The position numbers and the translations under genes were made by a program. Of a stretch of 64,000 nt of DNA, positions 1 to 64,000 are shown piece by piece. Every line of letters begins with the position of its first letter. The first letter of the stretch is position 1. The stretch is taken from assembly GCA_002269645.1 (NCBI GenBank), contig NIVC01000017.1, forward strand, positions 124,001-188,000, in the 5' to 3' direction. The stretch is from Macrostomum lignano. Lineage: Eukaryota. A model generated the notes under the pieces. That model searched no databases. It worked only from the letters and a program-made list of their open reading frames with translations, and was not told the origin of the DNA.

Positions 1-285
1 TCGCGTTCGGAGATCCGGGCCAGACAAAAAACTCCGGATAGTCTAAAGTGTAACACCGGCATTTCCAGTGCCAAAGTGCAAGTCGCGGATGCCGGCCGGA
101 AATACCAATCGCATACGAGCGTACGGGGGGAGGGGGTACGGCACCGCGGCCTGCGCAAATACTGTTCGATACAGTGCGCACTCCAGGATTAGGAAATCCG
201 CTGCCTGCGCGTTTCCGCCTTCCCATATTTGGCCTTGCACCTCATTTCTGTTTCCTGCAGTTCATTCTACTCATTGCACCCGTGT

Positions 286-897
286 TGGCTAGATTAGCAA
301 TCCATTCTATTCTTGCATCGTTGATTTAGGCTAGATTAGCAATCCATTCTATTCTTGCATCGTTGATTTAGGCTAGATTAGCAATCTATTCTATTCCTTA
401 TTGATTTAGGCTAGATTAGCAATCCATTCTATTCCTTCATCGTTGATTTAGGCTAGATTAGCAATCCATTCTATTCCTTACTGATTTAGGCTAGATTAGC
501 AATCTATTCTATTCCTTATTGATTTAGGCTAGATTAGCAATCCATTCTATTCCTTCATCGTTGATTTAGGCTAGATTAGCAATCCATTCTATTCCTTACT
601 GATTTAGGCTAGATTAGCAATCTATTCTATTCCTTATTGATTTAGGCTAGATTAGCAATCCATTCTATTCCTTCATCGTTGATTTAGGCTAGATTAGCAA
701 TCCATTCTATTCCTTACTGATGTAGGCTAGATTAGCAATCCATTCTATTCCTTCATTGATGTAGGCTAGATTAGCAATCCATTCTATTCCTTACTGATGT
801 AGGCTAGATTAGCAATCCATTCTATTCCTTACTGATTTAGGCTAGATTAGCAATCCATTCTATTCCTTACTGATTTAGGCTAGATTAGCAGTCCATT
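286..897. repeat. Minisatellite, 37-41 bp unit (GATTTAGGCTAGATTAGCAATCCATTCTATTCCTT + variable tail), about 15 copies
   Basis: Direct tandem repetition. The variable part is only short indels/substitutions, not unique spacers. Confidence 0.95.
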
Positions 898-1210
898 CTG
901 CTCATCACATGAGTACACTAGCAAGACTATATTTCCTGATTCAGGCAATTAAATGTAAATGCATGCAGCATTTTTCTGAAAGTCTGGGGACTGTTGATCA
1001 AAATGCACTTTAGTAAATAGCGCGAGAATCACCTACTCTGAAATAAAGCCTCATAGTCTATGTCCAGTGCTGGCCATTAAAAATCCTGTGCTGGGGTCAC
1101 CGCCGTTGTGTGGCTCGCCTGAGCAAGTTTCTGAGCTCAAACACCTAGCCGCGCAGTTCGTGCCTGGAATTGTAATCGCCCAGCAACAAGGCCACTTTAC
1201 CAACTAGTTC

Positions 1211-4200
1211 ATGCTCCAACGCGACCAAGAAGACGGCTTCAGCACTCGTAATAACCGACAGCTAGCACAAGTCGCCGCTTTAATTTCCGAACCGAATTCT
1301 GCGCCAGCTCTGACTCGGATCATGCTGAAAAGGCGCAACTGCGATCGGCTGGGTTCTTCGGCTGCGGCCAGACCGCCTGCTCTTAGGTGAGTTAGTCAGT
1401 TGGGAGAGCTCAGAGGCTTAGCTGAGTACCATGTTAGGACAGAGTCGAGACCCAGAGGACAAGAATATGTGCCTTAAATGAAAGGCATAGCGGAGGACCC
1501 ATAGGACAGGTAGGTGAGGCATTGTGAAGGACCCAGAGGACGGGAAGGTGAGGCATAGTGAAGGACCCAGAGGACAGGAAGGTGAGGCATAGTGAAGGAC
1601 CCAGAGGACAGGAAGGTGAGGCCTATAAATTAAGACACCACACTATGTATTTATTAGTTTTTCAATCTAGTAAAACTAAATTACAAACTTCATACCAGTT
1701 CTAGTTCTAGAGATAATTACTAAAATTTCAGTCTGACCCGAAGCCCCCCCCCCACCGCCACATCAAACAGCAGCGCCGCCGCGCCGCCAAAGGCGGCAAC
1801 ATCAAAGTACACGGGCCTCTCTGGCTTGTGGATGAACGAGCCGATGGCCAGAGAGGCTGATAAAATTTCCGAAAATCAAGACGAGCCCACGTTTCAATCG
1901 CCCTTGGATTTCGTCGAAGGTACGTCTACGTTGACTATGTCGACTTTCGAGCCGTCGTCTGGCTGGTCGAGCGCGAGGACTCGGCTGGACTTGCAGACCA
2001 ACAACAGCAAGCGAGAGGCCAGACGGGCTGCAGTGGGTGGCGGCGCCAGCGGACCCGCGCTGCCTTCAAGCAACAGCGCGTCAGCCGATTACGAGGTCGT
2101 GTCGGACCTGTCAGACCGAACTAGTGAGTTCGCCTGACTGTGTGGAGTGAGTTATAGCAATACTGGATCAGCAGAATTAATCATTTACAATTATTGCTAA
2201 TTATCTTTTTCAGGTTTGGAAAATACTAGCTCAGTTGCAAAAGGTAAGATTGTTAGTAAATTACATGTCATTTTTTCAACTGTTGCCATCGCATATGCCT
2301 GTCTGTCTGCTTTCTCAGCTCTCTTGATGGCCGGACTCCTCATCCGCCTCTCAACCTCCTCCTCAATTTGATCTCCAATCTCACCTCATCTTCATCAGTG
2401 AGCTGACTGAATGCTTCTAAGTCTAACTCTACTATAACTAAATCTAACTGTGGGTTGCAGCCTAGTGGTCAGAGCGTCGGACTCACGACTTGAAGGTCGG
2501 GGGTTCGATTCCCGATCCCACTGTAACAGTTTGTGTTCTTGAGGAAGACACTTAACTCTGCATTGCTTCAGTTCAGCCAGCTGTAAAATGGGTGCCAGCA
2601 TTAGCTGGGGTAATTGAGGGTGTGTGGCGACCCTCCCCAGTCCTTGGACTGAACAGCCGTACGCAGCCTTCAGATGCGCCGCGCAATAGCTGCGGCTGAG
2701 CTGTCGGTTGCAAATCTGGCCTAATTGGGCCAAGTGTAATCAATTATTATTGTTATCATTATTATATTAAATCAAACTAAATCTGACCCGATCTCACTGC
2801 AAACTCAACCGCTGCCTCCCAGGCGCTGACGCCATGGTGAAGAACTCCATGTCCCGCCCCACGGAGATCATCGACACCTCCAAACTTATCGAGGAGGGCA
2901 AAGTGTCCACCGAATACATTGAGGAACCGGAAATAATCGAGGAGCAAGGTGATGATGGAGGCTGCTGGTGTCCTAAAAACTTCTTTCATTAAAAAGCTCA
3001 GTAAACTCTCCTTCAGATCGCTGCATGATTGACGATTACGAGAAAACGTTTGCCTACGCCAGGCGCATGCGAAAACTGCTCAACATGGCTCTCAAGGAGG
3101 TTGACAAAAACAGCATTGAGACCAATTTCTTGCTGATCAAAGCGCACGAGCATCCGACTCAGCGTTTGATTGACAGGTGGCGCAATGTCGACTACGGCAT
3201 CTCCTATAACGATCAGGTGAAGCGGCAGAAGCAGATAGCGGACTACCTGGCCGCAGCAGTTAAAAAGAAGGGCAAGAAGGGCGCGGAACCGGTGCCAGTC
3301 TACCCGGATCTCATCCGCTTCTCCGTGCGGTTCAAGAAGAACAACTCCGAGAAGCGGTGGAAAGATTACCTGGCGTACAGGAAGAAGATGAAGAAATTGG
3401 CCGCCGGTAAGGCTCTTGGCACGATGCCAAAGGTAAGCTGGTTGGTTAATCTGCGGTGGGCTTCAGACCGTCTCAGTCTTTATGGATCATGTTTTAGTGA
3501 TTGGGGATCTTGTGTCAGAGATTGGGGATTTTGTGTCAGTCATCAAGTATCTCGTCAATCATCGTTAATCTTTTCAGTCTTTAAGAATCTTGTCAGTCAT
3601 CGAAGATCTTGTCAATCATTGAGTATCTTCTCACCGTATCGAATATCTTCTCAGGCATCGAAGAGCTTGTCAGGTATCGAGGATCTTGTCAGGTATCGAG
3701 GATCTTGTCAGGTATCGAGGATCTTGTCAGGTATCGAGGATCTTGTCAGGTATCGAGGATCTTGTCAGGTATCGAGGATCTTGTCAGGTATCGAGGATCT
3801 TGTCAGGTATCGAGGATCTTGTCAGGTATCGAGGATCTTGTCAGGTATCGAGGATCTTGTCAGGTATCGAGGATCTTGTCAGGTATCGAGAATCTTGTCA
3901 GGTATCGAGGATCTTGTCAGGTATCGAGGATCTTGTCAGGTATCGAGGATCTTGTCAGGTATCGAGGATCTTGTCAGGTATCGAGGATCTTGTCAGGTAT
4001 CGAGGATCTTGTCAGGTATCGAGGATCTTGTCAGGTATCGAGGATCTTGTCAGGTATCGAGGATCTTGTCAGGTATCGAGGATCTTGTCAGGTATCGAGG
4101 ATCTTGTCAGGTATCGAGGATCTTGTCAGGTATCGAGGATCTTGTCAGGTATCGAGGATCTTGTCAGGTATCGAGGATCTTGTCAGGTATCGAGGATCTT

Positions 4201-5873
4201 GTCAGGTATCGAGGATCTTGTCAGGTATCGAGGATCTTGTCAGGTATCGAGGATCTTGTCAGGTATCGAGGATCTTGTCAGGTATCGAGGATCTTGTCAG
4301 GTATCGAGGATCTTGTCAGGTATCGAGGATCTTGTCAGGTATCGAGGATCTTGTCAGGTATCGAGGATCTTGTCAGGTATCGAGGATCTTGTCAGGTATC
4401 GAGGATCTTGTCAGGTATCGAGGATCTTGTCAGGTATCGAGGATCTTGTCAGGTATCGAGGATCTTGTCAGGTATCGAGGATCTTTTCAGGTATCGAGGA
4501 TCTTGTCAGGTATCGAGGAGCTTGTCAATCATGTGGGATCAGCAGCCTGGTCCTGGAAACCCAAAAGTAACCCCCCGCCCCCCGACAATGTCTCGCAGGC
4601 AAACGACAAGTACAAGTTTGCCTTCCAAGACATCTGGTCCAGCAACATGGTGGTGTTCGTGAAGCCCACCGGCACCGTGAGGGACATCATCGAGCCCGTG
4701 TTCGCCAGGCTCGGCCTGGAGCGGCGAGCGGATTTCTGCTACACAGTCGGCTGCTTCAACGGCGACAAACGCGCTGGCAAGGCCAAGATTCTGGGCGTGC
4801 CTAACGGTGAGACACGGAGTTGCTTTTTTAACTCTTTGTTTCTGGTCTAGCTCTCTAGCTCTGCTCATGCAACTTTTTGTGGCTTAGAATATTTCTATGT
4901 AGATTTTCACTAAAATAATTTCCCCTACCTGCTAAAAGTCACTCGCTAAACCCTCGCTTATAAATCTCCCCACTAACTCCCTCACTAACTCCCTCACTAA
5001 CTCTCTCACTAACTCCCTCACTAACTCCCTCACTAACTCCCTCACTAACTCCCTCACTAACTCACTCACTAACTCTCTCACTAACTCCCTCACTAACTCC
5101 CTCACTAACTCTCTCACTAACTCTCTCACTAACTCCCTCACTAACTCTCTCACTAACTCCCTCACTAACTCCCTCACTAACTCCCTCACTAACTCCCTCA
5201 CTAACTCCCTCACTAACTCCCTCACTAACTCCCTCACTAACTCTCTCACTAACTCCCTCACTAACTCCCTCACTAACTCCCTCACTAACTCCCTCACTAA
5301 CTCACTCACTAACTCTCTCACTAACTCTCTCACTAACTCCCTCACTAACTCTCTCACTAACTCCCTCACTAACTCCCTCACTAACTCCCTCACTAACTCC
5401 CTCACTAACTCCCTCACTAACTCCCTCACTAACTCCCTCACTAACTCTCTCACTAACTCCCTCACTAACTCCCTCACTAACTCCCTCGCAAACTCCCTCA
5501 CTAACTCCCTCACTAACTCCCTCACTAACTCCCTCGCTAACTCCATCGCCAATCTCGTCGCCAGTCGCATCTCCTCGCTACCCCTCCCCAACCTGCCACC
5601 CTCCCTGCAGAAGCTGAGGAGGTGGACATCTACGAGCCAGTCAGCGAACTGTACAAGAGGAACTGCACGGAGATTTACGTCAACGACAACCGAGTGGAAA
5701 TGTTTGCTACCTTCCCTGACTACTACCAGCCGAGAAGCCGGACAAATCGGCGAAGGCAAAGAAAGTCAGCCAGAAGAAGTCAGATAAAAGCAAGAATAAA
5801 AGCAACACAGAAACAACTGTGGTGTCAAATATCAACTCAAACTATTTCTTTGAGCAACCCGAGGCCGGGCTAG
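1211..5873 (+). CDS. Unassigned multi-exon gene; one exon resembles a Ras-binding (RBD)/ubiquitin-like fold
   Basis: GT-AG exons at about 1211-1386, 1732-(1919 or 2123), 2213-2243, 2823-2948, 3019-3432, 4548-4807 and 5610-5873. Phases agree except at 3432/4548, where a frameshift in the C-runs near 4570-4583 or a missing exon is needed. VVFVKPTGTVRDIIEPVFARLGL resembles the RBD pattern (inference). Confidence 0.55.
1500..1622. repeat. 33-bp tandem repeat (GAAGGACCCAGAGGACAGGAAGGTGAGGCATAGT-like), about 3.5 copies, intronic
   Basis: Direct repeats visible. Confidence 0.85.
2452..2768 (+). mobile_element. tRNA-derived CORE-type SINE, copy 1
   Basis: A box (GCAGCCTAGTGG), B box (GGTTCGATTCC), central GAGGAAGACACTTAAC...TCAGTT...CTGTAAAATGGG similar to the MIR/CORE domain, and an (ATT)n tail. 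Two more copies in the window. Confidence 0.9.
3670..4525. repeat. 19-bp minisatellite GTCAGGTATCGAGGATCTT, about 45 near-identical copies, intronic
   Basis: Direct tandem repetition. It generates the spurious long ORFs in three frames. Confidence 0.97.
4960..5545. repeat. 12-bp minisatellite CTAACTCCCTCA, intronic
   Basis: Direct tandem repetition. Confidence 0.97.
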
Positions 5874-6619
5874 CCGTTGAGCAACCGTGCCAAGAAGCGC
5901 CACCTCGATCTCCTGCTCAAATGTTGTGCAATGAAGCTGAAGCTTTCGAAGCGGCTTCATCAACCGCTGCTGCAGCAGCCGCCGCAGCGGTTTCTGCATC
6001 GCCGCCATTAGCAACTGCTTCTCAGCGCTGCACGGATGCTACTCGGGACACGGCCTCGATGCCCTGAATCAAAAGTACAGTACTCATATTATATGCCTCA
6101 GTTAGTTCAATTTGTACTTTAGTTGCTTATCTAAGATAATTTTTCTTAACAAAAAACACAATTTTAATACTTTTTTAATTACGGCATTGACCAACGACAT
6201 GTTTTTATTAACTTATTATTAAAGTTTTCTTTCACTATACCTAATTTATTTGAAGCCTACCGACAACTTGAAGAGGATTTGTAACTCGTACCTCACCGCT
6301 CCCAACCCGACACCCACAACAGAGTAAAGATATACAATGCTTTATTTTTTATACTTTGCTCCGGTTAAATAAAGACTTGTATGCCTGTACCTGTATACCT
6401 GTAACACCTGCGCAATCTGCTCAACATTCCTGAACACAGGCCGGACAAAATATCGCCCTCCATACTTTTTATTTCTTGTATTTCTCTCACTAAGAGAATT
6501 GAAAAGTAAACGCACTGCACAGAACGGTTAACGGAACTTTTCTGCGGCAGTTCAGAAATCCACTGCATGCGACTTCGTCTCTTTGTTGTTTAAGAGAAAA
6601 CATTCTGAGGAGAATAATT

Positions 6620-7480
6620 CTTTATATTCCCTCTGCCTCCCATCCTTAGCCCCTCTTGTCACCCCTCCCTTCTCATCCCTTAGTTCTCACCCCTCCCTCC
6701 TCACACCTCTCTTCTCACCCCTCCCTTCTCACCCCTCCCCTTCTCGTCCCCTCCTTCTCGTCCCTCCCTTCTCACCCCTCCCCTTCTCGTCCCCTCCTTC
6801 TCGTCCCTCCCTTCTCACCCCTCCCCTTCTCGTCCCCTCCTTCTCGTCCCTCCATTCTCACCCCTCCCCCTTCTCGTCCCTCCCTCCTCACACCTCTCTT
6901 CTCATCCCCCCTTCGTCCCCTCCTTCTCGTCCCTCCCTTCTCACCCCTCCCCTTCTCGTCCCCTCCTTCTCGTCCCTCCATTCTCACCCCTCCCCTTCTC
7001 GTCCCTCCCTCCTCACACCTCTCTTCTCATCCCCCCTTCGTCCCCTCCTTCTCGTCCCTCCCTTCTCACCCCTCCCCTTCTCGTCCCCTCCTTCTCGTCC
7101 CTCCCTTCTCACCCCTCCCCTTCTCGTCCCCTCCTTCTCGTCCCTCCATTCTCACCCCTCCCCCTTCTCGTCCCTCCCTTCTCACCCCTCCCCTTCTCGT
7201 CCCCTCCTTCTCGTCCCTCCATTCTCACCCCTCCCCCTTCTCGTCCCTCCCTCCTCACACCTCTCTCTCATCCCCCTTCTCACCCCTCCCCTTCTCGTCC
7301 CCTCCCTTCTCATCCCTTAGTTCTGACCCCTCCCTCCTCATACCTCTCTTCTCATCCCTCCCTTCTCACCCCTCTTCTCATCCCCCTTCTCACCCCTCCA
7401 CTTCTCGTCCCCTCCTTCTCAACCCTTCCCCTTCTCATCCCTTCCTTTTCAACCCTCCATTCTCATCCCTCCCCCCTAAT
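6620..7480. repeat. Pyrimidine-rich (CT) composite minisatellite
   Basis: Repeated CCTTCTCACCCCTCCCCTTCTCGTCCC units. Confidence 0.9.
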
Positions 7481-7787
7481 TTCTCACATCTGTCTCAGTG
7501 CCCCTCTATTCCACCTTTCTCACTCAAATCCTCTTTCAGCCTGAAATTCAAAACCCAGTTAGCTCTGAATGTACTTCAGAGAATCATAATAACTCAAAAT
7601 GAATATTGAATTAGATTTACGAGCGTATTACCATGATTTAACATAAGTAATTAAATTAAAACTGAGCAATCCTTTGTTTCCTACATTTACGTATGTGATT
7701 GAATACATTAGTGCCGAGATAGCAGAGCAATTTAACAGTTAATGAACAGCAGTTGCAGATAAAGCAAGTTAATGATTATTAATAATA

Positions 7788-9480
7788 TTAAAACTCGACT
7801 GTCTTTAGGGGCAGCCTGGACACTCTCAAGTAGGTCTCCGCAGGGTTTGTTGCCACCCGCAGCAACGGGTCAGCTTTGATGGAAATTTTCGAACCAGCAT
7901 CCAGCCTCCGAATGATCGATATGGGACAGCTGAGCTGCGAAGATGAAGCGGGCTGTAAGTCAATTGCGCAATACCTGTTGCATTGAGCAACGCAGCGTCC
8001 GTTGATTGACAGGTAGACTCCAACGTTATCACCGTAGTTTGGCTCAACGAAAGTGACCTGAGTGTCCAGCTGGTACAGACCGGTCTGAGCGACCGTCAGC
8101 TCGCTACTCCCGACTGGCTGCTGCAGTCTGACTGGGACGACCGCCGATGCCGCCGCCTTTTGGCCTACAGCTACTGTCAGCTGCTTCAGCGGGGCGATGG
8201 GCTGGCCCACTGAAATTTGCGCAGGAGGGGAGGCGAGCATCGTATAACATTTGCAAGGTAGGCAGTTAGGTGGCTTGCATCTGAGGCCTGTGTACAGCCT
8301 GTATAGCACACTAACTACGAGTATTTGTGCAGAAAATAATAAAGCACTGGATGCACTTTTGATTTGATTAAAGTGAGTGCATTGCAGTGCAGGGCCAGAT
8401 AAACATTTAATTAGGAGGGTCGCGTGCTGATAACAAATAGGGGGTGGGTGGGCGACTGGGGAAAGAGCCCTAGATTGAAGAGCCAATCAGAAGGCCGCTA
8501 GGGAGAGAGATAAGAATGGCAGGACTGAACTAGACAAAAAGGGAGAGAAAACAGGAGTAAACAGACGACGAGGCGGATGAACTGAAGAAATGACTACGAA
8601 AGTCGTGACACAACACAGCCATTAAAATAAAAGGACGTAACACTCGCAAAATACAGATAGGAAGTTCACCCTCTAAGAACGGTCTGATGTTTTGAGTGTT
8701 TGAAAACGGGCATTCCAGAGAGAAAATACACTAAAGAGGTGGGAGCAACAGAAATTTCTCCGTAACTTTGCTTGCTAGCCGGTCGGTCTTCTGAGTCTGA
8801 CTCTCCGAAATCATTTCTTGACAAAAACCTGGGATACAAAACCAGCATCTAGACTAGAGAAACTCCTGTTTGCTTTTGATGATTTGCGTCCCTAAATTGT
8901 CTCAGACAAATCATTTTATTTCTTTGCATCACTCACATCCGGACCGCATAGCGATGGACCCATTGTCATAGACTATTGCACACGATTCTGCATAGCTGTC
9001 CAACGAGTCGCCATGGTGGCTGCCGTCGGCACACAGGCCCAGCCGTGCGGCATCAATGCCAACGTCGATGGAGTAGGGAACTTCCGAAGCGGCTCTCTGG
9101 AAAAATGCAAATCAAAGAGCCATTCTATGAATGAAACTTGTGAGTGAAATTTCAATAATCCAGATAGCAGTTTTATTTGGATTTGATAAGCTATTATGTG
9201 TTCAGAAGGCGGGTGATATGGTCGATTAAATGCAATAAACAACTTTCTCACTCACAGCAGCCTTGTAGTCGATCCACCAGGACACAGTTAGGCACTGCAG
9301 CGCCAATAAAATCCCGCAAAGCAAAATGCAAATTATTAAACTGGAAATATTAGGATTATGCTTCTTTCTTGCTTCGAACTTTTGCTCAATAGAATTTTTG
9401 TAAACGCCGTTGCAGCACTCGGTGTCGATTGTGTCGCTGGATTCCGTGTCAACTAGAATTGGCTGCTCACTGCCCGTCAT
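7788..9480 (-). CDS. TNF-superfamily ligand, EDA/Eiger-like type II membrane protein, about 268 aa
   Basis: Exons 9480-9256, 9096-8937 and 8209-7788 join in frame (phases 0, 1) with GT-AG. N-terminal hydrophobic anchor IICILLCGILLALQCLTVSWW. C-terminal ELTVAQTGLYQLDTQVTF...INGRCVAQC...SC...LDAGSKISIK...ETYLRVSRL aligns by eye to the EDA TNF homology domain. Confidence 0.8.
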
Positions 9481-10573
9481 GATTCACAGCAACTCTGAGG
9501 GTGGTAATGGATTAGTCTATGGCAGTACCTGCCCTGCATACCTGGCCAAGGACTTTTCTATGGTCGCCCAAGCTTTATACTTTTTTTAGTTTGCATTTAC
9601 ACACAACACATCTTTTCGATCAGATCAAGTCTTGAAATTGGTAAGAGAAAATTCTAACAAAAGATACACCGCATCGTAAATGCTATACGATTTTCATTGT
9701 TCAAGTGAGTGTTGTGGAGAGTTTATAAGACTCTAAAATGAACACAGAGTTGATAGAAATTGGTTTAAGCAAACCGAACTTGTCCCTAACTGTGTGACAA
9801 GCTGCTCTGAAACTCTCGCCTTACTTTGCATGCTTATTTAGACCCTTTACCGTCACACCAATACCAGCTTTCCCAGTGTACGAGCAGGCTAAATTCCTAA
9901 ATTCCTAATGTTTAACTAGCTCGTATACATGTTAGACTCAAAAGAGCTGAGATAAATTTCCTAGAAATCCTCAATGAAATTTGGGCAATTTCCAGGAAAC
10001 ACAGCTTGCCCGCTGCACTCTTAACTGGTAGATTTAAAGACTGTACATTAACCCAGTCAACACATTCATTATTTAGTCTTGGTGTACGTTAGTACTATGT
10101 CTCTCTCCCTCTCTCCTCTCACTTGCAGTTTGACCGCGCTGCACTCTTGTACATTTTCTGTCTTTGCACTATTCTCTATTGTGAGTATACAAGTTGAAGG
10201 TAAGGCAAGTAAGTTGAAGGCAAATGCGAAAACAGACAATTTAAGCCTGTTTAAGCTATTTGTGCTCCATACATAGGCTAAAACGTAGTGTCTCGATAAT
10301 ATTACTGTTTTAATTCTAAATCGTCTATATTTTCGTGGGAAAAAGTCTATAGGAATTCTCTATGGTTCTCTCTTCAGTTCCCCCAGTTTCAGAGTACCTT
10401 ATTTCCACATTTCTAATACTTGGCATAATTTAAGGGTCCATGCGAATTGCCCCGCAGACGAATTTCCCGCCGAGATTTGCCCTCAGGAGATTTGCCCGCA
10501 GTGCAATTTGCCCGCGAGCGAATTGCCCGCCGAGTTTTTTCCATGGAGGAAAGAATAGAATGGAGTGCTAATC

Positions 10574-12190
10574 CATAGAAATCTAGAATACTAGTATTTT
10601 CCTTCTGTTTGACCCAACGCACACAATTAAAAACGTATATAACAATTTTCAGAAAAGGCAGTCTCTGGAGCTCCCAGCAAAAGATAGCGCCTTTTTTAAT
10701 GTCCCGCTACCACATGTGAAGAGAACGGCTGATTCCTTAATTGTAGCAAAATTTGAGAACATCAAAGAGCTGTACAATCTGGAACAGGACAAGCCACTCA
10801 AACTGGCCCCAAAACTCAACTCAAGCGTCATCGATCCAAAAAGTATTCAGAAGACCTCACCAAAGTTGGCACTAGCTGTGTTTTCTGAGTCTACCGCGCA
10901 CGCCTTGGAATATTACTCGGCGAATCAAGGAAAGCCGTGGGGCGACACTGCGACTTTTGTCCATGCGGTGACGCAACTTTGGAAAGTTTTAAATGTCAAG
11001 ACGAGCTCAATTGGCAAACATAAAAGAGACTGTTGCCGAGATCCAGTCAGGTCAGACACAGATTGGAAGCTTACCTACCTCGCGGACGTCGCTAATTATC
11101 TGCGCGAATGGAAGGCCTGCAGAAGCAAAGGTCTTAGCGACGAAACCTTTCTGGCCCTCAGTCACACGCTGGATGCTCTAGTTGAAGTCTGCAGGTACTT
11201 ACTCAATAGTCTTATGTTCGAATATGTTCTGGTCGGAGCTTTCCAGTCGGACCCACTGGAAGGAAGATTTGGATGGTACCGTCACCGAAAAGGATTAAAC
11301 TACTATGTTTCGTGCAAAGATGTTCTGGATGGTGAGAAGGCAATCCGTTCTGTTTCAGTTCTGAAGTTCAGTCATGCTGCACCACAGACAATTCAGTCAC
11401 TTGCAGCTGCAAAGGACCTGCACAGCGAGGGCAGCGACTTAATGGAAGAAGCCGGGCAAATTGCAGACCAACTAAACCTAATTGAGGAGATCGAAGCAGC
11501 TGATGCCAACGTAACCTACTATGTGGCTGGAAAAATCGCCAAGTCCATCACAGCGCAAAGAAGCTGCACTGCATGCAACCAGCTACTAGTTGCCACTCCA
11601 GACGAATCTGCAGCCGAAGCGCCATCTGACTTTCTGCGACAGCTAGACCGCGGTGGTCTAACGAACCCTTCTGACCTGGTGTTCACCATCTGCAAAGAGG
11701 CTTGGGTGATAATCATGCAACTGCAGCGCTGTCAGCGATTTCTGAAATCGAGGTACAGACACATCAGTCTGTTTGAAGCAGTTTGTTCCAAGATTTTTGA
11801 ACAACTCCCACAGTTGCGATTCCAAACGCATTGTGAGTATCAGCATCCAATCTTGCAGCTGGTGTGCAGGAAGATGTTTAACACTGCTGCAAAGAACTGG
11901 ACTAAACGCCTGTCCGCATCAGCGACTGGACCGACTGTAAGAAAAGTTGCAAAGTTTGGCGCCCACTGATGGTAAGTTTTGCATTCACTGCACTGCTTGA
12001 GAAATATAACTTGTGTACTCTTGGTAAGCAATATACCTTAAATAAAATTGTTTCAATGAAAAGAATGATAAATAAACATTAAAATTTTGGGGAAATAAAA
12101 CTTTTGGGGAAGAGGAGCTTTTTATCCCGGCCCGAGTATGTACGCCCCCGCGAAAGCCTTCACTTCCAGTTAGTATTCTAGATTTCTATG
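10574..12190 (+). mobile_element. Internally deleted P-element/THAP9-like DNA transposon
   Basis: Perfect 20-bp TIR CATAGAAATCTAGAATACTA at 10574-10593 and 12171-12190. No TSD found. Confidence 0.85.
10653..11969 (+). pseudogene. C-terminal part of a P-element/THAP9-type transposase (GTP-binding insertion, C-terminal RNase H part, C-terminal domain)
   Basis: Motifs LKLAPKL...QKTSPKLALAVFSES, FQSDPLEGRFG, YYVAG. The ORF starts at a splice acceptor only about 60 bp inside the TIR, so the THAP domain and N-terminal catalytic exon(s) are absent. Confidence 0.8.
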
Positions 12191-13944
12191 GACTTACTAA
12201 GCATTGGGGAGGCAATGCAGACAAAATCAAAATGCGCTGCAAGAAAAAGCGTCGCGGGCAAACCTCGGTGGGAAAAGCTCGGCGGGCAATTCTCCTGCTC
12301 CCATAACTTAAACTAAAGCAAACGAAAAAAAATAATCGTGTTGTGACCTAGAATGCGAGCTAAGTAGTAAACAATTCTGATGGGGTTTGTCCGGTGTCCT
12401 CCACCTGACCAATAGATGATTTCTTATAAAAGTACAAGGATTGTTAAAAAGTACAAAAATACAGTAAACTCTGTGTTTAATGCAATTTACTTACATGCCA
12501 CTTCGAGTTTCGTTGGATTTGAAAGGAAATTCTTTTCAAGAACAAGACTCTTGATTTCCTGTTTCTTGGAAACTTCTTTACATTGCCGGTTCCGCTGGCT
12601 CTAAATGAGTCAACTTGCGCTTAGATTTTCTTACGGCTTCCACTTGCAGCGCAACTTTATATGCAAATTAGTCACAAGGATGTGTGTGTGTTCCATGTTT
12701 TTTTCTCAGAATTACGGAGTTGGGTATAGTTGGCACATGTGTTTAAGGCGCATCAAGATCGCAGACACAATAGAATATAGCTGTCATAAGTATTTTCATC
12801 TCTGCACCGAGCACAGAGAGTTTAACTCACCCTGCAGCCCGCGTGTAATTACACTTGTAGTTTATTTTTAGCCGACTGCAATTCTCCGCTCAAAATTTGC
12901 TTATACTGCTGACAGTACGAGTACAATAATGTAAAATGCATAGACAGTTATTTTTTTCTTATCTTGTCTCTGCTCTTCCGGATGTAAGCTAAACACCTCT
13001 GTTGCTTTTGTCTACATGCTTTGTACTCTAATAAGATTCTTATGATTGCATTAGGTATCCAGGATGTTGCATTTAGTATCCAGGATGTTGCATTTAGTAT
13101 CCAGGATGTTGCATTCAGTATCCAGGATGTTGCATTCAGTAAGGCAGGGCTAAGGTGGGCGTCTGTGTAAAACGTAATTTGAAATTTAGTAAACCGATTA
13201 CTCTTTTCACTTAGCGAATAACAAACTTATTAAATAAGTTATCGAGTAAGGAAACCGAGAAAAAATAGGAAAATGTTGCGGCAGAATATGGTATAGAGAG
13301 GGTAGCAGCTGAGGGCAACAGAGGGTAACAGGGGGAAACAGAGGTAAGCAGAGGGTAACAGAGGGCAATAGAGGGTAACAGAGGGAAACAGACGGTAACA
13401 GAGACAAGGATGCCAAGAATACCCGCAGATTTTATAGAAATAAATTATGATATATAGCTTATTTCTTTCTTGACTAGGCTTATCCATGATTCCATACTAC
13501 ATTGGGGATGTACTTTTTCTAAAATTCTCAAAATTATCCAAAACCTATTGTTTTATCTCTAATTTTCTATATTTTATCTCAAAAGGAAAAAACTAAGCTA
13601 CTTAGCATAGTAGCATCAGCCATTTTTTATAAATCACAGCAATATATTTTAATAAATTAGAGACGTCAAACAAAATTACGATTAAAAAATCACTAAAGCT
13701 GAAATTCGAACAAATATCGGGCATGAAATACACGAAATTCGACTCAGCTGATGGGGAGCAAAAGCAGCAGGGCACAGCTGCACTTGGCAAGTTGTGTGAA
13801 AGGCCCGTGATCTCGCTGCAAAATGCACTGTGCGAGATTGTAATTGCTCAGTTTTTCAAGCATTGAATTGACATTTATTCTAATCTTGTGGACTTTCGGA
13901 TCTGGAGCGCGATTTTTCCAAGATTGATTTCGTGGTTTTACTCA

Positions 13945-14280
13945 ATGGCCACTGTAGTATAACAGTACGCAAAATTAGGGCGCAAGATCGTGTCATTTTT
14001 GGAGGCCAATTTCATGAAAAGACACACTTGCGGAGATACTGTAGGGAAAAATCATTTTTTAATAACAAAAATCAGTGATTGCATTTGATATGGGGGGGGC
14101 ATTGATTTTATTTTGTGCATGCTGAATTCAAAGAATGATAATAAAGACCAACTGTAATCATTGATTTTGTGAAGAAAAAATTGATTTTCCCTATCTCCGC
14201 AGTGTAATTTTTTTCGAGGAAATTGGCCTAAAAAATTACGCGATCATTGACTTTTACTTTCTGTTATGCTACAGTGGTAC
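13945..14280. mobile_element. Imperfect foldback/MITE
   Basis: Inverted pairs: CCACTGTAG/CTACAGTGG and GGCCAATTTC...TGCGGAGATA...AGGGAAAA at about 14004-14050 vs about 14182-14229. Confidence 0.6.
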
Positions 14281-14359
14281 TTGATTTACCATAGACAAAA
14301 CGACCATTCATTTGGAATTCGGAAGGGTCAATTTAGTGCTTGAAAACACCCTATCCGCT

Positions 14360-14727
14360 CAGGGGCGTCGCCATGGATTTTATGGTGGGGACAAAGCCAA
14401 CAATTATAAAATGTACATGTACATGACTAAATTCCTACATGTACATTATTTTCAGAATCGGTGTTGTCGGCACTCATTTTGGCGCTGCAGGCACTCATTT
14501 TGGCGCTGCAGGCACTCATTTTAGCGCCGCAGGCACTCATTTTAGCGCCGCGGGCACTCATTTTAGCGCCGCAGGCACTCATTTTAGCGCCGCAGGCACT
14601 CATTTTAGCGCCGCAGGCACTCATTTTAGCACTTCATCTTCTACATCTTCTGCATCTTCATTTAGCACCCTGTAGATCTTCTACTGGGGGGACATGCCCC
14701 CCTATTCCCCCGTTGGGGACGCCCCTG
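14360..14727. mobile_element. hAT-type MITE with an internal 21-bp tandem array
   Basis: TIR CAGGGGCGTC/GACGCCCCTG, perfect 8-bp TSD TATCCGCT, internal GGCACTCATTTTAGCGCCGCA repeats. Confidence 0.9.
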
Positions 14728-14788
14728 TATCCGCTGGTAAGTAGCTTACTGATGAATTCTCGTCCTTGTAACTTAGTTGTCCATGGAT

Positions 14789-17700
14789 CTACCTGGCGCC
14801 GGGCGGCAAAAAGCAGGCATTCGATTGGCGCTCGATCTCCGCCGAGTCAGTTTTATAGCGCAGCACTCGGACATCCGGTGCCACTTTGGCCAGGTCGAAT
14901 CTGGCGCCTCGACGATGTCTGTTGTCCAGGTAGCCCAGGTGCATGAACCGGTGAATAGCCAGGGTGTTGTTGGTGAGCCACAGTTTCTCGCTTAGGCCGA
15001 ACTTGGCTAAGAAGAGCGCCCGACAGGATTCCATGCGGAACCGGAACCGGCGGTGCACCTGGAAGTAAGGCGGCAGCCGCCTCCAGCGCTCTGGAGTGTG
15101 ACGTAGCGGTTGGGTCAGGGTGACTTCACTTCCGGCTATTGGGATTGGTTAGAGTGACTTTACTTCCAGTCATTTGGGATTTGTTAGGTAGTGAATTAGA
15201 GTGAATTCACTACCAGTCATTGGGATTGGTTAGAGTGAATTCACTTCCGGTTATTGGGATTGGTTAGAGTGACTTTACTTCCAGTCATTGGGGATTAGAT
15301 AGAGTGAATTCACTACCAGTCATTGGGATTGGTTAGAGTGAATTCACTTCCGGTTATTGGGATTGGTTAGAGTGACTTTACTTCCAGTCATTGGGGATTA
15401 GATAGAGTGAATTCACTACCAGTCATTGGTACTAGCTTAGGGTGACTTCACTTCCGGCTATAAGGATTGGTTAGAGTGACTTTACTTCCAGTCATTTGGG
15501 ATTAGTTAGTTAGTGAATTAGAGTGAATTCACTACCAGTCATTGGGATTGAGTTGGAGTGATTTCACTTCCAGTCGTCTGAGAACCCTTTACCGCAAGCG
15601 CCCCGGAAGTGTCCCGGATGGTCCATCAGAGGCGAGAACACTTCCGGCGACAGAAGGCGCAGACCGCGGCGCGTGGACTCCGGCTTGCCCATGAAGTCTC
15701 GGTAGAGATCGGTGAGCAGCAGGGGGCCAGTCGAGCGAAGAATGTCAGCCCCTGTTAGTATCAGTTGAAGTATCGATAAGGTTAGACAAAACTATATTGA
15801 CGGTAGAAATACGCACAAAAATCTTAAAATTAACCATAAAAATAGTTCGTCGCTCTGGCGCACACTATCGTCTCGTAGTGTTAAAACGGAGTCATTTTTC
15901 AAGCCTTATAATCAGCACTCTGTTTTTCTCTTTTGTCGAGTCTTAGCCTTTGCTGATTGGCTGGGACTTCCTTTTTTCAAAACCAAATTTCTCACCTCCC
16001 CACATTTTTTCACCCCAGCTTCAAGCTGATTGGCTGCAGCCCCGCTCTCCTTCTCTCCCTACCCCACTCACAATTTCTCACTCATACCAGATTTTGTCTA
16101 ACCCTAGCTTCAAGCTGATTGGCTGCGGCTCCGCTCTCTTTCTCTCCCTTCCCCCCTCCACTATTTCTTGCCCACCACCGAACCCCTTCCCACTATTTCT
16201 CACCCACGACAGAATTCATATAGGTCTCATTGGATGTGGCCTAGCTCTCAGAGCTGCTGAATATCTAAGCTTTAACTTCCAATGTGTGTATCAATCTATC
16301 AATCAATCTATATTGCTAATCTATATTGCCAGAATTCCTTTTGACTCAGTAGGGACCAAAAAAGTACAGACCAAACTACTATTGGAATAAGCCTATAAAA
16401 ATTAGAAAACGCGCCAGGCCCAGAGGCACACCTTTTTTAGGAAACTGTGTGCACAAAAAATTCTATAAGCGAGAGCATCAAGCAGCCAAAAAATCCCCTT
16501 TTGTTTTATAGTCCAATAGTTTCTCAGCGTCGCACTCCTTCATCAAATATTCCTTGAATGGCACCCCCAGCCTCCCAAAAAAAGCGTGCGCGCAGAACGC
16601 ACTGAGCCACGAAAATGCGACAAAGAGAAAAATAAGGAGAGAAAAGGCTACTGCAGCTACCTCTGCCCTTCCCGCAGGTCTATAAGGCTGCAAATATGTT
16701 GAAAGCAAATTTTTGCTTCGCTGGATGGGGAACGCGGGATGACTGCTTCTAGAGGTGCGTCTGGCTTTCGGCTCCGGTGGTCTGGCAAATATGGCTCACA
16801 AAAGAGGGCATTGTCGGATTAATAAAGTTGGCAACAGTTTGGCGTCATCGACTGGGAAAGAAAAACAAGCTTGCTAATCAATTTAACATGGACAGAAGGA
16901 GTAGAATGGCTTGCTAATCTATCCAACATCAACAGAAGGAGTAGAATGGATTGCTAATCTATCCAACATCAACAGAAGGAATAGAATGGATTGCTAATCT
17001 AGCCTATAGGAAGGAGGACACGATATGAACTGCAACGTCCAACCAGACCTTTGCTAGTGCGCTTCAACCTGGCGATGACGACATCAAAGAACGGATGCCG
17101 CTTGCCGCAGCCCATCACGGAGTTCATAGCGGCGAACTCGGTGCCGTGGAGAATCTGGCTCTGCTCCCAGCGTTCCTGGTCCAGGAAACAGGACTCGGCC
17201 GCGGCCAGGCGGTTGAACGGGCGCAGGCACTGCACATCCATATCGGCGTAGATGCCTGGAGATTCATTTTGGTTTATTGAAAGTTTTTTTTAATCGACTT
17301 TGTTTACTTGGTTTGATTCTAAATATTTCTCTAGTGAGACTTGCTTAAGCTTAGGTCAGGATTAGATTTACAAGTAGGCTGGGGTAGATCAAGTTTAAGG
17401 CGAGTTTAGTTTAGCCTGCAGTTAGTTAGTTGACCAAGTTTAGGTCAAATTTTGGACAGGCCAGGTTTAGGTCAGGTTTGGGATGCATCTAGTTTAGGTT
17501 AACGTTTGGTATACTCCAGGTTTAAGCCAATTTTAAGTCAAGGTTAATTTATGTTTAAATGAGATTTACACTCGTTTTTTTATAAGGTTTGGGCCTGTTT
17601 TAGCCTAGGCCTTGGTCAGACTTGGGTCAGGTTTTGATAACTTTTACGTGTACATTTAAGTTTGGTTTATGCCCGTGAAGTTTAGGTCAGTATTAGGTCA

Positions 17701-20700
17701 GGGTTGATTCAGACTTAAGTCAGGTTTAGACCAGATTTTGGTAAGGTTTAGATCAGTTTTAGGGTAGGCTTCAGTCTAAGTCTGGCTTAGGTCAGGTCAA
17801 GGCTAGGTTTAGGTGAGGTTTAGGCCAGTTTTAGGTCAGACGCCGGAGCCGCTCACCACCAAAATAGCTCAATATGAAGTAGCGCAGCGCATCCGACCTC
17901 TGCAAAGCTTTTGCATAGCCGGAGAACATGGCCGAGTGCACCGGGAATTTGTCGGCGAGAAAGGCGGCCGCGTCGTCGTCAGTCCAGAGCACGTAAGCGA
18001 AGTCGGGATAGTTGAGCCGCAGGCAGGACAGCAGGTGGCCGCGGTAGGCCTCCGGTATGCTTCTGCCGGCGTAGATCTGGTGGAACAGCGGAGGCAGACG
18101 GTCCCGGCATTTCTTTGGATCGTCGCTTCGATTCATTCTGACTGAGTCCGACTGGCCCGAGGCGGCGATCTGCCTGATGAGCTCTTCGACCCGGCTGTCT
18201 GCAGTGTTTGCAGGGTGTCAAGAGTTCGTTGGGGTTGCCTGCCGAACTATGCATATCGTGTACATTAGGGATTCCCCCAGTCTAGTTGATCCGGCGTACA
18301 TTAGGGATTCCCCATTCTAATTGATCCGGTGTACATTCGGGATTCCCCCATTCTAGTTGATCCGGTGTACATTGAGGATTCCCCCATTCTAGTTGATATA
18401 GTGTACATTCGGGATTCCCCCATTCTAGCTGATATAGTGTACATTCGGAATTCCCCATTCTAGTTGATATAATGTACATTCGGGATCCCCCATTATAGTT
18501 GATATCGTGTACATTCGGGATTCCCCCATTCTATTTGATCCGGTGTACATAGAGGATTCCCCCATTCTAGTTGATATAGTGTACATTCGGGATTCCTCCA
18601 TTCTAGTTGATATAGTGTACATTCGGAATTCCCCATTCTAGTTGATATAGTGTAAATTCGGGATTCCCCATTCTAGTTGATATAGTGTAAATTCGGGATT
18701 CCCCATTCTAGTTGATATAGTGTACATTCGGGATTCCCTATTCTAGCTGATATAGTGTATATTCACGATTCCCCCCATTCTAGTTGATATAGTGTACATT
18801 CGGGATTCCCCATTCTAGTTGATATAGTGTACATTCGGGATTCCCCATTCTAGTTGATATAGTGCACATTCGGGATTCCCCATTCTAGTTGATATAGTGT
18901 ACATTAGGGACCCCCTTTCTAGTTGATCTGGCGTACATTAAGAATTCCCAAACCTAACTGGAGTGTGCTAAGTAACAATTCTCTAGAACACTCGGAATTC
19001 CCTCCCTAATCTAGCTGTTCCAATGTACATTCGATATCTCAGTGGCCAGTGGCTTTTCGTGCGATTCACAGCCATGAGGATCAACTACAAGACGCAAAGA
19101 GTGTACATGCCTGACGATTGGAAAGTGCCAGGGCCGATGTACACCCTGTGTGAGCATGTGCATGAGTGCAGTGCCTGCGTACAGTATTGGCGCGCTTGTC
19201 TGTGCTCAGGAGGCAGCGGAATGGGCAGAATTGCCTCAGCGTTGGTTTGTGGGACTTTAGGACGATATCAGGGGGGCTGCTTGCTATTGTAGCTCGTATT
19301 TGGGGGGGTTGCTATCGAAGGAAGCTTTCTATCTGCGGGATGCTTGCTATCTGGAGTGCTTGCTATCGGGGGATGCTTGCTATCGGGGGATGCTTGCTAT
19401 GGGGGGATGCTTGCTATCTGGAGTGCTTGCTATCTGGGGGTGCTTGCCATCGGGGGATGCTTGCTATCGGGGGATGCTTGCTATGGGGGGATGCTTGCTA
19501 TCGGGGGATGCTTGCTATCGGGGGATGCTTGCTATGGGGGGATGCTTGCTATGGGGGATGCTTGCTATGGGGGGATGCTTGCTATGGGGGGATGCTTGCT
19601 ATCGGGGGATGCTTGCTATCGGGGGATGCTTGCTATCGGGGGATGCTTGCTATCTGGGGGTGCTTGCCATCGAGGGATGCTTGCTATCGGGGGATGCTTG
19701 CTATCGGGGGATGCTTGCTATCTGGGGATGCTTGCTATCGGGGGATGCTTGCTATCGGGGATGCTTGCTATGGGGGGATGCTTGCTATCTGGAGTGCTTG
19801 CTATCTGGGGGTGCTTGCCATCGAGGGATGCTTGCTATCGGGGGATGCTTGCTATCGGGGGATGCTTGCTATCGGGGGATGCTTGCTATCTGGGGATGCT
19901 TGCTATCGGGGGATGCTTGCTATGGGGGGATGCTTGCTATCGGGGGATGCTTGCTATCGGGGGATGCTTGCTATCTGGAGTGCTTGCTATCTGGGGGTGC
20001 TTGCCATCGGGGGATGCTTGCTATCGGGGGATGCTTGCTATGGGGGGATGCTTGCTATCGGGGGATGCTTGCTATCGGGGGATGCTTGCTATCGGGGGAT
20101 GCTTGCTATGGGGGATGCTTGCTATCTGGAGTGCTTGCTATCTGGGGGTGCTTGCCATCGAGGGATGCTTGCTATCGGGGATGCTTGCTATCGGGGGATG
20201 CTTGCTATCGGGGGATGCTTGCTATCTGGGGATGCTTGCTATCGGGGGATGCTTGCTATCGGGGGATGCTTGCTATCGGGGGATGCTTGCTATGGGGGGA
20301 TGCTTGCTATCTGGAGTGCTTGCTTTCTGGGGGTGCTTGCCATCGAGGGATGCTTGCTATCGGGGGATGCTTGCTATCGGGGATGCTTGCTATCGGGGGA
20401 TGCTTGCTATCTGGGGATGCTTGCTATCGGGGGATGCTTGCTATTTGGGAGGGGGTGGGTGGGTGCTTGTTGTCTTGGGGATGCTTTCTATTTAGGGGGG
20501 ACGCCTGTTATCTTTGTTGAGGCTTTAGAAGAGATTCATAGCAAAAATCTTTGTCCGTGACAATTTTTACATTATTAAGGTGATTTAAAAATCTGAAGAA
20601 GGAGATGTGCTTTTTTAATTAATTTGCATGAATAATTCTTGCTCTTTGCCATTTGGGCGCCCCGAAGGGGGCACTAGATTGCTAGTATTTATCTATAGAC

Positions 20701-21008
20701 ATGTAGGTACATGCAGGTATTTGCGATCCTGATTAGCTGAGGCACAACAGCTCCACATTGGAAACCTGGCACCAACCCCTTGACAGACCCTTCAGCCCCA
20801 GCGCCTGCTGCTGCACGTGTCGGACCGCCTGCAGCCGGTGGAGTTCCTCCCGGCTCTGCTGCTGCCGCTGCTGGCTGGCCGGCGAGTCGGGGTCATCCCA
20901 GGTCACGTAGACCCAGCGCTGCTGATAGCTGATGTAGCACAGCAGTGCAACTGCGACAATGTAAACTAACTGTCGATAGCTCGGTAGGAAATGATGAAGA
21001 AAGCTCAT
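14789..21008 (-). CDS. GT32 (DXD sugar-binding) glycosyltransferase, SUR1/CSH1-like, about 413 aa, type II membrane
   Basis: Exons 21008-20777, 18198-17857, 17255-17049, 15751-15593 and 15090-14789 give a continuous frame. Motifs FHQIY, YVLWTDDD, LQRSDALRYFILSYFGGIYADMD, STGP. The exon 1 donor is weak. Confidence 0.85.
15120..15570. repeat. Intronic about 34-bp composite minisatellite (GAGTGAATTCACTACCAGTCATTGGGATTGGTTA)
   Basis: Tandem variants visible. Confidence 0.85.
16880..17000 (-). repeat. Short array related to the 286-897 minisatellite, in the opposite orientation
   Basis: GAAGGAATAGAATGGATTGCTAATCTAGCCTA is the reverse complement of that unit's core. Confidence 0.8.
18255..18935. 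repeat. Intronic about 35-bp minisatellite (GTACATTCGGGATTCCCCATTCTAGTTGATATAGT)
   Basis: Tandem repetition. Confidence 0.93.
19330..20445. repeat. Intronic 16-17 bp minisatellite (GGGGATGCTTGCTATC)
   Basis: Tandem repetition. Source of the spurious ORFs in 19166-20560. Confidence 0.95.
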
Positions 21009-21914
21009 GGGAAGCTGAGCCGCTCTGCAGCGGCAGCGGCAGGTCAACAGGCGATGATGCTGCGGTGCTGAGCTGCGGAAAAACTTCAGCTTAGATAACT
21101 GAGGCGGCAATGCCTGCGGATGCTGCAGCAGTGGGCTGTTGCTGCGTTTCATTTGAGTTCAGAGTTCAGTTCTGTTGGATGAATTGAGAGAGGAATTCAA
21201 AATTTATAATTCTATATAGCGGCTTGTATTGGCGCGGAGCTGTCTATGGAGGCTGGGTGGCGGCTGATGGAGAGGGGAGTGAGGGGGTGGCAGCGCTGTC
21301 TGTTGCCACGCAGTTTGGGCACCAGGAGCTAAGTAGCTACCTTGCTAGGAGGGGAGGGAGGGAGAGAGATGGAAGGGAAAACTAAGAGTAAACTACGAGG
21401 ACTCCGTTAGGCCTCTCTGTGGCCTCCAGTTAAAAATAGGATTATGATGAGGGGGAGTCTGCATGGGGGCAGCAACGTTGCTTAAAGAAGAGGAAGCCAA
21501 ACTGTGCGATGTGACGGCCAGCTCAAGTTTCCGCTTTCTGTCCCTTGCAGACTGTGACGGGAAGCATATTGCTTCTGGGGAGTGCCCAGCCCGCCTCAAC
21601 CAAGGACCACTAGGAACACTTCGTTATATATTCGTTCTAGTCTAGTAGTCCTTGGCCTCAACTTTCATCACTTGTACCTGTCTGTTAAATGAGCAAACTG
21701 TTCTGTGTCTTCATTCATGTTGGATAGATTAGCAATCCTCTCGATTAGAAATCGAGATATTGAGTAATTTTGACAATTTTTTTTGAGTGAAATCCTTGAA
21801 TGCTTTTTAGCATTTTTTTTTTATATTTTCTACAGAAGATACAAATGAGACATCAATTCTACTGCCCCGATGCTAAATAATGGGCAGCTTTTGGAAGATG
21901 CAGATAGAAAAGCG

Positions 21915-22255
21915 GAGGGAGAGAGGGTGAGGCAGGGGAGAAGGAGAGTAGAGGAGAGGAAGAAGCAGAGGAGAGGGTGAGGCAGAAGAGAGGGTGAGGC
22001 GAAGGAGAGGGTGAGGCAGAGGAGAGGGTGAGGCAGAAGAGAGGGTGAGGAAGACGAGAGGGAGAGAGGGTGAGGCAGAGGAGAGGGTGAGGCAGAGGAG
22101 AGGGTGAGGCAGAAGAGAGGGTGAGGCGAAGGAGAGGGTGAGGCAGAGGAGAGGGTGAGGCAGAAGAGAGGGTGAGGAAGACGAGAGGGAGAGAGGGTGA
22201 GGCAGAGGAGAGGGTGAGGCAGAGGAGAGGGTGAGGCAGAGGAGAGGGTGAGCAG
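21915..22255. repeat. 18-bp purine-rich minisatellite (GAGAGGGTGAGGCAGAGG)
   Basis: Tandem repetition. Confidence 0.9.
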
Positions 22256-22503
22256 ATGAGACAGAGAGGGAAGATGGACTGCTCGCTGAAAAAGTATTCT
22301 TGAACATCGCAAGTCACCCGCCACTGAATGTTAACTCTCATGTGATAAAACGCAGTCCAGATGCTATTTATAGAACACCCTGAGCTCTATGGTCAAAGTT
22401 AACAAAATCAGCAGCTGCAATTTCTCGCACAGCCACAGCGGCAGCAGGGGATGCCACTAGCCAAGTCCATCGATCAGTTTGAGGTCAGTTGTTCAGTCAT
22501 CCA

Positions 22504-24429
22504 GCCACCTGCCGCGCCACAGCATGACCAACCCGGCGCAGCGGCAGCAGCGGCAAGCTCGTGCCAAACGGCCGGAGTTCAGCATCAGCAGCGCCGTCAG
22601 CGGAATTGTTGGTGGCGACATCTGCGGATCCCGACTTCGATCGCTGTCTGAAGAGGAGCGAGAGATCGTCAGCCGGGTGCTGGGCGGCGACAAGTCCACC
22701 GTCTGGCACGTCTGCCAGAACCTGCGCGACACCGACACGGTGGACAGCAGGTCGTCGGATTTCGACCTGGGCAGCTACGCGCCCGAGTACCGCAGGCGGA
22801 GCTGCTTCAAGCCGAAGGGTGGCCGCGCCACCGCCACCGCCGCCAGCTGCGGGTCGGCCGGCTCGCCTCCGGTGGCCGACATGAAGAGCCGCTTGTCCGT
22901 GGCGCGCACCCAGGAGGCCGCGCCGTGCGCCGGTCCGCGCTCGAATCGTCGGTCCTCGAAACTGGCTGAGAAGGTGATCGCGAAGCACCGGTGGAGCGAG
23001 CAGGCCAGCTACGCGTCCTCGTGAGTTGCGGATTCACTCTGCGGTCATAAAACAGTTTGACCATTGATGCTCCTCGGTGCAAATAGGTGCGAAAACAGAA
23101 CGGGGATTTGGACAGGTGGCCCAGCAACTGAGGATCTGGGAGGCTGGCCCAGCAACTGAGGGTCTGGGAGGCTGGCCCAGCAACTGAGGATCTGGGAGGC
23201 TGGCCCAGCAACTGAGGATCTGGGAGGCTGGCTGAGCAACTGAGGATCTGGGAGGCTGGCCCAGTAACTGAGGATCTGGGAGGCTGGCCCAGCAACAGAG
23301 GATCTGGGAGGCTGGCCCAGCAACTGAGGATCTGGGAGGCTGGCCCAGCAACTGAGGATCTGGGATGCTAGCCCAGCAACTGAGGATCTGGGAAGCTGGC
23401 CCAGCAACTGACACTCTGGGAGGCTGGCCCAGCAACTGAGGATCTGGGAGGCTGGCCCAGCAACTGACACTCTGGGAGGCTGGCCCAGCAACTGAGGATC
23501 TGGGAGACTGACCCAGCAACTGAGGATCTGGGAGGCTGGCCTAGCAACTGACACTCTGGGAGGCTGGCCCAGCAACTGAGGATCTGGGAGGCTGGCCCAG
23601 CAACTGAGGATCTGGGAGGCTGGCCCAGCAACTGAGGATCTGGGAGGCTGGCCCAGCAACTGAGGATCTGTGAGGCTGGCCCAGCAACTGAGGATCTGGG
23701 AGGCTGGCCCAGCAACTGACACTCTGGGAGGCTGGGGGATCTGGGAAAGTGGCGGTGGCCCAGCAACTGGGGATCTGGGAGGGGGGCGGCACAGCTCAGA
23801 CAGTGGTGCTCCAAGTCGCATCAGCTGAGGCATCCAATCGACGGCTCCAATTCCCAACCAGCAGCCTGCAGAGCAGCGGCAGCAGCGATTTCCTACGCGT
23901 CGAGCCGCCGTCAAACTCGCCGCAGCAGCCGCCGCAGCGTCGCTCGGCGTCGACCCGCCGGACAAGAACGGCACCCGCCGGGACTGCCGACTCCGCGGCG
24001 ACGCCCGCAACAGTTCGCTCCGCGCCCAGCCTGACACCGCAGCCACCGCAGTCGGCGACGCCGCAGGCAGATGAGGCGCCGGCCCGGCCGAACTCTCCAT
24101 CGCCGTCGGCCTCGTCGACAACATTTTCGTCGAATTCTTCAATAATTCGTCGACGACATAAAGAACCGATGTTTGCGGCGCGCCAGGCGGCGGGGCCGGC
24201 CGCAGCCGCCTCGACGGACGACCTCAGGCGGCGGATTCGCTTCCTGCCGCTGGCTGAGGCTCTCGACAGGAGCAGCGGCGAATGCGTCGGCGTCGGCGCT
24301 GATTCCCGCGACGATTGGGACCTTGGCGACGTGGAAATTCGTCGATTAGTGCAGCGTCGACGAATCGACACCCTGCTGATGAGAACGTCGACAAGTCGTA
24401 CTAGCCGACTGGGGTTCGACCCTAATTAA
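22504..24429 (+). CDS. Unassigned gene, at least two GC-rich exons separated by a minisatellite intron
   Basis: GC3-rich ORF 22504-23020 ending at a GTGAGT donor, then a low-complexity exon from about 23800. The reading frame across the intron is not resolved and no confident domain is seen. Confidence 0.45.
23115..23770 (+). repeat. 28-bp minisatellite GGCCCAGCAACTGAGGATCTGGGAGGCT
   Basis: Tandem repetition. Same unit as 58608-59475, in reverse orientation. Confidence 0.95.
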
Positions 24430-26044
24430 CTAGTCAACTACCCCAGTGCGCACAATTATTATTTGTAGTTTTGATTTAGGCGTCTCTGTGCTCTGCCAAG
24501 GGCTTCTCAGAAAGTTCGTGGGATGCCTTTTGAAGATATTCGATTAATATGATTTTAGATGCCTAACTCAGTTATGTTGCCTCTGTTTAATAAGGTTTAA
24601 GCCTCCTTATTATAGGTTAGGTCTACTTATAATTTGGAGTTGGTGTCAGTTTTGAGAAGTCCATGGTGACGGCCTAATGATGCTCGCATGCACAGCTTGA
24701 GGCTCTAGCATGAGGCAAGTGTTCGTGAGAAGCCCTCCGGATTACAAAATGTTGACGTAATTTTATTTAAAGTAGACATGCATGTATTGTATGTTTTCTT
24801 GCATGTGCCCTCTGAGAAGGATAACTCGTTTGAGCATGCATTGCTTTGCCCTCGAGCATGAATAAGAATTCTCTAATTTGGACTGGTGGGATGAACAGGA
24901 AACAGTCAGTTTATGAATAGAACTTAAATTTTAATCTCGCAAACTGTTAGGACACCGCTTGAACTTTTATTTCTTTGTGCGTATTTTTCATTTGCTGCGC
25001 GAGCACTCTTGGCTTTTCAATTTGATGCATGGTAACCATAGCAATGCAATTATAGTTGCGGAGGTGGTTATTCCTATCCGGATACGATATTGACAGATCT
25101 TGATACAGCAGCAATAAATACATGTGTATTTATAAGGTTCCAACATTTAATTGAGATCCTTGGAACATAAAATAAAAATACTGCATACAAGATTGGAACT
25201 TCTTAAAACTTTTTACTTTTTATAGTTCTTCCAGGTCGGATTTTTCCCATAAGCGCCAGTGTATTCAGTACACCCCTGTGCGCCAATCAGCACTGCGCCT
25301 CACTGCAACCTTGCCAAGCCTCAGAGTTTTATCAACGGCCTCAACCACTGCATAGCCTTCACCCAGAAGGAGCTGCTGTGAATTAGCATTTTGTGATGCA
25401 CATAGCGAACAAGTCAAAACTAAAACTGTAAATCAACTGTCAGACCGCATGTGTGCTTAGTCAGATGTTTTCACGGGCTAAACAGAGGGGCAGGAAGCGC
25501 AGTGTGAACAAACCGTGATAACATCCAAGCCTGACTCTGTGATTCTCTGCAGTACCATGGAACGCCAATCCTGTAGATTGCTTTTTTCTGGTGGGCTCTC
25601 CTGCTCTGCATTTGCGCGGCGGGCATGACTTGTTAATTTTACTGCTCTCTTTGTCTTAAACCCAATGCTCTGGCAGGGAAGCCTCTATGGTCGTATACAT
25701 GTAGCGGAGTAGGGTGGGGCGGGTGAGTGTCCCTTCCTGGGAAGCGCAGCGACCATAGAGGCCATAGACAGTGATTTCACCATAGACGAAAGTAGAATCA
25801 TTGATTGGATATATGATTGCATTGTATTAAAAACAATGCTAATATTTTTATTTCCTCATTAATAATAGAAGTTTTTTGGAACACTATACTCCAGGCAGCC
25901 CCACTGTCGGCTGACTAGTGTGTTATTTGAACATAGATACATATATATAGCTCGTTTAAGAAAGGCTATCTCAAAGAAAGAACTTTGGGATAAAAATTAG
26001 GGACTTTAGATGAATATCGATGTCTTGGGGATATGAGTTGACAG

Positions 26045-26330
26045 TCGATCTAACTTGGGGATTTGGGATCAATATCTAACTTGGGGATTTGGGATCAATA
26101 TCTAACTTGGGGATTTGGGATCAATATCTAACTTGGGGATTTGGGATCAATATCTAACTTGGGGATTTGGGATCAATATCTAACTTGGGGATTTGGGATC
26201 AATATCTAACTTGGGGATTTGAGCTATAAATCTGTCTAACTTGGGGATTTGGGATTACAATTTTTGACTTGGGGATTTGGGGGATTTAGAATAACAACCG
26301 ATGTACAAGACTAACTAGGGATTTGGGACA
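26045..26330. repeat. 26-bp minisatellite TCTAACTTGGGGATTTGGGATCAATA
   Basis: Tandem repetition. Confidence 0.9.
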
Positions 26331-26398
26331 GGGTTGTGTAGCAAAAATTAAATGAAAAACACAGTATGCCAGAAGAAATCTAGTCTACGAGTACTTAA

Positions 26399-27604
26399 CA
26401 GTAGAAAGACCATGGGGGTGTATTTCAAATACACACATTTTTCCTTTGTCTGGCTCTCCAAAAATATTCAACTGATTGACATGAAAATCCAGAACACGGG
26501 CTAAAATTTTCCGCTCTATCCGATAGAGCAACTTCGAGAATCACGAAAAATCGGCATCGTCGAGATATTCAACGATTCTCCTCGGGGTGTCTGGTGGCAA
26601 AAAGCATCAACACTGGCAAATTTTTTCTGCTCACAAAATCTCATCATGAAACGACGTCGGCTCAACAAACTTTGCATATCAGTCGTAGAGCCTTTGTTCT
26701 CAGCATCCCAGGCACCAGGGTCCCCTTCATCACCGTCTGGAGCATCGGCGGCGACCGTCGGGACCTTCAACAAAAGCACCCGATCGGCATCTCACAGACG
26801 GCTGCGTTCCCAAAAGTGAAATGGAAGATCCTCTTCTGCATGCAGCATTCAGTCAGTAGAATGAAATGGACGATGGCGACCCTCTAGGCTGACCTGTAGA
26901 CATACAGGCGACCTTCGGGACCTTCAACGGAGTGATATACAGACATGCCTGGTTTGGTTCCTTGATAAAAAATAAAAAATCAGGTCAAAAATCAGGTCAG
27001 GTCATGATCAAATAAAAAGTCAGAGCCGCGCGGTGGCAACTCCGTTAATTGAAGGTCCCGAAGGTCGCCTGTATGTCTACAGGTCAGCCTAGAGGGTCGC
27101 CATCGTCCATTTCATTCACCGATTATGTGTACTGACTGAATGCTACATGCTGAAGAGGATTATTCCATTTCAGTTTTGGGAACGCAGCCGTCTGTGAGAT
27201 CCCGATCGGGTGCTTTTGTTGAAGGTCCCGACGGTCACCGCCGATGCTCCAGAGGTGATGAAGGGACCCTGGTGCCTGGGATGCTGAAAAAAAGCCTCTA
27301 CGACAGATTGACCCAGATTATTGAGCCAATATGTATTCACCAAAAATATTTATACAGTGTAGTGTTGATTGTCCTTGCCACCAGTGTCTTCGACAAGAAT
27401 CGTTGAAATATCTCGACGTTGCTGACGTCGGATGACTTTGAAAGTTAGTTCGTCGGAAAGGGCGGAAAATTTTGATCCATATGGTGAACTTTTACGAAAA
27501 TCGGTAATTCGGTTTGCGAGCTATCGTGAAATGGGTCGTGTGTATTTGTAATACACCCCCCGTGGTCTTTCCCCATGGGGAAAAATAGCGTGGCCTTTTT
27601 ACTG
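26399..27604. mobile_element. 1.2-kb non-coding foldback element flanked by TTAA
   Basis: About 500-bp imperfect inverted arms (26881-26928 vs 27050-27097 essentially perfect). Termini CAGTAGAAAGACCA vs the reverse complement CAGTAAAAAGGCCA. TTAA at 26395-26398 and 27605-27608. Confidence 0.8.
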
Positions 27605-27648
27605 TTAATGCCTGCAATGCACAGTGCAATTGCAATATTATTTCAAGA

Positions 27649-27689
27649 CATTAAATTGAGTCTTCGCAGTAAGAGACCGTCTTTACGGC
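27649..27689 (-). other. Genomic relic of the Macrostomum trans-splicing leader (SL exon)
   Basis: Minus strand reads GCCGTAAAGACGGTCTCTTACTGCGAAGACTCAATTTAATG. This matches the M. lignano SL as recalled (...CAATTTATTGCATG) except for a 4-nt deletion. No GT donor follows. Confidence 0.75.
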
Positions 27690-27693
27690 AAAA

Positions 27694-28032
27694 GGGGGTT
27701 GCAGCCTAGTGGTCAGAGCGTCGGACTCACGACTTGAAGGTCGGGGGTTCGATTCCCGATTCCACTGGAACAATTTGTGTCATTGAGCAAGACACTTAAC
27801 TCGATCTGCATTGCTTCAGTTCACCCAGCTGTAAAATGGGTGCCAGCATTAGCTGGGGTAATTGAGGATGTGTGTGGCGACCCCCCAGTCCTTGGACTGA
27901 ACAGCCGTACGCAGCCTTCAGATGCGCCGCGCAATAGCTGCGGCTGAGCTGTCGGTTGCACATCTGGCCCAATTGGGACAGGTGTAATCGATTACTATTA
28001 ATATATTATTGTTATTATTATTATTATTATTA
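27694..28032 (+). mobile_element. tRNA-derived CORE-type SINE, copy 2
   Basis: Same A/B boxes, CORE-like block and (ATT)n tail as copy 1. Confidence 0.9.
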
Positions 28033-28719
28033 GACACTAACACCATTGTTGTCTTCTAAAAATAGATTTTAATGGAATTACCCAACTAATTGTTTAAAGT
28101 CAGCTGATAAGACAAATTAAAATAAAAAAGTTATTTAAAGGCACAAATTGGATACCTGGTCAACTACAATTTAGCATTAATTAATAGAAATCAATATTTG
28201 CACCAAGCAGAGCCCAGCTGCCAGCTCCGCTATGATGCAAAACTTTTAAATTTTTATTATAACAGTTTATAATTACAGAATAGCAATCATAGCATAATAT
28301 TTAACTGGAGCGAATGTAGATGCTTTTTTGAAATACCGACGAAACCCACTGCTACTGACAGTAGCATATGCTAAGCTACAAAGTCGAGTAGTGCGACAAA
28401 ATTTTCAAAAATAAATCACAAAAGTTCGCTAAACATACATGACTAAGACAGAAAGCACTTTTATTAGACATTCATACAAAGCGATTTGATTTGAAAACTT
28501 GGGATAGCAAGTTATTTATTATTAATAATGCCACCGGTTATGCTTACTGGTCAGCTAGACAAAATGTAATTAGTTTAAAACCCCTGTCTGGCAGTACAAA
28601 ATGCGGGATAACAACTGTTAAGATCAAATTCAATGCTCAAGAATGATGGCTTACGCCCGCGGCAGACACGGGCTGCTGTTGGTGATTCTTTTGGAAAACC
28701 CAAGTCTACAGAGGACTGA

Positions 28720-29170
28720 GGAGAGGAGGGGGAGAGAAGAGGGAGAGGGAGAGAGGTGGGAGAAAAGGAGAGAGGGGAGAGAGAGAAGAGGCAGATAGGA
28801 GAGGGAGATACGGGGGATAGAGGAGAGGGGGAGAGAGGAGAGGAGAGAGGAGAGGGAAAGGAGAGTGGTGAAAGAGCGAAAGGAGAGAGAAGAGGGAGAT
28901 ATGGGGGAGAGAGGAGAGAGGGGGGAGAGAAGAGGAGAGAGGAGAGGGAGAGAGAGAAGAGGAGAGGAGAGAGGAGAGAGGAGAAGGAGAGGTAGGAGAG
29001 AGAAGAGGGAGAGAGAGGGAGAGAAGAGGGAGAGGAGAGAGGAGAGGAAGGAGAGAGAAGAGGGAGAGAGGAGAGGGAGAGAATAGGGAGAGGGAGAGAA
29101 GAGGAGAGAAGAGGAGAGGAGAGGAGAGGGAGAGAGGAGAGGGAGAGAGAAGAGGAGAGGAGAGGAGAGC
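28720..29170. repeat. GA-rich low-complexity tract
   Basis: Almost exclusively G/A. Confidence 0.9.
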
Positions 29171-29324
29171 GGAGAGGCAAAGGAACAAAGGCGAAAGGGA
29201 AAGAGTTAGAAAAGTACATGCAATCCAAAGCTAGCACAAACAGACCCACCTCCGACCGCGCACAGAAGCAAATTGGGCAACTCATTTATACCCATGCATG
29301 CAAATGAATACGCAAAACAGACAG

Positions 29325-32300
29325 TCAAAAAATCCTATCGTAGTTGGGATTATCCGGGAAATTCCTTGTTGGCGGCACCTGCATCCGGGATCCGCCGGGC
29401 CCGCCGCGGCCCACGCCGCCTCCGCCGGCGCCGCCACCGAGGACGCCCATGGGCGGCTTGGCCTGCCGACTGGACACAAGCAATTCGAAGCAGCTGACAT
29501 CGATGGTCTGCAGCTTGGGCTCGATGCTGGTGCGCTCCGGCTCGACAAAGAAAAAGTTGTGATCAAGCGCGTGCTCAGCCGTCAGGCGGGTGGCCGGGTT
29601 CAACTGCAGCAGCTTGTCGATGAGGTCGAGGCCTTCCTCGGTGTCGTTGATGTAGCGGCGGAGTCGCTCCTTGACCTGGCGAATATTGTTAAAGTTGGTT
29701 TCTACACCCTTTCTAAGAAAACGAATTAGAACATTTTTTGAAGCGCCAGATTCCACGGATATAATCCAAATAGCAGGTGATTACACCTGTCCCAGTTAGG
29801 CCAGATGTGCAACCGACAGCTCAGCCGCAGCTATTGCGCGGCGCATCTGAAGGCTGCGTACGGCTGTTCAGTCCAAGGACTGGGGGGTCGCCACACACCT
29901 TCAATTACCCCAGCTAATGCTGGCAACCATTTTACAGCTGGGTGAACTGAAGCAATGCAGAGTTAAGTGTCTTCCTCAAGAACACAAACTGTTACAGTGG
30001 GATCGGGAATCGAACCCCCGACCTTCAAGTCGTGAGTCCGACGCTCTAACCACTAGGCTGCAACCCCTTAGATAGAACCCCATAGGTACGATTGATATTC
30101 TAAGAAACTTAAACATACATGCGCAACTGCTGGCCGACCTAGCCGATCTGACTACCGTAAATTGTGGCGGACCAGGGGTAATTCGCAAAAATGCCCACCC
30201 CAAAAATTACAGACGTAGTACTAATTAGATGACGAGGCATTTAGCCCTTATAAGACAGTTATAGTTACTCCTGCCGTTTACCCAAAAGCGTTAATTTTGC
30301 TTTACGGTTTCTTTCACAGATAAGTCGAATTTTTGGTCAAAAAGTAAGTCGCATGGCCAGTGTAAATCAGGGGGTTGCGCATGTATGAACTTAAATAGCA
30401 TTCTAGGAACTTGAGCCACATTTCTAGGAAACGCCTGACTTGATATTTAAACAATAAAATCCTAAATTCCAGGAATACAATCCAGATTCTAAGAAATGCA
30501 AAACAGATTCGAGGAATGACGATCTGCTTTCTAGGAAATGCGGATAAAGTATAAAAACTTGGACAATATTGAAAGAGTAAATTAATTGTACATATAACTA
30601 CTAAGGGCTACAGGTTTTACCGAATACATTATACTTAAGTAGGCCTTGGCAACTAAATACTAAAAGTAGTAACTGGATGAATGGCCCTGCCATGGCAACC
30701 GCCAAGAAAATTTCTAATCACCTTTCGTTTCTGATTACTCGGCAAGCCGGCGCACATCTCCTGGTACAGTTCGAGTTTCTCGCAGTTCGGCCACACCTCC
30801 TTAGTGATGGAGCCGCACAGGTTCACAATCAGCTCCAGTTGCTTCTGCTCGGCACCGCCTTGCATAATTGGCGATCTGGTCCACATCTCCGCCACGATGC
30901 AGCCGACGCCCCACATGTCTAGCGGGGGTCCATACTGCCGGTCTCCCAGCAGCAGCTCCGGCGGCCTGTACCACAGGGTCACCACCCGGCCTGTGTACTG
31001 CCTGGTCTTGTCGCTGGTGGTTATGTTGCGGGCCAGGCCAAAGTCTGCGAGCTTCAGCACGCCTGCAGGTCGCATTATTGTTTATTGATGTGCAGTTGGA
31101 ATGTACATGTCTGTACACAGCCTCACTGCATCATCACTGTACACAGCTACAGCTAGAATGGAGTCTGTACACAGCCTCACTGCATCATCACTGTACACAG
31201 CTACAGCTAGAACGGAGTCTGTACACAGCCTCACTGCATCATCACTGTACACAGCTACAGCTAGAACGGAGTCTGTACACAGCCTCACTGCATCATCACT
31301 GTACACAGCTACAGCTAGCATGGAGCCTGTACACAGCCTCACTGCATCATCACTGTACACAGCTACAGCTAGCATGGAGCCTGAACACAGCCTCACTGCA
31401 TCATCACTGTACACAGCTACAGCTAGCATGGAGTCTGTACACAGCCTCACTGCATCATCACTGTACACAGCTACAGCTAGCATGGAGCCTGAACACAGCC
31501 TCACTGCATCATCACTGTACACAGCTAAAGCTAGCATGGAGTCTGTACACAGCCTCACTGCATCATCACTGTACACAGCTAAAGCTAGCATGGAGTCTGT
31601 ACACAGCCTCACTGCATCATCACTGTACATAGCTACAGCTAGCATGGAGCCTGTACACAGCCTCACTGCATCATCACTGTACACAGCTACAGCTAGCATG
31701 GAGCCTGTACACAGCCTCACTGCATCATCACTGTACACAGCTACAGCTAGCATGGAGCCTGAACACAGCCTCACTGCATCATCACTGTACACAGCTACAG
31801 CTAGCATGGAGCCTGTACACAGCCTCACTGCATCATCACTGTACACAGCTACAGCTAGCATGGAGCCTGAACACAGCCTCACTGCATCATCACTGTACAC
31901 AGCTACAGCTAGCATGGAGTCTGTACACAGCCTCACTGCATCATCACTGTACACAGCTACAGCTAGCATGGAGCCTGTACACAGCCTCACTGCATCATCA
32001 CTGTACACAGCTACAGCTAGCATGGAGTCTGTACACAGCCTTACTGCATCATCACTGTACACTAACACAGCTACAGCTAGCATGGAGTCTGTACACAGCC
32101 TCACTGCATCATCACTGTACACAGCTACAGCTAGCATGGAGCCTGTACACAGCCTCACTGCATCATCACTGTACACAGCTAAAGCTAGCATGGAGTCTGT
32201 ACACAGCCTCACTGCATCATCACTGTACACAGCTACAGCTAGCATGGAGCCTGTACACAGCCTCACTGCATCATCACTGTACACAGCTACAGCTAGCATG

Positions 32301-34182
32301 GAGCCTGAACACAGCCTCACTGCATCATCACTGTACACAGCTACAGCTAGCATGGAGTCTGTACACAGCCTCACTGCATCATCACTGTACACAGCTACAG
32401 CTAGCATGGAGCCTGAACACAGCCTCACTGCATCATCACTGTACACAGCTACAGCTAGCATGGAGTCTGTACACAGCCTCACTGCATCATCACTGTACAC
32501 AGCTAAAGCTAGCATGGAGTCTGTACACAGCCTCACTGCATCATCACTGTACACAGCTACAGCTAGCATGGAGCCTGTACACAGCCTCACTGCATCATCA
32601 CTGTACACAGCTACAGCTAGCATGGAGCCTGTACACAGCCTCACTGCATCATCACTGTACACAGCTACAGCTAGCATGGAGCCTGTACACAGCCTCACTG
32701 CATCATCACTGTACACTAACACAGCTACAGCTAGCATGGAGTCTGTACACAGCCTCACTGCATCATCACTGTACACAGCTACAGCTAGCATGGAGCCTGT
32801 ACACAGCCTCACTGCATCATCACTGTACACAACTACAGCTTGCAGGCAGTCTGTACACAGACTCAGCATCATCACTGTACACAGCTACAGCTTGCAGGCA
32901 GTCTGTACACAGACTCAGTGCATCATCATACATGCGCAACCTCCAAATTTCGGTCGGCCGTGCGACTTAGTTTTAACAAAAATGCGACGTAGTTTTTGGC
33001 CAAAAAATGCGACTTACATGTAAAATAACCCAACAGCAAAATTAACCCAACTTTGGGTAAACGGCAGGAGTAACTATAACTGTCTTATAAAGCCAAAATG
33101 CCTCGTCAGCTACTTAGTGCTACTACTCTGTGTTTTTCGGGTCGGCATTTTTGCGACTTCCTTGGTTGGCCGCCAAATCGGTCGGCCGGATCGGCCGACT
33201 GTTGCGCATGTATGTGCATCATCACTGTACACAGTCTCACTGCATCATCACTGTACACAGCTAGCTGCTGTAGAGTGTGGAGGACACTGTCGGGGAGTCG
33301 CCACTGCACTCTCACCCCGAAGTAGTTCACGGCAGCTCAGAGAGCTGCTAACTCTATAACGGCTGCGTGAACTGGAGCTCAGCTTAATTCGCCACTGGCT
33401 CACGCTGGGTGCCATGAGGGGTGACACAACCTGCCTATTCTGCTCAAACAATAACTCTAGATAACAGGCACTCGAGACAACAAACCTTTCTTAGAAATGA
33501 GTATATTGGCGGCCTTCATGTCTCTGTGCAGAATGTTGACCCTGTGCAGATACCACACACCCTCCAGCAGCTGGTGCAGCATGTCCTTCTTCTCAGCCAG
33601 GGTGAATGTCACTTTCGGATTAGCCAATAACCCGGCCAGATCGTGATCGAGCATTTCGAATATCAGGTGAAACTCAGACTTGTACCGATTAGCCTTAGTC
33701 GGCTCGGTCTTGCAGATCTCCAACAGTTTAACAAGATTTTTATGATTTGCGGCCAATAGAATACGAATTTCTCGAATAGCCGTGATGGGAAAGCCTTCCA
33801 ATTCGTGCTCCATCTTGATCTTCTTCATAGCGATCAGATTCTTTTCTAATCGGCTGCGCGCTTTGAACACCTCGCCAAATGTGCCCTGGCCAATTTTCAT
33901 AATCCGCTCATACTTCTTACTACTGTCGCCGCATAATTTGCTATCGTAGCGGCCCAGAGAGGAGAGGAAGTCGGTCAGGCTGACCTCCGTGTCGCTTTGA
34001 AGCTGAATCTGGCGAGCTGGCGGCTGCTGCTCAGTTGAGCTGCTCGAGTTGGCTGGGTCGGGCAGACCAGCAGAAGAGGCGACAGCTGCAGTAACTGAGG
34101 CAGCAGCTGCAGTCTCATCTACATCCATTGCTGTGTGACCAGAAGAATGAGTAGCATTTCTAGCCTGCTGCTGAGTGTCCAT
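29325..34182 (-). CDS. CDK9: Cyclin-dependent kinase 9 (P-TEFb kinase), about 462 aa with an Ala/Ser-rich N-terminal extension
   Basis: Exons 34182-33486, 31062-30722 and 29675-29325 join in frame (1389 nt). KIGQGTFGEVFKA, GFPITAIRE, HRDMKAANILI, DFGLAR, YTGRVVTLWYRPPELLLG and C-terminal YDRIF* match CDK9. Confidence 0.95.
29779..30067 (-). mobile_element. tRNA-derived CORE-type SINE, copy 3 (CDK9 intron 2)
   Basis: Reverse complement of copies 1 and 2, without the tail. Confidence 0.9.
30114..30387 (-). mobile_element. MITE (P- or hAT-type) carrying a 28S rRNA-derived core, copy A
   Basis: Perfect 14-bp TIR CATACATGCGCAAC, perfect 8-bp TSD AACTTAAA, 28S-like 64-mer at 30220-30283 (-). Confidence 0.9.
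31105..32920. repeat. 54-bp minisatellite, about 33 copies, CDK9 intron 1
   Basis: Unit GTCTGTACACAGCCTCACTGCATCATCACTGTACACAGCTACAGCTAGCATGGA. Source of the 597- and 640-aa spurious ORFs. Confidence 0.97.
32927..33214 (+). mobile_element. MITE carrying a 28S rRNA-derived core, copy B
   Basis: Same 14-bp TIR, perfect 8-bp TSD TGCATCAT, 28S-like 64-mer at 33055-33118 (+). Confidence 0.9.
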
Positions 34183-36769
34183 TGCAAGATATGGCAAAAG
34201 CACTCTGGAAGCAGTCAGCAGCAGCAATGGTCAGTGCAAATCTTAGCCAAGCAGATTTGGCACAACATGCATTCAAGTAACCAGATTCAGTACCAATTTC
34301 AATAGAGATAAAATATGCTCTATCAATAGACAATTCAAAATAAAGCAAAATCTCTATTGTGCTACTGCTGCCTAAGTAGCACCATGAGGGAAAAGAATTT
34401 TTTTGTGAAATTTCATATTGATATCATTATTTGTTTATTATCTTATTTACAATTTATAGCTAACTTTACGAGCTTGTACATATTCAATAGTTATATTATT
34501 ACTATTATTATCTATGGTTTTTAATTTCATAATGCACTGTAATGACTATTTTAGATTGAATTACAATATATATAATCATTTCTTTGATTTCTAACATTAA
34601 ATATAGAAAGTTATATTGGCAATAATGGTGGCTATAGTGGGAGTGGCTGCTGCTTTGGTGGCTATGATGTTTTAACTTTTATATTTAAGCTTAGAAATCA
34701 AACAGAACATTTATCTAGATTGTAAATTCAATATAAAATAGTCATTACATTGTATTACATTACCTAAAGGCATATAAAAAAAAGGAGAAATAAAATTCTA
34801 GGCTTTTCTGGCACTATAATGTGACAAAAAATGATGAAGGTGCCAATTGGGACAATGGTAGTGGTAGCACAATTGTTTAAAAAATTTTTTTAATTAATTA
34901 ATAATAATTAATAATTAATAATAATTAATAATTAATAATTTAGTTTAAAATAATTTAGGATCTGAAATATAATTGGTTTGTTACTATAATTGCAAATATG
35001 ATTATTTTATTGAGTGGTCCAATCTGGTGATAGTGATAGTGCTTGGATGACTCTAGGCTAAATTACAATGAAATCTCTGTTACTATTATATATATGTATC
35101 TTTGAAAGTAAACCTTATTTTTTATCAAAAAATGTAATAAACAATCTCAATTTTAATAATAAAAGCTAAAGCCTAACTTATCAATTGATAATATTTTAGT
35201 TTAAAAAAACTAATAACTTATTAAATAAGACTTATATTATGATTAAATCTGGTTTGTAGAAACTACAATGTTGATATATTTTAATTTAAAAAACTATCAA
35301 TATACTGGCAAACAAAAAAACTAATTATTTATCAGCAAAAATATTTTTTATACCAAATTTTACCTTGTCAAATTGCATCATTTTTTGCACTATATTGTGT
35401 AAGATCTTCCTTACTTGCTATTGCATTATAATACAATAGAACAACATATATATATTCAACTATTTTTTATCAGAATTTTCTCTAAAAGGTTATCTTCCTA
35501 ATTATGGTTACTTTAAGTAAAGCTTTATACCTTTGGCTTTAGTCTTATGCATTTTAAAGTAAAGTCAAAAAAAGATAGAAAAATAATAAATATATTGTAA
35601 ATAGACTTTTAAATATAAAATATTAAATTAAAAAATATATAAGAATATAAGTTATAAGAGAAGACTAGGCCTACATTAAATAAAACATAGGCCTAGGCCT
35701 AAAATTAATGATTTTTTCATGATAGTTTAAATTTAATGATGAATTAAATATTTTGATTTTTAACTGTTTTATTAAGCACACAGCATATCAGTCTCCCTTT
35801 TAGGCCTAGGCTATGTCTAGGCATACAAGTGCTTTTTGTCAAATAGTTTTCTTTAATAATTTTACTAATCAAAAGATTGGGGGCAAGGGATATGGGACTT
35901 AAGTCGACTATTAGGCCTATGGCTACGGTCCCTGGACATTTCGGTGACAGGACGTTTCGGTGACAGCCTTTTCGGTGACAATTTAGGACGATTCGGTGAA
36001 AAATTTAGACGATTCGGTGACACGTTTTAAAAATGGAAGTTAATTTTGTCTGTAAGATAATAAACTCATGAACAAGACTTAATACTCAAAACTCGTCAGA
36101 TTTTATTGCTTTGCGTTGATTTTGTAACTGACTTTGTTATATCTTTACACTTAAATAAAGGGTCATCTGCATTTCTAGATAAAGGTCAGTCGGCTGAGGC
36201 GACACGTCAAAGAGGCTTTTCATATTACCAATTCCAGAATCTGAATCGGTTCGGATCTTCCACGAAAAACAGCAGTATAACTATTTAATTCTGTTAATAT
36301 TTGACTGCCTTAACAACCTCACTTAGCACAATTTTTTACTTTCTTCTTGGCGATTGTCATTCAATAATAAAAACTTTATAGCACGTATCTCCTTCTAGTT
36401 ATGGAGACAAAAAGTTATACTTTACAAATTGGTTTTGGTTCTGGAACCAGAACAAGCAATATGAAAAGGCCCAAAGTCGCTTATTTTACACACTATAGCA
36501 GCATCATTTTTGCGACACTATCTGGATATATACCTGTCTTCAAGGCAATTCGTGTTAAAAATGTACATGTAGCCATGAGTCGCCTGGTCGATCTACTGTA
36601 TTGATGCAAACAAAAGTTGTGGTTGTAGTTTGTTACTCTACTATCAGGGCTATGGAGAGGGGGCTGGGACATTCCATGCTTTATCCCCCTGCACCGCGAC
36701 CCCACTTTAATTTTTTGACCTGTTATGATGGAAATCAATAATTTCTGCATGTTTTACGGCGACAAAAAA

Positions 36770-36935
36770 TAGCGCCTGCGGCACCAATTGAAATTGTGCC
36801 TGCGGCGCTGAAATAAGTGCAGCTACAGCGCTAAAATAAGTGCAGCTGCGGCGCTAAAATAAGTGCAGCTGCGGCGCTAAAATAAGTGCAGCTACAGCGC
36901 TAAAATAAGTGCAGCTGCGGCGCTAAAATAATCGC
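36770..36935 (-). repeat. 21-bp array related to the internal array of the hAT MITE at 14360-14727
   Basis: GCGCTAAAATAAGTGCAGCTGCG plus adjacent GATTCTGAAAATAATGT are the reverse complement of motifs at 14445-14620. Confidence 0.7.
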
Positions 36936-37599
36936 TAGCAACATCGATTCTGAAAATAATGTTGAAAATAATAATTGCTGACCATATTGACCACGAAAGT
37001 CAAAGGAAAGACGGGGGAAAGGACGACGTGAGGCCACATTAAGTTTTTAAATTGCATAGTTTGCTTTTCAGAACTTGCTTTAAACGTTTGTTGCTATGCT
37101 ACGTAAATAGGCAATTCCAGTATTTAATCTTTCGTCATTGTTAGATGGTTGATTAGCACCTTTGATGGTTCAGTGTTGCAAAACAGTAAAGCTCGTTAAG
37201 TGAACCAATTGGGCTTAGTGGATCGAATTTTGATATCTACATGTACGAGTATTTAATTACTAACAATGCTAATTCTGGAATGCAAAGCACCAATGATTTG
37301 GTTACGCGATAATTGCTACCATGCTAAAGCAAAATCATTGCTAGCAGAGAAGCATTGCTCGTACGGTGATATAATGTTTGTTTTTGACACGACACGACAT
37401 TAGGGTTAGCAAAGCAGAACAACGGATTGCGTATGAAATATGAATGCGGATGAATTTATAAAGACTCGTGGTATCTGAGGCGCTAATACGACTATATAAC
37501 TTCTAGCAAACTCGAGCGATATAGTTCTTCGAATTCTAGACGCATGCATATTCACAGCTCTGCTGGTTCTTACCTTTAATCAGTCAAAATAGTTATTTC

Positions 37600-40500
37600 A
37601 TGGACGATTACTGCCCAAAATGCAGCCATGCTGTTAGCGGCCGCCAACATGCACTTAACTGTGATAGATGCAAGTTTTGGTATCATCGACTCTGTTTAAC
37701 AGGTAAGATTCTAAACTTCGCTATTTTGCCCAACTTTTTCGTGTTTAACAGAAAAAAGGTATTCCATCATAAATTCTACATGTAACTTCGCCGAATTTCA
37801 CTTTCCCATAATTTCATTTGCTCGTAATATCACTCCCAATGCCAATTGCATCTCAAAGCAATTGCATACACGGATGCGTGTAGCCAGTAAGTACATGTAC
37901 GCTCGTAGCTACAGTCCATGCCACGCCTTTTTGTTATCATTTTAGGGCGCGCCAGCATCTCTATGGCTAAATATCGTGAGTTACAACGCCACAGCTCCTT
38001 TAACTGGTGCTGCCCAAACTGCAGTTTAGCGGGCAATGAAGCTGCAGCGGATGAGGAAAGTGAGCAGGTTGCTACAGCCAGCGAATCTGAGGATGAAGCT
38101 GCAGCGGATGAGGAAAGTGAGCAGGTTGCTACAGCCAGCGAATCTGAGGATGAAGCTGCAGCGGATGAGGAAAGTGAGCAGGTTGCTACAGCCAGCGAAT
38201 CTGAGGATGAAGCTGCAGCGGATGAGGAAAGTGAGCAGGTTGCTACAGCCAGCGAATCTGAGGATGAAGCTGCAGCGGATGAGGAAAGTGAGCAGGTTGC
38301 TACAGCCAGCGAATCTGAGGATGAAGCTGCAGCGGATGAGGAAAGTGAGCAGGTTGCTACAGCCAGCGAATCTGAGGATGAAGCTGCAGCGGATGAGGAA
38401 AGTGAGCAGGTTGCTACAGCCAGCGAATCTGAGGATGAAGCTGCAGCGGATGAGGAAAGTGAGCAGGTTGCTACAGCCAGCGAATCTGAGGATGAAGCTG
38501 CAGCGGATGAGGAAAGTGAGCAGGTTGCTACAGCCAGCGAATCTGAGGATGAAGCTGCAGCGGATGAGGAGGTTGTAGCTGATGATGGCGGGATGATTCA
38601 CGATCTCTATGAATCAGTTAGTGACCCAGAACCCAGGCCAATAGTTGAGCGAGGTCAAGAGTTAGAGACTTTTGAAGTCATGCAAGACGGAGGCAGCCGA
38701 GGGAACGTTCTTGTAATATCGTCGAATGGGTACTCCTATGGCCTTCATCGTCGGCGTGGTGCTCGTGAATATTATCGTTGCACTCAGCGCAGTCGTCATA
38801 CCCCTTGTTGTGCTACTCTAATTCGCAGTGCCGGTGAAGAGTTCAAGCATGGGAAAAGCGGGCACAGCCATGCACCAACCCTTGGTGCTTCTGCTACTCG
38901 AAAGATTTATCGAGACGTAAAAGTTGCTGCCTCAACGGATGTCTTTAAGTCTGCGGCACAGCTTACAGATGATAGACTACTGCGCGAACTCACTTCCTCC
39001 ACGGCAGCGAACTTGCCGAATCCAACAAATCTAATTAGAGCTGCAAACCGGTTTCGCGAAAGAGGACGGCCAGAGGAGCCTAAGGATTTAAACTTCCAAC
39101 TGCAGTTGGAAGCCTTGCCCAATGGATTTCTCAGAAGTGATGTCCACGTTGGAGGAAGACGACACTTAGTATTTGCTACTAATCATCAATTGACACTACT
39201 GAGTAGTGCCCACGAGTTGTTCATGGACGGTACGTTTTCAATTGTCCGACGGCCATTTGTGCAACTTTACTCGATTCATGGCTTTCTCCGTGCTGAAGGA
39301 CATCTGAAACAGGTGAGCATGCAATAGGTCAATATTACGATCGTACTAAGCTCTAATATACGGAATTCGAATCCCTGGAACTATATTTTTGTATGAATCC
39401 TAATGAATCACACAACATCACGTCTTCTCTTCCCTCTTCTCTCTTGTCTCTGTTCTCTTTTCGCCTCTTTCATCTCTCCCCTCTCTTCCCTCTCCCTCTC
39501 TCCCTCTCTTCCCTCTCTCCCTCTCTCCCCTCTCCCTCTCTCCCTCTCTCTCCACTCTCTCCCCTTTCTCCCCCCTCTTTCCTCTCTTCTCTCTCTCTAC
39601 CTTTCTCCCCTCTCTTCCCTCTCCCTCTCTCCCTCTCTTCCCTCTCTCCCTCTCTCCCCTCTCCCTCTCTCCCTCTCTTCCCTCTCTCCCTCTCTCCCCT
39701 CTTTCCTCTCTCTTCTCTCCCTTCTCTCCCCTTTCTTCTTCTCTCCCTCTCTCCCTTTTCTTCTTCTCTCCCCTCTCTCCCTTTTCTCCCCTCTCTCTCC
39801 TCCCCTCTCACCTTTCTCCCCTCTCTCTCCTCCCCTCTCACCTTTCTCCCCTCTCTCCCCTCTTTCCTCTCTCTTCTCTCCCTCTCTCCCTTCTCTCCTC
39901 TCTTCTTCTCTTCCCTCTCTCCCCTCTCTCCCTCTCTCCCCTCTCTCCCTCTCTCCCCTCTTTCCTCTCTCTCTTCTCTCCCCTCTCTCCCGCCCTCTCC
40001 TCTTGCTTCTCTCTTCTCTCTATAAGGGAAAGAGAGACAGGCGGATGTTGTACATGATTGCATGCTATATACATGTGTATGTACTGTATCCATGTATTGC
40101 AATTACCGCCGTTTTAAACTAATGGCAAGTCCCATTAGCGTTTGTCCTAATGTCTGGAAGAAAAAAGCGCGACTACAAGGCAATCCTGCGTGAAATTCGA
40201 AGACTAGTTCCTAACATGGATCCGAAGAGTTTTGTCCTGGATTTCGAGCACTCTGTGTGGAAGGCGATCCGGAGGGTCTTCCCAAATGCTAGTGTTCGTG
40301 GCTGCAATTTTTACTGGACTCAAGCAGTTTGGCGCAAAGTCCAGAACATAGGACTTCAACAGTCCTATCAAGAAGATGAAGGCACGCAAAAGTTCTTCCG
40401 GAAAATTATGGCCCTGCCTTATTTGCCCGCGGACACTATTGTGGCAGCCTTTGACGAGCTTCGGACAGAAAATGCCGTTGAAGCTGACGAACGTCTAGTT

Positions 40501-40869
40501 GAGCTCTGCAATTACGTTAGCGGCACCTGGCTAACGGAGGGCCATCAATGGACTCCAGGAGACATTTCTGTATTTGGCCAGCCAATACGAACCAACAACG
40601 ACTTAGAAGGCTGGCACTACCGCCTTAATCGCAAAGCGGGACGACGGAACCTGCACTTCTACCTGCTGGTACAACTTATTTATGATGAGGCTGCCTTAGT
40701 ACTTCTTCAATCTAATCTGCTGTCTAGAGGTATGCTTTCTCGTGAACAGCGGAAGACGTATAGAACTGTTCAGTCCCGTCTGTTCCGATATTGGGCAGAG
40801 TTCGATTCTGGCAACCGAACGGTACGACAGCTTCTTCGAGCCTGTGGTCGGCTGTGTAATCCGAAGTGA
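37600..40869 (+). CDS. PHD-finger + acidic repeat + FLYWCH + MULE DDE transposase, probably defective
   Basis: Exons 37600-37702, 37946-39312 and about 40129-40869. C4HC3 PHD is split by intron 1. FLYWCH-like YYRCTQR...C...H..H. DDE motifs FMDGTF, VLDFE, TNNDLEGWH. The CxxH motif reads GCNFY. The exon 3 acceptor is 1 nt out of frame. Confidence 0.8.
38038..38570 (+). repeat. 57-bp in-frame coding repeat (EAAADEESEQVATASESED) x9 inside the transposase exon
   Basis: Identical units with 57-bp period. Confidence 0.95.
39430..40020. repeat. CT-rich low-complexity tract in transposase intron 2
   Basis: Almost exclusively C/T. Confidence 0.9.
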
Positions 40870-42702
40870 TCGAACCCTCTCAGGACAACGGCCTGCAGCA
40901 TGTGCTGGATGACGGCCACAGGCACAGAGAGGAATCTGTTGGACGGCCGCCTGTGCTAATGCAATAGCTATCTCTCTGTTATAGCGCGAACTTAGAAAAG
41001 TTGTTTACTACATGTATAACGATCTTTCAATTCACTCAATCATGTATTGTTAATCATTTCGAATAGGATTTTTCTTCCATGCTATAGTTTTATCGCCAAT
41101 TGACAATTATTTTACTTTCAGCTTTTCGTTGTAAATTTTCTAAGACCATTAATTCATGGCAATTTTTCTGTTGTAAATATAAAACCCATTATTAAAATCC
41201 ACTAATCACAAATCGCTATGCCATGCATATTTTTCATGTTTTAATATTCGATATTTTGGAAATTGAGTCGCAATACTAATAAATGCTCTAAATATTAAAT
41301 AAACTATGTTATTTTCTTCCTTAAGCTTGAATATAAGTGTACTATACATGTATGACAGTACAAATGTCTGATCTTACGCAACAATCAACCATGCAACCAT
41401 GCAATATGCACTGTAGCTACTTATATTCATATGAATGTGAACAATAATTAACTAACAATAACTGTTAAAATATACTCGTAAAAATGTTATGCTTTTTGAC
41501 ATAAATTTGCTCGACTTTGCAAAAATCAATAGGCCAGGGTAGGCCTATTGCCAAAATTCTTACTTTCATAAAATAAATTTAAGTGTTATAAATTTAAGTG
41601 TAGTGATATAACAAAGCCAGTTACGAAATCAACGCAAAGCAATAAAATCTGACGAGTTTTGAGTATTAAGTCTTGTTCATGAGTTTATTATCTTACAGAC
41701 AAAATTAACTTCCATTTTTAAAACGTGTCACCGAATCGTCTAAATTTTTCACCGAATCGTCCTAAATTGTAACCGAAAAGGCTGTCACCGAAACGTCCTG
41801 TCACCGAAATGTCCAGGGACCGTAAGACAAGAGGTAGAGGGAAGGCAAGGCATGAGAAGGTAAGGTAACCACCACAGAGACCTTGCGTTAAATTTTGACT
41901 TGACGAATTTCGGCGAAGGCAACCGGAAATTATGTTTGCATATTATAACAAATAGATTTTCCCCACAGCTCTAGAATAGTCCAGGTTTTTGCTAAAAAGC
42001 AATTTGTCGATGCATTCCATCAGTCAGCCAGGGTCAGAATGTACACACGTAGCCACTGGGCATTTTCTTACCCTTCCACACAGCCAGTATTGAGGCCTAC
42101 ACAGTGGAGAGCGAAAAGTTGTGGCCAATCTCAATTGGAATTGCAATTCACTAATTAAGTCGGTCGAGATTTTGACCTTTTCTATAGCCTCCTATTAAAA
42201 ACATTGGAGAAACAATCGTTTTTTCGAATAGTTAATACCTCTAGCATTCAAACAGGTACAATAAATTTTCTTTCAAGAGTTTCAAGAAGAGTCTTCTTTC
42301 CAGACAATTACCAATCTCAATTAGCGAAAACTATCAGATAAATTGGTCAATCTAGGGCTATCTAGAAGAAGACTAGGGCTTTTCTACCTGTACCGCTGCT
42401 TTTGATACCGCCTCTGGTGCTTTGATCTGGTGCTGACCTTCTTGGAGAAGGTAATCAATTATCTTTGATAAAGTGCGAGAAGATTTTTATGTATAAAAAT
42501 TCGATTTGCTGACTTTGCGAATAGCTCTACTGTAAATAGTGACACGAATTGTGTTTCCTTTTTCTACCCCGTAGACAAAGTTTTCTGCGCCAATTTCCAC
42601 GACTGCACTTTCCGGTGCACGTCCTGGTCACGGCCGCGTTTGGCGGAGCGCTGTCCGAGGCCATAGCACTGTTCCCACAGACGTCGCGGCGTTAAGACAG
42701 AA

Positions 42703-42751
<49 letters not shown>

Positions 42752-43179
42752 GTTTAATTTAATTACTAATCATTCGAAAAAATACAACTAATTTTTCTCA
42801 CCTACGAACATTTGAAATTTATGCATTGCTTGTTGGTTATAGTCAGTATTGTGCTTTAAATAAATAAGTATAACTGATTAATAATACGGTAAATTAATTT
42901 TAAATGACTTGTATAGAAAATCTTGATTCAACCTATCAACTTCTAGTGGTTTATTCTGTTTCGGCTTTTGCATTAATCATAAATCGGTCAGCACGTCGAC
43001 TGAAAGCGTCTGCACCAGCTCTGACTTTGATGGCCACTGGCCTTTGCCTATAGACGCCATATACGAGTACTATGGATGCACACATTCAGGGTGTACAGCG
43101 GCCCCGATTTTCTCATAGTCAGACAGTCAGGCCGCAACTGACAGACAATTAAGCTCTAACTTTGGGGCTTGTCGCAAGC

Positions 43180-43940
43180 TCAAAACTGGTCGTAATGAGA
43201 ACGGTATGGCTGCTAGAATCATAGAGACACGAGATAGCTTAGCAAAACTGGTCGTAGTGAGAACGGTATGACTGCTAGAATCATACAGACACGAGATAGC
43301 TTAGCAAAACTGGTCGTAGTGAGAACGGTATGGCTGCTAGAATCATACAGACACGAGATAGCTTAGCAAAACTGGTCGTAGTGAGAACGGTATGACTGCT
43401 AGAATCATACAGACGCGAGATAGCTTAGCAAAACTGGTCGTAGTGAGAACGGTATGACTGCTAGAATCATACAGACACGAGATAGCTTAGCAAAACTGGT
43501 CGTAGTGAGAACGGTATGACTGCTAGAATCATACAGACACGAGATAGCTTAGCAAAACTGGTCGTAGTGAGAACGGTATGACTGCTAGAATCATACAGAC
43601 ACGAGATAGCTTAGCAAAACTGGTCGTAGTGAGAACGGTATGACTGCTAGAATCATACAGACACGAGATAGCTTAGCAAAACTGGTCGTAGTGAGAACGG
43701 TATGACTGCTAGAATCATACAGACACGAGATAGCTTAGCAAAACTGGTCGTAGTGAGAACGGTATGACTGCTAGAATCATACAGACACGAGATAGCTTAG
43801 CAAAACTGGTCGTAGTGAGAACGGTATGACTGCTAGAATCATACAGACACGAGATAGCTTAGCAAAACTGGTCGTAGTGAGAACGGTATGACTGCTAGAA
43901 TCATAGAGACACGAGATAGCTAAGCAAAACTGGTCGTAGA
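43180..43940. repeat. 62-bp minisatellite, about 12 copies
   Basis: Unit AAACTGGTCGTAGTGAGAACGGTATGACTGCTAGAATCATACAGACACGAGATAGCTTAGCA. Confidence 0.95.
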
Positions 43941-44737
43941 CAAGAAGTGAATCTCTCTCTCTTTCTCTCTCCATATTTCTGCGGATTAATCAATTGGAAG
44001 TAATTTTAAACTAACAGGAGACTTTCAATCGGATATGAAAAAAGTTCAGTTTGTATTATCAGGGTTGGCAAACTCCGCCTCAATTAGGGCTAGCTAGAGA
44101 ACCTAAAGCATGACTGCGGGCCAGAGGAGGGGAGAAAGGAAATGGAATAGAGAGAAGAGAGATAGGAGAAAGGAGAGGCGAGGCAAAAAGGGGGGAAGAG
44201 AGGAAACGAGATAGGAGAGGAGAGGAGAGGAAAAAGGAGAAAAAAGAGGCGATTAGAGAGAGGACATCGAGCTGAGAAGAGACACAAACCTTGATCGCGG
44301 GCCTGATTGCCTGATAATTGCAATAATTGCCTGATTGCATTGCAGAATTAAGGCATAATTAGATGTCTACATGCTATAGTGGATATTTGAAGTGTTGGGG
44401 TTGGTGCATGAGGAAAGCTTTGGTTTTGGTCGATATTCCTAGCTAACTGAACATTACAACTGGGTAGAAAGGCGAAGCAACTTCAGTGGTGCACATATTC
44501 CAAAACACCGTCATCTGGGGTTCCAGCTATCTTCTCAACCGATAAATGTCTTTTCTATTAGATAGCTTTCCACCGCGAATCAAAAAGGAACTGACAAGAG
44601 CTGTGTTTAAATAAACCTGCACTTGGGCGAAAGGAAAATATAAATAGACTTTCACAATCGTTCGGTGAGTGAAAGTCTTATTTTGAGAGTTGCTCAATTC
44701 TCTCTGTCATAGAAATCAATCATTCGTCCTCGCGTCT

Positions 44738-45321
44738 TCATTCGGTGTCGTCAAGCTTCACACCGTACGAGTTAGAAAATCGGTAGTGGAGCTGCAGATA
44801 AAGGAGTGTCATACACAGAGTCTGTTGCTATTCATAATATGTTAAATTGCATTCTTTAGCACTCGCTTGGAGTTGGTGTAATGAATTTAACACGTGACAA
44901 TTTAGCCTAGCAATGTCTTCGAAGGGAACACGGAAAGGTTTATAACTTACTGCCCATATACGACTTTGCGTAGAAGCGAACACCTGAACTTCGCATAGGG
45001 TCAGGGAAGTTTTCTTGCGACTGCAGATCTTCACGACCCTGCCTACTCGTTGCAACTGAACGTCTTCACCTTGAAGATGCTGCTTGAGTTGTACGAGGCG
45101 CACGCGTCACCGTCCACCGTGACCACAAAGTTTGTAAGTCTGTTAGAACAGCAGTCGAGTCGTCTGTTGAAGATCTTGACCTCTCTGATTTGTGCCAGCT
45201 TCGGAGTCTCGGCCATCCACCAGCCCTTCTTCCAGTTCGTGTGAGTGCACTATTCCAGTAGTCATGCTGGTTGGTGTTTCCATCGATGGCTCTGCCGCAG
45301 ACGCCATCCCAGGAAACAGAG
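44738..45321 (-). pseudogene. F-type lectin (fucolectin) domain gene with two 1-nt frameshifts; pseudogene or assembly error
   Basis: QSSVSWDGVCGRAIDGNT / CTHT...WWM...IFNRRLDCCSNRL / GRVVKI...SLTLCEVQVFA across three frames. The H-x26-R-x-D-x4-R fucose motif is intact. Exons 45321-44951 and 44791-44738; upstream exon not found. Confidence 0.8.
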
Positions 45322-47022
45322 CTTTGAGAGCATATAGGTTAGTAGTCAATAAATACAATTGTCAAAATAACTTACATAATTAGAGCACTTGATTGTTAAA
45401 GAACAACAATCAATAAAAATCTGCTCCGAAAAACTCACGACTTCCGACGTCAGGGATAGAAGTCGGAGGCTTCCCACGCCTAGCCCTTAGCCTAAAACTG
45501 GGACCTTTACGCCTAGCCTAAACCTAGTCCTAGTGCCCACAGTGCGGCTGTTCCGCCTATTGATCGGAGGGCGAGAAAATCAGCCATATATGCTTCGAGT
45601 AGTAGCAGTAATAGTAATAATAGTAATATAGTAGTATATTACTATTAAGTAGTCCTTGGATTGAACCCATGATGGGGTACAGGCGAACAGGGAATGTGCC
45701 GTCTTCAAAATCCACAGCAGCTGTCAGTAAAAACGGGCGTCAGCAAGTCAAAATGAAACTAATTAAAAATCTAATTAACAAATAGCGCATTAGACTTCTA
45801 GTATTTGATTTCAAATAATAGCAATTTTTTGCTTTACCCGTCTAAAACTATGTGCAGTATTCAAAATTGCAATCTATCTTCATTTATTCATTTTTCATTG
45901 TGACTTATTCAGCATTATGTTCGCACCGATGTAGCGTAGTTTCGTGCGTGCATATAACTATATTCATGTCATTAAATTAAAATTTGATAAGTTCTACATG
46001 ACACAGGCTTTGCTAATCCAACGCAGTTTAATAATAAGTAATGTAATCTTAGCTAGATTATGCAAGATACTATTTTTTAGGCGCATGACCAAGATGGCCG
46101 CCTGGGTTTTTTTGTGCGAATGGGTGCGAATAGCATCCTGGTCTTAAAAATCGCACCCTGAAATTTGACTCAGGGTGCGAAAAGCGCACCAGAATTTTTT
46201 GTAAGGATGTGATGCGGATTTTAAAATTTAGTGTTATGGACGTGCAGCGCATCCTGGTCTTGAAAATCGCACCCAAGTTATGGACGAAAAAAAACCCAGG
46301 TAGCCGCAGCTCTATATGTATAAATAGATAATAATAAACCTATGTAGGCCCTATATATATGTACTCGACTCATTTCTTGTTGGTATTAATTTGTATTAGA
46401 TATACTATATCATACTATAATAGATCTTTAAGTCTTGGGGGGATAGATGCTATAATATAATTATTTTAAATTAAGAACATTCCCTTTGGCTTTAGCTTTT
46501 ATTATAGCCTGACCTATATTTATCTACTACATAAAGCAAGTAACCTAGCACAAAATAAATACCTTGTTGCATATATCCTATTTTGTATAGCATTGGTTTC
46601 TTGATAAACTAATAGTGATAGATTTAAATTAATAGATGCAATAAATTGGCACAAACACAGAAAAAGAAATATTAAAAAAAGAAAATATAGGGCTAAATTT
46701 TATGATTGATTAAACATATTACTTAATATTACAATAGCTAAGCCTAAGCCTATTAAGTTGCTAATTAATGGTACAGAGAGAAAAATTAGATATAACAGAG
46801 ATTCAATGCTGTGGCCATCTTGGTCTTATACCATTTTTAAGATAGTAAGTAGTATGCCTATAATATATAATATTATAATAATGCAAGCAATAAGGCCTAA
46901 TTTGATTTCTATGGGTCAAAAAGGTAGGCCTAGTCCACAGTGGACAAGATCCAGATAACAAAAAGTTAATGTTTATTTGCAGTAATGGGCTTATACATAG
47001 TATACTAGACTAGGATAGCAAT

Positions 47023-47663
47023 TCCAGCAACAGACGATCCAGCGACAGTCAATCTGGCGACAGACAATCTGGCGACAGATATTAAATCAACATATATCAG
47101 CATATATGGATTAGTTGAGCTATTATTTTTAGCTCTTTATTATTACCTATTAATACTTAAATAATTAAATAACAATTACATAAACTATAATTGTAGCAGT
47201 TATATTTTTAGAGCTGTACGTAGCTGTTGATTTTCAATATGTTATTTTCAAAGACAATCAATCAATTTAATCTGCTTGGAAAGCAAGTTTCTATGACTAT
47301 GATCAATATTGTTGTACATATTGTATTTGCGACAATATTCGAGAGTCAAAGAACCAAAAAATTGCTATTTGCACAGCAACTTGTACATGTTATTTTTAAC
47401 ACATACACGTAACCTACATTTAAAGTAACAAATACTGCATGGATAATATTAATATATATATAATAATAATATAATAATAATAGTATTAATAAAAAATAAT
47501 AAAAAGCTACAAATAATAGCTTAACTAATCCATATATATCATGATATACGTTGATTTAATATCTGTCGCCAGATCTTTTGTCACCAGATCTTTTGTCGCC
47601 AGATTGACTGTTGCCAGATTGTCTGTCGCTGGATCGTCTTGTCGCCAGACTGTCTGGAAGCCG
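47023..47663. mobile_element. Mutator-like MITE with tandem subterminal repeats
   Basis: Inverted (AATCTGGCGACAG)n...ATATTAAATCAAC arms. The right end is CCG followed by TA, as in the large MULE; the left terminus is degraded. Confidence 0.7.
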
Positions 47664-49433
47664 TACCAACCCAACCTCATTTTGACACTTTCTTAAAATC
47701 CTAGGATAGGCCTAGGCCCTACTAACCAAAAGTGCCAAAGTGAAATCCCAATCTCACCCTACCCAAGCTGCAGACAAAGTGTTAAAAATAGCAAAACAAA
47801 AAGCATACTGTCAGTCATATTACATTATTGTATAGATCAATAGTATATTATATATTTTTTATTTGCTCTAGTTAAGATATATTTATTCATTAAGAAAGGT
47901 ACCTTTGGCAGGTTTTATTTTTGTATTATAGTTGGGCAGCCTATGCTTAGCTAGGTAAATTAAAATTATTTTTGTCAATATTTTTATTTGATTAAAAGCC
48001 TAGGTCAAAAAAATTAATATTATATTTTATGTATACAAAACTTAAATTGTTTCTCACTAGATTCTCACTATCACTATTTGCAAAAACAAGGCTTTTTTAT
48101 TTTAGTTTAATGTTTTATACAATTCATATAATTTGACATTTGATCAAAATATTTATATAAATGTTAAACTTAGATCTAGGCTATATTAGGTATAAAGGCT
48201 TTCTATGTTTTATATAGGACCTAAGTTTTATTGAGTTAGGAATGTAATTATAAATGCCTTTTATATAAATATAAAGGCCTATCCCCTATAAGGCTTATAA
48301 AATTAGTTAAATTAAAATAAAGTTAATACAAGGTTAGGCCCTGGCCTAAGTATTAGATTTTTATAAATTATTTTTTATTTAGGCATAGTATCAGTTTTTT
48401 ATATTATAAAAATAAGCCCTATTGTTCCCTTTTGTCTATGGTTTCCGGCATTCATACTTGCGGTAACAATTTAATTGTTTGTCGGCTTTTTTCGATTGTT
48501 GCCGGATTTCAGACGAATGTATTTGGCTATCAAAACAAGGAACAACAATAGCAACACGGCGAAAGTGTTTCATAGTCACAAAAAGTTCTTAAGAACAAAC
48601 CGATCGAATCAATTGTTTTACTTTCCGTAAAAGTTGAATGTGCAGTTGTGGAACTGACCACCACAGAGGCTTCTCGGCAGGTCTTGGCCGCCCTCGGGTG
48701 CTTTCATCAGCTCGCCTCTATCAGACCCAGTTGTCACACTTTCGATGGTGGATTCCGCATCGTCGTCAATCTTGGTGACTGGACGCATCCAGGTTGTCCA
48801 TCTCCAGAACGTAGCGCGTGCTCGACTCTCGGGTGACAAAAGCCAACTCGTCCGTGGAGAGTTCACATATTTCTCCGCCAGGAATGTTTGCGTAGCGAAT
48901 CATAGCTACTTTTCCTATTTGCACTCCGAATAGGAGAATTAATTCAAGCTCAAAATCAACTTGAGAATTAACTCATGGCAGCCAGGCTAGCTGTCTTCAC
49001 TGTCCTTTAAATTTGCCATAAACGATTAATTATCTCTACAACCCTTTCATTTAGAGAGCAACTAAATTTGCCATAGACAATTGATTATCTCTACAACCCT
49101 TTCAAAGCGCATTCCGGCAACAATCGCATTTCATACTCAGCATCCGCACTATGTCTGGGCCATAGACAAGGGAAGTCAAAAGGGTACAATAATGAAATGT
49201 ACCGATTTTTTTCGGCAGCAATTGCGTAAGCTGAAGCCGCGTAGTATATATCGTTACATTGTAGCCAAGGTCTTAATTGTACTAGGTGCCCCCTTTCTTG
49301 TGCTAGAGTAGGCCTATGCTAATGCACTAGATTGCACTTATGTTGTGGCCACTGGTATCGCTTGACCACCCTGGTTGTCTTCCACCATGACGACATCCTC
49401 CATCAAGTCGTTCAAGAGCTCGTCTTCCTCAGA

Positions 49434-49850
49434 CTAGGTGTAGCTGTACGTGTACCTAGCCTCGTAATCTGAGAGATCCTCCTCCATCCCATCGGCCCAC
49501 TCGCTTGCATCCATTTTGCCATTCTCACTTAGACTGGCTGACTTGTTGTCAATAGTGATACAGAACTCCTCCGGCACCAACATACCGTCTGGCGGCACAA
49601 AATACTGGGCGCACTCAATTGGGTTAGAGACTGCTTCCTGACCAAACCAGTCGTACAACGCTCGCCGAAATGGGCACAGCAAGATTGCACTGGCATGCTG
49701 GAGCTTCTGGAAGCTCTCAGTTCCCTGCTGCCCACACTTATCTAGATGCTGTCGTAGACTCTCCTGCCAGTACACTCTCCGCAGCTCCTCTTCAGATGCT
49801 GATGGTGCAACACCGAACTCAGCGTAAAGTTCTAGACCCGGAAAGCAAAG
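49434..49850 (-). pseudogene. J-domain (DnaJ-like) gene fragment, HPD->HLD, with an apparent premature stop
   Basis: LYAEFGVAPSASEEELRRVYWQESLRQHLDK...FQKLQHASAILLCPFRRALYDWFG follows the J-domain pattern. Acidic coding-like sequence continues in frame past the TAG at 49434. Confidence 0.65.
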
Positions 49851-50065
49851 CCTGCAATGGGCCAGGTTCGGCTTAGACTGGGATGATTTGCGATGTGATC
49901 TCGAGGTCTGGAGGAGTCGCCGGTCGTTCGCCTTCTGTCCATCCCTCCGCTGCGCACCCGGGGCAGTCCCGCACCAAATCTGCTACCCGGGGAAAACAAA
50001 CGACTGGGCTAGACAAGATGGCAGCCCGCAAGTACAACACTTACACTAAATAAGGCCAATGTGTG

Positions 50066-50363
50066 CCTATAAGGAATAAGTGGACAAAAGGTGTCCAATT
50101 TCTGTTGCAATTTTAGAATTTTCTAATGTCACCTTGTAGCTGGAGTCAAGGCAGGTGGTGTCACAGTACAGTGCAGTTTTTGGGTAAATAGCAGGAATAA
50201 CTATGACTGTCTTATTAAAGCTAAATGCTATATCATCTAACTAGTACTATGCCTATATTTGGTGCAAAAGTTAGGATGTTCTCTGTCGCATTGCATTTTT
50301 GAATTACAATTTTAGACCCCGTGTCAAACATCTGCAGGTTTTTTTACACTTATTCCAATAAGG
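50066..50363 (+). mobile_element. Degenerate about 300-bp inverted-repeat element with a diverged 28S-like core, copy C
   Basis: GGAATAAGTG / CACTTATTCC inverted ends and a central 64-mer at 50182-50245. TSD not convincing. Confidence 0.55.
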
Positions 50364-52073
50364 CTTTGGACAGCATTTTACTAAATGACTTTGGATTAAA
50401 TCTTCTTCTTTATATCTAAATCTGAGCTGTCTATGTCTGTCTGTCTATCTGTCTGTCTGTCTATGCAATCAATAATAGAAAAAATGGCTTAACTGATTTT
50501 CACTAAACTTGCACCATTCAATCAGAAATTTTCTGTGATGGTACATGGGTCATGGCCAAGAAATTGCTCAATGCTAAAGGGATTAAATATTCAAAAACAT
50601 GCTTTTTTGCAAACAGTCAAGCAGCTCTTTTGACTTGAAATGCATTGTAAGAATGCTAGAGAAAAAACTGACTAGTTGAATTCTGATTCTGAAATAGATT
50701 GCATTACACCAGGCTTTTTATTTATTATCTATGTACTGGCTGAATTTTGACAGACGCTGAATTGAATTGTGCCAGTCTGAAATACACAGTGTGGAAGTGA
50801 TGTGTTCCTTATTACCAGACCTTTTCTGTAATCAAAGAACAATCACTTCTAGATCTTTAGCTAGGCAACCCAGTAATCAAATGAAGGTATCTTTTACCTT
50901 GTGTCCTGTTGAGTCAATCTCTTCCTTGCATAGTTCTCGCGAGTGGTCCTTTTAAGTTTGCCGATTAACTTTGCTTCGCTCCTGGAGCCTGGTCAGGTAA
51001 GTCTTCTTCGTTTCTTGCTGGCCAGTATCTGTTGCACAGACCAATGGGAAGCTTCCAATTAACAATGGGATCCCTGTGCCAAACTGCAGTATTGTATAAG
51101 CCTACTCCTTCTAGCAGTGCCTTAACGCATTCTAGGTATAGCTCCGGAAACCACTGATAGTCTTCTAAGATCTATCAGGGGCAGTCTTTCTGGAGACTGC
51201 AACCAATTGAGTCTCAATAGACTCAAACTCAATACAAATGAGACGTCTCAAACACAGGCTCAAATGAGTAAGGCTTACTGCAAGAACTCGACGAGTCTTC
51301 TGTAGGAAGTCGTATATTGGCTTCCTCTTTGGAGCTCTTCTCCTTCCAGAGGATTTCTTGGCTCCAGGTCTGCTTTGGACCACTTGTATTTATAGGCAAA
51401 TGAACCTCTCTCGAGGTCGTCCATCACTTTTTCGTAAATGTCAAAGGGTCACAATTTGGTGGCTATCAAGCATGACAGGGTAGAAAGTTGCGCAACTAGT
51501 CTACTGTAAAAGTGCATGATTGGTTACCATAGCTGGTAGTCTTTGATTGGTTCATCTGGGTACAACCCGGGTGCAAACTAAATGATGACTTGAAGGTGGG
51601 GTTTGAATTGACAGTTGTGGGTCACACGTGATTGGGTGATTTCTGGAATTAGCATGCTCGAGATTTCTCTTTTCCTATTGGTTGATTTTAATATACCAGT
51701 ATGTATGGTTTAGTGCATATCTTTATACATGGTACTTAGTATACTATTGAATAAAATATGTGAGTAGTACATTAACACTTTTGTCTTTTTTATGGAAGGT
51801 AGAACACTCTACAGAAGCATATAGCTGTAAGACCAGAATTGCGAGAAAATCAGTACGAGGGCTCAAAGGCCAAGTTAGTCGATATATATATTTGTCATTC
51901 ACTATGTACGCGCGTACATTCCGATCGATATAGGTTCAGGTGAATAAAAGCGTGCCCAACCCCCCAGCGCAGGCCAACCCCCAAAACAGCCAACACAACG
52001 AACACCAAAACTCACACCACTTTCCCCCCAAGCACGAGGAATAAAACTCTATGGCAAAAGTTCAAAAAAAGGT

Positions 52074-55000
52074 TCACTCAGGGCGATAAAAATCAGGAGG
52101 CCTCCGCTGTCGTACCGAACGTCTTAGCGCTGGTGGGACGACCGGGTCGATTGCTGCTTCGGTGTCGCCGTCGTCATCGTCATTGCCGCCTGACAGCTGA
52201 GCCCAGGCGTCAGGCACACCCAGCTGCTCAGGACTGGTGCTGGTAGCCGGAGCCGGCTGCTGCTCATCGGTCAGTTGCAGAGAGCCGCGCCGCTTCACGA
52301 ATGGCTTGAGGCGGTCATGGTGCACCACGAGCTTGCGACGCCGCCGAACCGCTAGGCCAGGTGCCAGCCGCACTCGATAGTTGACCTCACCCAGCCGCTT
52401 GAGAACGACGTAGGGCCCCGTCCAGCGGTTGCTGAGGCTCTTGGAGCGACCAGGCTTCACCGTCTTGCAGCTTAGCATGACCAGATCGCCTTGGTTGTAG
52501 GGCTGAAACCGCACGTCCTTGTTGTATCGTTCGTTTCTCTCAGTCTGCGCGCTCTGAAGCTTCTGGTGGACGAGCCTCCGACTCTGCAAAAGCCGTTTCT
52601 GAACATCCTCGACGTAGTCCAGAGTATCCGAAGCGCCGCTGTTGGTGTGCGGCAGCTTGACATCAAGCGGCAGTCTTGGTGGCCAACCGTGTAGCACTTG
52701 AAACGGAGACAGACCAGTCGTACAGTGCGCAGAGCTGTTGGATGCCCATGTGACAAAAGGCAGCTGTACATCCCAGTCGTCCTGGCTTTCCGCTACGACC
52801 GTCGCCAACATGTTACCGAGAGTGCGGTTTCCGCGCTCCACCAGGCCGTTGCCACTCGGATGAAACGGGGAAGTTCGAGTCTTCCGCATCCCGAGCTGCT
52901 CACACAGAGACTGAAACAGCTGGCTCTCAAATTGCCGGCCCTGGTCACTGTGAATCGTGTCCGGAACTCCGTGACGTAGGGCTACTTGATGGACCAGAAC
53001 ATCAGCAACTCGCTCGGCTTCGATACTTGGTAGAGCACGGGTTTCCATCCATTTGGAGAAGCAGTCGCAGATGCTCAGAATGTAGCTGTTGTCTCGAGGC
53101 GTCCTTGGCAACGGCCCCTTAATGTCGATTTGCACGGTCTCCCAAGGTCGCGCCGGCTGTGCTGTACTCTGCAGTGGAGCTCGCTGAGGGCGACTATTGT
53201 TCTTGCGCCGAAGGCATGCTGCACAGCTGGCGACCCAGTTCTGGACATCCTGCTGCATTTTTGGCCACCAGCAGCGCTCACGCAACTTCTGTAGTGTTCT
53301 GTCCGCGCCGAGGTGACCGCTAGCGGCTGCATCGTGGGCGTCGGCCAGGAACTCGGCTCGCAGATGGCTCGGAACGACCGGCTTTCCTTGCCTGACCAGC
53401 GCGCCATGCGGTCCGATCTCAATTCCGTCATCGCCCAAGAACTCCTCGACCTTCTACTGACCGCTGTTGGACAGGTGCTCGCGTCCCTCGGTGAGCGCCT
53501 TGAAGACACTCTGCAGAAGCGCATCGCGCTGCTGTTCCTCTAGGAAGTCTTGATCCCTGCTGCTGTCGAGCTGAGTGGTGGCGGTTCGACTCAACATGTC
53601 CGGGACGACATTCTCTCGACCAGGCCGATAGCATGTCGGCACAGGTATGACCTGAAATGTTTTTGGCTCCAGACTAAGGCGAGCAGTTCTCTGTCGGTAG
53701 CTGAGTAGTTCCTTTCTGCCTTATTCAGAGTTCTTGAGGCAAAAGCGACCGGCAGTTCCGAATCTCCGTGTGCCTGACTGAGGACCGCGCCGACTGCAAA
53801 TGCGCTTGCATCGCAACTCAGGATGAAGGGCCGGCTTAAATCTGGTAGTCTCAGCACGGGAGCCTGGCAGATCCTTTCCCTTAGTTTGGTGAAAGCGCTC
53901 TCACACTCATCCGTCCAGGTGAAGCCGGTCTTTTGCGTTGCTGCATGCAGAGGCGCGGCTATCCTGCTGAAGTCTTGGATGAATCGCCGGTTAAATCCCA
54001 GCATGCCGATGAATCGCCTCACTTCCTCAGCTGAACTCGGCGTCTTAATCTTCGATAAAGCTTCCACCTTACTGGGGTCTGGCTGAATTCCTTCGCTGCT
54101 GACCACATGGCCCAGGTACTTGACACTACGGTACGCAAACACGGACTTCTCCTTGTTCAGTTTCAGGCCAGCGCTTCGAAGCCGTTCAAAAACCCGTCTA
54201 AGGCTGACTAGATGCTGATCAAAGCTCTTACTGAACACTATTAGATCATCCACGTTGACCAGGACCTCCTCCCATGTGAGGCCAGACATGATCAGCTCCA
54301 TTAGTCGTTGGAACGTAGCCGGCGAGTTGCACATTCCAAATCCCATTTTCTTGAACTGCATGAGTCCTCTGGTCGAGTTAAATGCCGTCTTGTAGCGGTC
54401 GGCTTCCTCAACTTCCACTTGATTGAAACCCTGCTTGCAATCGATTGTCGTGAACCAAGAGCAGCCTGAGAGCGCGTCCATGGACTGTTGTAGGTGTGGG
54501 AGCGGATAGGCGTCCTTTACCGTAGCGGCATTCAGCTGGCGCCAGTCAGTGCAGATGCGGATGTCTCCGTTCTTTTTCTTGACCACGATCAAATTGCTGG
54601 CCCATGGAGAGCTCGACGGCTCAATGATGTCGTGCGCAAGCATCTGGCCAATCTTGTCGTCGACTCGGTCCCTCAGCGGCAGGGGGAGCGGGCGCTGGCG
54701 CTGCCTGAATGGCCGTGCTCCTGGCTCGAGCTCGATGTGGTGCTTTAGTACGCTTGTGGAGCCGAGGTCAAACTCATGAGTGCTGAACAGGTCGTCGTTG
54801 GCTTTCAAGATGGTCATCAGCTTGTCTCTTTCTAGCTCTGTCAGTTCGGGGTTCACGTCCCCGTTCTTCAGTTTCTCCTTCACGTTCCCAACCGGCTCGA
54901 GTTCATCAGCAGCTTCGAATTCACCGACTGCTTTGTTGGCATACAGTGTTACTGCCTCGGATCCCAGATTGCACATGAGAACGGGAATCCTCTGATCGGC

Positions 55001-55594
55001 GGACAAGGCGAGAACTCGGGATGCCAGCAGACCGGTCTCTTGAGTAAACTCCGCATTCGGCTCGAAAACGCCCTGCTCATCTTTTGACTTCACTCGCAGC
55101 CAGACCAGCTTCTCACTCCTAGCGGGGACGTTGATGTTGCACTCAATGCGGGCCACCAGCGTCCCGGTCACCATTTGAATTTTTGAGCTGTTGGTGAAGA
55201 CAGTCTTGTTGTTGATGTTAATCCGTAGCTCGCTGGTTGCCCGACCGATAAAGTCCATCCCTAGGATAAGGTCTACGCTTATTCCCTCTACGACGTTGAA
55301 TACATGGTCCAATCGAGTCGTCTCTCCAACTTGAACTGTTCCCCGGGCTGTTCCGAGGCACTGCAGGCGACTACCGTCTACTGACGTTGGACAGCAGCTG
55401 CTCCCGGACTCGAGCTGCAGGCCGCATGACCGCATGAGGCTGTGGCTGATGAGGGATGTCTGTGCACCAGTGTCGAGCAGGAAGCAGACCGGCTTTTCTT
55501 GCAGCAGGGCACGCACAAAAACAGAATGAGCAGTCTGGGCACTTACTTGGCGGGTTGGGGCTGGCCCGTCGCCTCCAACCCTCAGAAGTTTCCC
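52074..55594 (-). pseudogene. pol: pol (protease, RT, RNase H, integrase) with an RNase H deletion/frameshift near 53640 and a TAG at 53454
   Basis: LLDTGA; YPLP, FGMCNSPATFQR, VNVDDLIVFS; CDAS...ELLA; HHCC, IDIKGP, SDQG, GLVER, GPY. No chromodomain. Confidence 0.92.
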
Positions 55595-56454
55595 GCCGGC
55601 CGGGCTTTACTTGGGCAGACCGCTGCATTGTGGCCCCAACCGGAGCAGTTGAAGCACCGACCTTGCTTGTGGGAACCTTTAGTTGGACATCTGCGCGCGA
55701 TGTGACCGTCTTTGCCGCACTGATAGCAACCGGATGTTCTCTGGGCCTGCCGACGGTCACCTGGTCCAGCGCGGCCTCCTCTAGCGGCGCCGCTTGTCAC
55801 GGCAGCTGTCAGTGTCTCCAGCTGCTGCTCGAGTCGGGACAGCCGGTCGTCTACCACGGAGACCATAGACGAACATGCGGGCGTGTTCTTGCTCATCACC
55901 TGCTCCAGTCTGGTAGCTCTCTCGACCAGCGTGCCCAGCGTGCATGTATCCGAGTCGCTCTCCTTGAGCAGGGCTTCGCGTATCCCTGCGCTTTATAGCT
56001 GGATAACTCTTAACTTGACCTCCCGATCACGGAGCGTTGATGGGTCATCCGGGCGGGCTCTCATGTTCAGCAGCCTGGGTGCGAACGAGAGCTCCCTGAT
56101 TGACTCGCCATTCTTTCGTTGTCGACCTTGGAACTCCTGCATGGCGCGGTGCTGATTGGCTGAGCCGCCGTACTGCTGGAGAAGAAGTGCCTTGATTTTC
56201 TCTTAACTCTTTTTATCGGCATCTGGCATGTCCCAAACACCGACCTGGGCCTCCCCTCTCAGCAGGAGCTTCACTTTGGAGGCACGCTTTGCATCGTCCC
56301 AATTCTTGTCTTCGGCGAAGTTTTCAAAGATGCTCAGCCAAAAGTGCACGTTTGATTGGCCACTTAACTTGGGCGGTAGCAAACTGGCGTCGTTGCTCTT
56401 CTCATCTCGCTCTTCCATTCTGATCTGCCAACTTGAATTGGGCTTCGCTGCCAC
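55582..56454 (-). pseudogene. gag: gag with two CCHC zinc knuckles, interrupted by in-frame TAA at 56203-56205 and 55993-55995
   Basis: CYQCGKDGHIARRC and CFNCSGWGHNAAVC; the frame is continuous across the stops. Confidence 0.9.
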
Positions 56455-56934
56455 CAGTGTAAGACCAGAATTGCGAGAAAATCAGTACGAGGGCTCAAAG
56501 GCCAAGTTAGTCGATATATATATATATATTTGTCATTCACTATGTACGCGCGTACATTCCGATCGATATAGGTTCAGGTGAATAAAAGCGTGCCCAACCC
56601 CCCAGCGCAGGCCAACCCCCAAAACAGCCAACACAACGAACACCAAAACTCACATAGCACAAGACTTGATTGATATTGCATAATTGAATTGCTAACTTTA
56701 ATAGTTACTGACACTGACTGAATGAGAAATAAATTATGTCATGACTTTTACTCTAACTAATGTGATTTGAGTATTGAATTATAAGTGCTACAATTTATGT
56801 ACAAGCATATTGATCAATGAAAGCTAGCCCAGATGCAAACAGATGGAGCTGCTAAAGCAGCGACTGGGTTCGAATTTTAATAGAATAATTTGTAAAGGGA
56901 AATTGCTAAAATGTCTAGACTTACTGGGAGAACT

Positions 56935-57790
56935 GCTGAGATGTCGAGGCTTATGGAGGGATTTGCTGAGATGTCAAGGCTTATGGGGATTGCTGGGATG
57001 TCAAGGCTTATGGGGATTGCTGGGATGTCAAGGCTTATGGAGAATGGCTGGGATGTCAAGGCTTATGGGGAATTGCTGAGATGTCAAGGCTTATGGGGAT
57101 TGCTGGGATGTCAAGGCTTATGGAGAATGGCTGGGATGTCAAGGCTTATGGGGAATTGCTGGGATGTCAAGGCTTATGGGGATTGCTGGGATGTCAAGGC
57201 TTATGGAGAATTGCTGGGATGTCAAGGCTTATGGAGAATTGCTGGGATGTCAAGGCTTATGGGGAATTGCTGGGATGTCAAGGCTTGGCTTATGGGGAAT
57301 TGCTGGGATGTCAAGGCTTACTGGGATAATTTCTAAGATGTCAAGGCTCGGCTTATGGGGAATTGCTGGGATGTCAAGGCTTGGCTTATGGGGAATTGCT
57401 GGGATGTCAAGGCTTGGCTTATGGGGAATTGCTGGGATGTCAAGGCTTGGCTTATGGGGAATTGCTGGGATGTCAAGGCTTGGCTTATGGGGAATTGCTG
57501 GGATGTCAAGGCTTGGCTTATGGGGAATTGCTGGGATGTCAAGGCTTGGCTTATGGGGAATTGCTGGGATGTCAAGGCTTACAGCTAGGGGAGTTGCTGG
57601 GATGTTAAGGCTTTTGTGGAAATTGCTGACTCCAAGGCTTAGTGGGAAAATTTCTAAGATGTCAAGGCTTATGGGGGGAATTGCTGGGATTTCAAGGCTT
57701 ATGGGGGGAATGCTCGGATGTTAAGGCTTACAGGGGATTGTTGAGATGTCAAGGCTTACTGGGAGAATTGCTGAGATGTCAAGGCTAACT
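56935..57790. repeat. About 26-32 bp minisatellite (GGGAATTGCTGGGATGTCAAGGCTTAT)
   Basis: Tandem variants. Confidence 0.93.
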
Positions 57791-58140
57791 GGAAGCATGG
57801 GTCCATTCTTTAATATTTTCAGCCATATTTTCATTTTCATTTTTGCACTCCCAAATGGGCTGGATTGCTAGTATTAACTCCTATTGAGCTATAGTATATA
57901 GGATATAGCCTCTAAAATAATTGATTGGTTTAATTAAAATGAATGGTAAATGCAATTTCGCACAGTAGCCATAAAACGAGAAAATTCAAAGAAAAAATAG
58001 ATATTTTACCTCAATTTTTGGCTCCCTAATGCGCATGCAAGATCGCTTATATAAAATTAAATTTTATAAAAGTATAAAATCAGGCAAATGTTTTTCACTT
58101 GCAGCATACTCAGGAGCATAGTAACAAACCTGCTGCTGGC

Positions 58141-60020
58141 ATGGCTGCAGCATCATGTGATGAATGCGCCGTGTGTCTCAGCCCTATGGTGCACCCCGTG
58201 TCCCTGCCGGTCTGCCCCCACCGCTTCTGCTTCCTGTGCATCAAAGGCGCCGCCCTCCGTTCGATGCGCTGCCCCCTGTGCCGGTCGCGGATACCCGCCG
58301 ATTTTTTCGCCCGACCCCGCCTGCCGCAGGAGTCGGCCGCCGCGTCTAGCATTGGCGTCCTCGTTGCCAGTGGTAACGCCGAGGCGGCGGCCGCTGATTC
58401 TGTCGATTGCGCGTCTGACCCGGCAGGCAGCCAGTGCGGCTGGTACTACGAAGGTCGCAACGGCTGGTGGCAGTTTGAGGAGAGGCACTGCGCCGAGCTG
58501 GAGGCTGCTTATAATAGGTGAATTGTCTATTTATTGAGGCTGCACTTTTCACTGTTTTACAATCCTTGGTTTAGCCGCTTAGTTTTGAAATTCTGTTGGC
58601 TAAACTGCCAGCCTCCCAGATCCCCAGTTGCTGTGCCAGTCTCCCAGATCCTCAGTTGCTGAGCCAGTCTCCCAGATCGCCAGTTGCTGGGCCAGCCTCC
58701 CAGATCCTCAGTTGCTGTGCCAGCCTCCCAGATTTTCAGTTGCTGGGCCAGCCTCCCAGATCCTCAGTTGCTGGGCCAGCCTCCCAGATTTTCAGTTGCT
58801 GGGCCAGCCTCCCAGATCCTCAGTTGCTGGGCCAGCCTCCCAGATCCTCAGTTGCTGGGCCAGCCTCCCAGATCCTCAGTTGCTGGGCCAGCCTCCCAGA
58901 TCCTCAGTTGCTGGGCCACTGCCGGCCTCCCAGATCCTCAGTTGCTGGGCCAGCCTCCCAGATCCTCAGTTGCTGGGCCAGCCTCCCAGATCCTCAGTTG
59001 CTGGGCCAGTCCCAGATCCTCAGTTGCTGGGCCACTGCCGGCCTCCCGGATCCTCAGTTGCTGGGCCACTGCCGGCCTCCCAGATCCTCAGTTGCTGGGC
59101 CAGCCTCCCAGATTTTCAGTTGCTGGGCCAGCCTCCCAGATCCTCAGTTGCTGGGCCAGCCTCCCAGATCCTCAGTTGCTGGGCCACTGCCGGCCTCCCA
59201 GATCCTCAGTTGCTGGGCCAGCCTCCCAGATCCTCAGTTGCTGGGCCAGTCCCAGATCCTCAGTTGCTGGGCCACTGCCGGCCTCCCGGATCCTCAGTTG
59301 CTGGGCCACTGCCGGCCTCCCAGATCCTCAGTTGCTGGGCCACTGCCGGCCTTCCAGATCCTCAGTTGCTGGGCCACTGCCGGCCTCCCAGATCCTCAGT
59401 TGCTGGGCCACTGCCGGCCTCCCAGATCCTCAGTTGCTGGGCCACTGCCGGCCTCCCAGATCCTTAGTTGCTAGGCCACCGCCCCCTCCCATATCTCCAG
59501 GCTAAGCTCACAACTCAAATCGCAGTCTCACCCTGTCCGCTCACTCCCCACGTCAAGGTCGGAGCCGTGCTGCTCCCTGGTGATATTCGGCTATGCCTAC
59601 GTTGTCGACTTCGCTCTGATGGTGCAGCAGCGCCAAGACGACGCCTCCAAGGTGCGCCGAGTGAAGCGCGGCTTCGGCCCGACCGATCGGCTGAAGGGCG
59701 TCGCCGGCCTGGCAATGCCGTCGCCGACTGGGGCCGCTGCGTCGGCGGCAACGGTCCCGTCGTTAACAGCCACAGCGGTGGCATCCGCTGGCGTCGCGAA
59801 GCCGGCTGGCGCCGTCGACGATGACGGCAGCGGCGACAGCAGCGACGCCTATGCAGCATCCACTCCTTCATCATCGCCGACATCGTCGTTATCCGCGGCC
59901 TCCGACTCCAGCGTTGCCTCGGCAGGCTCCGGCGGCCTTGTCAATGTGTTGAATAGCTCATTGCGTCAGGTGCGCTTGTCGCAGCCCAATAGTCGGCAGC
60001 CGCCCCAGGGTCACGGATGA
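58141..60020 (+). CDS. RNF146: RING-WWE E3 ubiquitin ligase RNF146/Iduna, 279 aa
   Basis: Exons 58141-58517 and 59558-60020 join in frame. RING CAVC...CPHRFCFLC...CPLC. WWE WYYEGRNGWWQ...YAYVVD...MVQ...RRVKR...KGVAGL. Confidence 0.95.
58608..59475 (-). repeat. 28-bp minisatellite family (with 35-bp variants) in the RNF146 intron
   Basis: CCTCCCAGATCCTCAGTTGCTGGGCCAG, the reverse complement of the 23115-23770 unit. Confidence 0.95.
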
Positions 60021-61028
60021 CTGACTGGCCGATGACTTTAGACTGCCAGAAATAAACTGCTGACCCAAAAACTAAACTAAGCCCAAAACCTATCTAAGGG
60101 GCCGGCAAACTCCGGCCCGCGAAGCCTCTCTAAGGGACACGTTTGTGTCCCTTCTCAGCTCTCTTCTCTCTTCTCTTTTCCTCTATCTCCTTTTCTCTCT
60201 TGTCTGGTCCTCGGCCAGGAGGTGGATTGTTCATCTGGCCCTTGAGGTTTGAGGTAAACAACCCCCTCTGCCCTAACCCATTGTGAACTAGGATTGTATG
60301 GTATGGAGATAATCAAGAGAAAATTCAAGATTCCTCCCATAAATTTTGAGACAAAAAATCTGAATAACGTTGCTTTTTAGCTTTCAGAAAATAGATAACT
60401 ATTATATAATTTCTAATGCCTTCACTCCGGTGATTAAGTCGTTGACGGAATATATTCTCCATACTACTTACCCAATAAGTAGTTTAGGCCATTAAAAGTG
60501 TTGAAAGTTCCATCGGCTCGTGTACAGTAGTGAAAATTTGATTTTTCCTGAATTGCCGATATGTAGTGTAGACAACTTCATAAAGCAAAAATTCTGTGTT
60601 TAAAACATACATCAGAAAAGCATCAGACTGTTAATAAAACAAGCTATTTACTTTATATGTTTATATTATTTATATATTTGATTGTATGTGATAAATATTC
60701 GTTATTCGCCGCTGTCTATAGTTCTACTATTTACTTCAGATATTGCATGGTGTTTGGCTGGAATTAAACAGCTTTTTATTCTTATGCCTGTACATAAGTA
60801 ATTACTCTTTTCAGTCTATGCGTATTACTTCACGAGTAGTATGTCCTTATTTATTTCAAAAAGTTAATTTTTTGAACGACTCCAACAGGTCGTAAAATTT
60901 ATATCTATAGTTTTATCTTGAGTCTTTTTTAAACTTGTCTCCTTTGCAAAGTACTTTTCGCTACATATCGGTAGTCGACCTGTTTCTAAAAAAAATTACC
61001 ATTGCACTTTACGATTTCTGCCAAGCCG

Positions 61029-63847
61029 ATGGACCCGATGACTGCCCAGTTCACCAGGCGGTACAATATACCTCTGGATCATTTAGATTTTCGATACATA
61101 TCGGGCTGCTCGGACGTTAAAGAATTAGAAAACATCTACAAAGTGTTGCTATCTGGCGAGGAGGGCCGCTACCCGGAGTTGGAGACCCATTGCGAGGAGA
61201 GGCTCAGATTGCTGGCTCCAAACAGGTACAGTTGTTTGAGTAGTTTTGGATTCAGTGTTTGTTTAAAACCGTGCTGCTTCTCAGCGTATCGCAAAAGCGG
61301 CTTCTAAGAAAAGACCAGCAATAGACATGCTCCCGTTACGGGGGATAAGCCCATTGTAAATGATACCGAAAGAGCCGTCCAAGAATCGTTGTGTTGGCGC
61401 TTATCTTTCCACTAACACAGTAGGCTAGTTAGAGTGCAATTCGAGTTCAAAAATAGGCTACACCACAGATACTAGAATAACTGGATGAGCCACTCGGGCA
61501 TATATACTTAGTAAACAGCTTTCTACTTTCAGTTCAGTAGCAAATAAGAATACATAAGCTATTTTATAAAAATAATGGCAGAGCTGAAATGACTTTGATA
61601 AGTTTAGAAGCCCAAGCTTACAGGCGTAAACAGCTTGCTAATTGGTTCAGTCATAATGTACATTAGCTAGTCCATTGAAATGTACATGGCAGCTTTAGGC
61701 TGGAATTCCGACAGAAAGGCAATAAAATTGCAGGGTCGGGGCGGTTAGTGTGGAAAGCGGTTGGGGGGGGGGTAAGAGCCAATAAATGAGCCTTGGCTTT
61801 AAAAATACATTAAAATGCTTCTGTTTAATTTACTACTGAACTGAAAGTAGTTTACACGCATATCTCATCTTGAGGCAAAAAAGAGACAGTAAAAGTCCAA
61901 TGGTTTCATTTTTTTATTTTTTATAAATTTGAATTCCCGAATTCCGCCCTCAGCCGAGCGCTACGCAAGGAGCAGCCGCCGCTCAGTGCGGCCGGCCTCG
62001 ATCAGGCCGAGTGGGCCAGCATAGCGGCGGATTTGAATGCTTGGACTGCCGCAGTGAATACTAATACTGGCAGTGCCGATGCCGGCCAGGAGAAATCCAA
62101 AACCGATGCGGACGATCTCTTGCCGCCAGTTCGAGCGGCTAATGCCACTATTAACTTGAGTCAGTCTCAGCAGCAGCAGCAGATGGCTTCTTCAACAACG
62201 ACTACATCCGGTCGAACTTCCGGTTCTAGCGTATCAGCCAGCTCGGCAAAACGGCCGATGCCGCGTAGCTATGACGAATGGTCGAAATTGGAGAAGCAAT
62301 TGGAGGCGCAGGAGGAGCGGGACGCCGCTATTGCCGCTGATGAAGCCTCCATCAAACAGGTGTTGCCCTATAGAATTCTTTATATAGAATCTATAGAACC
62401 CTTTCACAAGCTCGAATCTTCAGATCCCCATAAGGGCCTTCAATTCCTTTCACAAGCTCGAAGCTTCAGATCCCCATAAGGGCCTCCAATCCCTTTCACA
62501 AGCTCGAAGCTTCAGATCCCCATAAGCCTTCAATCCCTTTCACAAGCTCGAAGCTTCAGATCCCCATAAGGGCCTTCAATTCCTTTCACAAGCTCGAAGC
62601 TTCAGATCCCCATAAGGGCCTTCAATTCCTTTCACAAGCTCGAAGCTTCAGATCCCCATAAGGGCCTTCAATTCCTTTCACAAGCTCGAAGCTTCAGATC
62701 CCCATAAGGGCCTCCAATCCCTTTCACAAGCTCGAAGCTTCAGATCCCCATAAGCCTCCAATCCCTTTCACAAGCTCGAAGCTTCAGATCCCCATAAGGG
62801 CCTTCAATTCCTTTCACAAGCTCGAAGCTTCAGATCCCCATAAGGGCCTTCAATTCCTTTCACAAGCTCGAAGCTTCAGATCCCCATAAGGGCCTTCAAT
62901 TCCTTTCACAAGCTCGAAGCTTCAGATCCCCATAAGGGCCTCCAATCCCTTTCACAAGCTCGAAGCTTCAGATCCCCATAAGCCTCCAATCCCTTTCACA
63001 AGCTCGAAGCTTCAGATCCCCATAATGGCCTTCAATCCTTTTCACAAGCTCGAAGCTTCAGATCCCCATAAGCCTCCAATCCCTTTCACAAGCTCGAAGC
63101 TTCAGATCCCCATAAGCCTCCAATCCCTTTCACAAGCTCGAAGCTTCAGATCCCCATAAGCCTCCAATCCCTTTCACAAGCTCGAAGCTTCAGATCCCCA
63201 TAAGGTCCTTCAATCCTTTTCACAAGCTCGAAGCTTCAGATCCCCATAAGCCTCCAATCCCTTTCACAAGCTCGAAGCTTCAGATCCCCATAAGGTCCTT
63301 CAATCCTTTTCACAAGCTCGAAGCTTCAGATCCCCATAAGCCTCCAATCCCTTTCACAAGCTCGAAGCTTCAGATCCCCATAAGCCTCCAATCCCTTTCA
63401 CAAGCTCGAAGCTTCAGATCCCCATAAGCCTCCAATTCCTTTCACAAGCTCGAAGCTTCAGATCCCCATAAGGTCCTTCAATCCTTTTCACAAGCTCGAA
63501 GCTTCAGATCTCCATAAGGTCTTTCAATACCTTTTAGACTTTATGACTACAAGTGCATGGTTAGAGGAGAAATAACTGATAGCAAAACAAAACCCCTCAG
63601 GCCAACGCTAGCAAACCTTCGCCAGCTGCAACAGCTTCTCCGGCTAGTCGAAAGGTGCCCAATCTGCCCAACCGGCTGCGTGTTGACGGTCTATCCAATG
63701 AAGAGCGAGCTCGTTTAGCCGAACAGGAGAAAGCAAAGGGCAACGAAGCGTTCCGATCGGGCGATTACGAAGAGGCGGCCCTGTACTATAGCCGGAGCGT
63801 GTCTGCCAGCCCACTGCCGGCTGCCTACAATAATAGAGCTTTCGCTT
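61029..63847 (+). CDS. SPAG1: SPAG1 TPR co-chaperone (dynein arm assembly factor), first three exons; continues beyond the window
   Basis: Exons 61029-61225, 61954-62359 and 63601-63847. IPLDHLDFRYI...DVKELE...SGEEGRYPEL, SRALRKE...EW...W, and TPR EKAKGNEAFRSGDYEEA...YNNRA match the SPAG1 N-terminus. Confidence 0.9.
61478..61870. mobile_element. Probable MITE in SPAG1 intron 1
   Basis: Perfect 18-bp inverted pair CTACTTTCAGTTCAGTAG at 61523-61540 and 61833-61850. Outer ends are imprecise. Confidence 0.55.
62396..63520. repeat. 42-46 bp minisatellite in SPAG1 intron 2
   Basis: CCTTTCACAAGCTCGAAGCTTCAGATCCCCATAAG + variable linker. Confidence 0.95.
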
Positions 63848-64000
63848 GTGAGTTTTTCGATTGTTTTTTTTAATTTTTTGTCGTAATTTTTGCATATTTC
63901 TACTGTCAGTAGTCTGATTTAAGTTTGCGGAAAGTTTCCGAGCTGGCATTTGGAAAATGCTGAGATGTCAATGGTTTACCGATGCATTACTATCATTATT

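Follow-up and report, generated by a model that had tools for sequence, protein, structure and literature searches.

Two introns of a CDK9-like kinase gene of Macrostomum lignano each hold a small inverted-repeat element whose centre resembles the segment of 28S rDNA targeted by R2 and I-PpoI, with the cut site itself altered. The question raised by this locus is how a piece of rDNA came to be carried by a DNA transposon and whether it serves any purpose there. Here, the window refers to the whole stretch of DNA analysed, i.e., 64,000 nucleotides.

In the first instance, the two elements have to be established as such. Copy A (30114-30387, minus strand, i.e., the 28S-sense strand) is 274 bp long and aligns over its full length with copy B (32927-33214, plus strand, 288 bp). 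A CDK9-like exon on the minus strand (30738-31066) separates the two introns, neighbouring CDK9-like exons lie inside 33457-34227 and 29325-29756, and the translations of the exons flanking both copies match Pkinase, some homologues being named cyclin-dependent kinase 9; the sequence-only reading of this DNA, which had reported two elements of about 280 bp in different CDK9 introns and in opposite orientations, is borne out. The TIR, CATACATGCGCAAC, has exactly four matches in the window, namely 30114-30127 (plus), 30374-30387 (minus), 32927-32940 (plus), and 33201-33214 (minus), with 14/14 complementarity within each copy, while shuffled sequences give 0.38 matches at two mismatches or fewer. 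The TSDs, read directly from the sequence, are AACTTAAA for copy A (30106-30113 and 30388-30395) and TGCATCAT for copy B (32919-32926 and 33215-33222), their length being fixed at 8 bp and their sequence differing between the two insertions. Copy B interrupts a 54-bp minisatellite of 33.5 units (31111-32928), which resumes after 33215; since the flanks of B joined with a single TSD copy rebuild its unit with two substitutions, i.e., CTGTACACAGACTCAGTGCATCATCACTGTACACAG, B is a true insertion. In the left arm of B, subterminal direct repeats TGCGAC(K)TA occur as three exact copies (32961-33016, plus strand), in copy A, on its own strand, one copy is exact and two are nearly so, and all four exact matches of the window fall within A or B. 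Fold-back of the element exceeds that of shuffles (z = -3.1). Neither copy has coding capacity, every frame being interrupted or meaningless, and a peptide search with the longest translated frame of the element returned no candidates. The perfect 14-bp TIRs and 8-bp TSDs reported earlier are thus exact in both copies, and, with differing TSDs and a reconstructed empty site for B, A and B are genuine non-autonomous DNA transposons that inserted independently of each other.

These MITEs may be of hAT-, P- or Mutator-type. hAT elements exhibit a terminal YARNG motif and an nTnnnnAn target preference; the 8-bp TSD fits this superfamily, but the ends begin with CATAC, position 2 of the TSDs is A or G, and agreement with the preferred target is confined to position 7 (A). 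Members of the P superfamily have 7-8-bp TSDs, ends starting with CA, and a THAP9/P-type transposase, and the TSD length and CA start of A and B agree with this description. The window also contains a remnant of a P-type transposase (TNP-like GBD, E = 2.7e-9), the inverted repeats of which are unrelated to those of the MITE. The P-like ORF at 10716-11969 and MULE-like ORFs were considered as autonomous partner and rejected because their ends differ from those of the MITE; the 64-kb window has no other TIR match that would reveal a partner with CATACATGCGCAAC ends.

At the centre of each copy lies a 64-bp core, at 30220-30283 (minus strand) in A, where it is identical to the 64-mer originally described, and at 33055-33118 (plus strand) in B. 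The 28S reference given originally is confirmed by an 84-bp R2 target (bioRxiv 10.1101/2024.11.11.623112) and by oligonucleotides (PMC13000458), which also fix the R2 bottom-strand nick at TTAAGG^TAGC; the I-PpoI site string and I-PpoI are named together in seven papers. Copy A matches this published target at 55/64 positions ungapped (blastn-short E = 6.5e-11 against the 64-kb window), which upholds the proposed mimicry of the R2/I-PpoI target, and the span runs from -36 to +28 relative to the R2 nick. Beyond the 64 bp, homology to the literature-derived 28S is not significant upstream or downstream (P = 0.2-1.0), so the capture amounts to 64 bp. Rfam returned no LSU match, either at gathering or at E <= 10. 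Of note, a near-threshold Rfam match to tRNA belongs to an adjoining SINE.

Two copies had been counted originally; A and B stand, and a third core is present at 50182-50245 (plus strand), within a copy C of about 284 bp (50073-50356, plus strand) located 17 kb away. With the same core but different ends, copy C is older and represents a sister family. Its putative left TIR, GGAATAAGTGGACAAAA (50073-50089, plus strand), pairs with 50340-50356 as an inverted repeat of 17 nt with 88% complementarity (P about 0.005-0.008 for such geometry), and these two ends are the only matches to that sequence in the window. Matches to copy C by blastn and nhmmer are restricted to the core. C is not merely a decayed member of the A/B family, since its arms cannot be aligned to those of A and B while its own inverted repeat is intact. 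No further copies in the window were found by blastn or nhmmer besides A, B and C, so the evidence base for the family is three copies. Family-specific patterns had 0 matches in two scans of metagenomes, one of prokaryote genomes and one of viruses; two ORFs of the window, looked up exactly in search of further copies, returned no record; and about 50 kb of Macrostomum lignano sequence together with one marine contig, reached via Gypsy homologues, contained no MITE and no 28S-like piece.

The three cores are 81-86% identical to 28S and depart from it in the same way, by G12A, by C28G and by a rearranged stretch of 8 nt over the cut site; a few non-28S flanking bases are also common to A, B and C. 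These common departures argue for one capture, and at the level of sequence the alignments establish both the 28S origin of the core and its single capture. When judged against the known helix-69 (H69) pairing of 23S/28S rRNA, G12A and C28G each disrupt one pair without compensation, and the core is therefore under no rRNA-like constraint. The cut site merits particular attention. In the ungapped alignment, mismatches 34-38 of copy A are indeed consecutive and located over the cut site, and copy B is likewise altered there, carrying the rearranged stretch as do A and C. With gaps, however, the five mismatches resolve into a TA insertion, a TA deletion and one or two substitutions. The idea that divergence is non-randomly focused on these positions is not supported, since an alteration common to all three copies is probably one compound mutation with a single origin before amplification.

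The functional bearing of this alteration can be considered under the published target rules of Bombyx mori R2 (R2Bm; PMC10499050). R2Bm recognises a region spanning -34 to +1, in which the RUM, an upstream anchor motif, comprises A-31, G-27, C-26 and A-22, and the RASIN, the insertion motif TTNANNT, runs from T-6 to T+1 at native distance, with +1 tolerated (PMC10499050). The captured span includes this whole region. All copies keep the RUM bases, as AACGGCAGGA in A and B and AATAGCAGGA in C, whereas TTNANNT is absent from anywhere in the A, B and C cores, such that, going by the motif, the R2Bm cleavage signal is clearly lost in every copy. By R2Bm rules, a retained anchor with a lost cleavage motif fits the suggestion of a site that binds but resists R2. 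The I-PpoI site, CTCTCTTAAGGTAGC, is replaced in copy A by CTGTCTTATAAGGGC (9/15 ungapped), its half-sites being shifted by the TA insertion. No R2 sequence is inserted in A, B or C.

Taken together, the locus is best read, with a probability of about 0.65, as a multicopy MITE of "Pack-TIR" type, in which a 64-bp 28S filler was captured once and has since been a neutral passenger, the change at the cut site not being designed. As in Pack-TIRs, a host-derived segment, here of 64 bp, lies between arms bearing subterminal repeats; the species' own rDNA lies outside the window. The mechanism of capture and its neutrality are what we infer, as follows. A transposase would act in trans on the 14-bp ends and the TGCGACKTA repeats, leaving 8-bp TSDs. 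In a common ancestor of the A/B family and the sister family of C, a single event would have copied the 28S segment from -36 to +28 relative to the R2 nick, 64 bp in all, out of the host's high-copy rDNA and into the centre of the element, likely by template switching or gap filling as a break or an excision gap was repaired, after which the fragment would have spread as a passenger. The change of the R2/I-PpoI site would have a single origin before amplification or would have pre-existed in a damaged rDNA source copy. Such captures have precedents, 370 cases of short host fragments in animal TIR elements having been reported, with a median of 224 bp, mostly in hAT elements and a few of them multicopy (PMC8277862), and rDNA modules in TEs have been reviewed as mostly non-beneficial reshuffling (PMC10946416). 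The initial proposal that a DNA transposon captured this rDNA window therefore stands as regards the 28S-derived centre and its single capture, but the fragment is best read as a passenger and no purpose-built decoy. TIR elements are known to take up pieces of host DNA (PMC8277862), and TE parts derived from rDNA are likewise described, but the review of the latter lists no DNA transposon with a 28S coding fragment (PMC10946416).

Comparison with known systems delimits what is particular here. Pack-TIRs and Pack-MULEs (Tan et al. 2021, PMC8277862) likewise have TE ends flanking a short internal host fragment and include multicopy cases with distinct TSDs, for which template switching or gap filling is the proposed origin; their cargo, however, consists of single-copy gene fragments with the above median length rather than 64 bp of rDNA, and here the captured module is common to two families with different ends. 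The mammalian SINE28 (Longo et al. 2015, PMC4994717), in the terms in which it is listed in PMC10946416, is also a mobile element with a 28S fragment, but a retroposon rather than a TIR/TSD cut-and-paste element. Pokey and mPok, i.e., the Daphnia piggyBac element and its MITEs, are associated with this very hot spot of 28S and contain rDNA-derived sequence; Pokey nonetheless inserts at a 28S TTAA and carries IGS repeats, whereas the present element carries the target segment itself, is intronic, and has 8-bp TSDs rather than TTAA. A fish R2 lineage whose 3' UTR contains 28S-like sequence (Kojima et al. 2016, PMC5035012) has internalised a piece of 28S from near its own target, but there R2 itself made the acquisition, which shifts the insertion site, while in the present case the R2 site is borne by an unrelated DNA transposon. 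Finally, 5S-derived SINEs and Cassandra/Ajax TRIMs possess rDNA-derived modules conserved within TE families, with the clear benefit of a Pol III promoter; no comparable role is evident for the helix 69-71 fragment.

Some features sit uneasily with a mere passenger, namely that C has only the core in common with A and B though its ends look intact, and that the A-B differences are unevenly spread, with a 39-nt identical block over the 5' half of the core (P about 0.008-0.05). Outside the 8-mer, 2/56 positions of the core differ, whereas in the arms, which are 83% identical, 27/163 do (P = 0.012, post hoc). The TIRs and TSDs of A and B show 0 changes in 88 nt, hence post-insertion change is below about 3.3%, and with arms at only 83% the divergence of A and B must have arisen in still-mobile lineages. 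It is on this basis that the core may be regarded as a module under transposon-level selection, kept while arms and ends diverge, either as a binding site aiding mobilisation or repair copying, or by "R2-proofing", where the cut site is destroyed so that R2 cannot insert and kill the element. The identical block in still-mobile lineages and the core common to a family with different ends would suggest constraint, and the absent TTNANNT with RUM bases kept in all copies would agree with R2-proofing. We nevertheless deem this explanation unlikely: statistical support is modest, in part post hoc, and drawn from n = 3 copies, the arms are richer in CpG than the core (5-10 vs 2), and template-switching mosaic MITEs would yield the same pattern neutrally. 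We know of no function for such a 28S sequence in a DNA transposon.

Less probable again is an rDNA source that carried the change before capture. It would have been a divergent or damaged unit, such as a 28S pseudogene in which R2, a homing endonuclease or a transposon targeting TA or TTAA had left a scar at the insertion hot spot, and the MITE would keep that old scar. Because all copies have the rearrangement, it cannot be younger than the family; R2, I-PpoI and Pokey are known to share this hot spot, and the change of TTAAGG to TTATAAGG would be the duplication expected of a TA-target insertion followed by excision. A single compound mutation after capture accounts for the data equally well, though, and no LSU-like ACTGTCTTA...AAATGC occurs in the metagenome, prokaryote-genome and viral collections scanned.

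The 28S sequence that directly follows the captured piece provides a further hint, since its first 13 nt match the right end of the MITE at 10/13 positions (P = 0.0005 for adjacency, 0.015 anywhere), a resemblance that no simple model accommodates; the TIR-like motif is GACGCGCATGAATG. As the actual end of the element this motif was rejected, since about 92 bp separate the captured piece from the real TIR. One might conceive, from the sequence, of a conserved mobile module present in two MITE families with different ends, with R2 anchor kept and cleavage motif lost, acquired through transposase binding to this TIR-like 14-mer, which adjoins the segment in every 28S gene, but such a reading is very unlikely. 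The 39-nt block, the core present in two families and the abutting TIR-like 28S motif are three unexplained hints.

Some further roles, in part proposed by the sequence-only reading, fare worse. Per-copy scars of R2 or homing-endonuclease cleavage, R2 landing pads out of rDNA, or sources of rRNA-antisense small RNA would draw on the fact that, of the five positions at which the cores of A and B differ, three lie within the 8-nt cut-site stretch, and on copy B being antisense to 28S within the CDK9-like pre-mRNA; all are highly improbable, as end-joining scars would hardly leave 8 nt in each of A, B and C with substitutions only, no copy has a cleavable motif or an R2-like insertion, and identity to 28S is limited to the range given above. 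A host-level decoy or sponge, in which dispersed copies bind R2 or an I-PpoI-like nuclease uncut and so protect rDNA, is scarcely credible despite the RUM kept and RASIN lost in three copies over the full R2Bm recognition region, because the low-information RUM, in its strict consensus, occurs 85 times in the 64-kb window with no excess over shuffles, which makes titration implausible as MITE copies add little binding capacity, while any selection on single, scattered intronic copies would be very weak, C itself is decaying, and the I-PpoI site is so poorly kept in A.

If the core is only a passenger, this family is a tidy multicopy Pack-TIR example in an invertebrate, extends the short list of TE parts derived from rDNA by a DNA transposon with a 28S coding fragment, and carries the practical warning that intronic rRNA-like matches may be TE cargo. 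If the core were constrained, or the 28S motif bound the transposase, there would be a mechanism explaining why one particular rDNA segment is captured, and the interplay of a DNA transposon family with the R2 target region could be tested. Should the mobile-module reading be true, a DNA transposon family would be physically linked to an rDNA insertion hot spot, spreading an R2-binding, R2-proof site through the genome, with possible cross-talk between DNA transposon and R2.

Two MITEs, copy A (30114-30387, minus strand, 274 bp) and copy B (32927-33214, plus strand, 288 bp), lie in opposite orientations within introns of one gene, the exons of which translate to a CDK9-like kinase, as the sequence-only reading had placed them. 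The window has exactly four copies of their 14-mer terminal inverted repeat (TIR), CATACATGCGCAAC, arranged as two inverted pairs (30114/30387 and 32927/33214), against 0.38 matches in shuffled sequence with two mismatches permitted, and each pair is immediately flanked by a perfect 8-bp target site duplication (TSD), AACTTAAA and TGCATCAT, respectively. Copy B sits inside a minisatellite (54-bp unit, 33.5 units), the unit of which is rebuilt, save for two substitutions, when the flanks are joined with one TSD, which marks B as a genuine insertion event. A and B align end to end, fold back more strongly than shuffles (z = -3.1) and each carry three to four subterminal TGCGAC(K)TA motifs, of which the four exact matches in the window all fall within A or B. 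As such, the pair originally described, with its perfect TIRs and TSDs, is confirmed and is extended by a third copy of the core, copy C.

The core is a 64-bp central segment (30220-30283 in A, 33055-33118 in B) compared here with a 28S reference taken from the literature, namely the 84-bp R2 target from structural work, which holds the entire 64-mer and flanks (bioRxiv 10.1101/2024.11.11.623112), and, for the upstream sequence, a yeast 25S probe and a stick-insect primer. Cleaved-strand oligonucleotides (PMC13000458) locate the nick in the bottom strand at TTAAGG^TAGC, and the I-PpoI site string was found together with I-PpoI in seven papers. Copy A matches this reference at 55 of 64 positions ungapped (E = 6.5e-11 in the window), which bears out the identification of the core as the 28S R2/I-PpoI window. 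On neither side does homology to the literature-derived 28S flanks extend past the 64 bp; the captured piece therefore corresponds to -36 to +28 relative to the R2 nick. A search of Rfam returned no LSU match. Two substitutions common to all copies, G12A and C28G, each disrupt a helix-69 base pair and are uncompensated, and nothing suggests an RNA-level constraint on the core.

The third core (50182-50245), recovered by blastn and nhmmer of the window, is 81% identical to that of A, and the sequence on either side of it does not align with the A/B arms. A 17-nt inverted repeat, GGAATAAGTGGACAAAA / TTTTTTACACTTATTCC, lies about 105 and 96 bp from the sides of this core, nearly at the exact distances of the A/B ends (P about 0.005-0.008 for the geometry), and its arms have no other matches in the window. 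Copy C (50073-50356, plus strand) is best read as an older sister-family element with only the central module in common with A and B. It also has G12A and C28G, the 8-nt stretch at the cut site rearranged as in A and B, and a few non-28S bases beside the core, so that the three copies go back to a single 28S capture rather than repeated ones. Within the core of C (50187-50196), both CpGs are now TA (ACGG to ATAG, CTCG to TATA), with the side effect that the upstream motif fits AWWWGCNNNA, the strict consensus of RUM, the upstream motif of Bombyx R2 (R2Bm).

The 8-bp TSD is compatible with hAT, P or Mutator-type superfamilies, and the A/B ends (CATAC...) are at odds with the usual hAT terminal motif. 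The P-type and MULE transposase remnants of the window have unrelated ends. The former, of P-element/THAP9 type (10716-11969, plus strand; TNP-like GTP-binding insertion domain, E = 2.7e-9), carries inverted repeats (10520-10549 / 12263-12292) and tandem repeats of its own GAATTGCCCGC type and is not the partner of the MITE. FLYWCH zinc-finger and MULE transposase ORFs occupy 37918-40869 (plus strand); within the first, an acidic peptide repeat is encoded by a 57-bp repeat (38036-38570, 9.4 units) whose units are 100% identical, so it expanded very recently. The MITE family is absent from metagenome, prokaryote-genome and viral collections, and no related element was found in about 45 kb of Macrostomum lignano DNA. 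The proteins encoded in the window have no database entry. Elsewhere in the window are a Ty3/Gypsy retrotransposon (52074-55760, minus strand), whose RT-RNaseH and integrase reading frames are open over long stretches and which among named sequences is closest to a Macrostomum lignano protein (76% protein, about 72% DNA identity), and three copies, 92-97% identical, of a tRNA-headed SINE (29881-30066, minus strand; 2452-2636; 27695-27887), one of them about 40 bp away from copy A. Against the Rfam tRNA model the SINE head reaches 28.1 bits, where the threshold is 29, and no tRNA was called on it by ARAGORN. Minisatellites are extremely dense (80 TRF rows), with over 15 arrays, each 0.5-1.8 kb long and built of 12-62 bp units, many of them 90-100% homogeneous; long GA/TC-rich tracts lie at 28718-29177 and 39473-40021.

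Some observations do not fit a neutral capture neatly. While the TIRs and TSDs show no change in 88 nt, i.e., post-insertion change below about 3.3%, the A and B arms have diverged to 83% identity and accumulated many indels, so the bulk of the A-B divergence arose while the lineages were still mobile. Given that divergence, one would not expect a 39-nt block in the 5' half of the core to be identical between A and B (P about 0.008-0.05); outside the 8-mer, 2/56 core positions differ, vs 27/163 arm positions (P = 0.012 in a post hoc test). The core is also the sole part common to C and A/B. These comparisons are based on three copies, and both the conservation and the core-only sharing have neutral explanations, namely arms that are CpG-richer than the core, and mosaic elements. 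Moreover, the 13 nt of 28S abutting the captured piece 3' (GACGCGCATGAAT) resemble the right end of the MITE (GTTGCGCATGTAT; terminal repeat 33201-33214 / 30114-30127) at 10/13 positions in the same orientation (P = 0.0005 if abutting, 0.015 anywhere in the reference). Because the MITE itself ends about 92 bp further outward, the 28S motif is not simply a used cryptic end; transposase bound to it could have brought the rDNA donor near the repair site, or the resemblance may be coincidence.

As for the cut site, the stretch between CTTA and AAATGC reads AGGTAGCC in 28S, TAAGGGCT in A, TAAAGCCA in B and TTAAAGCT in C, 8 nt each. Mismatches had been proposed to focus there, and five are indeed consecutive when A is aligned ungapped. 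Gapped, A has gained one TA (TTAAGG to TTATAAGG), lost another (GGTAGC to GGGC) and undergone a C to T change, i.e., a compound mutation older than the family; most of the run of mismatches thus comes from aligning without gaps. Of the five A-B core differences, three fall within this stretch, a clustering that is suggestive but comes from a very small sample, with the stretch picked after the fact. The change is either one compound mutation post-capture or a scar that the donor rDNA copy already bore; independent end-joining scars in the individual copies are made less likely by the constant 8-nt length.

Cleavage by Bombyx R2 requires RUM (A-31 WWW GC NNN A-22), the insertion-site motif RASIN (T-6 T N A N N T+1, with T+1 essential) and a fixed RUM-RASIN spacing, at most one extra base being tolerated (PMC10499050). 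The specified RUM bases are kept in all three cores, C matching the strict consensus, and TTNANNT is absent anywhere in them. Under this scheme the copies could be bindable but uncut, so the proposal that they bind yet resist R2 holds as consistency, not as functional evidence. R2 is known from flatworms, non-site-specific forms included (PMC5035012). Dispersed decoys are unlikely on quantitative grounds: the window has 85 matches to the strict RUM consensus, not above shuffles, and RUMs on the MITEs would contribute little extra binding capacity. The adaptive readings, i.e., decoy, landing pad or small-RNA source, are unsupported.

What stands is capture of a 28S window by a DNA transposon, supported by the 64-bp match inside elements with TIRs and TSDs. 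Non-autonomous animal TIR elements acquire short host fragments via gap filling or template switching, and a survey of 100 animal genomes recorded 370 such Pack-TIRs, mostly hAT, with a median host fragment of 224 bp and a few of them multicopy with distinct TSDs (PMC8277862). Such a route is the most likely one here. Being high-copy and often broken, rDNA is a likely donor. Reviewed rDNA-derived parts of transposable elements include 5S-derived SINEs, Cassandra, SINE28 and Pokey IGS repeats, and most such acquisitions were judged to be without benefit to the element (PMC10946416). The chance of more than passenger capture is small here, and A, B and C would represent a multicopy MITE lineage of Pack-TIR type carrying a fragment of 28S that, at 64 bp, is shorter than the surveyed median.
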